From: Massalongia carnosa
Lineage: Eukaryota
Length of the DNA: 64,000 bases
NCBI GenBank assembly: GCA_965645245.1
Contig: OZ287079.1
Span: 1,426,001 to 1,490,000 of the forward strand
Direction of reading: 5' to 3'
Below the pieces are notes generated by a model. It was given only the letters and a program-made list of their open reading frames with translations. It had not been told where the DNA came from and ran no database searches. A program made the translations under genes and the position numbers. Shown here piece by piece: positions 1 to 64,000 of this stretch; position 1 is the stretch's first letter, and the number at the start of each line of letters is the position of its first letter.

Positions 1-451
1 ATATCACCAACAACGAAAAGAAGATATCACGTGAGTCGAAGCCTCCTGCGACATGAGCCCTAGGGGGAGGATAATGTCAGGACCTGCCATAGAGACTACG
101 GAGAAGGATACGGAAAAGGGGCATCAGCATGGACTCGGCCGCCGAACCCGGCCCGACCCTAATGGGCTGATTCCGCTGTCGGCCACATGCCGTCGAGGGG
201 GGACGGCTGGCGAGGGGGACGGCTGGAAACCCATGTCGGATGGCACTAACCGCCCAAAGGGGCCGGGAGCCATTTGGACCAATCAGATAGCTGGGGGCTA
301 TCCGATAAGGGAGTCTTAGGGGGAGACACGTCTGTAGGATAAAGAGGTCGATGCCCACCTTATTCTAAGGGCATAGATCAATAACATACATTATTGAGAC
401 ACCCCCTTCACGTGACCAACACGCCCTCTGAGTAGAAGCATACGTCTTACA
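1..451 (+). mobile_element. 3' end of Ty3/gypsy LTR retrotransposon A: polypurine tract plus 3' LTR (75-451), inserted into the integrase of element B
   Basis: PPT AGGGGGAGGATAA at 62-74 is followed directly by TGTCAGG (75). The segment ends TCTTACA at 451 (TG...CA with short imperfect terminal inverted repeat). Integrase codons of another element resume immediately after. Confidence 0.8.
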
Positions 452-453
452 CC

Positions 454-1506
454 GTGGCATATGATGCGATTCTTGTCATGGTGGATCGGTATACCAAATA
501 TTCTCGATATATTCCCGCACGAAAGGACTGGAATGCTGAAATCATGGCTGACGTCCTAGTGGAAGAAATATTTACCAAATTCGGTATGCCAGTGTCTATT
601 GTCTCGGATAGGGGTAGTTTATTCACCTCAAAGTACTGGTCTCATTTCTGTTATCATTTGAGAATTCGACTCAGTTACAGTACAGCCTTTCATCCACAAA
701 CGGATGGTCAAACCGAGAGACAAAATCAGACACTGGAACAATATCTACGATGCTACGTCAATTATCAACAGGATGACTGGACTTACTGGTTACCCTTGGC
801 AGAATTCGCTTATAATAATAGCTTACATAGTGTCATAAAAATGACCCCCTTCGAAGCTATATTTGGAGAAGCGCCCAAATGGGAAGATGAAGTTCTGACT
901 GAAAAGGGGTCCGAGGTTCCTGCTGCACGCGTCCTGGCTACTGACATAATAGACAAAAGAAAACACCTGGAGAAATTATTACAAACAGCTTCAAGTACCC
1001 AGGCTAAATATTATGATCAGAAACATATTCCCAAGACGTATAATGTGGGTGATAAAGTCCTCCTGAACGCAAAAAATATTAAATCCACTCGTCCGTCCAA
1101 AAAACTGGACTACAAATATTACGGGCCATACGAAATTGTCTCTCCTATAGGAAAACAGGCCTACAAACTCCAACTTTCTCCGTTATTGAAGGGTATTCAT
1201 AATGTGTTCCATGTTTCCCTATTGGAACCTTATAGATATGACCCGAACAAAATATCTGAACCGCCTCTACCTATAGAAGTAGAAGGGGAAGAACAATGGG
1301 AGGTAGAACAGGTGCTGGATAGTAGAATTCACTATGGAAAACTCCAATATCTAGTGAAATGGATGGGATTTTCTGATACGGATAATCAATGGTTATCCGT
1401 AGAAGACATGGAAGGATCACAGGAATTAATTATTTCCTATCATAATCAATATCCGGAAAAACCTTCCAGAACTCCTACGAGGAAGAAAAGAAAATCGAAG
1501 GTATGA
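454..1506 (+). mobile_element. Ty3/gypsy (chromovirus) pol C-terminus of element B: integrase core, GPY/F domain and chromodomain
   Basis: DDE triad in VDRYTK / VSDRG / QTER; YYGPYEI and HNVFHVSLL; chromodomain EQWEVEQVLDSR..YLVKWMGF. No internal stops. 5' part cut off by the element A insertion. Confidence 0.95.
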
Positions 1507-1679
1507 ACCATTTCCATTGGAGTCGAATGATCCAGGATCAGACTGCTATCTACCACACCACAACCACCTTCTCTCACCCCTTCACCCCCTTTTCAATCCA
1601 CCAAAATATCCTCCCCTGGAGGGGGTCCAACCTCTAATCCGGCCTAAAAGTGTCAAAAAATGATTAAATTAATTCGACA

Positions 1680-2151
1680 CTAGATCTCCACCAAGAGATG
1701 AGCCACCGAGCAGCGGAAATTGACTGGAACCTACCCAAATTAGATCAAATTTTCCATAACAGAGCTCCACCTACCGGAAAACATTTATCCTTCTTCCGGC
1801 GACACTCCCCACACTTCCCCGACTCCTCGGACCACTCACAGGCGACAGGGTCGCCCCCAAGGGTCTGCTTGGCACACCGGAGGCAAACGCTTACCTCCGG
1901 GGTAGGCCCCACCCAAATGGGCGGGTGGAGGAGCGGAAAAGGGGGAGGCAGAGGGGAACCGCCACGAACCGGGGCGGAAACGGGTGGCGCGGCGGGGGAA
2001 CCACGACACCCAGGAAAACATGGTCCTGCGGACCAGGAGTGGTTGGGCGGCGGGGGCGAGGAGGGGGGGAAACGGCCGGGTGGAACCGCTTGGCCCGCGA
2101 TGAACGGGCAGAAACCGGAACAACACGCCGAGGTTGTTTAGACCTCGACAT
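1680..2151 (-). other. Antisense spliced accessory gene of element B encoding a Zn2Cys6-like six-cysteine cluster (probably frameshifted)
   Basis: Minus frame 1885-1781 reads CLRCAKQTLGGDPVACEWSEESGKCGECRRKKDKC, then FP, a GTAGGT..CTAAT..TAG intron (1774-1731) and VPVNFRCSVAHLL. The ATG at 2151 opens MSRSKQPRR.. in a different frame. Confidence 0.55.
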
Positions 2152-2510
2152 GAGAGTTGATGATAGAGTGGTTGATGGTAAAGTGATGAAAGATTGATGA
2201 AAATATGAAGTACGGAGTTGGGTAAGGTGATGTTTGAAGAGAAAGAAACAACGAACCCTACCTGTTGATATGAAAAGAAAGAAGACACTAAGCCCACAAC
2301 AACAACAAAGGGTTAAGACTGATGAGACGTCAACAAACAAATAAGAAAGAGTTGAGACTTGGACTCGTGACAGCAAGCATGACTTCTAGACTGAACACGG
2401 ATAACGTGTGTCTGAAGATGCTATCCCTAGTACTCGGGCAGTACCCAGAACCACTTGCGACATGAAGTTATACAGAACTTCCACATCGGGCTCCTGAGGA
2501 CATGAGCCCT

Positions 2511-2735
2511 AGGAGGGTAATGTCAGGGCACGCACGTCCTGACATAAGCGAATCGGTAGTTATAACCGATCTCCGATCTCCGACTAGGACACGGCTCGTG
2601 TTCGTATTCTTCTTTTCATTGTACCAATCATAATCACTGTAATTAAATCAACGGACTCGCGACCCGAAGAAGTGGGGCTATAGGATAAAGACCTGATCCA
2701 TATAGTAGTCACGCTGTTAGACTTGACCCCTTACA
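2511..2735 (+). mobile_element. PPT plus 3' LTR (2521-2735) of element B
   Basis: AGGAGGGTAA (2511-2520), then TGTCAGGG ... CCCTTACA (7/8 terminal inverted match). Pogo transposase codons follow immediately. Confidence 0.8.
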
Positions 2736-3851
2736 CTATCCCATTTTTTTAAGTAGCCACTGCCAACAGCATCGTTTTGTTTCGATTACCAGCTCATTCT
2801 ACTCACCTCACCCAGCCATTGGACGTAGGTGTTTTTCAACCGTTCAAACACTATCACACCGAGGCAATAGATTGGGCTGTCCGGTTGGGGGACTGTCAGT
2901 TTGGTAAGCTGGAATTTCTCGCTGCATTTCAAGGCTTCCGAAATGAAACGTTCAAACCATCCACCATCCGTCATGCGTTCAAATCAACCGGTATCGTACC
3001 GTTTGACCCAAACGTTGTCCTGGACAAAATTCGAGAAAAGGAGGCACGATTGAGGGAGTCAGTCATTCGAACTCCCTCCCCCCCCCCATTTCCATTAAAT
3101 CAACGCATACCCCATGGGCCAGAATCGGTTGTTCGGTACGGTCGAAAGCTTCAGAGAGCCATTGCCAAAGCGGGACCCAATAATAAACTGGAGGTTCAAC
3201 AGGTTGAACGGTTCGTTCGCGGTTCGGTGGCATCCGCCCATGCTCTAGATTTGATCACTTGAGACCTTTATGCCATGCAGGAAGCAGCTTCATCACGTCA
3301 GAAACGAGCCGTTCTTGGTGGACAGGTGGCCTCTCAGGGTGGAATCATCAAGGTAAGTCAGTGTTGGGAGCTTTGTTCAAAAAGAAAGCAGAAGGAGGAG
3401 AAAAAGGCGAAACGGAAGAAGGCTAGTGTAACGGTTCGACCAAGCGTGGTGCGGACGGCAGGACCTACAGCGAACATAGCAGGAGTCCCAGTTATAGTAG
3501 AATAGAGCTTGGTCTGCGGACTAAGTATTGTGCCTTTGGTCTGGAGGACAGGTGGCGCAATGGTAGAAATCTATTCACTATATCGCTTCGTCACAGCTAG
3601 GGGGGAGAAAGCGACTGAGAAAAAAATATTCTCAGCTGAATCAAATAGCCTTTCTCATCAACGACACACCTTTGGTAGATTAGTCAATTCCCTACGTATC
3701 AAAAATGAAACATTCACAAGCGGGGTTGTTTTGATGATGTGGTGAATTGTTTGGTGGGTAGATGGTAAAAAAAACGACAATGAGCCCAATGCGTCATTGA
3801 GATGGCAAGCACTAAGGAATGCCCTTCCATTCCGAAAGTGGTTTAACACGA
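2736..3851 (+). mobile_element. Degenerate pogo/Fot1 DNA transposon, 3' half (DDE_1 transposase pseudogene)
   Basis: RLPAHSTHLTQPLDVGVFQPFK and IRHAFKSTGIVPFDP are Fot1/pogo motifs. In-frame stops at 2750 and 3260. The right end near 3850 (..GTGGTTTAACACG) is approximate. Confidence 0.85.
3427..3595. mobile_element. Solo LTR (169 bp) inside the pogo transposase
   Basis: TGTAACG...CGTCACA termini with exact 5-bp TSD GCTAG (3422-3426 and 3596-3600). Removing it rejoins KRKKA-RGEKATEKK in frame. Confidence 0.9.
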
Positions 3852-3857
3852 TTAGCC

Positions 3858-3882
3858 GCCATAGTCATAGACCTATTCAACA
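3858..3882 (+). repeat. 25-bp direct repeat, copy 1 (probable transposon terminus)
   Basis: GCCATAGTCATAGACCTATTCAACA is identical to 7737-7761. Confidence 0.75.
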
Positions 3883-4395
3883 ATTTTTGATGTCCGGATT
3901 GAGTTTTCAGAGAAATTTTCGATGACGAAAAAGCACTTTTGTGGCGAAAACTCAACCCGTTGCGCGGCGTAATTATAGAAAATTTGATAAAAAATAAACA
4001 TCAAAAGCTGAAGTTTCGACCTTGTTGTTATTATTTTGAATGATCTGCCTATAGCATTTTTAACGCTAAATCTACGTGGCGTTTTTAGCCCGCATTAGCG
4101 TATTATCAGGACTTTGGGTGTCAACCTCTCATCCTCTGTAGAGTCGTTATCCAAAGCCACAATTGAATACCAATGTTCGTACTCGTACTTTACCAAATAC
4201 GGAGTATAATGACGGAGTATAATGACGTCTATCTTGACTGAAACCCCCCTTTGTACTCCGTATGGAGTATCCTCTACAGAATACGATTGACACGTCTGTT
4301 AACTATTGTCCAGAGTACTTGTAGTAACCACGGTTCTTATTCTTATGCAATATTTACTTGGATTTTCATAACCTATCGTCAGCCACAACATATGA

Positions 4396-5640
4396 ATGCA
4401 GCCTCAGATGAAAAAGAATAGCGAAGATGCGTTCCCCTGGCATCTTCAGGTGTTTGACGCACACTGTCATCCCACCGACACCATCTCATCCATCAAAACC
4501 ATTCCCACGATGAAGGCTGCAGCATTAACCATCATGGCAACAAGGGCGCAAGATCAAGAGCTGGTAGCGCAATGTGCAAAGGTTTATGGCGCGACAAGTT
4601 CTTCATTTGTTTCGGATGTGACTATGGATAAGAATATTGATACTAGCAAAGAAACCCCTTGTCAAGTCGTTCCCTCGTTTGGCTGGCATCCTTGGTTTTC
4701 TCATCATATCTATGATGATTCGAGTTTTGGTGCCTCACAGATTTCCGGAAACCTCGACAAGTTGGATCATTACAAGGCTATTCTTATTCCGTTCCCTGAT
4801 GATCTTGAATTTCTCCAGACCCTCCCCGCTCCACGGCCGCTATCAGATTATATCGCCCAGACCCGCACGTATCTCCAAAAGTTCCCGTTCGCGCTTGTGG
4901 GTGAAATTGGGCTCGATCGTAGCTTTCGTATTCCCGAGCATCCCCCACTAGGCGCTGGTGACGATGTGAGTTCTACATTAACTCCAGGAGGTCGAGAAGG
5001 TCGACAGTTAAGCCCATACCGAGTCCATATGGACCACCAGAAGCGCATCTTTAAAGCGCAGTTAAACCTTGCCGGGGAAATGTCAAGACCTGTGTCTGTG
5101 CACGGGGTCGCCGCTCATGGGACAGTCTTCACGACTTTACAAGAAATCTGGAGAGGGCACGAGAAGCCTGTCGTTAGTAAGCGAGCCAGAAAGAGGAGTC
5201 TCAGTGTGGCTCAAGTGCGAGCAAAGGCGGACGAGACTGAAGAAGAGAAAAAAGTATTGGATTTGCCAGGCTCAAATCCTTTTCCTCCTCGAATCTGCCT
5301 TCACTCTTATTCCGGTCCTCCAGATACAGTTAAACAGTATCTTCATCCATCCGTCCCTGCAACTATCTTTTACTCATTTTCTCAAATCATAAATTTCTCA
5401 TCTTCCGATCCTTCAAAAGTCATTGAAGTCATCAGGGCCATACCAGATGACAGGCTACTTGCCGAGAGTGACACTCACTGTGCTGGAGAGCGAATGGATG
5501 GCTTCTTGGAGCAGAGCGTAAGGTCCATTTGTCAGATTAAGGGGTGGTCGCTCCAGGAAGGGGTTCGGCAACTCGCGTCCAACTGGGTAAATTTTGTTTT
5601 CGGGAAGTATCCTCTCGAGCACCAAAAGGTTGATACCTGA
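4396..5640 (+). CDS. TatD-family metal-dependent hydrolase (Cut9-interacting Scn1-like)
   Basis: FDAHCHP, FGWHPW, VGEIGLD, SVH, CLHSYSG and LAESD motifs; single 414-aa ORF. Confidence 0.9.
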   Translation: MQPQMKKNSEDAFPWHLQVFDAHCHPTDTISSIKTIPTMKAAALTIMATRAQDQELVAQCAKVYGATSSSFVSDVTMDKNIDTSKETPCQVVPSFGWHPWFSHHIYDDSSFGASQISGNLDKLDHYKAILIPFPDDLEFLQTLPAPRPLSDYIAQTRTYLQKFPFALVGEIGLDRSFRIPEHPPLGAGDDVSSTLTPGGREGRQLSPYRVHMDHQKRIFKAQLNLAGEMSRPVSVHGVAAHGTVFTTLQEIWRGHEKPVVSKRARKRSLSVAQVRAKADETEEEKKVLDLPGSNPFPPRICLHSYSGPPDTVKQYLHPSVPATIFYSFSQIINFSSSDPSKVIEVIRAIPDDRLLAESDTHCAGERMDGFLEQSVRSICQIKGWSLQEGVRQLASNWVNFVFGKYPLEHQKVDT

Positions 5641-7736
5641 GTAATATCCTCAAATACGCAATAAAGTCGTATGGGAAGATACCCGTTTTGACATATATTT
5701 GGGTCAACCGTAAGTTATACAAAGGAAGTGGTATTTCAACTTCCTCCATAACATAAATTGGCATTCTTTTCTCTAGGACATGTTCACTAGCTCAATTCTT
5801 TTAACTCATTTTCACCCCATATCGTCTTTTCGGCGTTCACAGACCTACAATCCTCCCCAGCGGTGCTGCAATTCGGGACTCTTGTTTTACCGTTCAGTCT
5901 GTCGACAATAAACTGTTTGAAACTTTGGTCGGATTTTTCATGCCTCAGGCAAGGCTGAAAAGCCCTGATGAGAAAATTGTTGGCAAGCAGCGAATAGAGA
6001 ACGTGTTATCATTGATAGACTTGAACGACATTCATCGTACCCTATTGGCAATAGGAGAACAATCCAGAATATTGAGCGCAGAAGTGAATACCCAGGTCAT
6101 TCGTTTTGAAGTAATCCAAAGCGAGCAAAGTGAACACCTGACCTGTTCTGGTTGAAGTCTTTATTTTATTATACTCTTTCCAATTCAATCAATCAGCTTT
6201 TTGACGTCCAGGATACAACATCGCTGTTCAGTCAACTAGCTTGTGTTACTCAATATAGTTATGACCATAACTAAATGAAAACTCTGGATAGGGTGAACAA
6301 AGTAAGGTAGGTGTGTTCACGTAATAGCCGCTATTCAATCATCCCCCATTTTAACAATAACAGATCTTCGCGTAGTCATTGAGTTCTTGTCGATTAAGAT
6401 GGCAATGAAAATAGAAGCAATGAGTATGAGAAACTGCTAAACCAGAAGGCTACCTTATTTTCTTGAGGAATCTGATAGAGACAACATCGACTGCATGCGC
6501 CTCTTGTTCTCTAATCCTATCAACGTACCAAAGGTCCTCAACTACAAATTGAACGTAACACGGTTGCAAAGAAGGGGGGAGTCAAAAGAGTGCTAGCCTA
6601 GCCGGTCTAGGACCCTTACAAGAAACAGCCAGCTGGGCATCACTACCACTACTGTATAAAAAGCAATGGAGGTAGGGCGGCGCAAACGCAATCAAATGAT
6701 CTCGGGCTTCCCTCATAGCTCCGCAACTCTACCACTAGGTCTTCAATATGAGGACATAATCAAGCAATATTCAAACTATCTGCGTGGCCTTCTGTTGCTG
6801 GAAATCGCAGTCACCTGGACGGCGAGGAAGATCAGCGTGGCGAGCGCGCGACCGGAGCTCACCACAAACACCATGACCAAAAGAATCGCTGCCGCCGAAG
6901 TCACCAAGAACGGATCACGAAGCAAGTCGGCAAGAAGGGCTAGGATCTTATTCAGAGCGAAAGTTTAAGATATTGGAACATCAAACGTATCTCAAAAGCA
7001 GGCAGACCCAGTAGAAGCATGTACGGAATCCGAAGCAAGCCTGAGATTCCGAATGGAGCAAACAGACCTCCAGGACACCATGACAGAGCTTGACCCTTCC
7101 TGGACATGTCGCCAAGCGAATGGCTGTAGTAAGAAGAACTCGGAACTAGACCGCGTGCTGTTTGAGAGAGCAATACAAGAGCGTCAAAGAAGGATACGCT
7201 TGGTTCATCAACACGAAGGAGGAAATTAGCAGTCGCAGAAAAATGTTTGTTGGAAAGTGATTTCGAAATTTGAGCAAGGAATACATAGCTATATTTGAGC
7301 AATATGGGATAATATTTAGGTGGCCAGGGTCTGGTCTTAATTCTTTATTTCCATCACAGAAGTAATAGCGGATGCTATGATGTGATGCCTAAGTCTAAGT
7401 ACCTCGTACGTATTATTTGATACATGCTCCATTTTTTGAAAATAGGAGGGATAGGTGGAGAATGATGGACCCAATTCACAGAAAATAGATGGCAGAGTGC
7501 CAGAAGTCTCTGGATAGTACAGAACTTGTTGAATGTTCAACTTCTACCAGCATTGCCTAGCCGATAGATTAGATAATATCAGATCTAATCTAAGCGCATA
7601 GAGGCTCGGATAAACTATTATCATCTCGCTTAGCAGAGGTGACCAAGATAAAGGAACAGATTGCTCTGCACTCCGTAGCAACTCTGCATCCTTAACATCA
7701 TGGTCATACAGGCCCCTATCTTTACATAGTCATATA

Positions 7737-8700
7737 GCCATAGTCATAGACCTATTCAACAGAACTTCTATTGATGAGATAATTCAGATTATTGCGACTA
7801 ATCTCTAGGCTATGCGTAGAAGTGATGCTATATACATGTTGATCACAGAACATTCAAGCTTCTTCTCGAACGTCTATAAACCTGAATTTTTAAGCATCGA
7901 AGATATCGGAAATTCTCAGATGTAATTATTCTCATATCAGTACAATACGCAAAGGCATTCGCATATTACGTCAGATATGATTCAGCTGGCTTAGCATTCT
8001 GTGTTCGCGACATCATTAGTTGCTAATTAACTATTTCTCATACTTGATAGTCAAGAAGAAACATTTCAGGACATGAACTCTTTTTATTGTGATGTTGCTG
8101 AATGAAACCTCTGTCATCGAACATATATATTTAATGTTATGTTTTTCCGTGTTAACCGTTCGTTAATGAAGATATAATACTCTTACGTCTCCATTCTTGA
8201 TAGGACTACGATACTCTGCTCATCAACTAGTTAACAGTTTTCACTCATGACGTTTGTTTTCACTGTGTTTCAAGCAATCAGCGATTGTCGACTACTTCTT
8301 CTTGACGTTCCTTCTTTGATAGAAATCATCGATAGCACGCATACATGTCCTTTGACACTGAACCAGTGCTCTATAGTTTTGCGTAATTTAATGCTGAGCA
8401 AAGCAAGAAGACTTCTTTATGAAGCTCAAGAAAAATGATATCGTGTTCGAAGGGTGTAACTAATATTGAGGTGCCATCACTAGTTTTTTGTGCCTGTTGA
8501 ACGGTTTACCATCGCTCGAGACTGATGTTCCATCATTGACGCGTGATAGCGTGTTGAAGTACTCTATTGATGTTATATTATCACTATGCTCAGGAAGGGC
8601 TAAAAGTCTTTGTTGGAAAACCGACGATTCTAAATTTTCATTCCTACTTTCATCATACCAGCAAAAGATGCACTAAATTCCAATTCATTGAAGAGTTTCC
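7737..8700. mobile_element. 25-bp repeat copy 2 (7737-7761) followed by an AT-rich degraded relic
   Basis: Exact repeat of 3858-3882. About 1 kb downstream is AT-rich and stop-dense; family not identifiable and extent approximate. Confidence 0.4.
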
Positions 8701-9000
8701 TCAGGCTGAATAATGTCAGTATGAAATCCAATCTTAAATAGGTCGACCACTAGATCGAGTTGGAACAGGGATCACCGCAAGAAGATGATGCATCATTATC
8801 ATGAAGCGGCGAAACTCGCCTTCAGCATGTCCACATCTTTGTCGGCATTAAGAGAATTACTTGATCTCAACGAAGATGGTGAGAGCCCTGATCCATCTAC
8901 TATGCAGCAGAGGGTAAGTAATTGGTCTCTCTAAGCCTAACATTTCATCATACTGAAGCGTACTTCAACGAAGCCCAGCGACGATTTCAGCCACAAAGAT

Positions 9001-9707
9001 ATGGTGTTCGATCATCCAACAACAACCGCCAATGTTTATCCCGAAGCAGATCGCCCATATGCCCCAGAGCCTGAGGTTGAAACTTCCGCTGTACCACAGC
9101 TCGACAAGTCTCCGCCTTCTACCGACCTCTCTTCAATGCATTCTATGAGTCCACAAGCAACTATAGATAGCCCTTCAAGCTCAGCCGATATCACACCTGG
9201 AACCAAGCAGTGCCTTCCCACTATAGCAGGTAGCGCGTCTAAGTTGAAACGCTCCCTTTCTGTTGCTACAGGAAGAAACGCAGGTGGCACGATACGGGTA
9301 ATAGCCGAGTTGGACCCAGAAAATCAAGAAATAGTACGTCTTTTCCAAGAAGAGAACCTGAATTGGTCACAGATTGCCAAAAATCCTAACGAAAGACGCA
9401 TCGCGGCTGGGAAGGCGCCAACTCTTACCGATAACGCCATTTATGGTCTATACCACCGAAACGGGCCCAGACTTGCAGCTGCTAGGGGCGAGGTTTGGAA
9501 CCCGAATGTTGTCATCATTGTGTCGCGAAAGAAACTAAGGTGGAGAAACCCATTCTTCGCTTTGATGATTGCGAGGATGAGCTGCTCGTAGTAGCTCATC
9601 ATGAGATCGAGAGGGAAACCTGGGAGCTGGTCAGCAAGCGCATTGTCGAAAATGGAGGCAAGGCACATACTCTAGATATGTGTGCACGTCAGTACAATTC
9701 GCTCTAG
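9001..9707 (+). pseudogene. Myb/SANT/HTH-like protein, frameshifted
   Basis: NLNWSQIAK..AIYGLYHR in ORF 9001-9591. A Myb-like repeat FDDCEDELLV..TWELVSKRI..CARQYNSL lies in another frame (9495-9707) with no convincing intron between them. 5' exon(s) uncertain. Confidence 0.55.
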
Positions 9708-10056
9708 AAGGTAAACTGCTTGATTTGAATTCATCAGTGAATCGGGCTTTTGCCAGCTTTTCTCATTTCGATCATCTAGATGCTAACACCGAGATACTGA
9801 CAGCGAACGATCATATATACAGACGCCTTGGGTTATTACAGGCAGTATTCGGCTCGAGGTACCATTGGCCGAGAATTGAAGATTGGCGTGGCCGAAGGTT
9901 CAGCTGGATTGCCCGGTGCCCTGGAGCATTAGTAATTTCATCTACCAACCCCCATGAAATAGTGATGATGATGAAGCGTTTGTACAGTACAGCAAGCCCA
10001 CAGAATGCTCTGTCTTAAGCGCTCTTCTTTCATTTCCTTATCGTGTTTCTGAATCT

Positions 10057-13046
10057 TTAGAATCCTTTCATCAATTCGTCAAGCGTAATTGGTTTCCTAA
10101 CTGCATTTGAAAACCCCTCGTGAAAACTAACCCAGATCTCTCGATCTTTCTTTGTACCCAAAACTGATTTCACCTGCCCCATCATACACTCAGACGGCAC
10201 CCCATCTTTGGTGGATGCCGCGGCATCGTTGATGATCCTTCCAAAGAAATCACGTCTTGCCGCTGCCAGCTTCGATATTTCTCCGTCGACTACAGCTAGA
10301 ACCGTACTATTAACATCGGGAGCTAATAGTATTGGTTCTCGACCAGGCAAATTCCCGGCTCTGTATCTTGCTTGGCGCGTGGCTGCATTCTGAAGTAGGA
10401 TGTACTTCTGGTATTCCTGGTCCAGGACTTGGCGGATAGCGTACCGAGTTGCAGTAGCCACTGTCACACCACCTTGCGAGGCAGTTTCAAAATCTGCCAA
10501 CACATCAAGAGGACTAGATCATGTAAGTAAGAAATATCTTGGGGCTGTACGTGAGATACTCACGGCTCCATGCGATAGATGAAATTGCTTAGACGAATTT
10601 GGCTCCCTTCAATCTTCATTCGTTCAAACTTCACACCAACAGCGCTCATAACACCCACGGCCCTTCGTACCATGGCTCGCTCGGATTCCTTTCTAATGCT
10701 TACTACTCCCTTCTGATCACCGCTTCCACCGACAACCACCGGTTTCACATCCGGCGTCAGTATCTTGATAAGGTTTGGCAGAAGCTCGGACGAAATTTCC
10801 TCGGAAGACCTGAACGCTCGGAGCAATGGGATCGAGAAAGAAGCCTGTAGGCCTGAAAGAATCGCCTTGTTCTGCTTGTACGCCTCCGAAGCCTCAAAAT
10901 ATGCTCGAGGGCTTGAGAATGGCAGAGGTTCCTCTTCGGTATCGTCTTTCCAGCGTTTATCGTCACCCGACCATGAGCTTTTTGGAGGCGCGGCAAACAG
11001 GCAGTGAAATCCCAGGATGGCTTGGGAAAGGTATGGGCTTAATTCCCATTCTTGGCCAGAGTAGACCTTGGTGGAGAGACGATCATGAAGATGTATCCAT
11101 TCGTTCGCCATGTTGGGCTTGGATAACACCGTATCATCTTGAAATGACGCTAGAGGGTATGCAGCAAAACAATCCTCCACAATCCGGTCCGTGTCTCCAC
11201 AAGAATCGATCATGTTTCGCAACCTTTCAATCGCATTACGCTTCACCAACTCCGATACACCCACCGAGAACTTACACTGTTGCTCAGCAGGTTCGTCTGA
11301 TAACGCTGGTTTCTCCAGTTTCGGAAAGCCTGCGCCCTCCAGAAAAACTCGTTGAGCAACATCTCTGGTCCCACCCCGGCCCACTCCCCGCTCCGCACCG
11401 CCTCCTTGCGATAAACTCTGAAGCATATGTTCTTCGACCCACTTCTTGGTTAGTCGAACACCCTTGGGTGCGGACGCAGCAGGTTGGGCCCGCAACTTCG
11501 ACGCGGCCCATTCTCCAACTACCAAAATCGCTCTAAGATCTCCTTCGCCGGTGTTGCTTGAAAACTGTTGGCTTTCTCTCCTATTTTTGATGCCCCAAGT
11601 CGCTTCACAGAGCCGTCTTACCCCATCTCCGTCACAGGCAATGCCCTCTCTGTCAAAAACTATTCTTAGCCTAGCCACAACCTTATCAAGAGGCGGTCTT
11701 CGTATATGAATGGTTTCCGCAATAGATGATGAGCGGAGAGGCCTCAAAGACGGGTGATATACGTCATTGCAGATTAGAATAATGGGCCGTAGCAATCGAA
11801 ACCTATCTCCACGTTTTGATCGCTTCATTTCTCCTGCGTTTCCTAAGTTTGTTCCTAAGGATGTCGAGTTTTTCTGATCCAGAACGACCAAATCAATGAG
11901 GGCCTTAATGAACCCGCCTTCGCCGCCAGCACCCCCACCAACGACCCCGTCAACCTCGTCCACTACTACACACACCGGTTTTCCGGCTTTCCGGAGTGCC
12001 CCACCAGCATTCGAAACGTTCACGCCTCTAACGTTCTCGGTGCCGACGCTATCCTTGATTCTTCCCTTGACTACGTCCCGATTTCTGTCGTCACTAGCGT
12101 TTATCTCCACCACTTCATAGCCTGCCTGTCTGGCGCATACATGTGCTAAAGTAGTCTTACCTAACCCTGGAGGCCCTGTGAGAAGGAGGATTTTCCGATG
12201 TATGATAGCCTCCTCGGTGTTTTCCGGGAGATTTTTCAATGGCTTAGCCTTGCGAATACCAGGGAACACAATAGAATCCCAACCTTTAAGCCATCGGAGT
12301 ACATTGCGATGTGTACGCTCATCACCAACGAGGTCGGTAAACTTCTTGGCACGATATTTCTCTGTCCACATTAATGTTCGACCGAGCTTGTTTCCACTTC
12401 GACACTTGCTTGATTCAATGGATGGTCGAGGCGCTTCTACTGGCGGTTGAATTGGACCAGGATTGGCTTCTTTCCCCGCCTTTTCAATTAAGTCGTGAAT
12501 ATTAATTCCATAATAGCTTTTTGTCGCTTTTCCGGCCAAGGGATTTGATCGGGTGGCAACCAGTTGCTCATATAAAAGCGACGGCTTTGAGGTTTTTTCT
12601 TTAATCTTGAATGATTTGCCAGCTGATGTTCGTACCTGCATCTCCCGCTTGCAAGATATATCTGGCTGTTTAGCCTGAGGTTCTCTCGTTATAGCTGAAT
12701 GCAAATTAGGTGGAGCGGGAGGCGTTTTGGACATATTTTGGATCATGGCATACGTGGCCAGGTCATCTGCTGGATCATAATTATCGTCATCTTCAATGAA
12801 TGGTCCCGTTTGATTTTGAGCGATCTGAGCTTTTGCGGTCGTTATAAGAGATTCATCCACCCCATCTCTACTATTAAGCACATGACAACTCAGATCTCCC
12901 AGAATCTTGGTGCTCTTAAAATTGAGCAGCTTCCGCTTTGCTGGAAAGCCAGGTTCATCTGGTTGCGTTCTCTTCCGGCTTTCGCTCATGGCTGGAGGAG
13001 GGGAGGAACTGGGCGGGTAGGCCATGGGCGAGGAGACAAGTGGCAT
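10057..13046 (-). CDS. CTF18: Chromosome transmission fidelity protein 18 (RFC-like AAA+ clamp loader subunit)
   Basis: MWTEKYRAKKFTDL, Walker A GPPGLGKTT, EINASDDR, VVVDEVD, ILICND. Intron 10563-10514 (GTGAGT..TAG) joins the last exon ending VRKPITLDELMKGF. Confidence 0.95.
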
Positions 13047-13695
13047 ACTTTCGGAATCGGTGAAAGATTAGCGGAGGGAACTATCAAGCTCGAGACTGGG
13101 AGATTGAGAGACTGTAATGGCGTGTATCGTGGTCTAAAAATCCGCTCAATTTGTGGGTTTTCTCGCCGTGTGACTGCGCGTCTTATGTGGAGTATCCACA
13201 GGTGGCGATTAGTTTAATAAAAAACGCCCACTGCAGATAAAAGTGATCATTTCTGAAGATCCGACGCTCTAGGTGTTGTTGCAATTGAGCACTCAAGGAA
13301 CATTAAGTCCGCTGACGCGTGCTGAAACGCGTGGGGTAGTTAGTGCTACGCGGTCCAGCTAAGGAGTCGACTAACTAGCCAATTACGGAGAATCTAGTCC
13401 TCTTCCTTCCGGTGACTCTGTACCTTACAGTGGATCACGGGGATGCAACGCCTATGTCACTCTTTTCCGCGACAAGTATCCCACACTGCGATTGCGACAG
13501 GTCGATGGGTTTTCAAATAATGCGATGAAATACCGAGATACAGAATTATAGCGTCCAGAGTCTAGTAAACCTATTCCGACCTGTTTACTCGGGTACTAGC
13601 TTTCGCACTTTCATGCTCCCATGGGTCATTACGACTCCGATTCCTTGCACATTTTGTTTCGCGATTTCGCGTATAAGCATAACGGGTCTTTTCGT

Positions 13696-14442
13696 ATGGC
13701 CAATACCAACATCGGCGACGCAACAGCGAAAACCTTTGCAGAGTAAGATTGCCACCTCATCATGACCTGCCACGTTGACCAACCAAAGTCATCGCGCTCC
13801 AGGCTGCTTTCCGGGCCTCTCATGGACGTCTACGTAGGCGAGTCCAAACGCCATTGGAGTCTTCATCGCAACCTCTTGTGCCATCATTCGGCCTACTTCA
13901 AGGATCACGCCGCAGAGGATAAGAAGAACGGGACCAAGCTTGAACTTCTCGACGATGACCCAAGGGCCTTTGAGCTCTTGGTGAAATGGTTGTACCAGGG
14001 CAAAATTGACGATGTCAGTGACATGCCGACCGAGAAGAAGTGGATTTATGCAGATGCTTGTCAAAAACTTTACGTGCTATGTGATAAAATAGAGATGCCG
14101 CAATTAAAAAATTTCGCGATCGATCAATTCAGAAAAGGTTGCTTCGAAGCTGGACTTGTCCCGGGACCAGAGGAAATGAAGCCAATTTACGATAAAACAC
14201 CTTCTTCGTCGCCATTTCGGAAGCTTGTAAGTAGGATTGCTGCTCGTCAGATCATGGATCCAGAAAATCAAAATGATGCTAGAATGTATAAGATGTGTGT
14301 TGAAGGAAATCCTGATTTCGCAATTGACGTAATCAACGCTATTAGAGAAGGAGCAGGAGGGACATTGTTCCCAGATCCTACCGAAGGAAGGGGGTGTATA
14401 TATCATGAACATAACGATGGTCAAGTGTGTGATGTTGGTTGA
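13696..14442 (+). CDS. BTB/POZ domain protein
   Basis: VYVG..WSLHRNLLCHHSAYF..LLDDDPRAFELLVKWLYQG..LYVLCDK. ATG 13696 plus intron 13743-13802 (GTAAGA..TTGAC..CAG) gives an in-frame N-terminus. Confidence 0.85.
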
Positions 14443-15178
14443 ATCTAACAATTAATACCAGCTCCCCACAGTAAAACACCGCTGGACTCTTTTGAGCACG
14501 GTTAGTCCGCTACCTTTTCCAAATCATATGAACTTTCTTAAACTTGTTAGAAAAGAAAACATCAAAAATACTCCCGTGCGGCAACACAGAAGAAGGGAGA
14601 AATTGATGAGAGGAGCCGATGTTAACATTGGGAAATCGGACAGACTAAATCTCACCAGCGGCGCGGCGCGTTGCCTGCGTCATGACCTCCCGCATTGCAA
14701 AAAACTCAACCTGCTTAGAGAGATCTGCCACGGGCTCGGGAATAGGTCAACCTTTTGATCAGTCAAACGCAGAGGTAAGTCACATTTGTCGACAATTCTC
14801 GGTCAACGAGCCGAACAAAGATTCTGGTGGAGGAAACAGGTTAGTTTTAACTGTTGCTGACCAATATCCATCAGTCAGCTAAATTCTCGCTCGTTCGGGG
14901 GTGATCGCATCTCCAGACGCGCGACTTCTCATGATTCATCACTATGCAAACCTCAACACGCTGATTGGCTGCCATGCAAGGTTCAGTAAAATGGGGTTCG
15001 GAAAAAGTGGAGCTATGATCGTCTTAGCGTTCACCCAATAAATCTAAGTCTTTGGAAGGGTATACCACGATTGCCTTATATAATATGAGTCCTGACCGTG
15101 ATCTTTCGTCATCCTCATCAAGATCCAGTTGCAATTTGCGTATTCAGTATAAGTCCTCAGCACACTCCAATTGTCTAA

Positions 15179-15937
15179 ATGTCTCAGCCAATCATCTTGT
15201 ATTCGCATCGTGGCGGCCCCAACCCATGGAAGGTATGTTTGATCAGCCAAGTTATATTGACGGCCATTGAGAATTGTCACAGGTAGCTATCATACTTGAG
15301 GAACTCGGCATTCCTTACGAGTCAAAGTTTGACATGAAGATTAAAGAGGAACCCTACACCAAGCTGAACCCTAACGGACGGTATGAGTTTTTGCGTTCAG
15401 CTTATCTATTTCTTCATCTAATAGACGTTTGAGATTAGTACTCCAACCATTGAAGACCCAAATTCGGGGATTGTGCTTTGGGAGTCGGGTGCCATTATCG
15501 AGTACTTAATCGATCGATATGATACATCAGCTAAGCTGAGTTTCACTTCTTCGCCTGAAAAATACTATCTCCAACAATGGCTTTTCTTTCAAATGTCTGG
15601 GCAGGGTCCTTATTTTGGTCAAGCTGCATGGTTCAGTCACTATCATCCGGAGAAGTTCCCTTCGGCCATCGAACGCTACAGGAATGAGATCAAGCGTGTG
15701 ACGATGGTCTTGAACAATGCGTTGAGCGGGAAGGAATACTTGGTTGGCAACAAGTGCACTTATGCGGATTTAGCCTTTGTGTCTTGGTACCAAGCCCTCC
15801 CATACTTGATGGGAGAGGACAAATTTGATTTTGCCGGCGAGTATCCCAACTGGCACGCTTGGATGGAAAGATTGGTGGCACGACCATCAGTGCAGAAGGT
15901 AACGAAGGACAAGGCGGAAGCGTTTTCCCAGAAGTAA
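15179..15937 (+). CDS. Glutathione S-transferase (Ure2-like)
   Basis: Exons read MSQPIILYSHRGGPNPWK / VAIILEELGIPY..LNPNGR / TPTIEDP..LWESGAIIEYL..WLFFQMSGQGPYFGQ; two GT-AG introns. Confidence 0.92.
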
Positions 15938-17153
15938 GAATGGTATGGATTTCACGTGTTGGAGAAAGGCAAGCACATGATTCCCGAACGAGGGAGTCTT
16001 TCATCATGTCTCGGATGATAAGAATAAATTCTTACAGAAGGGAAGCTGTGGAGGAAAAGAATTCTGAACTTATTTGTCTCCAATATCAAGGGAGATCTTT
16101 ACATTTGTGTGATCTCCTTTGTAACGTGCGTGCACGGTTTCGACCAACCTTGTGCTAGAGCTAAGTCTTTCTTGACCACCTATCACAATGATATTTGTTT
16201 ATCGATCGGAAAGTGTCAAACCGACTTGCGATGAGTTATCAATAGACGCACAGAGTCCATTTGACTAGGTATTGATCAAGGTTCGGATTGTGCCAGATCT
16301 AGTAGATTTTTAATAACCAACTAATTCTCTAACCACATCCACCGCTGTGTCTTGGTATTTATTTAGCTTTTAGAGCCAAGAATACAAGTCATCACATAAG
16401 TCTCAGGACAGATTGCGGACTTAGAAACGGCGTTATGTAACTAGGGGTTCCTGCAAGCGATGTTTAGCTTGCATGCATGGTGAGATGTGATCTTGTTAGG
16501 CCTCCTTTAGTTATCTAAGCTTTAAATTTTCTATCGCCTTCAAGAAACCTTCATTTTTAGGTCCATACGATTTCAATCCACAAGAAGCCAGTATAAAGCA
16601 TCATTGCCTGAACTTGGGGGTACGTTAGGTAGCTTCTCAAACATGCATTGGTAGAGCCGGGTCGGATATATGTAAAACCTCGTTGATTTTCCTTTTCGCC
16701 GAAGGGGTGTTGTTCTACGCACATCAGATCGTTGTTCTTGGCGTTTTTCTTTCCTCCGAGATTCATGCATAATGGGATTGATTTGCATCCTGTATGGAGC
16801 ACGGAGTTAATTTATTTTCGGATGGAGGAGGTTTTCGAACCCTGCCCTGACATGGGGAGGGCTCCCTGAAGAAGAAGGCCATCGCTACATTATCAAGTTT
16901 GGAGTTCCTGATCATCACGGCTCTCAATTTCCACTGCGTCGCTCTCTGTTACTTTACATTTCGGACTTTGCTGCCTCTTCTTGATTGATTGAGCTCGGAA
17001 TTAAGCTCGATGCGGAGAATCATATCCGTCAGTACAGGCCTAGAGGCAGACCTGAGATAAAACGCATATAAACAAAGATAGTATCTAGAAGACAGAAAAC
17101 CCCCATCCGTCAGTCCTCCATTTCAACTCAAGCTAACATATTCTGCCAGCAAT

Positions 17154-18238
17154 ATGGCCACGCACCGCGCACGCGTACTTCAGTCTCTTAACAAGCCCTT
17201 ATCCCTCGAGACAGTTCCTCGGCCTAATGTAAAAGCGGGCGAGGTCATTGTTTGAGTCATCTCTGTGTCTCTCCTTGCGTATTTGTATGAAGTTCTCAAT
17301 GGCTCCTTGCCCTTTCCTCTCTCCCTTCCGATGACTCCAGGTCTGAGCGCAGTAGGCCGTGTGGAGCAGGTTGGTCCGGACGCCACAAGTCTTCATCCAG
17401 GCCAGCTTGTGTACTGCGACCTCACCGTCCATGGGCGCGACTTCGGTTACCATCATGATGGGTCTTCACGGTGGTGGCTATCCAGCAGCTCAGAAGCTCA
17501 TGGACAGCGAATGGCGGAACGGCACGTTTGCAGAATACACAAAATTTCCGCTCGAAAACGTCTTTGCGCTGGATGAAGAGCTGTTGATCAGAACCAAGGG
17601 TTATTCCGTAGCGGAATTAACCTGGCTTTCTGGGTGTCTAGTGCCATATGGCGGCTTGCGCGAGATAGTGGTAATTGTGGCGCCCGCGACGGGAAAGTTT
17701 GGGGATGCGGCCGTGACAGTGGCTTTAGCCATGGGCGCGAAAGTGATTGCCGCTGGTAGAAACACTACCGCACTTGCGGCGCTAAATTCCGTCTTCGATG
17801 GTACGGGACGAATCAAGACAGTGACCTTGAGTGGAGATATATCCGAGGATGCAGAGGCCCTTAAACGAGCGGCTTCCAATGCCGACGGTGCCGATGCGTA
17901 CATCGACTTCTCTCCAGCCGCGGCGGCCAAAAGCTCTCATATTGTCGCTGCGCTCTCGGCGCTACGTCCATTCGGAAAATGTGCGCTCATGGGCGATATC
18001 GTAGGCGAATTATCCATCCCGTATGAGCTAGTCAAGCCTCCGTATTCAGGGAAGGTTCATGTTCGACAGGCCTCATATCACCCAGCTGATCCGGATGGTG
18101 GAAGCAGGCAACCTGAAATTGGGTGTCGAAGCCGGCATGAAAAACCTTGGACCCTACAGCCTTGACAATATTGATGAAGCGATTAAGGCTACAGCAGAGA
18201 CGAGCGGTTGGGGAAGCCATGTTACCCTCAATCCGTGA
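17154..18238 (+). pseudogene. Zinc-binding alcohol dehydrogenase (MDR/GroES-like) pseudogene
   Basis: PMTPG..AVGRVEQVG, GTFAEY, VAPATGKFG and YIDFSP motifs. In-frame TGA at 17253 and frameshifts near 17440 and 18030. Confidence 0.85.
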
Positions 18239-18853
18239 ATCGTGCATGCAGTCTTTGGCTTCGCAGCTTTACAATAAGCTGAAGGCATTATGAAAACTAC
18301 GGACCGGTGCGATGGTTATGATGGTTAAAGTGGATTTTTCGTTTGTGTTAGCTACCTAGGCCACTTACACTCCTTGCTTTCTCATGTATTTTCCCAGAGC
18401 TTGGCTGTCAGACGGAGGGTTTCTCATCCCATTAATGTCCTCTTGTTGGATACCAACCTATGGCGCTAGACATTATTATGGTCACGTATAACAGTAGTTA
18501 GACCTATTCCGGTAAGCGGCATAGAAGTAGAGAGTCACGAGAGTCATAGAATCATGAATATAACAAAATGAATAACCTCATACTTCTACACCTCTAGTAC
18601 TAAGAGAAGCAAATGAAATAATATCAACAAGCATCTTGATATGCGAATATCATTCTCTCATGGGAATTGGCTATGAGTTGAAAGAAAAGAAGAAGAAAAA
18701 CCTAGGGCAGATTGGTCCACCTTATCAGAAACATATGAAGACCATTTATTAACACATGATATAAATACTCCGCAGGGTGCTAGCGTGGTGACATGATTAA
18801 TCCTGATAGCTTAGTGTACATATTGGTTGGTTCGATGCGCCATCGATGCGCCA

Positions 18854-18867
18854 GATAAGATCTTATC
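18854..18867. promoter_or_regulatory. Palindromic pair of GATA sites upstream of TOK1
   Basis: Perfect palindrome GATAAGATCTTATC about 200 bp before the ATG at 19063. Confidence 0.3.
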
Positions 18868-19062
18868 AGTACGGAATACAAATACGTACAGAGTCCTCCG
18901 TACGTCCTACCTTCACCCTCCGGACCGTCCTTTGACCTCCATCATTTGTTCAGCCTTCGTTCAGCCATAACCCATTTGGCTTAGAGGCTGCATGATCTTC
19001 CTATATGATGTGCTGATCATGGAGACGAATGACCATCTACTCCGTACTCGGGATCATACGAG

Positions 19063-21729
19063 ATGCCAATTTCCGACCCGTCAAGCAGCAGAAAGCCTTC
19101 TTCAGACCCTCATCGTCAAAATGGGGTTATGGAAGCAACACATCCTGAGGAACATGCACCCGGTCGACTTCCCATGAGAGTGAGCTTTCATCTGAGACCG
19201 GACGACGATGATGAGTCCCAAGATTGGTGGTTTGCCTCAACCGCAATACCGTTAATGGCTGCCACCACCGGGCCATTAGCTAACGTGATGTCTATCGCCG
19301 CCCTTCTCACTCCCTGGCGAGCAAACTACGAAACAGGCTTTGTGGGTGTAGATATGCATACAAAAGGTTACGCAGACCCCCGGTGGTGCATTGCGCTCAA
19401 CGCTGCATCGCTGGCTTGTGGTTTTGTTGGCAACGTGTTTCTTCTCTTCAACTTCACTAGGCGTGTGCGGTGTAAGTGTCAGATCGTACAGGCTAAGTTC
19501 TGACTTGCTGACTGAGTTAGATATCATTGCTTTACCTATGACTATAGTTCTCTGGTATTTTGCAACAGGAATCGTAAGTAAAGTACTTGAAAGGTTGAAC
19601 GGCACCCATGTTGTGTTGAACGATGGTGATTGTTTGTCAAAGCTATCAGCCTCTCATTAAGCCAATTTATCCTTTAATTTACTCTGTATGCAGCGCTTGA
19701 TCGTGTCCTCCTCTGGTTTATAATCATTTCACTTGCTCTCTTGAGTAAGGTGAGTTCTGACGGCGCTCGCATAATTTCATCCACGTTTCCAATCGAATTC
19801 AACATTCTTTTAGAATCTCGACAGCGACCCTTCTGCTTTCTACCGTTCTCCTATATTTGAAGCTACTTCTAGGATTTTAAATGCTGCAATAGCGTATTTG
19901 TTTTCTGTTCGGCTAGTCGACCATGTACTGAGAAGTCATATTGATCATAGTTGATGGCAATTACAATATCCATAAACAAATTCATCCCTCCCCAACGCCC
20001 CGAACAGACCTATTCGCAGGGGTATTGGCATGCGGTCATCGCCGCAATACTATATCTGGTATCATCAATGCTTCTCATGGTCAACATGCTGGGCTATTTT
20101 CTTGGACACTACCCCCAGCACTTTGAGCTTAACGACGAACAACGAAACTTGATACTACAAACGATGCTGTTTTTTATATGGCTTGCGGGTGGTGCTGGAG
20201 TCTTCGCTAAAGTTTCAGACTTTCAATATGTGGACATGTTATATTTCTGCGATGTGACTATTCTCACTATTGGATTCGGTGATTTTCACCCAATCAACGA
20301 CATTGGGCGAGGACTTATTTTCCCCTACTCGGTCGGTGGCATTATCATTCTAGGCCTGATGGTAAACAGTATTCGAAAATTTGCGCGAGAAATATCGCAT
20401 GTCAATATTATTAAGTCACACGTCGAGAAACGCAGAGTGCAGACAATCGGAAGATCTATTACATCCTCATTGGAACTAGAAGACCGTGGCGCACTGCTGA
20501 AAAGGCTTTCTCCGCACGAGCGTCAACCTGAGATATCTGCGCCTCTCAACCCGAAGCCTCAAGCGCTCACATTTGATGTGGAGAAAGCTCGACAACCTAA
20601 CCGCCACAAGAAATCGTTTAGAAGGACGACGGCTTCCACGATGCATTCCGGCATTAAAGCTCTCAGGCGAGTTGGCTCTAGAAAACCCAGGCTACTTCTC
20701 TTACGGGAAGAGAAGGATCGCTTTACGGCTATGAGGGAGATCCAAAGAAGCACAACAGCATTTAAACGCTATTATGCGCTGTCCATGTCCATTATAGCTT
20801 GTGAGCTCAGCCCTGTCCCCTGAGCAAACGCTTTCCCAACCTTCCGTTCAGAAACGTATTCACAATCGTTCAAGTAGAGTCCCATCAGGACTCCTGTAAA
20901 TCTACCCTTTACTCCCAAAACTGACCGCATTGCAGTTGGACTGCTATGGTGCGTGGGTGCAATAGGCTTTTGGAAAGCGGAAGCTAAGTCTCAAGGCCTA
21001 ACATACTTCCAATCACTCTACTTCTGCTACGTCTCCCTCCTTACCATCGGTTACGGTGACCTCAGCCCTACCAGCAACGCTGGAAAACCTTTATTCATCG
21101 TCTGGTCGCTCATGGCTGTTCCCACCATGACCATCCTCATCTCCGATATGGGTGATACAGTCATTGCGTCTTTCAAGCGCGGCACCTTCCACCTCGGCGA
21201 CTGGACGGTGCTGCCTAGAGAAGGAAACTGGCGCAGCTTTCTCGAAAAGCACCCGGTGCTGCTCCGCTGGCTACAAAATAAGGCCAACAAGGCTGCCGAG
21301 AGCAAACGCCTGGCCGAAGGTTTTCGCGCTGGGCCCGCCGACGAATACCAGCAGAACACTATCACTCTCGAGGAGATTGCCGCTCAAGCGAGCTTGGACG
21401 AGCACGCGCTGGCGCGCCAACTCGCGCTGGCGATCCGCCGGACGGCCAATGATCTGAAAGCCCCGACGCATCGGCGCTACGCGTACGAGGAGTGGGTGGA
21501 GTTCACGCGGCTGATCCGGTTCAGCCGGATGAGCGCGCTGGAAATGGACGAGGAGGAGGACGAGCAAGGGCTCATCGAGTGGGATTGGATCGGCGAGGAT
21601 AGTCCCATGGTGGCCGAGGGGAGCGAGAGCGAGTGGTTGCTGGATCGACTGTGCGAGAGCCTGGAGCGCTACATGCGGAAACAGGTCAGGCATGGGCGTA
21701 AGCGCGGGCAGGGGAGCAAACTTGGATAA
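19063..21729 (+). CDS. TOK1: Two-pore outward-rectifying potassium channel
   Basis: Two pore loops (LTIGFGDF, LTIGYGDL); WWFASTAIPLMAATTGPLAN N-terminal TM region; introns at about 19472-19520, 19574-19950 and 20801-20935. Confidence 0.93.
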
Positions 21730-22166
21730 TCATGTATACATGTAGTTTAGCGTCTCTCACTTCCTCGACGGCTTTATTTAAACTCCTATCTTGTTTCCGA
21801 TAGACTTCGTATAGAACGTCAGCTATCCGCAACAGGCAAAGGTATATAGACAGTAGCAGTCTAGACTCCGAAAGGAGAGTTTAGGTACGATAGGCAGTTC
21901 CGTTTTACGAGGCTGGAGACGAATTCGACGGGAAGAATGTTTCAAGGTGTAGCGCGAGTAGTAGCGTGCATGGGCTTACCGTTCCGTCCACGAGGATGGG
22001 AAGAGCTGGCTTAAGCAAACACACAAAGCTACATTCAGCCTTTTAAATATTCAAGGGTTTATGTTCACTTCGAAGTACTGAGATGAGCAACTCCAAATCA
22101 AAGGTCCGCAGGTCATACCGAACTCCGGCTGGGTGAATAGGTATAGGTTAAATAAATAATTCGGCT

Positions 22167-23326
22167 TTACCGCTTCAGTTTCTCCATCAGTTCCGGCACT
22201 ATCTGGAACAAATCCCCCACAAGCCCCACATCGGCAACCTGGAAAATAGGTGCGTCCGCGTCCTTGTTGATTGCAGCTATGACCTTGCTGTCTTTCATGC
22301 CCGCCAGATGTTGGATTGCACCAGATATGCCCGCGCAAAGGTACAACTGCGGCGCCACGTTCTTCCCCGTCTGGCCAACTTGCAGGCTGTTGTCCGCGAA
22401 GCCGCTGTCGACCGCTGCTCTAGAGGCGCCAATGGCTGCCCCCAGCGCATCGGCGAGAGGTGGAATCAGCTGTTTAAACTGTTCCTTGGACTTCAGACCT
22501 CGCCCGCCGGACACCACCCGGTTGGCTGTGGCAAGGTCGGGGCGATCTGATTTTGCGAGATCCTCCGAGATCCATTCTGTGACCGATTCTACCTTTGGGT
22601 CCTGGCCCTCGGAGATCTCTGCCGAACCGCCTTCGATTTCGGCTGCAGGAAACGCCGTGCCTCGTACTGTGATCACTTTGATCTGATCCGTAGATTGGAC
22701 GGTGAGAATTGCGTTACCGGCGTAAATGGGGCGGACGAAAGCTGCCCAAGATTGAATTCAGCAAGTTGGAAGATGTAGCCAGTTTGATGAACGTACTGTC
22801 TTCACCCTTAATTGCAATGATATCCGATAACTGCTGGGTGTCTAGCAGTGCTGCTACTCTAGGCATCAGGTTCTTACCGAATGCCGAATGCCCTGCGAAG
22901 ATGTGGGTGAATCCCCCATGTTCGATGTTTTCCACTAGTAACGGCGCATAATTTTCAGGAAGGCCCTGCCCTGGATAGTTAGACTCTATAACACCCGGCA
23001 CCGTAGAAAGTAAGCAGATGTACTTTATCGTATGCGCCATTATCGATCTTTATTATCTTGTCCAGCCCCTTCACTGTAGCCGCGAGTCTCGCCACCGGGT
23101 TGATATTGCTCCCCGCAACAAAGCCTGTGACGGGCCCTCCAAGCTTTTGAGCGGCAGTCACAGCGCTGAGAGACGAACTTTGCAACACTCCGTCTCTTTG
23201 TTCGAGTATGGCGAGAGAGCTGAGCAGGCGAACATGGGCTGGACGTTGTGAGGAACTGAGCCATTTTTTGGCATGAAATTGGAGTCGTAATAGCCGTAAG
23301 CTTGATTTATGCGCTAAAGACTGCAT
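22167..23326 (-). CDS. AIM45: Electron transfer flavoprotein alpha subunit, mitochondrial
   Basis: [56 protein letters not shown]; three exons. Confidence 0.95.
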
Positions 23327-23877
23327 TGCTCCTTGAATGGTGGAACGAAGCTCGACGATATAATGCGATCGATTCCATCTTGATCAGATTTCAGCGTCAT
23401 AAGCGTATGCTGTAATTAAACTAAGTGAAAGCTAAGTTAGATACTTTGTATGAAGTCGTAATTTACGGCTGTACAGAGTAACCGTTCCCAATCTCTAGAA
23501 TTCGATGCCTTCCCTTCGCAACATATTTTTCTCCAGATTCTGTAGTGCATACAGAGTAAGCCCCTGGAACATAGAGAGTATCATCTGATTGGTAGAGTAT
23601 TTGGGAGGGGCTAAAACACATTGAAAAGGTTTATAAGAAGTGTTTGACCAAAGCAATCTTTTAAAGTTCTTTCTATTGCTACCGGAAACTAAAATCTCTT
23701 CTCAAATCTAATGCATGTTTATTTTTCAAGTTTTCGGCTTTCTTCAGTACGTTGTACTATGTTAGCACTTATCATGTTAACTCGAGGCTTAGGCGTATCA
23801 ATAACTCTTGTTTGTGAAAGTCGAAGAGTTTCGGTACTCTTGACTGTGCGAGAATAATTTTCTTCTTTATCCCAAGG

Positions 23878-25719
23878 ATGTCAGAACAAGGTGCCCCTGG
23901 TGGTCCAGTTAGCGGAGCAGGAGATGTGCAAGCGCCGATAGATTCTAACTACACCTCCTACGAAAATCTAAATAATACGTTGTCAAGTTCGCCACATGCG
24001 AATGATCAAGAAGACGTTTCGAATAAACGCAAGAGGCAAGACCTAAGACCTCGGTCTCGGGTGAAGCGACTTAGAGCATTTTACAACGATGACTACCGGA
24101 AACTTCTCAATGAAACTGTGCATGATGTGGTTGGAGGGACGCCTGTAGAGGAGACTGAAATGTTGCGGCCCACCCAGATTGGTATCACTTGGTGGTCCTC
24201 TCAGGAGAAAGATGTCTTCTTCAGCGCACTTGCAAAACGAGGTAGGGACGACTGTCCGAGGATCGCCGCCGCCATCGGTACGAAGACGGAGCTCGAAGTA
24301 CACGTCTATCTTCGGCTATTACAAAAGGCTTCACAAGAGCAGCACGTATTTTCTCCTCGGGATCATCTGTTCGACCCTTGTGATACACCCGCAGCTTTTG
24401 AGGTAAGCCATGAATGCTGCGATATGCTTGAGCTCCCAGCGGATGCTTTGTCGGTGTTGCAGCAGAGAGAGGAAGAGAAGCTGGAGAAGAAAAAGTTTGA
24501 GAAAATCTGGCTGCTAGATGAAAAAACCATCCTTGCGTTCAATAAACGACAGGGTGAAGGGAGGGATGGCACTGCAGAAATCGTAGAGTATTTACCTGCA
24601 GCCGAACTTTTGAACCCTCTGAGTTTCGTCAAATTGTCTAAATCTGTTTTCATGAACTCCAGCGCAGCAGATGACAACTGGCGTTCGTATTGCGGGCCGA
24701 AAGAAAGTCCCTCGATTCTGTATACAGCCTTCTCGGATTTTCATAGATTGGCAACTAGTGTCACGAAGCGGTTGATTCAATCGGCTTTGTTCTTCGCAAT
24801 GTCTCGTATAAGAGCTACCACCACCTCGAGATACGTACCGAAAAGCGCGGTCAGGCAGCAGGACATCTACACAGCACTCCGAGTTCTGGGTATGCAACCC
24901 AATGCTCGAAGTTTCTGGGTTGGAGCTGCTCGGAGGTGTAACCTGGCTGTTCGGGATGGCCACAACGATAAAGACACCAATAATAAAATGCTAACCCATG
25001 ATGAGGTTGAGAGGCTGATGAACCAAGATGTTAAAGACCAAACGGCAAGCTATAGCGAAGATTCACAAGCTGAGGACATTGTACGAGTATTTGACACAAC
25101 CACACCACCGTTAGAAGCCGATCCAGACCAATCCCTATCTGACAGCACCTCCAACTTCTCTCTCAATGCAGCCTCCACCTCCCCCGACAGCGAATCTTCC
25201 GAATCCCCTAGCGAAGACGAAAGTCTCGCGTCTGATCCCGACGCTTCGGAAGAAGCCCAAGACACCTACGCCGAAGCCGTTGACCGGCAAAGCAGCCAGC
25301 GCGAGGAACTCCGTCTGCGGAGGATGCTTGGCCATGAGCCCCCTGAATACATGAAGCCTGAGGAACTGCATATCCCCAAGCGGCCGAAGCCGGAGCGAAA
25401 GGTGGGAGACGACCTGGATGACTGGCGAGCTTGGGTGGATTACGCCCCCGAGTGGGAAACTTACGAGGTTCCCATCCCGGCCAGCAGCTTTTTTGGTAGG
25501 AGACGCCGAGGGAGCAGCGGGGGGGAAATGGATCGATCTCGTTCTTACCGGAGCCGTGCTCGAGCCGGGGGTAGCAGCGGGGATGATGAGATGGAGGATG
25601 AAGAGGCCGACTCGTCGGCGAACACGAGTCGGACACGTCCCGCTGGTAGCGTATCGGTGGATGGTAGCGATGATGGGGAGGAATCCTTATCAGATTCCGG
25701 CGGAGGGGATTCGGTTTGA
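23878..25719 (+). CDS. RRN5: RNA polymerase I upstream activation factor subunit Rrn5-like (Myb-like domain)
   Basis: SANT-like block TQIGITWWSSQEKDVFFSALAKRGR..IAAAIGTKTELEV; PAAFEVS; FSDFHRLATSVTKRLIQ; FWVGAARRC. Confidence 0.8.
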   Translation: MSEQGAPGGPVSGAGDVQAPIDSNYTSYENLNNTLSSSPHANDQEDVSNKRKRQDLRPRSRVKRLRAFYNDDYRKLLNETVHDVVGGTPVEETEMLRPTQIGITWWSSQEKDVFFSALAKRGRDDCPRIAAAIGTKTELEVHVYLRLLQKASQEQHVFSPRDHLFDPCDTPAAFEVSHECCDMLELPADALSVLQQREEEKLEKKKFEKIWLLDEKTILAFNKRQGEGRDGTAEIVEYLPAAELLNPLSFVKLSKSVFMNSSAADDNWRSYCGPKESPSILYTAFSDFHRLATSVTKRLIQSALFFAMSRIRATTTSRYVPKSAVRQQDIYTALRVLGMQPNARSFWVGAARRCNLAVRDGHNDKDTNNKMLTHDEVERLMNQDVKDQTASYSEDSQAEDIVRVFDTTTPPLEADPDQSLSDSTSNFSLNAASTSPDSESSESPSEDESLASDPDASEEAQDTYAEAVDRQSSQREELRLRRMLGHEPPEYMKPEELHIPKRPKPERKVGDDLDDWRAWVDYAPEWETYEVPIPASSFFGRRRRGSSGGEMDRSRSYRSRARAGGSSGDDEMEDEEADSSANTSRTRPAGSVSVDGSDDGEESLSDSGGGDSV

Positions 25720-26261
25720 GGACAAGAAAAGGGAAAATATTGTGCGGATTTAGAGTAGACATTGGGAAAATGGAATCTGTGAGAATGGGTTTGTGGAAGG
25801 CTGTAGGCGTACGTAGGTAGGTAGTAAATAGGGGGGGGGGAACATTTGTTACAATGTAAATTGCATCAAGTGCAATCCAAAGAACATACGCATATCCTGA
25901 TTCCCAAGAGCAGAGGCAGACAGGTGATTCACATTTCCATTACAAGAGGACTAGGAAAGACCATATAGAAGGCATAAGAACAAGAGTCGGAGCTGAAGGC
26001 TAGCATGAGGTACATACGAGTACAGAGTAATTTAAGGGTACGCGGGAGACAGAAAAGGGAGAGAATAAAAGCTTTCTTTAATAAAACAAATCTGCCAGCA
26101 AAACCTAGCCCGGGGATCCTGATATCCAACGCCCCAAAACGTCAAGTGAAGCCTACGACCAGTCTTGACAGAAAAATTCCATCAAGTCTCGGCTTCCTTG
26201 CGCTTCTCATTTCCCACCAGGATACCAACCTTTTCGTCGACTAATCATCATCAACGCCATC

Positions 26262-28610
26262 TTAAATATCAAGGCTCCTGTAATTAGCATCTCCTGCGCT
26301 CAAGGGCTGCGCGTCCCCCTTTCCATGATCGATCACGCGCTGAAACCCCAATTTGTCGCCCCTGCTCCCAATGTCCTGCGCCATGCGGACGCCCTCCTCG
26401 CCGCCCTTCAAGCTCGCCGCTTTCAGTGCTTCCTGTACTTCCCCCACGCGTTTTCGAAACGCCAGCCGATCGAGGAACAGCTGCTGCCGGCCTCGTTCCA
26501 GCTCGCGTCGCTCGGCTTGCAGCACCGCCTCCATTTCGGAAAACTGCTTCATTTTGAGCTCAAACTTTTGCAACGTGGTGTTGACGGCGCTGGATACGAG
26601 CCGAGTCATCTCACGCTCCTCGTTCGAGACTAGCGCTGCGGCGCGAGCAGCCGAAGCTGCGAATGCAATGGTCGGTAGGGAGGATGTTCGTTCTGCTTGT
26701 TCTCCTGCAAGGGCAACTTGGTTATTGCTATTTCCCTGAGGGCTTTCAACTGCGTCGACGTCCATCGAGTCCTCATGATCCACCGGCGGCTTCTTCACTT
26801 TGCTTTCCGTTTGAGGAGGACCGCCCATTCCGTTCTCAATCCGGCTTCTGACTGATTTTTTCATTTCATCGACCGATCGCCCTGCTGCAGCAGCCGCAAC
26901 ATTTGGATCGCTCATGCCTGCAAGGAAAGCTATTACTGACATCACTGGGTTGTCAGACTGACTGAACGGGATTCTTCCATAGTCAAGCGCGCCAAAGCTG
27001 GGATTATTGTTGGGCTCGCTTTCAAGATATTGGTCTTCGATCTCAAGCTGCAAGAATTTCACAACACATTGCTCTCGCGTCCGGGTCTTCACATGATCTG
27101 CTATCGAGTTCCAGTTCTCATCAAAGAGCTCCAAGCCCTCAAGAAGCAACCAAACTTCGGAGTCTGTCCACGGAGCATCACGGTCCCGAAGACCAGATGA
27201 TCCATTATCTTCAAGCTTCACGAACTCTAGGTTATCATGGCCTCTTGGATATCTCGCACACTGAAAACAACTTGGACATAGATCGTACTTTATCTTCGTC
27301 GGATTAGACCCATTAGTTGCGGACACGGATTTAGCGTAGTGGAAACGGATCCGGGTGCAATTGATACCGCAAGAATAGCAATTGACAGGCTTTTTTGGCT
27401 CTCCTGTTATTTCCTCAATCTTTTGAATAGCTGATTCTGTTGATGCAGCAGTCCCGTCAGTCACCGAGTCTTCGCCATTGGCTTGCTTTTCCTGAACGCC
27501 AACCGTTAGATCTTTGCCGCTCTGATCGTATATGTTTCGGCGTATTTCCATTCCTTGCTGAGGTCTCAGCAAAAGATCAGGGTCCAGAGGTTTATCGGAG
27601 GGTGAAAATCGTCTGGGGCCTGTCTTCTCGGCTTTAGGTACAGGCTGGAATGATTGGAGTCCACGAGGAGTGTCTGCTACAACGCGGAAATGCCCTGTAA
27701 AGGGAGGACCAATTGCTGAAGGTCGAGTCTCAGGATCAATCTAGTCCATAGTTAGAAAATGTAAAAGCTTGAGACAGTATTCGCCCTACCTGAAAATTTA
27801 TTAAGCCCCACTGTTCCAAAAATGCGTGAACCCTCATGATAGCACACACATCTCCGGCAAGATTCCTTCGGCAAGCGGTTACTGTAAGATATTCTGTTGG
27901 GTTAAGACGGTATGTATTGACCATGAAGTCACGGTAATCCTTATAAACAGCAGGCGTTTTGCTTCTATTTCGACCATTAAAGAACTCAGGTACAGCCTTC
28001 TTTTCCAAAACATGGATGGCATGCATATCGAACCAAGTACTATAGCTAGGGAGGATGATCGCATGCGTTTGTGAAATTAAATGAGATCGTGCCGACGATT
28101 CCAACGCAGCTTTCGTCTGAATCGATTGTCCGTCTGCCGTAGGCTCTACAGGCTGAGAGGAGTCTCGCTCTGGAAGAGCCCTTTTTCCCGGGCTACCTGC
28201 CTCTTTCTGGGGTTCCGCCTCCATACCAGCCATCTCCTCATCCTCCCTTCCTTCATCATCACCACCAGGCCGAGGCGCATCCGGTGCATCTAAGAGGTTG
28301 TCTGCTGTCACGATGGAACTAGACTCTGGGGGTTTTGATAATGTAATGTTTGAGGGAGGTTCTGCCAAATCGCTTAGCGATTGGGGTGATAGACGTGCAG
28401 CTATAGATTTAGCATGAGAATGAGCTTTATTTTTGGGGGTATTCAAATCGCCATTGGAGAAGATATCCACTGACCTGGCCCATTTGTGGGAGTCTCTAAG
28501 TTTATCCCAGCTGCTTCATCTAGTTGCAACCGTTCAGAATGTGAAAGCTGATGCGAGTCTGTTGATGCCAATGTATCAGCATTGCCAGATTCCAATGATG
28601 TCTCCTGCAT
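26262..28610 (-). CDS. RSC8: SWI/SNF-RSC subunit Rsc8/Ssr2 (SWIRM, ZZ zinc finger, SANT)
   Basis: [69 protein letters not shown]. Introns at about 28474-28402 and 27790-27742; start codon tentative. Confidence 0.9.
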
Positions 28611-29190
28611 TCTCTCTTCTGGATGTATATTCGACCGAAAGATCAACTATGCAAGGTCTGACGGCATCCACGTTTCGACCTGGATTTATATTCTTATTTA
28701 TTCACTCAGTCAGCGTTTTCATACGAATTCACAAGTAGCGAGAGCACGAGTTATCGTTGCGGTAATAAAGCAGCGCGTTTGGAACTATGGCATGAAGTTC
28801 GAAATACAGATTATGAATTCGAATAGAAAGTACTCTGTACTCCGTATACGGTATGTACAGTATTTATTTTTACGAAACAATATACTTGGTATTACAAGGA
28901 TGCTTAGGCCAAGATTCTAATACTTTTGTAGTGGTGTCTTCTGTCTAAGTATTGATACGTGATACTAGCCGTTACTTTAAACCAAAGGGTATTCTATAAT
29001 ATAACATATATTTCAGAATAGAGCTTTTCTCATCGCAACCCTGTAAGTTACCTACCTTATGAGCCAATGAATTTACCTAAATAATACGAAGTAACCTCGA
29101 ACGTGTTTTTGCTTAGCTAAGCACCATTCCTTCTACAACTCACTCCTCACTCCAACTACTTTTGCCCGAGGACGCCATGAAATATGAAGC

Positions 29191-31287
29191 ATGCAACGGG
29201 CTTCTCGGAATTTTCTTAGATACATTGGGATATTCGGATTTCGTCAGCTTACAGCAACTCCAAAAGCCTATGCTACCATTGCCCCGGCCACTGTTGTGAC
29301 TCCCAACCATGTTTCCAAGACAGCAATCTGCCTTCGCGGATACCAAGATGAATGCATTCAATCGGTGCTTTCGTACTTGGAAAAAGGCCATAAGAGGTTA
29401 GGAATTTCGTTAGCTACTGGAAGCGGCAAGACCGTGAGTCCCAATAAGTTAAGCCTGAGTGATGGCACTGATTGAATTCTAGGTAATATTTACACACCTT
29501 ATTGATCGTGTCCAACCTGTGAAGCATGACGCTTCCCGGACCCTGATCCTCGCTCATCGTCGCGAGCTTGTGGAACAAGCTGCGCGGCACTGTAGCAATG
29601 CATATCCTTCTAAGTCGATCGAGATTGAGATGGGGAACCTACATGCGACTGGTTCTGCAGATATTACCATCGCCTCGGTCAGAAGTATAACTTCCAGCGA
29701 TCGGATAATGAAGTTTAACCCAGAAAAATTTAAAATGATCTTGGTTGACGAGGCTCATCATATCGTTGCTTCGAGTTACATGGACACGCTGCGGCACTTC
29801 GGGGTTTTAGACAACACGAATGCTAGCTACTCTCCAATCCTTGTTGGGGTTTCAGCAACTCTATCCCGGTTTGATGGGGTGAGGCTTAGCGATGCTATTG
29901 ACCACATTGTCTACCATAAGTAAACTATTCCAGTCTAGGTTATCGTTGCTGATAGCTAACTTGGGCAAGGGATTATGTAGATATGATCGGGGAAAAATGG
30001 CTGACGAACGTAATCTTTACAACAGTTCAATCAAGCGCGGATATCTCGAAGGTGAAGCATGCTACAACCGGTGACTTTCAAACCAAGGGGCTTTCGAAGG
30101 CGGTCAATACCAGGGGTATCAACGAAATCACAGTCCGTGCTTGGCAGGCACGAGCGAGCAGAAGGAAGTCTACACTCGTATTCTGTGTAGACTTAGCGCA
30201 TCTCACCGATCTTACTGCTTGCTTCCGTATATTTGGGGTGGATGCGCGGTTCATCACAGGGGACACACCAACGCATGTTCGAAGCAAAAGACTGGATGCC
30301 TTTAAAGCTCAAGAGTATCCAGTGCTTCTAAATTGTGGTGTCTTCACTGAAGGCACTGATATACCTAACATTGATTGTGTCTTGCTGGCTAGGCCTACAA
30401 AGTCCCGGAACTTGCTTGTTCAGATGATCGGTCGGGGGATGCGCTTGCACCCTGGAAAGATTAACTGCCATATTATCGATATGGTTGCTTCGCTTGAATC
30501 TGGGATCACTTCCACCCCAACGCTCTTCGGTCTTGATCCCGCAGAAACCTTCGAGGGAGCCAACGTGGAGCAACTGAAATCACTACGTGAAAGAAAAGAG
30601 CTGGAATCTCTCCGCGAGCAACAAGCAGCGGAAGTACCCGCAACGTTAGGGCCAGATTCACTACAAGCCTCGCGCAAAGTTTCCTTCACGGATTATGACT
30701 CAGTTTATGATTTGATCAGTGACACGTCAGGAGAACGTCATATTCGCGCTATTAGCCCGCTCTCATGGGTACTTGTAGGGCGGAATCGTTATGTGCTGTC
30801 CAGCCAAGACGGCCACTACATTACAATTGAGAGAATCACCGATCCATCTGCACAATATAGCGTTACTTATACACAAAAATTGCCAGAAGACCCTCTCACA
30901 ATGAGGAAGAGCCCTTATGTGCGGCCACGTGAGATTGCGAAATCAGAATCGTTCGTTGATGCTGTCCATGCTGCGGACACCTTTGCGATGGCAAAATTTC
31001 CATGGACGTTTGTTTCTCATTCGCAGGCGTGGAGGAAGAAGCCGGCTACGGATGGGCAGCTTACCTTCCTAAACAAGCTCCGGGATAAGGATGATCAGTT
31101 GACAGCAGAAAAGATCACCAAAGGCAAAGCTGCTGACATGATCACCAAAATAAAACATGGCGCAAAGGGACGTTTCAACAGGCTGGAGGCAGCCAGAAGA
31201 CGAAACGTTAAGGCTAATGACAAGCGGAATCAGGTGGCTCTCCTGCGGCAGCGTGAAGGCGTGAAAGTAGGCCCGACGGGGGACTGA
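29191..31287 (+). CDS. IRC3: Mitochondrial DEAH-type SF2 DNA helicase Irc3
   Basis: [41 protein letters not shown]; introns at about 29434-29482 and 29920-29969. Confidence 0.9.
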
Positions 31288-32174
31288 TATCTGAGCGTTA
31301 CCTTGCTATTAATCTTAGGCCGCTGCTGTGCATTTGTTGCTAATGTACTCTGTACTGTGTGCGAAGAAAGTAGCTATCAGCCATGAATTGCTCAAGAGGT
31401 CAACCGGCGCGTTGTCCAGTCCTGAGCCACTTGCAGATGACGAGCCGCTTTGGGTGTGTACACGAAGTCTCGTTGACCTTATCTTGCTTGATTGAAGACC
31501 CGGTCAACCACTTTTAGCTTAGCATCAAGACTATGATGACCAGTTCCTTGATTTGGATGTTGTGGGGAACCAATGAGATGCGATGGTGATGAACCGTCGT
31601 CATCGTGACATCGATGATAACATTTCGATACAGAGTATCTCGTCATTACTCGAGTTGAGTTGATCGTTGATGGTGGGACCATGATGATGTGATGCCGTTT
31701 TCTTGAAGTGATTCGGATAATACATAGCGTCGATAGGCTGATCTCTTGCTGGTCGATAACGAAAATGGTCCTTTCCCAGAAATTAGCAACTTGAAATACG
31801 CGTAGAGACATACCTGTTATGAAACAATTGATGCCTCGTGTAGTCTGTGGTTGGTTCACTGATGTTCTGACTGATGCGCCATCGCAGTCAGCTAGACGCC
31901 TCAGTACGGAGTAGTCGCTGCGTTTTCCCTTTTCAAATCCCTCATGCGACTTCGTACAAGTACTCTGTCCAAGGTAGGTTAGAGCTGTTTAGTTAAATAC
32001 ATGTTACACGTCGGCAAATTACAAGAATACGTCGAGTGCGTCGTTAACCTTTCTTTCTCTCTTTGGCTTTTGAGTCCATTCAACCCCTCTCCCAGCCTTC
32101 TCGAAGCCTCCTCGAAGCCCTTGTTGTCTTTTCTTCTACGCCAGTCGACAACGTGGTGACGCTGGCTCAATTCA

Positions 32175-35100
32175 ATGCGAAGAAGGTCTTCGGGTTCCGC
32201 CGAGGAGGACGAGCTTGGTGAAGCAATCCCTGCCGAACCTCCCCCCGGTGACAATGACGAAAAAAGGAATAGCTTCAGTTCTGCCAAATACGACTTGAGC
32301 CGGCATTCGGATACTCTTGATAGAAGGAAAACTGACAAGCAGCTTGCACTCGCACATTTTGTACTCAATGGGTCAGTGACGCCAACATTGCCCCAACCCC
32401 CTAAAAAACCGTTGCCTCTAGCACCGGCTCTTAGCCCAAACAAAATGTTAGAAGCTTCATCACGGCGGCGAACACGGCTACAAAGCCCTTGGTCATGTTC
32501 GATCTTGACGCTATCGACCACCTTCCTATCTCTGATCCTGCTCTTTTCGATCATCCACTCGTTTGTTACCCGGCAGGTTGACTCGAAGGGATGTGGCATG
32601 TGCTACACCCGCGAAATTCTTTATTTCGAGTTTGCCGACTTCGATACTGAGCACACTCGTTTCGCGACGAAATATTCGTTACACTTAATTCGTGAGGAGG
32701 GTTTCGATGAAGACCCTAAGGTACGCTGCCTCTGAACACCCTTGTCCTTAGGCTGACGGATCCCAGGTGAAGGGGGTTCCTGTATTATTCATACCTGGCA
32801 ACGCTGGAAGTTATAAGCAGGCCAGGTGCCTCGCCTCCGAGGCGGCCCAATTCTACGCTAACAGCATTCAACAAGATGTAAAGGCGCTTAAAGAAGGAAT
32901 GACAAGTCTGGATTTTTTTGCGGTCGATTTCAACGAAGATTTCACGGCTTTTCATGGTCAAACTTTGCTGGATCAAGCCGAGTACTTGAATGATGCAGTC
33001 GCCTACATACTTTCTCTCTACCATAACCCCCGGCGGTCTCAGCGAGACCCCAATTTGCCGGACCCAAGCTCAGTGATTCTGGTTGGTCATTCAATGGGTG
33101 GCGTCGTAGCGCGGACCATGCTTACTATGTCTAATTATCAATCAAACTCAATCAACACGATTGTGACGATGTCAGCTCCACATGCTAGGCCACCTGTGTC
33201 CGTTGATGCGGATATTGTTCGTGCATATAAGGACACTAATGATTATTGGAGGCAAGCATACTCACAGACGTGGGCAAACGATAATCCTCTGTGGCACGTT
33301 ACGTTGATTTCGATTGCCGGTGGGGGCCTTGATACCGTTATTCCGTCCGACTATGCAAGTCTCTCGTCGCTGGTGCCTGCAACGCACGGATTTACTGTTT
33401 TCACCTCTTCAATACCAGACATGTGGACCGGTGCAGATCATATACAAACAACGTGGTGTGTTCAGTTGATGAAAGCCACAGTGAGATCAATATTTGAAAT
33501 TCTCGATGTAAAGCGCCCAGGGCAGACGAAACCGCGAGCTGAACGGATGCGCGTCTTCAAGAAATGGTTTTTAACAGGTTTGGAAGTATTCGCGGAGAAG
33601 ACAATACCGCAAAAAGAGCCAACGACCCTCTTGACGTTGGAAGACAACTCTAATTCCGTTGTTACCTCAGGGGAAAGGCTAATACTTCGAAATCTCGGGC
33701 AATCAGGGAAACCTAAAGCATACCTCCTCCCAATTCCGGCCCAAAGTTCGCCGGCAACGAGAAAATTTAGTCTCTTGTCAAACAAACCAATTGATGATGT
33801 CGGGAACCCTGGCCAATTAGAAGTCCTTTTCTGTAGTGTTTTCCCGCTACATTCCGGTCAGTCGGCAACCTTATTCTCCATGGATCTAGATTTATCTGAT
33901 AGCAAATCTGGATCCACGCGACTGGCCTGTAAGAACACAGCTTCCGATGTCATTCACCTACCAGCCTCAACAAGATCTTCGGTACATGCGTATGAAAAGA
34001 CTCAGCCATTCTCTTACCTTGAATATACACTAGATGTTCTTGCGGAACATCAGTATGTGGCAGTGGTTGACAAAGCATCGGAGATTGGGCAAGGCTGGGT
34101 AATTGCCGAGTTTGCTGAAAATAAAGCATCAATTATACATACAGCTTTGGGCTTACGACAGCTTTTGGCATTTGGATTAAGTCTCAAGTTACCCGCAAAC
34201 CGGCCTATGGTTACCGATGTCCAGATACCTGCATTAGATTCAAGTCTTTTAGGTTTCAAGTTGAAACTCGGCAAACAGGCATGCGGTGATAATGCCGAGC
34301 TATTTACTCCTCTCTTGAGGCAATACTTGAACGAGCCTCACGAGTCAAGATATTTTGTCAATGTGAAAGAAGCAAACATCAGTCTACATGGGCTCGCCCC
34401 TTTTATGCCACCACCTCTCCGTGCGTCGGCCGGCAACAACGGGGTTTCTCTCCAATTCTGGTCAGACCCGACGTGCAATTCTTCAATTGACGTCTCGTTG
34501 GAAGTGGACATCGCAGGCAGTATGGGTAAATTGGTGATGCGGTATAGAATGGTGTTCGCGGCCTTTCCACTTCTCGTAATCGCACTAGTGCTCCGCAAGC
34601 AATTTCAGATATATGACGATACCGGTACTTGCATCTTGAAATTCGCTGTAGATGATTGCTAACTGTGTCAGGCATATTCATCACTTTCTCCAGGTCGGTA
34701 GATCTCAATCTTAGATCGTCATTCCCCTTGCTTATTCTGGCTCTCACTTTCTTTGCCCTATCGCTGGCAGTATCAAGTTCTGCCTCACGTCAGCCTTCAT
34801 CCGCTAGCTGGTTCCAGCGGAATGGCAACGCGACGGAATCCGCGATTGATTTCACCATAAACGATCTTTTACTTGGCTCGCAGGATCCGATTTTCTGGTT
34901 CCTCGTCCCGGTTTTTGGTTTGGTCAGCTTAGGTCTTTGCGTTGTAATCAATTACGCAGCGCTGGGACTTACGTGGATCCTCTGCATTCCGTATAATCTG
35001 CTAACGGCACGGCCAGCTTGGGCAAAGCACGAGGATGCAAGGTCGGTCATTGTGTGAACCCAAGTTGGCTGCTTTCGCTTATTTCATACTGCAGACGATC

Positions 35101-35859
35101 CACCGTGCCCGGCTTTGCCACTAGCTCACCTCGAAGAAGGCTCATTACAACTAGTGTACTTCTCTTCCTGGTCTCTACCTTCATTCCCTATCAGTTTGCA
35201 TACCTAGATGCTTGCATTGTACAATTAGCTACATGTACGCGGGCGTTGCGTTTAGCCAGGGAGACGGTTAGTTTTTAATTTTTCCTATCGTTGACGGTAT
35301 ATACAGTCAGCAATTACGAAGCTCTACTAACAAGTGTAGCACTCGGGAACTCATTACAACTTTTATAATTACGTCCATTCCATTCTCATCCTCATGCTCT
35401 GCGTCTTGCCGATCAATCTTCCCGTCCTTGTTGTCTGGATCCACAATTTAGCCGTCCACTGGCTCACGCCCTTCTCCTCCCATCATAATGTCTTATCAAT
35501 AATGCCCTTCATCCTTCTGGTCGAGACCTTGACTTGCGGAAAGATGATCCCTAGAGTTACTTCCGGGTACGTTTGTTGATGCCTGCTGTCTTTTGGGACC
35601 GAAACCATACGCATTGATGCATGCTGATTACAGTATAAACAGCTTCCGCTATATCACCAACCTTCTCTTTTTCTTCCTCGCAGTCTACGCCGCTGCATAC
35701 GGCGTCACATATGCCTATCTACTTCACCACGTCGTCAATTTCATATCGGCTTGGCTTGTCGTCATTCATTTCTCGACCAGCGGCTTCTCCCTCTCTAGCC
35801 TGACCCAGATCTTGGAAGACGATGAAAGTGATGATGGGCTTGTCAAGAAACGTCCTTGA
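32175..35859 (+). CDS. BST1: GPI inositol-deacylase (PGAP1 family)
   Basis: VPVLFIPGNAGSYKQ, DFNEDFTAFHG, nucleophile motif GHSMGG; C-terminal TM exons (LPINLPVLVVWIHNL..PFSSHHN); about 6 exons. Confidence 0.95.
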
Positions 35860-36771
35860 TTGGCGGTAGATATATCACCTCTGTCCATTCCTACGTTGGA
35901 GAAACTTTTATGTTCTTTCTCTCGTCTCGCTCCCGAACACCCCCCCCTTTTTCCTGCACCCCCTACCTTTACCCACCTTTGCTCAACAACTTTGAGCCCA
36001 TTCTATATTTCGTATTTTAACATCCTATAATATAATGTCTTTTGTGAGTGAGCGATGTGTTCTTTTCTCCACAAGCACATGGTCGCCTACGGGCGTAGTC
36101 GGAGTTCTCGATTGTTAAAGGAAAAGGGGTGGCGCGGGCGGCAAGGCGGCAGAGAGCTTGGCATCTTGGCAGGCGATGATCATATTACTCTTCTTTTCAA
36201 TATCTCTTTCTCGAAGGAAACTCAGCTGCAAGAGAGAGGGTGTATATGTTTGGAACAGACAGGCTATCGTGCACATAGATATGTCAAGGACCAAAGCATC
36301 AATCGACAATATGTTGGTTACGTTTTCGGAAGCGAGTTGACGGATACTATAGAATAAATGACCCGAGTTTGGGAAGACTCATGACATTAACGTTGTGGTA
36401 AGCAGTTATTTTGCCTTCAACGAATGCATGCGGTTTCAATCATTTTGCAAAGAGGAATCATTTTAAAATTGTTTAGATTGAAGTTTGAAATAGCAAAAGG
36501 CCGTCCAGTAATTACTGAACCCTAGTCGCTTCTTTCTACCCTTTTGTGTACAGCAGTTATGCTTGCCTTTCCGAGAAAACCCCCCCCCCCCCCCCACAAA
36601 AAACAGCAACTGACAACTCCCAATGGATATATACATATATTTATGGCTTCAAGTTGGACTCTTTGCAACAACTCCGGTATTCACATTCAGCCTTCCCCCC
36701 CTCCCGGGATCATCACATCACTGTCGAAAAATGTCGTCTCCGTCCAGCCCATGTTCCATGAATCATAACAT

Positions 36772-37884
36772 TCACGCATTGCCGTGGTGTCTTGTGACGA
36801 TCGCGGTATCTACCCGTCCACGTTCCAAGTCCGGATCCTGTGTCCCATCGCCGCCGCAGCCACGGTAAAGCATGGGCTCCGGAAGATCTAGCTTCACCAT
36901 CGCCTTCTCAACCGGGCCTGACCGTTTCACGTTCCGCGAGGAGACTCGAGACCACGAGCGCATGCGCTTGCCCAGGGCACTTTGGCGACTGAGACGCGAA
37001 CGGCTGGCCGATGTGCGCATCTCCTCGGTCAAGACCGGCGTTCGGCCATAGGAGCCTTGGCTGTGGCCGGCCACATTGAGTTTCCGGCGACAGGCCGAAC
37101 ACGAGCCCGGGCCGAAGCGATAGATGTTCATCAGCTTGTTGAGGACGATAAACTCGATGCTGAGCTTGATGGCGTACGCGAGCGATTGCGTGCCGGTTTT
37201 GTACACCCAGTCGCCGCTGTAGACTTCGATCACAAACACCACGTCCAGGACGATGCACAAGACGTTGAGGTAGATCAAGAACTTCTTAGTATGTCGTGCG
37301 TCGGCTGGATCGGTCGGTTGGAACATCTTACTAGCCGCCCGGATGTAGATGGTTGAGATCAGCAGCTCCTGTAGGGTGAAGACGATCAACTGGATCCGCT
37401 CGTACAGGTTGTAGACGGTGAGCCACATTCCTGGATTCTCCTGATTGCTTCCAAAGGTCAAGACCGTCGTCGGGACCTGGAAGACAAGAAAATTCAGCAC
37501 GATCATGGCGAGGACGGCACGCAGCACCCGCGTTTTTCGGACCACCAGGTGGAGCCTCGAGTATAACACCAGGCTCTGGCCCGTCACCATCCCCCACCAG
37601 CCAAATGTTGCAAAGGCCGTGTTGACGGTCCACGGACATGCCCCGACGAACCATTTCAGAATGATACCAGTCGAGTGGCTCATAATCCCCCATGACGCGA
37701 TGAGTATCGACCAGAAGTAGAGCGTGTTGCGCCGTTTAAAAGTCGTGAAAACCTTGAGGTCTACGATCACCGCCATATAAATGGCGAGAGTCAGCATCGC
37801 CACAAGCACCGAGGTCCTTGTGGTGTCTTCGGGCAGTGGCCCCCGGACGATCCCCCCGGACGAGCCGCGTGGTTGCAGATCCAT
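36772..37884 (-). CDS. Fungal multi-pass integral membrane protein of unknown function
   Basis: About 7 hydrophobic segments; FKRRNTLYFWS, MVTGQSLVLYSRLHLV and YAIKLSIEF motifs typical of a Pezizomycotina membrane family; intronless. Confidence 0.8.
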   Translation of the reverse strand: MDLQPRGSSGGIVRGPLPEDTTRTSVLVAMLTLAIYMAVIVDLKVFTTFKRRNTLYFWSILIASWGIMSHSTGIILKWFVGACPWTVNTAFATFGWWGMVTGQSLVLYSRLHLVVRKTRVLRAVLAMIVLNFLVFQVPTTVLTFGSNQENPGMWLTVYNLYERIQLIVFTLQELLISTIYIRAASKMFQPTDPADARHTKKFLIYLNVLCIVLDVVFVIEVYSGDWVYKTGTQSLAYAIKLSIEFIVLNKLMNIYRFGPGSCSACRRKLNVAGHSQGSYGRTPVLTEEMRTSASRSRLSRQSALGKRMRSWSRVSSRNVKRSGPVEKAMVKLDLPEPMLYRGCGGDGTQDPDLERGRVDTAIVTRHHGNA

Positions 37885-38906
37885 TGTCTTCCAGCTATAT
37901 TCCTTCCAGATCACGCGCGTGGGAGAGGTCTTGACAGTTGAATTGAGTGCTTATCAAACGGTTCAGCTTGCAGGCGGATAACGTTATCATGAGATATGAG
38001 GGAATGCAACGACATCGCGAGGTTGAAACGAAGACGGAATCATGCTTGGAAAAGGCATGCTGAGATGAGAGAACAGAAAGCTAAATCAAGCAGGACACTA
38101 CGAAGCTAAAAACGTGGCTAGATCATTTGCAGGTGAAGCAATGGCAGCAACTGTTTTGGTGCAAGCAAAGCATTGCGGTTCTATTGCCGTCAAATTCTCC
38201 CTCCTGCCTAAGGATGGACTGATGCGGGTTTTTCGTGTAACTGCATGGCCTTGATGCGTGAGGGATGCTGATGAATGATGGGTTAAAATAGACCTTTCGT
38301 GATTATATTCTGATTGGTTGAAGGGTGCTCGTGAACCTGGCACTTTTGGCCGGAGAGCGTGACACGTCAGGGGATGATAGGGCATGAGATGATGAGAGGG
38401 CATGTTCGACGATTTAGTTAGGGCTTGGGGGTGGGATGGGGTGGGGGCCGTGCTCATGATGCAGTCAAGAATGACCGAGTGTTACGCTATCGGCCAAATC
38501 ATCCGTGATATGTATGTCACTTCCCAACCGTTGCACTTCTACTATCCATGCTATCTACAGTGTATTCGACACTCGATAACACCGATTCGAAGTCGATCCA
38601 GTGCGGTAACAGGCGGACATACACTCAACAACGGGTCAAGAAAGGTGGTCGACGCTACATGATCATGAGTACGCGAACAATCAGTACTTCTCTGAGGCAG
38701 CAAGAGTGAGAATACCAAGATCCGTCATGCGCAATAGGATGGCGCTAAGAGTGATTGGTCAAGAGCCAGGAATTTAGTCGGTAGTGGATGTAGCATCAAA
38801 ACAAAACCTCGTTCGCGACAAATCAGCTCAACCGGCTAGTATTGTACCTTGATGTAAGGCCGATTTATTTTTGGAAAGGAAGTCCGTCATCCAGAGCCGA
38901 TTGTAT

Positions 38907-40237
38907 CACGCGGGGGACAAAAAAAACTACACCAAAATTTAACCGGGCTCAACTCCCACCCAAAACACAGGCAATTTACATACGATTTTGATGGGATAAT
39001 TATCATTATTATGAATTCTAAACATATCGAGACTCCTACCAAAGCTAAAAGTCAGGGAACCGTTGAATTTGCGAAAAGCAAGGCATTTCTTATCACAAAG
39101 AGGATGTTTTTCGCACATTTGATGTGGAACGTACGAGGGGGCTATGCATACCTGCGTGAAGGAGCCTCATCACGCCGTCATCATAATAATTCCGATGTTT
39201 CTGAGGCTCGTGGGCGTCACAAAATTGTTAGGCCTATATTGATTAGAGAAATGGAACGGCTATTGGAAGAAGAAGGTATGGAGGCGCGCGCTCTTACATG
39301 AGAGCAATTGGGCTTCGAAGTAGGCCTAGACTGCAGTGGCAAAACCATTCAATGAATCATGGGCACCATGGATTATCACAAATTCTTTGCGTGCAGAAAG
39401 GGATGGGTGAACGAGAAGACAAGAAAGCTTCGTATGAAGTGGTCAGATGCTATGCTTTCTAGATATCCAAATGCAGAAGACTGGAAACAAGTTCGATTTA
39501 GCGACGAATTGCACTTTGGATGGGGACCTCAGGGCAAATTACGCATCATACGAAGATTAGGTGAACGTTATTGTCATGATTGTATGCAAGAAGCAGATGA
39601 ACCAGACGAGGCCGTCAAGAAGAGACATCACTGTTGGGCTGCTGCAGGTCATGACTTCAAGTCAGATATCTACTTTTACAAAGTTCCTGGAAACTTCAAT
39701 GGAAAGATGAGTCAACGAGTCTATATCAACTCTATATTGGAGCCTATTGTGAAGCCCTGGATTGAAGCAAAACACGATTTCGTCTTAGGAGAAAGACGGT
39801 GATTCTGGACATGGACCAGGCAAATCAAACATTGTACGCACTTGGAAGCAGAACAACGATCTGAAGCACTATTTCAACTGTCCATGTTCACCTGATTTGG
39901 CCCCCATAGAAAATTGCTGCCAAGCCCCGAAGCAATATTTTAAAAAAAATATCCTCATTGGGATGATGATACGACCAAGGGGCTAATTTATGAGGGGTGG
40001 GCGAACGTTTCTCAGGCATTTATCAATGAACGGGTGTCTACTATGCCAGATAGATTGAGAGCTGTTTTGGATGGTGAGGATAAAATGACTGGTTATTGAA
40101 TAGATTGAATGAACTGGATGACTGATTGTTGAAATGGTGATTATCCCATCAAAATTGTATGTAAATTGCTTGTGTTTTGGTGGGGGGGTTGAACCCGGTT
40201 AAATTTTGGTGTGGTTTTTTTTTTTGTCCCCCGCGTG
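38907..40237 (+). mobile_element. Tc1/mariner DNA transposon (DD37E), about 100-bp TIRs, decayed transposase 39011-40099
   Basis: TIRs 38907-39007 and 40133-40237 (CACGCGGGGGACAAAA..). RFSDE, DGDSGHG, SPDLAPIEN with 37 residues between second D and E. Stops at 39299 and 39353; frameshifts near 39790 and 39945. Confidence 0.93.
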
Positions 40238-40613
40238 CCTGGGTACCTAGGTGAGTAACAGATACAGAAAGAGAGAATGAGAGACGGAAGGGAAGTTGTA
40301 CGGGCAAGGAGGGTAGGTACAGAGAAGAGAAAAATGGTGTATGTTCCATGTTATGCGCCGCACGCACGCATTATAGAATTTCCCACTCGGTGATACCAGC
40401 GGTGATGGTGGCCAAAAAGATCTGTAAACTAGGAGACACCAGGTTGCCCCATCCTCTCTCTTTATCGCTCTCTCGCTCTCTAGCTCCATGGAATGGTGGA
40501 TCCAGTAGCAAAGCTCGCCTTCCGCACGATCCTACGCCGAAAGGCAAAATGCTGCGGAGATAAGGGAACAGGAGAACAAAGACGAAAAAGAGTGAAGAAA
40601 AAGCCTTGAGGTT

Positions 40614-42230
40614 TTAAGCGCGATCGCTATTCCCGCGCCATCGATCTCGCACCCATCCGCTCAGGCCCCCACTGCCTCCGCCGCCTCCGCCGCTACCACC
40701 ACCGCTACCGCCGCCGCCACTGCTGCCCTCGCCGCCGTTCCTGCTTTCCCGCGCGCTTGAGCGCCGCCGATGATCTGAGTGGGGTCTGCTCGGTGGTTCT
40801 GCGTTTCTTAAAGTGGATGGAGAGAGCTGCGGCTGTGATGGCCAGGTAAATTGCATCGTACGCCGTCCATCAGAATCGGGAGTGGGCAACGACAGGAAGC
40901 TGTCATTTCTCGATGGCTGGCCGGGCGATCGAGGCGACGGGGTTTGTGAGCCCTCAACATCTTTAGGCATGATACCTTGCCTGCAGTGCGGACAGGTATC
41001 GTGTTCTTTGAGCCAAGCGCCTACGCACTCGCCATGGAACCAGTGACTGCAGGGTAGGACGGTAACTTCGTCTCCAATTTCAACATTGTCCATGCAGACG
41101 GAGCATTCAGCTTTGCCATCGCTGCCCATCATGCTCTTGTCGGCTTTCTTCTTGGGCAGCCGGCTGATGGCTTCGGCGGACGCGGGTCCAGGCGCCGAGC
41201 TGCCGTAGGTTTGCTCCATGAACTGGGTGATGACGCGGTCAAGTGCTTCTTCAGTATAGACGGCATCGCCGTGAGCTGCATTCGCGGGGTTGAGAAACTG
41301 GGCGAAGATGTGGTGATGGGCGCTGGCACCGTTTGGACCTGCGTTCATCTGTCCGTTTTGGTTCAAGCTATTAAGGCCTTGGATGAGGGTTCCGAGAAGT
41401 CTGGGCGCTGTCAGTTGGCGTAGAGGGTTATACCCACCGCGAGATGTAGCTTACTCATGCAGGTTTTCGATAGGCGCTTGCTGCGTTGCATTGTTTCCAT
41501 CTCGTGGCCATACTCGAGTTGTCGCTGTATACGTACTTCTCCCTGCTCCGAAGCCATGCCCAGGCAGGCCTTCTTGCAAAGGGCTTCCGGGAGCTGGCCC
41601 AGAGCCACGGTGTTCGTAGAGTGGAAATGAGGGTATTGAGCTTAAGCTTGGACTTCTAGTTGAAGATCGTAAGCTCCCGTTCTGACGGGTTGGGCCCCCT
41701 CCAAATGGTGATTGATGCTGCGCCCCTGAACCCCCCTCCATTATGAAGCTTTGGAAAAATGGCGCTAATGGATCGTTGATTCGTTGGCCCGCTTGACCCA
41801 TGCCTGGCCTTGAAGATCTATATGAAGTGTGAGAAAATCGAATGCCTGGTCCAGTGTTCCATTCTACATGCTCAATATCTCCCTCTTCTGGATCAGGCTC
41901 ATCCCGGCGCCACGGGTTATGGCTGTGAAGCGGGTGATGAGAAGGAAGCCTGTCTGCAGCGCCCTCATTGTCGTCATCTTCTTCGACCGTTCCTTGTCGC
42001 GGGTGACGCCCATGCACAATCTACATCCAAAGTAAGCGTATGAGCTATGATTTGTGTAACATGATGCCAGTTCCGGTGCAGTGATTTGGCCATCATTTTA
42101 GAACAGGTCGCAGGGATAAATTTACCTCTTCAACGAAATCGGAATGACACGTTGGACATTCTAGGCCACGGTCGTCTCGATTCCATTCATATTTGCATAT
42201 ATGGCAGAACAATACCTCCGGGTCCGCCAT
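40614..42230 (-). CDS. RING-H2 E3 ubiquitin ligase with N-terminal zinc ribbon (RNF126/RNF115-like)
   Basis: FCHICKYEW..CPTCHSDFVEE; HGDAVYTEEALDRVITQFME; CSVCMD..LPCSHWFHGECVGAWLKEHDTCPHCR; three exons. Confidence 0.9.
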
Positions 42231-44232
42231 GAGATAATTAGTGACACTGAATACGTGGAGAGTGTGCAGGCCGTTATTTCGTTTTAGAAGGCGATAGTGA
42301 GGGTTGGGATGTGGTAAGCCTGTCTTATCGATGAGGTCGGCTGATTCGGGCAAAGCGTTAAGTAAGCGGAAGCGTCAGAGTGGCGAGACGGCGCAGCTCT
42401 GGTGTGCCTGCTGCAAATGGAAGAATAATTAATAGATATCCTCGTGGTACGGAGTACTCTAAAGGGGATTAAGTCAAAATACCAGATAAGGCTTGGAATG
42501 TCGCAGGAACTGGGGGATGTGCACTGAACACTGAACCATTCAATTTAAGAAGGCGAAGTTCCTGATCAATCAGTCACATCAGTAAGTTTGGATGAAGCGA
42601 TGACGCATGCGGCGACAGTAGAATTTGAACTCACCGGCGCCTTTGCGGTAGGGGACAGAATGGAATGTTGAGTTCTAGAGAGTGCACCCAAATATCTTAG
42701 GGAACGATAAAAGTCCAACGTTGTGACAAATCTCGGCTTTGCTATGTACGGTACTTTAAAGGACCGAACAAACAAGTGACCAGCAACAGCAACAGCATCG
42801 AATCGTTTCTGCTTGCTTCCACATCTCCCTCTTTAGATCCAATCATATGTCTCATCCATCTTCACTACTGAACACGCTGATAGGTATTTTGTACAGAGTA
42901 CGAGACCGTGCCATCTCAGAACTGAGGTTTTGGAACCGGTTTCAAGTTTTTACGATCGATACAATTGGTAAAAGGTTAAAGTCAAAACCACAGTATGCTC
43001 TATTTAATTTAATATTCGCAGCATTGAAATCGAAAAATTGAAACCTTTGCGAAAATTTACATGTCACTTGCGGAAAATGTCACACTTGATTACCCGGACG
43101 ATAAATTTTTGATAGCACAATAAAACTTGCTGTCTATTTTTGCAATTGAATACAATTTCTAAGTGACATGATACCGTATATCATCATAAACTTACAGCAG
43201 GATTCGAAGGAACATGAGTTATCATGTCATGTTGCGATCGCAGAATTACTTCCGTATATACAATGTTATCTGTTTTTCCGTCATTTCGTTCCGGAAACAA
43301 CACACAATCGAGACACATCCGTAACTCGAGATAATGCCATATATAACTGACCATGAGTAAAAGGAGGAGCTCGCAAATCGACTCCTACCGTGCCCAATGA
43401 TTGACCTTGCGACTTGTTGACAGTCATAGCAAAGCACAATCGTATCGGAAATTGTTTGCGACTTACACCCGTTTGCAAAATGGTGTGCCGAACTTTGAAC
43501 CCCGAAACTGCGCAGTAAAAAAAATATATACGACAGAATTGGACCACACACCAGAATTTGGTGCAGTAGCTAATGGCCCTCCTCCCCTTCAGACACCCTT
43601 GTGCAGTCTGCAGCATAAATGATATGTAGTTTTTCATGTAGATCTTTATTCTTGCGACCTCGTAGTTTCAAAAGCAAACATGGGACGATCATTCAGCATC
43701 ATCAAACGCCAGGTTATAAAGTTCAGACTGGAATCGGGTGAAGAGAATAACACGATCATAACTGCTACTGGTATCAGCATCAGACAACTACGTAAGATGA
43801 GACGTAATTGGGAACGGTTCAATGAGGTTGCAAAACCTCAGCTTGCTGCTGGCCGGCGCAAGAAACTGAATCAACAACAGATCGATCAACTATGTACTCG
43901 TGTATCTGGATCAGAGACCTACCTCTTATTTAGACAAGATGTGCTGGTTTTTGTATGATCAATTCGACGTCTTGATGAGCGAGTCCACGGTTTCTCGAGC
44001 TCTTAAGCAGATGGCCTGGAATCGAAAGATGGCCAATTTTATAGCACAACAACGCAACCAATCTTTGCGTGATCAGTGGATGATTAGACTGAGAGGATGG
44101 AGGGCTGATCAGTTGATTTTTCTAGACGAAAGCGCTGCATGCGAGCGTACTGGTCAGTACTATTTGAAGAACTTCAGTTTCTTTGCTAATTGTTATTACT
44201 TTAGGTGATCGTCGATATAGATGGGCCGCAAC

Positions 44233-44466
44233 TGTTAAATGGTGAGGCTACCATCGGTTAGATGGGCAGACTACCACCAGTATAGGCATCCATCGTGAGT
44301 CCCACGGGTGCCTAAAAGGCAGCTATGGGAGGCCTAAAGCATGTGACTGCTTTTTGTGACTGCTTTTTGTGACTGCTATAAAAGCAGGTAGATAGCCCAC
44401 ATAGATAATTACCTTCAATGACAATCATGCTATTATACCTACAATGTGAATCCATCATATTCATCA
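44233..44466 (+). mobile_element. Probable solo LTR inside the Tc1 transposase
   Basis: TGTTAAAT...ATTCATCA termini; flanks CGCAAC / CGCAC (TSD with one indel); internal TATAAAA and 3x TGTGACTGCT; removal restores WAAPGIKP. Confidence 0.6.
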
Positions 44467-44789
44467 CGCACCAGGAATCAAACCGACCATGATTCAAAGC
44501 GCTCAAACGCTCTAAGAGATGGAGTATATTATCAGCTTTCATCGTCGACGGTTTCATAGCTTGAGAGGTGCATCATGACTCTATAACATCAGATATTCTA
44601 AATGAATTCGTCAGGCTCAAGGTTTTACCATACTGCGCTGGAGGTAATGGTCCTCGTTCGGTTTGATTATGGATAATGCCTCTATTCATTGGAGTGAAGA
44701 ACTGAGGATCATGTGTCAGGATGTAAATGTTTTGCTGTTCATTCGCCTCCGCATTCACCCGATTTTAATTCAATAGAGACTTCATTCTC

Positions 44790-44916
44790 TATGAAAAGGG
44801 GTCGCCGGAAAGTCTTCAATGTGGCTGCTATATAATGAGTAGATAGCTCACATATAATCCACACCTTCAATGACAATCATGCTATTATATCTACAAAGTA
44901 AAGCTATATTTTCATA
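44790..44916 (+). mobile_element. Short LTR-like insert related to 44233-44466
   Basis: Shares ACCTTCAATGACAATCATGCTATTATA with the first insert; terminal IR TATGAAAA/TTTTCATA; separates IETSFS from ALQAI. Confidence 0.5.
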
Positions 44917-45012
44917 GCACTGCAGGCTATAAGTGAAGATGTTTCACATGATGCAGGTGCATTGTTTCGACAGTCTGGTATTGAATATAATTCATAAAAA
45001 TCAATTTTCTCA

Positions 45013-45474
45013 TCAGCTGCTGTCTTCCGTATCATCCTCCTCATTCTCCTCCTCCTCCTGATTGTCCTCCTCCTCCTCCTCCTTCTTCTCCTCCCCATCC
45101 TCGTCTAGGTCCTCCTCCTTCTTCTCTCTCCTCCTCGTCATTAAAAGCCTTTTATGTAGTCCTAGTAGATAGTGGACAAATATTCCTTGGCTCGGGAAGA
45201 GGAGACGAGGAGGTAAAGGCGAAGCCGAAGGAGAAGCTGGAGGATATGGTGAAGGTGGACGTGATAGAAGATCAGGAATACGGGCCGGAGAGGAAGGTTC
45301 TATAGTCGGGTTCAAAGTGTTTAAAACTGGTGATGATGATTTAGGAGGATTGATTCTAAGCCTTTGTTTGGATGGAGGTGCTGAGTTCCTAGGCAATTCA
45401 GTAGTAGATGCCCGTTTTCTGGGTTGTTTGGAGGGCTGTTTTGGAGGCTGTTTAGGAGGCTGTTTTCGAGGCAT
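45013..45474 (-). CDS. Accessory ORF inside the Tc1 element (basic repeat N-terminus, Pro/Ser middle, acidic tail)
   Basis: ATG-started 153-aa ORF MPRKQPPKQPPKQPSKQPRKR..EEEEEDNQEEEENEEDD, convergent with the transposase and lying between the TIRs. Confidence 0.55.
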   Translation of the reverse strand: MPRKQPPKQPPKQPSKQPRKRASTTELPRNSAPPSKQRLRINPPKSSSPVLNTLNPTIEPSSPARIPDLLSRPPSPYPPASPSASPLPPRLLFPSQGIFVHYLLGLHKRLLMTRRREKKEEDLDEDGEEKKEEEEEDNQEEEENEEDDTEDSS

Positions 45475-48400
45475 GATGACTGGAATAACTACGTTGAAAG
45501 TTCATACAAACGACAATCGAAAGGATATCATTAACCGCACTATCCTATAGACTGCAAAAGGCGGTCTGAAGGGGAGGAGGGCCATTAGCTACTGCACTAA
45601 ATTCTGGTGTGTGGTCCAATTCTGTCGCTTTTTTTTTTTACCGCGCAGTTTCGGGGTTCAAAGTTCGGCACACCATTTTGCAAACGGGTGTATGATCCAG
45701 GGCAACTCGCCTTCCGTGGTATTAAGAAGAATCCGGGGAATTAATCGCGTTTCACCGTTGAATCCTCCTCCCAAAATCTTTCCCTCTAGATAGGTCCGCG
45801 AAATGTGAGTAAGACGTAATCGGGTGCCGTTATAGAGACCAAGTTTGGGATACAAATTCCGCAACAAAATAATTGGAGCTCCAAGTTTTAGTTGCAATGT
45901 GAAGGCGGTAAAGATAATGTTTGCAAGGTTTGTAAAAACTCGGGAGGAAGAAAGTCTCCTCGTTCCTGCGCCGTATCGTTCTCTATTTGATCAACGGAAT
46001 TCAAGGTGTGCGAAGCGCCCTGCAATGTATTCAGTACTGCACCGTTTAACTCCGAGACGATATCGTTTCGCAAAGTCAAAATTGCTCGACTTGCGAAAAA
46101 ATCCGCATCCAGATGAGCTTGCCGCATGCGATCCGAAGGAAAAACGGTGTCCACGAAACTGTCTAAGTTGTTCAATTGATTGACTTGTTCCGGTAGCTGA
46201 ACACGACCGTAAAAAGCAGGATCATAAGACATTTTCCCGATCCAGTCCGCAAACGCCTCATTGGCGACTCCTTTACGAATTCGCATGTTTTGACGCAAAA
46301 ACAGTTTTTGAAATCGCGGCCACAGAAAGGTCCTTTGAATGTTCGCCGCAACGATGGCTTCCCGATTTCCACGGGGAACAACGGGCAGGATTTGAGCGAA
46401 ATCTCCGCCTAACACCATCGGAATACCTCCGAAAAGATCGTCGTTGCCTAAAAGATCCGTAAAAGTGCGATGTACGGCCATGAAGCATTGTTTGTGTTGC
46501 ATCGGCACCTCATCCCAAATGATTAATGCTGTGCGTTGCAAAAGACGGTGTAAATGCTTGTTGCGGGTGATATTACACATGTTGTCCTCATTTAAAATCA
46601 AAGGAATTTTAAAACGGGAATGTGAAGTCTGTCCGCCAGGAAGAAGTAAAGCCGCAATGCCGGAAGACGCAACGCAAAGAACGATTTTATTCTCCGCCCG
46701 AAAATGATTGCAAAGAGTCTTATACAAAAAAGTCTTACCTGTTCCTGCAGGTCCGTGAACAAAAAAATGCGCCGTTCTAGGATGATCTCTAACTCCCGCA
46801 ACAATGGTATCAAAACAGTATTTCTGATCCGCATTCAATTGAGTATATCGTTCATTTCGTAACGTCGTTGAAATCGTTGAAATCGTAAGTCATTTCATTT
46901 GCGATCAACGGATTTCCAGTACTCCGACCCCAATCGTACGTGAACAGCGGCATATTATAATCCTCTAACCTAAATCCGAAAGAACTCCGTTTAACAAATA
47001 AAGGCCGTAATCTAAATGCGGACTCATTAAATCGTCAGGAACATCAGTCATTGATCGTAATCGATGCGGTAAATCGTCACATATATCATTTGCGTATCGA
47101 TTCCATAAGGCCATGGGATCCGTAACACGACCGTGAACCAAAGCCGTTCCAAATAACGCCCGCAATGCGTGTCCAGAAGAAAATCGCACCACTTCCGCAA
47201 AGCAACTAAACCATTCCTGATCATCTTCCAACAGTCCTCGAGCACTGCAAGCGGCCTAAAATGTTGATTACATCACTCCGTCAACAGTGCGCAGATCCTC
47301 AAAGGACTGCGGTCCCGGAACAACCGTTAAAAGTATCCGCAAATAATATTTCTCACCCGCCATAGGACTGCGGACATAAATACGACCAACCGCAAATCCA
47401 CGTTGACGGGGTTGCCAGCATTTTTTCTTGGCTTCCCAAACTTGATACAACAACTCGCGGCCGTCCGCGTGGAGTCTGTTATAATTGAAAAATGCTATCA
47501 ACTTTGTAACGGATCGATTTAAGGTGTTATGCAAATCTATAATATCCGCATCCGCGCTGAAATATACGGACTGTTGATCCGGCAAATGAATCAGAAGATG
47601 GTAAACCGCAGGAAACTCCTCGTGCGAAGGATACTCCCATAACTGCCATGCGGCTTGAGTGGGACCGATATAACGACCGTTTAAATGTCTCGCGATTTCG
47701 TCGTCAAATCCGTCAATCTGCACAGTAGCTCGATCTGCGCCTTTGTAAATATATTTATGAATATATTTGACTGCTTTAACGGTCGCGCAGACCTCGACAT
47801 TAATATGAGCTTCATATTTGCGAGAAAGATACGGATTATACGGAACCACCCAGCGATTGTCGCAACGAAAAACCCGACCACCACTCATCGGAACCTCCCA
47901 GGTGCGACCATCATTGCGGCGACGATTTATCGGATAACCATCCTCTTCAACAACAGTTGTTTCCTGAAACGGGCAAGGATAACGCTTGGAACAGGTGGGA
48001 GACCCGGATTCGGTTTGCATACAGGACGCGGTAGGCATTGCAGCTCCGCAAGGACCGTGAACCATTTGTTTAATGATGATCTGTCTTAAACTTCCATCCG
48101 TATCAAGAGCAGGATCCGGCAGTTCGGCGGAAATTATTTGATCAATACGACCCGCATCCATAAAACGCTCATGCGGATGTAGAAATAACAGCAAATACAT
48201 ATGCGGTAATCCTCGTTTTTGATATTCGATGGTCCATACACATCCGCGAAATCGACCGAAAATGTTGTCCTTTTTCAATTCCTTCAACAAACTGCTCTGT
48301 CGCAGTCGAAAAGCGCGCGCCACAATGTCCGGTCGATCCGTTGCGGTTTGTCCAGGAAAGTCCTTTAATGCTTCCTTGATTTCCGGCCAGTTAGGATTTG

Positions 48401-50398
48401 CGGTAAACGTAATAAACAAATCCGGCCGCCCAAAATGACGAACCAAGGCCATACTGTCCTGAAAAAATTGCTGCATGAACCGATCTCCGCTCGTATATGT
48501 GGAAGGAAGAATAAATCGCTTTCCTAATGTCGCTGCAGAATCGACTTCATCCCGCCGCAAACTATCCGCGAGTCCGTTATACAGCTCCGCTCTGATCGTT
48601 TTTTGATTTTCACGTAATCATTGCAGTTTGTTAAGATCGCAACTGGCCCACGCATCAACTAAATATTGCTGAAAAAATCGCTGACAATGATGCATGATAG
48701 AGAATTCATTTCGACGGGTGTGCAAACGATATCTGTAAAACGCCCGTTGACATAAACGATCTCGTTCTCTTTCTCTAGCATTGGACCGAAGCCGCATACT
48801 CTAATCCCAGCCATGTTCGCCATGCGGAAATAAAAGACCGTAATGTAAAGGCATATAAGCCGCATGATTTTGATCAATCCGCTTCAAAGAAGTTCCCGTA
48901 ACTCCGGCAACACGTTCCGTCAAATTATATCGCGTTTGCAAGGTTCTCCGTATTCATCAGGAATAATACCGGCAATCTCGTCGCTGATGGGAAGATTACT
49001 GCGTCGTCGATCCGCCCCCGCTTTCATGATCAATCGCATTTGCGGATTGAGAACAATTCGCAGATCATCGGTTGTGGTCGCATTCTCTCGCAAAGCCTCG
49101 CTGGCGGTTTTGTAAAGCCTGATAAAGGGATTCATATTGTGCAACATTTCTGTTAAACGTCGTACAATGTCGGGATCCAATTCTGTATGTTGTCGAATAC
49201 GAATTGCGGTTGTTTCGTCGGGATCGTAAAAAAACAGTTGAGCAAAGCGAGGAGAATCGTCAACAGGATCCAAAGGACCTTGCAGGTGATACAGTTCTCC
49301 GTGAATTTGAAAACACACGGTCCACGACCGTTGCGAGGAAGTCGGCGATCGGGTTTGTAGTCTACGGAGGTGAACGTCAACGCGGAATTATATTTTCGGA
49401 GGTTTTTGCGAAATGCGCGGGATCTAACATCGTCATCAACAGTTGCCGTAAAAAATCAGGAGGCTGAAACGGTGGCAACACGACATCACCTCGCTTGCAA
49501 CAGGACTCGTATTCTCGATCGCGTCTTCTATAACCATGCGGAGCTTCGTCTTTGCAATGCCAGGCACCACAATGTCTACAATGATCATTCATGTGTTGAA
49601 TCTGTCTCATAGCGGACCTTAAATTATACTGACTTTTAAATGCCGCAGGTAAGTCACAATTGGCAACGACACGCTCACGACGGATTTAACGACTTATATC
49701 TCGCGACTCTCGACGATTAGCAGATGAAGAAACGGATCTAAGACTCGCATTTGAAGGAGATACATGTCTGGAAAACGATCTTACGGAATCGTCATTACGA
49801 TTACGAATGTTCTCGTTCTCTTCTGCTTCATTGAGCAGCATTTCTTCCCAAATATTTAGATTTTCCTGTTCGGAACGACCTTGAGACAATGAACTCGGTG
49901 ACAAAAAAGCGGACGATACGGGAGAAGAACTCGCCGCAGAATCATGAAGCGAAAGTTGCGAAGACGCAGAAGATACAACAGGACTTTTGGGAGGCGCAGG
50001 CGGACGTAAATAAAGACGAACGGGAGGTTTTGGAGGCCGTAAAATCAGACGGACGCGTTTCGCAGGTGGATTTTCTGGTTCATTCAAATCACTAAGCGGT
50101 CTGCGGGGAGAACCCGACTGTCGTATAGGAATGGGAAGTCGAGAAGTGATCTCCAGTCGTGGGAAGAAACTGATCGTAAAGACATGACTGTAATAACTGT
50201 AATTGTTGCAACTGTTAGATGAAGTTGTGAGAAGAAAACGGACACGGAATAAACTTAATTGAGACTTGAACTAAACCAAATCGAGGTTTTAGTGAAACGG
50301 TCCGGTACGGCGGTCGAGGCAAGAGGGAGTTTTTGGTCCTGTCCGCACGACGTCCTCTCCGCATTAAACGGTAATTCAGTACTATAGAGAAGAAGCAG

Positions 50399-50607
50399 GG
50401 GAGTTCTTTCAGTTCAATATAGATTGCCCAAAGTAGGGAGTTCTTTCAGTTCAATATAAATGTATGTATGTATGTGTGTATGAATAATCTAACCTATACG
50501 AAAGTTCCTCCTTCTCACCACACCACACAACGCGGCACGTAGTATATACTGTAGTATATTGATATCTTTGGAAAGATAGTTATATATAGAGAGAGAGAGA
50601 GAGAGAG
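50399..50607. repeat. 23-bp direct repeat pair plus microsatellites
   Basis: GGGAGTTCTTTCAGTTCAATATA at 50399-50421 and 50436-50458; (TGTA)n at ~50461; (TA)n(GA)n at ~50581-50607. Confidence 0.7.
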
Positions 50608-51198
50608 GTTGGAGTTTTCCTTTTTAGTGGAATAAGGTGAGGGGATGTATGTACCTATTTGCTGGCTGAAAGTGAGGGACAAAACAAAGGTCGCTAGGTG
50701 GTTCGACGAACGAATATATGAATTATTCTATGTTATGGGTTTTCTGTCTGTGCATGCATGCATGCATGGATGATGATCCTCCCCGGGGGGGGGCGTTTGG
50801 GGAGTGGGACGAACGGGCGAATGGTCGAACGAACGGATGAGAAAGAAGGGTTTACAGTATTGGTGGGTCTTGAGAAAGAAAAGAAAAAAAAAGGGGGGGG
50901 GGGGGTTGCTATGTTTGGAGACTTGAAAGTTTGTAACGGGTGCGAAAAGAAAGTGGAGAGGAAGCGAGTGCAATGTCTTAGTTTAGTCATTCAAACCGGG
51001 GGGTGAGACGGTAAAACGAGTCACTATCTTTGGGGATTGTAATGATAAGTGTACATATATATAAGCTAGGTAGGAGGCCCCTGGACAGTTGAGACCGGCT
51101 CGGACTATCTAGATATCTATCGCCTGCTTGATGGATTGATTGATTGATTGGCGATTTCTCATTTTTAAAAATAAATAAATAAAAATACCCGGGTATCA

Positions 51199-53396
51199 TC
51201 AAACCCATCGCATATCCACCTTCAGGGCATGGCTCCGATGGCGTAACAATAAAACCAACCGATCGTCGTTCTCAGCTCGTTCGAAGAGTAGGGGCTGATT
51301 CGTCGGCAATGCTCCGACATCAACAGGAATCCCCAAGGCGTTCCCCCCCCCATTTTCAGTATGCTGTACCGTTACTTGGCCTTGGCCCAGACCTTCAAAT
51401 TCAACCCTTGCAAACAGCTTGCCAGCCGCCACTTTGAGCGGAGTGCTGCTAGAGATTGCCTTGTCGATTGGGGATTGGCAGGATACGATGGTGCTCAAGG
51501 AACACGTTGAAATGCTCGTAAGGACGGGGGGCAAAGTCTCGGAAACATCGTGGGAATGTGCCGGGACAGGAAACCGAGGTTGGGAGAGAGTGGAGGAGAG
51601 ATCTGTTGGTTTTACTTTTGGAGCTGAGAACCTAGGACGTTGGGGCGATGTACCACCAGAGGCGTGCTTGGCGGAAGTGGCCGAGATCCCTGATCTAGGC
51701 GCGAAAAAACACATCATGTTTGATTGAGGAAGTACGGAGGCAGAATGTGGGACAGGAGAACCTTTTCTCCCAGCATCAAGCTGCAGAGTCGAAATATCTG
51801 AGCTGGTGGTAGAGGAAGATGAAGATCGTTGTGACGGGATAACAGGCTCGTCGCGCATAGTAGAAGGTTCAGCACGAGCAATCGAAGGATCTCGCTGCTC
51901 ACCAGGTTGTACCGTTGATTGAGCCGGGGATGACTCTGCCTCGTGCTTAATATTTGGGGTACAATCCGATATCAACGTTCCCACATCTGAAGGTAAAGGC
52001 GATATTGTTTGGCCCTTTGGTAAGTTGACGGTACTGGTCAGCGGATAATCTCGATGTGCTCTGCGCTTACGAGCAGCAGTGATATCCTCCCGAATTTTCT
52101 TATGCATCGTCGCTAGTAGACGGCGATATTCATCCACTTGATTTGCACCAAAGGCCGCTAGATCTGGTACGTTCCATTGGTTATATAAACGCCCGTGTGT
52201 TTTGGTGATAAAGTACTGGCCTTGGCTGAGAAGAAACAGGCTGCATAGATAACACGCGGATTTGCTAACCCCTAGAACCCGCGGTCTCGTCCTGGGAGCA
52301 TTAGAACATAGGCCATAGAAAGTGACCAGTTGAATTTCAGCATGTACAAAGTATGAAACTCGTTTGCCTTGGATGGTCGAAAGAGACGGCGTGATGCCTT
52401 GGTAAGCGGGTAGTATTTTGAGGTCAAGAGCCTTGAACAACGCACTAAATCGCACGGAAGACTTGGCCATATAGACACACAAGCCCCAGTATCGCCCGAT
52501 TTTATCGACCTGCTGAATGCATTTATTGTTGCACACAAGCCTGGGCTCAAGACCGTACGCACGAATTGCTCCTTCAAGCGCGAATTTGCCATCCAAGGTA
52601 CATAGATCATAACTTTCTATCACAACTTTCTTCATCAACAGCAAGTGTCGATTCGTGTTCACTTTAGCCTTATCTATACATCGAAAGGATTCGCATAGAT
52701 TATCCAGCCTTTGAACGAGGGAACTTGAATACCTTTGAGCAAAAGGGAGCCAACTGGTTAGTTGCTGAGAGACTTTCCGAATTTCCTGATACAAGGGCTC
52801 AGGCGCTGCGTTACTTCGATAGCCCGGTGGATTCCAATGCGCAGACTGAAGCCGACCATGAATGCGTTTTTGGCTCAGTACCATCACATGATCGAAAAGA
52901 CTCTTTGCACACGCTTTGCGAAGTAGCTCTGTGGCCGCGTGAATGAGTCGCTGATTGAATTCAAGCTGAATCACCAATACGCACTTTTCGAAGCACACTG
53001 TCTAAGCAAATCAAACATCGCCTTGAACGTATCGGGAACACCCTTGGGCACGGTTTCGTTGGCAGCGAGCCTTACGACCAGACCAGCCGGATCAACACTT
53101 TCCTCCAATGCTACTGCGGAGACCGCCTTCACACCTTCATCGGCGGCGGCAAGGAATGCGAAGTCATCGGCAAGCCGTTGCTCGACTTGGAAAGGCAAAA
53201 TACGGGATGGGTCATCTTGGCGAATTCTTGGATTGCGCCATTCTTCCCTAGTATGGACTTTTGGATCGCAAGGGACTTCGTTCGAATCTTGTTGGAGAGT
53301 GCTAATATCATTTCTGAAAGTCGCTTGACTCAGGCCTCGCCAGATTGAAGCTCTTGCAGTTGCAGTATTCACTTTTTGTAGCTGATCACGAGACAT
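51199..53396 (-). CDS. OTT_1508-like nucleic acid/nucleotide deaminase
   Basis: Zn-deaminase motifs VHAEIQLV and LGVSKSACYLC; N-terminal LADDFAFLAA..VSAVALEE..RLAAN. Intron 52984-52929 (GTGCGT..CAG) joins the two ORFs in frame. Confidence 0.85.
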
Positions 53397-54075
53397 TCTA
53401 GTCTATGTATGTTAGAGATTCCAGCCATGAGAGATGTAATGGAAAGGTAGAGGTGGAAAAAGTTTGCATCGCATGAGCAAAGCATTTGCTGATGTGCTGG
53501 TCGTTCTGTGCCACACGAGCATGGCATTGATCAATCGGCTGCTTTGCGATGGATTGAACAGCGTGCAAAGCAAGCCACTTGTAGCTAACTGACAGGAAAA
53601 ACAACATGTTGAAACCAGCTGTCAAGTATGAAAATGAAGCCACAATCTTCCGTGAAGAGATGAGTGCAAGGAGCTATGTTCACGAAGATGGATCTCATCT
53701 TCCATTAGGTTTTACAGTAGTACAGCGTACAGAATACCGAGTACTGTACCTGTACTTGGGTCACAGAAACTACTCCAGATCAGCCACCGGCCACCAGCCA
53801 CAATATTCACCGTTATCAATGCACACATCAGCCACACTCCCCCTCCATCACCCGTTATCTTCGCCATCCCTATGCCCCCACCAGCCCTACAAGCGTCCCG
53901 TCTCGCGGCACAAAATTCTCTCGTTCAGGTAGAGGGGCAATAAGTGGCCTAGTCTCCTCAACAAAATCTCTTCGATTATTACTACCTCACCTTTCTGTTT
54001 GCCCCCAACGTCTCAACTCTCCTACACCCTATGCTGCACTCCTAAAAACCATTGATTGCACTCCGTCCAGCAAAA

Positions 54076-57000
54076 ATGGCCAAGGAACCTCGAGCGAGAA
54101 GGCCCTCCACAAGTGCCCCCATCTCGGATCTCAAAGGACCTATTGGTCCCGACTTCACCAGACCCAAACACAAGCGTACCGTCACCGGCTTCAGTGCCGG
54201 GGAGATTAAGAGCGTAGAGAATAGCATCCCTTATGCACAGCGAGATGCGTAAGTCCTTCCGGCCTCGCGCCAGCTTCCGAAATTAATTCTGCTCGTAACC
54301 AGGTGGAGGAATCACGTATGTCTAGAGGATGATCTAGCCATTGCAATAGTGCTGACTGTACATTCGAGTCTGCTCGTGGCTTTACCACCAAGGATGAGTT
54401 CGAAGTAAGCGGAATGCCCCCGAGTAGGAATGCTGTTGTACTGACTGACTTGGATAGAGCGAGACCGTTCGTCACATCGAGACCTCTTTGGCGCGATCCT
54501 TGTTCAACTGCGATGAGCTGTAGGATTGCTTCTCTCCTACACCCCTCAGCTTGCAGCTCTGATTCATGATGTTACATTAGAGCTGCGTATTCAGGCACTT
54601 CCCTTACGTTTCGGGATAGACTCGTGATAGAATGGAACAAGACGCAACAAAGGCACACGTTCGCAGGCCAAAAGCGTGTCTACTGTACGTGGTAAGCGTC
54701 AGGTATGATTGGATGTTCGACTGATTGAATTGATAGACCTCTCCTTGGAATTCCTGATGGGCAGAGCTTTAGACAATGCGATGCTTAATGTCGGCCTCAA
54801 AGATGTTGCTAAAGGTGATTACGAACTCCAATCGATTTTTCTCGATGGCTTACGTATAGTGCAGCTGGACTCGAGGACCTGGGCTTCCGCATTGAAGATG
54901 TCATTTCCCAAGAGCATGATGCAGCCTTGGGGAATGGTGGGCTGGGACGGCTTGCCGCCTGCTTTCTCGATAGCTTAGCGTCCATGGATCTCCCTGCGTG
55001 GGGCTACGGGCTACGATACAGATACGGCATCTTCAAGCAAGAAATCGTTGACGGTTATCAGGTTGAGGTGCCAGACTATTGGCTTGATTTCAACCCATGG
55101 GAGTTCTCGCGGCATGATATTACCGTTGACATTCAATTTTACGGTCATGTCCGAAAAACCGAGTAAGTGAGGTCTATTTCATTGCTTGGTGCACATGCTG
55201 ATCATCCAGGGATGAGGATGGTAAAAGTGTGGCGGTATGGGAAGGTGGCGAGATTGTTGATGCAGTAGCATACGACGTTCCCATTCCCGGCTACAAGACC
55301 GTAACGACCAACAACTTACGGCTATGGTCCAGCAAGGCTTCGAGCGGAGAGTTTGATTTTCAGAAATTCAACAACGGCGAGTATGAGAGCTCGGTTGCGG
55401 ACCAGCAGCGTGCAGAGACAATATCCGCTGTACTTTACCCCAATGATAACTTAGACCGGGGCAAGGAGCTACGTCTTAAACAACAGTACTTTTGGTGTGC
55501 CGCATCGCTGTTCGATATTGTGCGCCGTTTCAAAAAGGCGAATAAGCCATGGTCGACCTTTCCAGACCAGATTGCCATTCAGCTCAACGATACTCATCCT
55601 ACACTGGCAATCGTGGAGCTGCAACGTATTCTGATTGATATCGAGGGTCTTGAATGGAGTGAAGCTTGGGAAATTGTTACTCATACTTTTGGATATACTA
55701 ATCATACTGTTCTACCCGAAGCTCTCGAAAAATGGTCTGTCCCGTTGGTGCAAAACCTGCTACCTCGACATCTCCAGATTATTTATGAGATTAACTTGCA
55801 ATTCCTCCTAATGGTCGAGAAGAATTTTGGCCGCGAAATGCTTGCCTCGGTGTCTATAATCGAGGAATCCCAGCCGCAGATGGTGCGAATGGCATACCTA
55901 GCTATCATTGGAAGCCACAAGGTCAACGGTGTGGCGGAACTCCACTCAGATCTGATCAAGACAACAATCTTCAAAGACTTTGTGAAGATTTATGGACCCG
56001 ATAAGTTCACGAACGTCACCAATGGGGTCACGCCTCGCAGATGGTTGCATCAAGCAAATCCTCGTTTGTCCGAGCTCATAGCGTCCAAGCTTGGAGGCTA
56101 CGAGTTCCTCAGAGATTTGACGCTACTGAACAAGCTCGAGCACCACGCCGACGATCCAAACTTCAAAAGGGAATGGCAAGAAATTAAATATGCCAATAAA
56201 GTCAGGTTGGCTCAGCACATTTTGAGCACGACTAACATCAAAGTAAATCCCAATGCACTGTTCGATATCCAGGTCAAACGTATACACGAATACAAACGAC
56301 AGCAGCTCAATATTCTAGGCATTATCCATCGGTATCTCAAAATTAAGGCCATGAGCGCGGAAGAACGGAAGAAAATTGCCCCACGAGTGTCCATTTTCGG
56401 AGGGAAAGCTGCTCCAGGATACTGGATGGCCAAGACAATCATTCATCTCATCTGCAGCGTTGGCGAAGTAGTGAATAAGGACCGAGATGTTGGCGATTTA
56501 TTGAAGGTCATCTACGTGGAAGACTACAACGTCAGCAAAGCAGAGATCATTTGTCCCGCCTCAGACTTGAGCGAACATATCTCTACGGCAGGTACCGAAG
56601 CTAGCGGTACGAGCAATATGAAATTTGTCCTCAACGGAGGGTTGATCATCGGGACCTGCGATGGCGCCAACGTAAGTCCTCCTCGGTAAATTTCCATGCG
56701 GAAACTTATAATAAATAGATTGAAATCACTCGCGAAATAGGTGACTCCAACATCTTCCTTTTCGGCAATCTTGCCGAAGACGTCGAAGACCTCCGGCACG
56801 CGCATACCTATGGCTCCTTCGCGCTCGACCCGGACCTAGCTAAAGTCTTTGACACCATAAAAAGTGGCACTTTTGGCGACGCAAGGCGCTTCAGTGCGCT
56901 CTGCGACTCCATCATCGACCACGGCGACTACTACCTCGTGTCGGACGACTTCAGCAGCTACATCCAAACGCACGAGCTCGTGGACGAGGCGTACAAGAAC

Positions 57001-57126
57001 CAGGACGAGTGGATCTCCAAATGCATCACCAGTGTAAGCCGCATGGGCTTTTTCAGCAGTGATCGTTGCATCCAGGAGTATGCGGATACGATCTGGAATG
57101 TGGAGCCGGTGCCGCCGAAGGAGTAG
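54076..57126 (+). CDS. GPH1: Glycogen phosphorylase
   Basis: [64 protein letters not shown]; multiple introns. Confidence 0.97.
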
Positions 57127-59553
57127 AGCGGCAGTGAGGATAAGGGGGGAGGAGGCATGAGCATAGAATGAGAGCTTAGATGTTTAGCAGTTGCAGCATA
57201 CACATAGACTTTGCTCTCAAAACGAGTAATTCGAACTCTGATTGTTGGTTAAACATGCCATCATGAGGAGAAATCACGGATCTAGAAGATTTGAACCTAT
57301 CTCCTCTACTTTCCTCTGAGAACCCCCACCCCAGATCACGATCGCCTGGACTTGGTACACCACCCCACGATTTGCAAAACCACGTCTCTTTCTCAAAATC
57401 CCCTAATTAAAGCCTAAAGCCTTGAAATGGAACAAAACACACATCCACACTCATCAACGAAATTGGATCAAACCCAAACCACAATTAGCCCTAATAGAGA
57501 ACCCCCCCTCTTCTTTTCCACTTCCCCCCCTCCTCTCACTGCAGAATATCGCCAGGGGTTGGGGTTGGAGGGGGCAGAGGTGACGGGAGAGAATAAGGGA
57601 AAGAGGGGATGGAAGAGGAAAAAAGAGAAATAGGGAGAGAAAGGCGAGTGCGAGGCGGGATGATGAGGGGGCTAGGTGAGAAATGGGATCGAAAAGGAGA
57701 GGGAGGACGTTGGGGATGGATGGGAGAATGACCATATCCTGGTTTCCAACGCACCACTGAGCTAGTATGACTCTACAACCGATGACGCCACGCCCCATAG
57801 GTATGATACATAGCTAACGTGTGCTCAACCCACACAACCCGTCTCTGGCCCTCGAGGCATCAACTAGGACCGTACCCTTTGGCCGGGGCCGCGAGGCTCC
57901 TGTAGCCTCAAGAACTCGATATGTCATAGGAGTAGTCAGTAGGCACTTTGTAATGCCTTGAGATTGAGCGCCGATACATTTATTTTTTTTTAAAAATAAA
58001 ATAATTACCCGATCCTCCAGCGCGATTACATACCACTACCTAGCCCCCTTTTTGATTGTTTGAAATCGCTTCTATGATGATTCACGAGAAAAGTTTCCTC
58101 CACTTCCCTTCATCTTTGCCTTTTCGCGTGCTCGTCTTTCCGTGGCTTCCGCCCGGTTCTGAGCCCCGACGGTGGGGGGCATGGAGCAGTATTGGGCAAG
58201 AACTGCAGCGACGTTCCTCGAAAACAATAGCCACGGTTGTGCAAGAATTGAGGTTCGTAGTATCGCGAAGAATTCCGACCTCGTCCATTCTCCATCATCC
58301 AAAGGTCTTGATCATCAACTACCTTCTTTGATGAATTTTGCCAGATGTCATCAGCGTCGCTCGACATCATGAGGGTATAAAATATTTCTAGCGCGTGCTA
58401 GCGCGTGCAATCCGGCTGCGACCACTAACTAGTTAAGTTGGTTCGGGCCGCCAATCGATAGGATTCTTAACATAGAAACTCTGCTGCATGAAGCAACGAG
58501 GTGTTTGTAGGCAGATTCTTTGATTCTGAACTCGAAAGGAGAGCTCGCAATCGAACGGGTACGGTAGCGTGGTCACTGGAAAGCGGTTGAGTATTTGCCG
58601 TCATTGTTTTGAAAACCTGCTTCTAAATTGCCAGTCTCTGGTTTATAAGGTGGCTTGTAATTAACGGAGTCGTCATACACTACCCTCGTGTATGCCCGTT
58701 TTGATATATCTCAACTCCCCGCATCACATCCGCCTTACTTTCAGATCGCTTCCCTATTGACGTCTTTGTTCCGCATTCTTTCACTTCATTCTCTATTTAT
58801 TCATTCAATTTTACAATCTTACACCCCCACGGTCCATTGATCTTGACTACGATTTCTCTAAAACCAGGGGCAATGAACTTCCCGCCTATCAACAACCATG
58901 ATCATGAGCCCGAAGATATAGCCCTTGATAATCTGCTTCGATGCTGTGCACTGTCTAGCTGTGCATAAGTCAGGGACTGGATTATATCCATGCGCGAGGC
59001 ATCAGATACTGTGACTTCACGCGGTCAACGTCGCTTCCTGAGCGCGGAGGGAAAACATCCCAGAAGTGCTCGGTTTTTTCTTCGGGTTAGTGTACCAAAA
59101 AAAACGATCGCTTCTAGGCGACACGAGTACATAAGTATCAATGCGGACACGTCCGCCATTTATCAGAGCCTGATGTGTTCGATAAATACAACGCAAAAGC
59201 CATGTTCCTCTAACGTGGTAATTAAGTGAGTTAGAATCATTCTGCATTTCATAGTTGAAGCATCAGTAACCTGCTTATTGACATAAAAAGCGAGCCTCAC
59301 ACGAATTGCGATCCGTTTATAATCGTTGCTGTCCCTATTGAATGAATTCTTTTCGTCTACTTCATCTTCATATCAAAAATACCTGAAATGCTGATCCTCA
59401 ATATTTCTTAATAAGAGAATGCCGCAAAACTCTACATATCATTTAGAATTTGAGTTTTCATGCTGTGATATATATGCTCCAGTTGTGCATCCATCATAAA
59501 CTTCTATGTCGTTGTTTGGTCATCGACTACAGATTGCGATCGTCATTTTTGCC

Positions 59554-60090
59554 ATGAAGTCAAAATATGAAACGTTCATAAACCTCACACCAGCTCTTCT
59601 CTCTCAGAAGCACGTTGACGGTGAGTCTGTTAACTCTTACATTCAAAACGCATCCTCTAACACACACACAGAGCAGTTCTGAGACCCTCAACTTTCACCT
59701 TCTATTGGGATACCTCGGCTTGTATTCCTTGCGCCTTCATGGATTCGTCAACCTCAATCTTCATGTCGAGAGATTACTTTGAGATACACTAAGGAATCCC
59801 CTTTTTATATCAACGCCAAAAATTTCAACCGAATTTTGAAATGGCACGTCCCGAGACAAATATTTGAAGAAAATCTCGGTACTATGCCGGACACTCGTAA
59901 GCCATATGTTCATGAAAGTAGACACAAACATGCAAGGAGGAGACCAAGAGGTCCTAGAGCTAGATTCCTGATTAAAGATAAGGAACCGCAAAATGATAAG
60001 GCTCAGCGACTAGGTCTAGTATCCTCCTTACTAGCTGCCAATGACGGTACGGCCCACATATCCGGGATCCCTAGGATAAATGACAGGTAA
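59554..60090 (+). pseudogene. HAP2: Diverged CCAAT-binding factor subunit HapB/NF-YA paralogue, probably pseudogene
   Basis: ESPFYINAKNFNRILKWHVPRQ..RKPYVHESRHKHARRRPRGPRARFL resembles the CBFB_NFYA core. Intron 59621-59671 is followed by an in-frame TGA at 59680. Confidence 0.75.
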
Positions 60091-60841
60091 ACGGAAACTG
60101 GGCTCAAACACTAATGTGCTGGCGAAAGACGAGAATGAAAAGCGAAGAGAAATTTAGACATAGAGGCGAGCAGATCTAAAACCCGAAACGAAGATCGGAC
60201 GAGAAAAATAGGCTAAAATAACATTAGCAAGCGTTAACGACATCAACGGGTCTATTGAGCCAGATGACTTACATAAAAGAGGATTAGATAACCGTTGAGA
60301 GAAAGATGCAAGAAGATTAGCCGAACGGGATCGATGAATTCAGTGAAGGGAAATCGAAATGGTTCGAGGAAAAGCTCGATGGCGAGGAATCAACGAGGAA
60401 CACGTTTTAGATTTCATGTCGAGCTCTACACGTGATTTTTATTTACTCATAAGAAGCCTGAAGATTTTGGAGATCTATGTATAAGGATATTTGTTATGTA
60501 CGGTCATGCAAGTGACTGATGAGGATAAGAAGCAAATAAAAGGTGAACAGTTCAATGAGAATGAACGTGACTCGAACAAGACGATCCATGACAAGATTTC
60601 TGTTGAGTAGATATATGACTATGAATCTATATATATATAATGATATTGATGATAGGTGTCGTTATTTTATGGGGGGGGGGTTGGGAAGAGATTGATGAAA
60701 AGAGTCGTGACGATGATAAGCTCATACTTTGTATGAAAGATCTAGAATATGACGTCCAATTGTTGATCTATCCAAGCCGTTTTTCATCATTTCTTCTCCT
60801 TGTATCGCCCCATAACTTGAGAATATCGCGTGGCACTACCG

Positions 60842-61885
60842 CTACTCCCCCGATCCTGAAGACCATGAGACGAAAAACCGCGGAAACAAGTCTCGGAGCT
60901 CTTCTAGGCTGCGAATCTGAAATTCCGCAGCCTGGGTCGCTGGATCCGGGTCGCTAGGCTCGAGGAGGTGGGCTGTGGTCCAGCCCCGGGTTTGGGCGTG
61001 ACGGCAATTGAGGTAGGAGTCGTCTGGAGGTTTTATTTTATTTTAGAAAGGATGAGGGTTTGGGCGTGCGGAAATGGAAGGAGAAAGGAAATTAGAGGGA
61101 GATACGGCAAGAGATATGCCATTTGAACTGGGGAACCGGGGGGGGAGGGATCCAAGAGGCGACGCACCGACGAAATAGCAATCCTTCGGCGAAGGCGCGC
61201 CAGCTTGCTCCTCCGCTTTTTGATACATTGCCGGATGGGGCTTACACAGAAACGGCTGCGCGCCATAGTCGCAATACGTGATGCCCTCGAAAAAGTCCCT
61301 TACCCCAAGCAGCTTCATCACGCGCTCTGCGTGCGTGACGTACGCGTTCGTGAATAGCCACAGTTTGACTTTCGTCTGGTCGATGTCGGACAGCAATTGC
61401 CACAGCTGGGGGTCTGGAGCGATGACGTCGTCGAGAGGGAGCGCATCGTCGACTTCGCGATTGAATTCCAAAGGGTTGATTTTATGGTGTAGGACTAGGC
61501 CAGCGATAGCGAGGCCATAGTCTTTGTAGTAGCGCTGATGTAGGTCGTAGGCATCTTTTGGGGATAGGGAGAGGTGATTGATGAAATATTCATCTTTCGT
61601 GCCAGCGGAGTTAGCAAGGTTGTTGATAGGAGCTAAAAGCGATGTGTTACACCGTACCGATGTGGTCTTGCATCATTTCTAGGACCTTCTTACCTGATAT
61701 GACGAGTATCAATCATTTGACCAGGCATCGATCAAGTTTTAGTGAGGCCTACTGCGCGGATAAAGCTATTACGGATGGCATGTGTTAGTAATGATGTTAA
61801 TCCTGGCCAAATTAGTTTAACATACACAGTTGTCGATATCGAAGAAGAATACAGGCCTCGAATCTACATTTGTGGGATTGGCCAT
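60842..61885 (-). CDS. SDT1: Pyrimidine 5'-nucleotidase (HAD superfamily)
   Basis: FFFDIDNCLYP, YYKDYGLAIAGL, EFNREVDDALPL, WLFTNAY, CKP, YFV-DDSYLN; several introns. Confidence 0.9.
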
Positions 61886-64000
61886 GTTCGAATGCAATTA
61901 TGTTGTACAGCTCGATCGCAGATGTTGTTAAGACTTTGAAATCATGAGTTTTTGAGGATTGAAGAGGTGATTGATACTCGACCACGAGGGCGGCAACGGC
62001 GGCTAGTTACTTATTAACTAAGCAGTTCGTTCACCCGTCTCAGTTTCTCCCTGTTCATTCTCCCATCTCGATACATATCTCGTTGGAGGAAAACTCGAAA
62101 GAAAACTAAGGCTGGTACCAAACCCCCCGTCCTCCCCCTAAATCTTGAGTTTGAGCTGCTCAAGACCGATTATGGCTTTAACTATGTGACGCCTATATAA
62201 AACGGCATGCATTTCATGCACCAAATTCTAAAGGTCGGGCTGAGATTGAATCCTTGATATTATCTGCGTTATATTCAAATATACACCCCAGGAACTTTGG
62301 GAAGTCCAGGCAAATAACTGAGCTAAGTTAAAGCCACTTCTTGGGCATTAAAGGCCTTCCCCCGTTAAATCTAAAAATTCGTGCGGGCTTTTGCACGTCT
62401 CATTTGCATTTCCGGCATTGCGATACTGATAGTGACATTAGAAAAGGTCCATATTGACTTGGTGTTCTCTTACTAGGCACCCTACAATTGAGAGACCATA
62501 TTCTTCAATAGTCTGCTACAATTCTCGATTTTGGGTATGATTGAACCTTAGTTCAGATAATAAAGAACTCCATTCAAAGCATACCTTCTCTAAGCGTCTT
62601 GTCTCTGGAGTTTCGTCGTTCAAAGGGCATCGTTTTGTTTAGGACCTCTTGCAGATCTGATAAAACAAGGAATGCTTTATCTCTGAAAGGATCTCTGGAA
62701 AGAATGACGGGCCCTGGTGTTCAAATATCACCGCTCTCTATTATTTTTACTACTTGTTGAACTCTCCTTTTTCCTTAGCAACGGCGTTTTCCATGCAAGA
62801 GAGTGGATTCAATCGAAACAACTCCAATCCATTTTCAAGTCAGACTAAACTCCGGAATCTTTGTTGTATTTAAGATATACTGCCAGGAAAATAATTTTCA
62901 GCTACCCTAGATGGAGATGGTTAGCTCGATTCGACAGTCAGGACGAAGATTATGGGCGAACAGGATGTTTCCATGGATGGATTTAAGCCTTTAGGGGAAA
63001 GCCATCTTGCTGGTTTATTAATTCTTCTTCACGCTGGATTCGTTAACAAAATAAGTTATACCCATTTACAAAAGGGAAAGCTCATGACAGTTTATAGCTT
63101 CCTTTCTTACTCCATATGCTTCGCGATGTCCTAGTAAGATTAGTGCTGTTCTTAGCAGCGCCACTGCGGCTTTACAGATAACAACTGATGGCACTCTATT
63201 AATAATTCGGATGGAATGCCTAACCTGAATGGACATTTAAATCTAGAAATGTTCCAACTGAATTCGATTGCCAATGTGCCATTGGTGTCACTCGATTAGA
63301 ATTGCTGAAGGATCAGTTCTGTAAACTTGTTCGTCCAGGGCAAACCTAGTTCTGTGGCGCATCCCTACCATCCACCAGTCCAGGCTTCCAATTTTTGTAA
63401 CGATTAAATTTCTAGCTGTCATAAAGAAATCTAGACGCATGAACGGGGAGATGTGTTGCAAGGTAAGCTGTGCAGAGGCAAGGAGGTTAATGATAGTTCA
63501 ACACCTCCGACCGAGGAGTTTATACTTTGACACTGAAAAGTCTAGCAAAATAAATATTCACTGAAAACATGATTAGCGTTACAGATCTATCCGCAGCAGG
63601 ACCATCAGCTGTGGATATCAAACGTTGTATAATTATATCAATTGAGCAATTTAAACACGGTCGTCTTCTACTTGGAACTTGTCGTCCACCTACTGTACTC
63701 ATACTTTCACGTCAATTTCTCTTGCATTATCTTGTTTCCTGAAAATGAGCTGTTTTGCTTGAGGGTTTGTGAGAGACGATCATGACTACAATCCCTTCAA
63801 GTCCTTAAGCATCACCAATCTCTCAACAGTCTCAATAGCATCTTGGGAAACCAACGGTACTAAATTCGCTCTTCTAGCTCACGTGATCGCTCATATATCC
63901 AATTATTACATACCCCTGCATTTATTTCTGAATTTCACCGTAGTTCAATAAGAGTTTAGCGGATACAACCATCAAATTTCTGATGTGAATCTCCTTGTTT

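Follow-up and report, generated by a model that had tools for sequence, protein, structure and literature searches.

A Ty3/gypsy chromovirus at the start of the window (the whole stretch of 64,000 nt of Massalongia carnosa DNA that was analysed) probably carries an accessory gene for a Zn2Cys6-like protein, antisense to pol and in two exons, which belongs to a family without a name and of which the window holds a dead copy. This gene would lie within the stretch of about 1 kb that separates pol from the 3' LTR. Below, we describe the element and the proposed gene, the protein family that it points to, the predicted fold of the cysteine module, and the relatives and sister copies in which the gene is better preserved.

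The Host Element and Its Surroundings

The window starts with a small cluster of transposon fragments. The first of them is the 3' end of another LTR element (1–445), with a purine tract at approximately 57–74 and an LTR at 75–445 (TGTCAG...CTTACA); directly after this LTR, at 446, the chromovirus, here called element B, starts abruptly, truncated at its 5' end. Its pol is present as the 3' part of the reading frame (plus strand, 454–1506, with the stop at 1506), in which Pfam recognizes an integrase core (rve, 1.4e-09), a Tf2-type SH3 domain (SH3_Tf2-1, 8e-21), and a chromodomain (Chromo, 1e-11); because these three are found in the pol ORF, element B is a Ty3/gypsy chromovirus. On the same strand follow its polypurine tract (GCCCTAGGAGGGTAA, 2505–2520), the same motif as before the LTR of the neighboring element at approximately 57–74, and its 3' LTR of 216 bp (2521–2736, TGTCAG...CTTACA). 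The LTR borders are backed by contigs of public runs, in which depth is 5- to 10-fold higher from 2525 onward, and which diverge into unlike sequence before 2521 and past 2735–2737. Between the end of pol and the purine tract with the LTR behind it (2505–2521) lies a spacer of about 1 kb.

Next after element B comes a DDE_1 transposase fragment, at 2777, and the remainder of the window consists of ordinary fungal genes and a Helitron fragment; no second copy of 1–3000 was found elsewhere within the 64,000 nt. The LTR also contains a motif CGG-N9-CCG-N4-CCG-N4-CCG (2554–2582), the occurrence of which is expected by chance and to which we give no weight as evidence.

Layout of the Proposed Antisense Gene

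The proposed gene extends over 2151–1680 of the minus strand, opposite to pol and between the pol stop and the polypurine tract with its 3' LTR. At its core is a cluster of six cysteines, C-x2-C-x11-C-x8-C-x2-C-x6-C, encoded at 1885–1781 within an ORF of 1745–1912. Read along the minus strand, the gene model begins with a pyrimidine (CT)-rich leader (2152–2300), presumably a 5' UTR or a putative core promoter. The proximal part of exon 1 (1999–2151), in the frame of an ATG at 2151, encodes a basic, Pro/Arg-rich N-terminus of 51 codons (M-S-R-S-K-Q-P-R-R...), and the distal part (1775–1998), in the frame of the cysteines, encodes a Pro-rich linker and the six-Cys domain and ends on C-F-P. A predicted phase-0 intron of 44 nt follows (1731–1774), with GTAGGT at 1774–1769, a CTAAT branch motif at 1743–1739, and TAG at 1733–1731; predicted exon 2 (1680–1730) adds 16 codons (VPVNFRCSVAHLLVEI) before a TAG stop at 1682–1680. 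The spacer between the stop of the gene and that of pol (minus strand, 1507–1679), AT-rich right after the stop, is presumed to serve as 3' UTR or terminator. The preliminary description of this DNA had named the long region behind pol, the six-Cys pattern, the motifs of the 44-nt candidate intron, the basic Pro/Arg-rich start at ATG 2151, and the pyrimidine-rich leader, and all of these are present in the sequence as described.

The ATG 2151 frame ends at 1891 and lies one frame off the Cys frame. The two meet at a T/C homopolymer run (minus strand TTCCCCCGCC, 1991–2000), which varies in length between copies and is the frameshift site of the window copy. An intron bridging the two frames was considered and rejected, the stretch upstream of the cluster being colinear with a related protein, P0017. 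The use of ATG 2151 as a start codon is uncertain; it would match the basic M-x-R... starts seen among relatives, as basic N-termini of this kind also open L001 (ORF 3671–4042), P0053, P0038, and P0012, and comparison of the N-terminal frame with P0017 gave no significant sequence similarity. In those copies that have two extra bases in the run, an alternative ATG at 2022, which belongs to a different frame, reads in phase into the cluster.

It should be noted that the stretch 1700–2150 is C-rich and open in several frames of both strands, and that openness there carries no evidential weight. No Pfam family was found for the N-terminal frame, for the plus-strand ORF 1698–2138, or for the overlapping minus-strand ORF 1836–2297.

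A Family of Small Six-Cysteine Proteins

A first word-based search returned two copies of the same element (P0001, 97% identity, and P0002, 90%) and, at a weak E-value, P0003, a protein with the same Cys pattern that falls in a group of Pseudogymnoascus hypothetical proteins; in BLASTP the window Cys ORF matches P0003 at 2e-10. A profile of the trimmed domain (alignment A2) run against 1.84 billion representative proteins gave 71 matches at E≤1e-3, four of which (P0037, P0068, P0077, and P0079) were left out as long repetitive proteins with a partial profile match; the remaining 67 family members match over the whole domain. Because this first profile search had been seeded with window-type sequences, a second, independent profile was built from 58 members, leaving out the window sequence, P0001, P0002, and P0017. 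It matches the window ORF 1748–2137 (minus strand) with E=6e-15 and 51 bits; among the 1,584 ORFs of all six frames, the runner-up has an E-value of 0.3.

These matches decide against the alternative that the ORF is open merely by chance, in C-rich DNA of low complexity, and that its cysteines are accidental. The several open frames on both strands of 1700–2150 and the lack of any significant hit in Pfam would suit such an accident; the independent profile match, the BLASTP match to a Pseudogymnoascus-type protein, and the donor position conserved across the family (see below) do not, and this alternative can be taken as already refuted. Judged by these comparisons, the window Cys ORF is not a chance ORF.

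Members of the family share a signature of C-L-R-C-A-K, a third Cys 10–12 residues on, and then (K)C-x-R-C-x3-K-x-K-C-x-P. The complete six-Cys pattern is found in 64 of 75 family proteins, and the module measures 35–37 residues in every one of these 64; all six Cys are invariant in 62 aligned members, and together with several Lys/Arg they are kept at 25–45% protein identity across more than 60 members. The proteins are small, about 140–380 aa. The named ones, which all come from several classes of the Pezizomycotina (Pseudogymnoascus, Chlorociboria, Glutinoglossum, Emmonsiellopsis, and Onygenales), are without exception annotated as "hypothetical protein," and Pfam returned no model for the family when the window copy and 18 relatives were scanned. 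Leads from the ESM Atlas, all below 0.9 (e.g., DUF3716 at 0.76), were not borne out by the Pfam scans. Apart from the copies of this element, P0017, at 60% identity, has a frame that is open from M into the domain. By its profile match the window copy belongs to this unnamed "CLRCAK" Cys6 family, and we consider it likely that it represents a gene of this family.

Antisense transcripts regulate other LTR elements, and one might suppose that here too the antisense RNA itself is the functional product, in copy-number control or as a source of small RNAs, with the reading frame incidental to it. Retroviral cases of regulation by antisense transcripts are described in the accessible text of PMC10186651. 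The many copies of element B with broken frames would agree with such a role; the retention of the six Cys and of the Lys/Arg residues at 25–45% identity, with fixed spacing of the module, is however a constraint at the protein level that RNA function does not explain, and we therefore judge this alternative to be very unlikely.

Predicted Fold of the Cysteine Module

Canonical Zn2Cys6 domains have the spacing C-x2-C-x6-C-x5-12-C-x2-C-x6-8-C, and the Gal4-type clusters bind two zinc ions and CGG-type DNA sites. The six cysteines of the window protein form two C-x2-C ... C halves, as in the PF00172 cluster; its first loop, of 11 residues, departs from the canonical spacing, and the module length of 35–37 residues in 64 of 64 members implies a first loop of x10–12 for the family as a whole. 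The Pfam model Zn_clus scores the window protein at 8.2 bits against a gathering threshold of 21 (E=3.7, second half only) and has no match in the 18 other family members scanned, and a profile search of PDB sequences with the domain gave no matches at E≤10. By sequence, the window domain is not a member of the canonical Zn2Cys6 domains.

Structure prediction was run with AlphaFold2 on 55 residues of the window protein and the 62 aligned members. The model (pLDDT 74.5) has two short helices, one after each C-x2-C. Zn2Cys6 domains make up 14 of the 20 matches listed by Foldseek against the PDB (Pho7, Gal4, Leu3, Ppr1, Hap1, and Put3), with E-values of 1–10, TM scores of 0.45–0.56, and rmsd of 1.4–2.6 Å over 38–47 alignment columns. 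VIA-align, an independent all-against-all aligner, returned ten of 48,161 chains at Z≥2, all ten of them Zn2Cys6 domains, with Z of only 2.2–3.5 and superpositions of 1.7–4.4 Å rmsd over 33–50 residues. Low Z values are to be expected for some 40 residues, and this list of matches to the model nonetheless consists exclusively of Zn2Cys6 domains. The window domain is predicted, at these low scores, to fold like a Zn2Cys6 binuclear cluster, and it may bind zinc and DNA.

The preliminary description had spoken of a "Zn2Cys6-like variant," and this wording remains apt, with Zn2Cys6 as the only fold matched at Z≥2 and with the canonical spacing and the Pfam model both departed from. It had also pointed to profile and structure searches of the peptide against Zn2Cys6 folds, and here the outcome is divided: the structural comparison returned Zn2Cys6 folds only, if at low Z, whereas neither the Pfam Zn_clus model nor the profile search of PDB sequences recognized the domain.

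Several further likenesses to the known domains (Gal4, Ppr1, Leu3, Hap1, Put3, Pho7, and AlcR; PF00172) can be named besides the two C-x2-C...C halves with a short helix each, namely, basic residues around the second C-x2-C and, in full-length CLRCAK members, helices after the module. The model of one such full-length member, P0053 (pLDDT 80.9), has the module followed by three long helices, and Foldseek matched this C-terminal helical part to generic helical bundles only. The differences lie in the first loop (x10–12 in CLRCAK as against x6) and in the proteins themselves: unlike the canonical Zn2Cys6 proteins, those of the CLRCAK family are small, lack the fungal transcription-factor middle homology region, and are, at least in part, encoded inside retrotransposons.

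A Conserved Intron Position behind the Module

The support for an intron is comparative, and it should be noted that most of the family proteins are ORF calls made without regard to introns. Contigs of the public runs X1, X2, X4, and X5 contain no joint of 1774 to 1731; this has no bearing on splicing, none of the ten listed runs being recorded as RNA. At positions +3/+4 after the last Cys, 50 of the 64 complete members have V-[SGNT], most often as P-V-S; this looks like a read-through donor, the translation of GTnAGy or GTnGGn directly after C-x-P. Nine of the 64, all annotated gene models, instead have [VI]-P after C-x-P, which is the spliced form. The same arrangement is seen at the DNA level in two metagenomic loci, L003 (...TGT CTT TCG/GTAAGT, about 53 nt, ...AAAAG/GTT CCG, with the slash marking the exon border) and L001 (...TGC TTC CCC/GTAAGT...CTAAT...TAG/CTC CAC), each of which has a second intron further on. 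In the window copy, GTAGGT at 1774 directly follows TGT-TTT-CCG (C-F-P). Since 50 of 64 members appear to read through a donor there, and since L001 and L003 have GTAAGT at this place, the candidate donor at 1774 is, on comparative grounds, at the family's conserved phase-0 intron position, right after the C-x-P codons. The preliminary description had proposed the gene to be spliced, and the family-wide donor position and the introns of L001 and L003 argue in favor of this.

The predicted acceptor at 1731 and exon 2 are weaker than the donor. Exon 2 would start with V-P and have F at position 5 and L-L at 12–13, much as in the spliced relatives (C-x-P-[VI]-P-x-x-[VF]...LL); a profile of the exon-2 segment did not find it in the window (E>50). 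The version of the gene in element B stops 16 codons past the intron and is without the helical C-terminus, about 100 residues long, of full-length members; a check of 1507–1679 by eye found no frame resembling it. A second intron after 1692 (GTGGAG...TTTTAG) was also considered and was rejected for its poor donor, the GT of which is moreover destroyed by a 1690 A>C change in most of the depth of runs X2, X4, and X5.

An intron in antisense orientation is not removed from the sense genomic RNA. As it is no splicing substrate there, the predicted intron would be copied at each retrotransposition.

Relatives in Other LTR Retrotransposons

Metagenomes were scanned with patterns taken from the family alignments: alignment A3 proved too heterogeneous to yield patterns, A2 led to 129 pattern matches with no confirmed relatives among them, and A4 to three loci (L001, L002, and L003). 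In L003, a contig of 3,562 bp, the Cys gene runs from 1003 to approximately 1793 in three exons and ends in an acidic tail, and the opposite strand encodes a Ty3/gypsy integrase (Integrase_H2C2 1.5e-19, SH3_Tf2-1 5e-10). Its layout is the same as in the window, with the gene antisense and behind a Ty3/gypsy integrase. In L001 (5,782 bp), the gene runs from 3671 to approximately 4736 and is flanked by parts of a Ty1/copia element on the other strand: 3–2973 encodes a gag and a protease–integrase region (gag_pre-integrs, Pol_BBD, SH3_retrovirus, and rve_3), and the ORF at 5353–5781, which has no Pfam name, we take to be the end of the copia RNase H. This order is as expected of a collapsed assembly of one copia element (end of pol, accessory gene, LTR, gag), which one contig cannot prove; no LTR repeat was found in the L001 contig. 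The short contig L002 holds nothing but the gene. In both L001 and L003 the introns are intact and the reading frames full-length.

Many of the other members come from contigs of 0.6–4 kb, as is usual for repeats. A few, namely P0024 and the P0056 cluster, sit on large contigs and show conservation from strain to strain; the family may therefore include host genes, and the capture may have gone in either direction. At least some family members ride antisense in LTR retrotransposons.

Sister Copies, Frameshift, and Decay

Sister copies of element B were seen through protein ORF calls and through contigs of the public runs X1, X2, X4, and X5, contigs that are too fragmentary to give proportions of open and decayed copies. 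Coverage extends over all 30 depth bins in all four runs, and at high depth the end of pol and the LTR are contiguous in other copies (an X1 contig covering 1424–2550 and an X5 contig covering 1780–2512), in keeping with the original claim that the antisense gene is part of the 3' region of a chromovirus. The Cys cluster is also found in ten further ORF calls from other element copies, and on this evidence most copies of element B carry the antisense gene. A deletion form of the element without 1330–2452 likewise occurs in the public-run contigs, and one diverged X1 contig lacks 1520–1644.

The length of the T/C run at 1991–2000 varies from copy to copy (0, +1, or +2 bases), the window being in the 0 state. 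The X1 contig, over its whole depth, has an extra A behind 1998, as do some X2 and X4 contigs; the X5 contig has an extra GG behind 1993, as do some X2 contigs. Frame switches at the run are also evident in P0001, P0002, and P0086–P0091. The X1 contig spans 1,161 nt with ten substitutions, and its only gaps relative to the window are +30 behind 2296, +1 behind 1998, and +3 behind 2510; the 30 extra bases behind 2296 are shared by the X5 copy. Because the +1 behind 1998 aligns the two frames, the X1 copy is open from ATG 2151 through the cluster, with its donor intact. A single frameshift between 2000 and 1900 had been postulated as the obstacle to fusing the ATG with the cluster; the +1 state of the X1 contig removes it, and a frameshift-free form of the gene, sought among the other copies, is thereby in hand. 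P0002 has +1 at the run and further shifts that sum to +1, so that it is open by frame arithmetic as well. P0001, with +1 at the run and a further +1 near 1960 (net +2), is not open from ATG 2151, nor are the X5 contig and P0086–P0091, which are in the +2 state; most of the sampled copies are not open from this ATG, the exceptions being the X1 contig and, by arithmetic, P0002.

Other lesions are found beside the run. P0086–P0089 and P0091 have lost one G at the donor, with a stop right after C-[SY]-P, and P0091 has a Cys-to-Tyr change in the first C-x2-C; the donor deletion accounts for 23–43% of depth in X2, X4, and X5 and for none in X1. Many copies are decayed, as is usual for retrotransposon copies. 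The window copy, too, is a dead pseudogene copy, as the element is truncated at its 5' end and a one-base change splits the ATG from the Cys frame.

This decay raises the question whether the gene has any role in the element. It could be a relic, the fragment of a host Cys6-family gene captured once by a chromovirus lineage and decaying ever since, in which case the conservation seen would merely be that of recent copies. The frameshifts, the donor loss, and the Cys-to-Tyr change among the copies agree with such a history, as do the tail truncated relative to full-length members, the possible host genes within the family, and the fact that a broken donor did not keep its lineage from attaining many copies. 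The relatives tell otherwise: the same antisense gene is found in a distant gypsy element (L003) and beside copia parts (L001), in both with introns and frames intact, and P0017, at 60% identity, keeps its frame open from M into the domain. Within the element family, moreover, no common variant lies in 1780–1997 among the variant rows listed, while the flanks have many. A mere relic appears improbable to us on this balance, though a good deal less so than a functional antisense RNA with an incidental frame, and we keep to the reading of an accessory gene of which many copies, the one in the window included, have died.

Comparison with Known Antisense Genes

The nearest known case by position is brtn, an extra gene on the opposite strand of Boty, an element of Botrytis and Sclerotinia, between pol and the 3' LTR (2011, Virology 417:248, as cited in the accessible parts of PMC8365987, PMC7264820, and PMC4227169). 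As far as these citing texts describe it, Boty resembles element B as a fungal chromodomain gypsy element with an opposite-strand gene in this place. The likeness is one of position, and the CLRCAK family is also found beside copia parts and in several classes of the Pezizomycotina; it may be the family of brtn. Among plant elements, maize Grande, rice RIRE2, Silene Retand, and PvRetro13 are reported to have additional antisense ORFs in the interval from pol to the 3' LTR, and in the accessible text of PMC7264820 these ORFs agree with the gene described here in position, orientation, and presence in most copies of a family. They differ in that they belong to plant, non-chromovirus lineages, and that same text states no relation to zinc clusters for them (PMC7264820).

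Among retroviruses, HBZ of HTLV-1 is a nuclear bZIP factor made from a spliced antisense transcript of the 3' LTR and damps transcription from the 5' LTR, and APH-2, APH-3, and APH-4 are antisense, spliced, nuclear factors likewise made from the 3' LTR, according to the accessible text of PMC10186651. With HBZ, as described there, the gene of element B would share the minus-strand position in a retroelement, the intron, and a product of transcription-factor type; HBZ differs in being a bZIP protein rather than a zinc cluster and in belonging to a vertebrate retrovirus, and the feedback on the LTR is a property of HBZ, carried over to element B by analogy only.

Among the papers accessible to the literature search, none linked a zinc cluster with an antisense gene of an LTR retrotransposon. 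Plants and fungi are already known to have antisense ORFs in this place, and the version with a zinc cluster would appear to be new, unless brtn should prove homologous.

A Possible Role and Its Implications

From the features described above, the product of an intact copy would be a small nuclear-type protein with a basic, Pro-rich N-terminus, a six-Cys module of 35–37 residues, and a short tail. The basic N-terminus suggests that it would enter the nucleus, where it might bind two zinc ions and DNA in the manner of Gal4-type modules, or else bind a host factor that is itself bound to DNA, and might in this way tune transcription from the element's own LTR, whether as activator or as repressor. 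Such a protein would be the fungal equivalent of HBZ and other antisense factors of retroviruses. We regard this regulatory mechanism as possible, with somewhat less than an even chance of being right; the preliminary description had likewise suggested a DNA-binding regulator, or else an anti-silencing factor.

A wider proposal is that one mobile antisense gene with an intron, coding for a previously unnamed Zn2Cys6-like DNA-binding protein, is common to fungal retrotransposons of the Ty3/gypsy and Ty1/copia superfamilies. The protein would be a transcription factor that recognizes the LTR of its own element and sets how far that LTR is expressed or silenced, and some of the hypothetical proteins of the Pezizomycotina would be domesticated copies of the gene or its donors. 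In this full form the proposal is tentative, and we think it rather unlikely to hold in every part.

Accessory genes of LTR retrotransposons are, to our knowledge, rare, and we know of almost none with a function assigned to it. The one proposed here combines a recognizable, if predicted, Gal4-like fold with a conserved intron and with a family of more than 60 members to which no domain library gives a name, and genes of this family occupy the same antisense place in lineages of elements that are not related to each other. This leads to the testable idea that a fungal retrotransposon may supply a transcription factor for itself, in the way that HTLV-1 supplies HBZ. Annotators can use the family profile to find a gene overlooked by ORF tracks on account of its intron and its C-rich leader, and some of the "hypothetical proteins" in fungal genomes may turn out to be retrotransposon genes.

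Transposable Elements and ORFs around Element B

At window position 446, the 5'-truncated Ty3/gypsy chromovirus element B adjoins a second, related LTR element, of which only the 3' end (1-445) is in view, the internal part lying outside the window. This end comprises a purine tract at approximately 57-74, with a motif identical to that of element B, and an LTR of 371 bp (75-445, TGTCAG...CTTACA). Directly behind the LTR of element B lies a fragment of a DDE_1 (pogo/Tc1-like) transposase (2777-3259; Pfam, 9e-06). A Helitron remnant is found on the minus strand at 45891-48560, with the PIF1-like helicase (Pfam, 1.7e-67) and Helitron_like_N (7.7e-41) on separate, neighboring ORFs. Two further ORFs were inspected: a minus-strand ORF of 599 aa (51202-52998) has an OTT_1508-like deaminase domain (Pfam, 6e-18) and no Pfam match outside it, and a plus-strand ORF of 613 aa (23878-25716) matched no Pfam family at E<=0.001.

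Variation among Copies of Element B

Other copies of element B were seen in contigs from public sequencing runs. One contig each from runs X2 and X5, which are labeled as different organisms, shares a joint of 1329 to 2453, omitting window 1330-2452, that is, the end of pol and the entire predicted antisense Cys6 (Zn2Cys6-like) gene; the ends at this joint (CA..CC) are unlike splice sites, and these contigs look like a nonautonomous form of element B with an internal deletion. At position 2296, within the leader upstream of the antisense gene's ATG, the copy in the window carries a deletion relative to contigs of X1 and X5, which have 30 additional bases behind this position.

The U3 side of the element B LTR contains CGG-N9-CCG-N4-CCG-N4-CCG (2554-2582), a motif of a type that Gal4-type modules recognize but one expected often by chance; some copies in the run contigs have C>T at 2581 within it.

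A Related Cys6 Gene among Ty1/copia Sequences

A gene of the same family as the antisense gene, with two introns (GTAAGT/GTTAGT), is located at 3671-4736 of L001, a metagenome locus of 5,782 bp, where it is flanked on the other strand by Ty1/copia parts (3-2973 and 5353-5781). If L001 is a single element, the accessory gene would be common to the gypsy and copia superfamilies.
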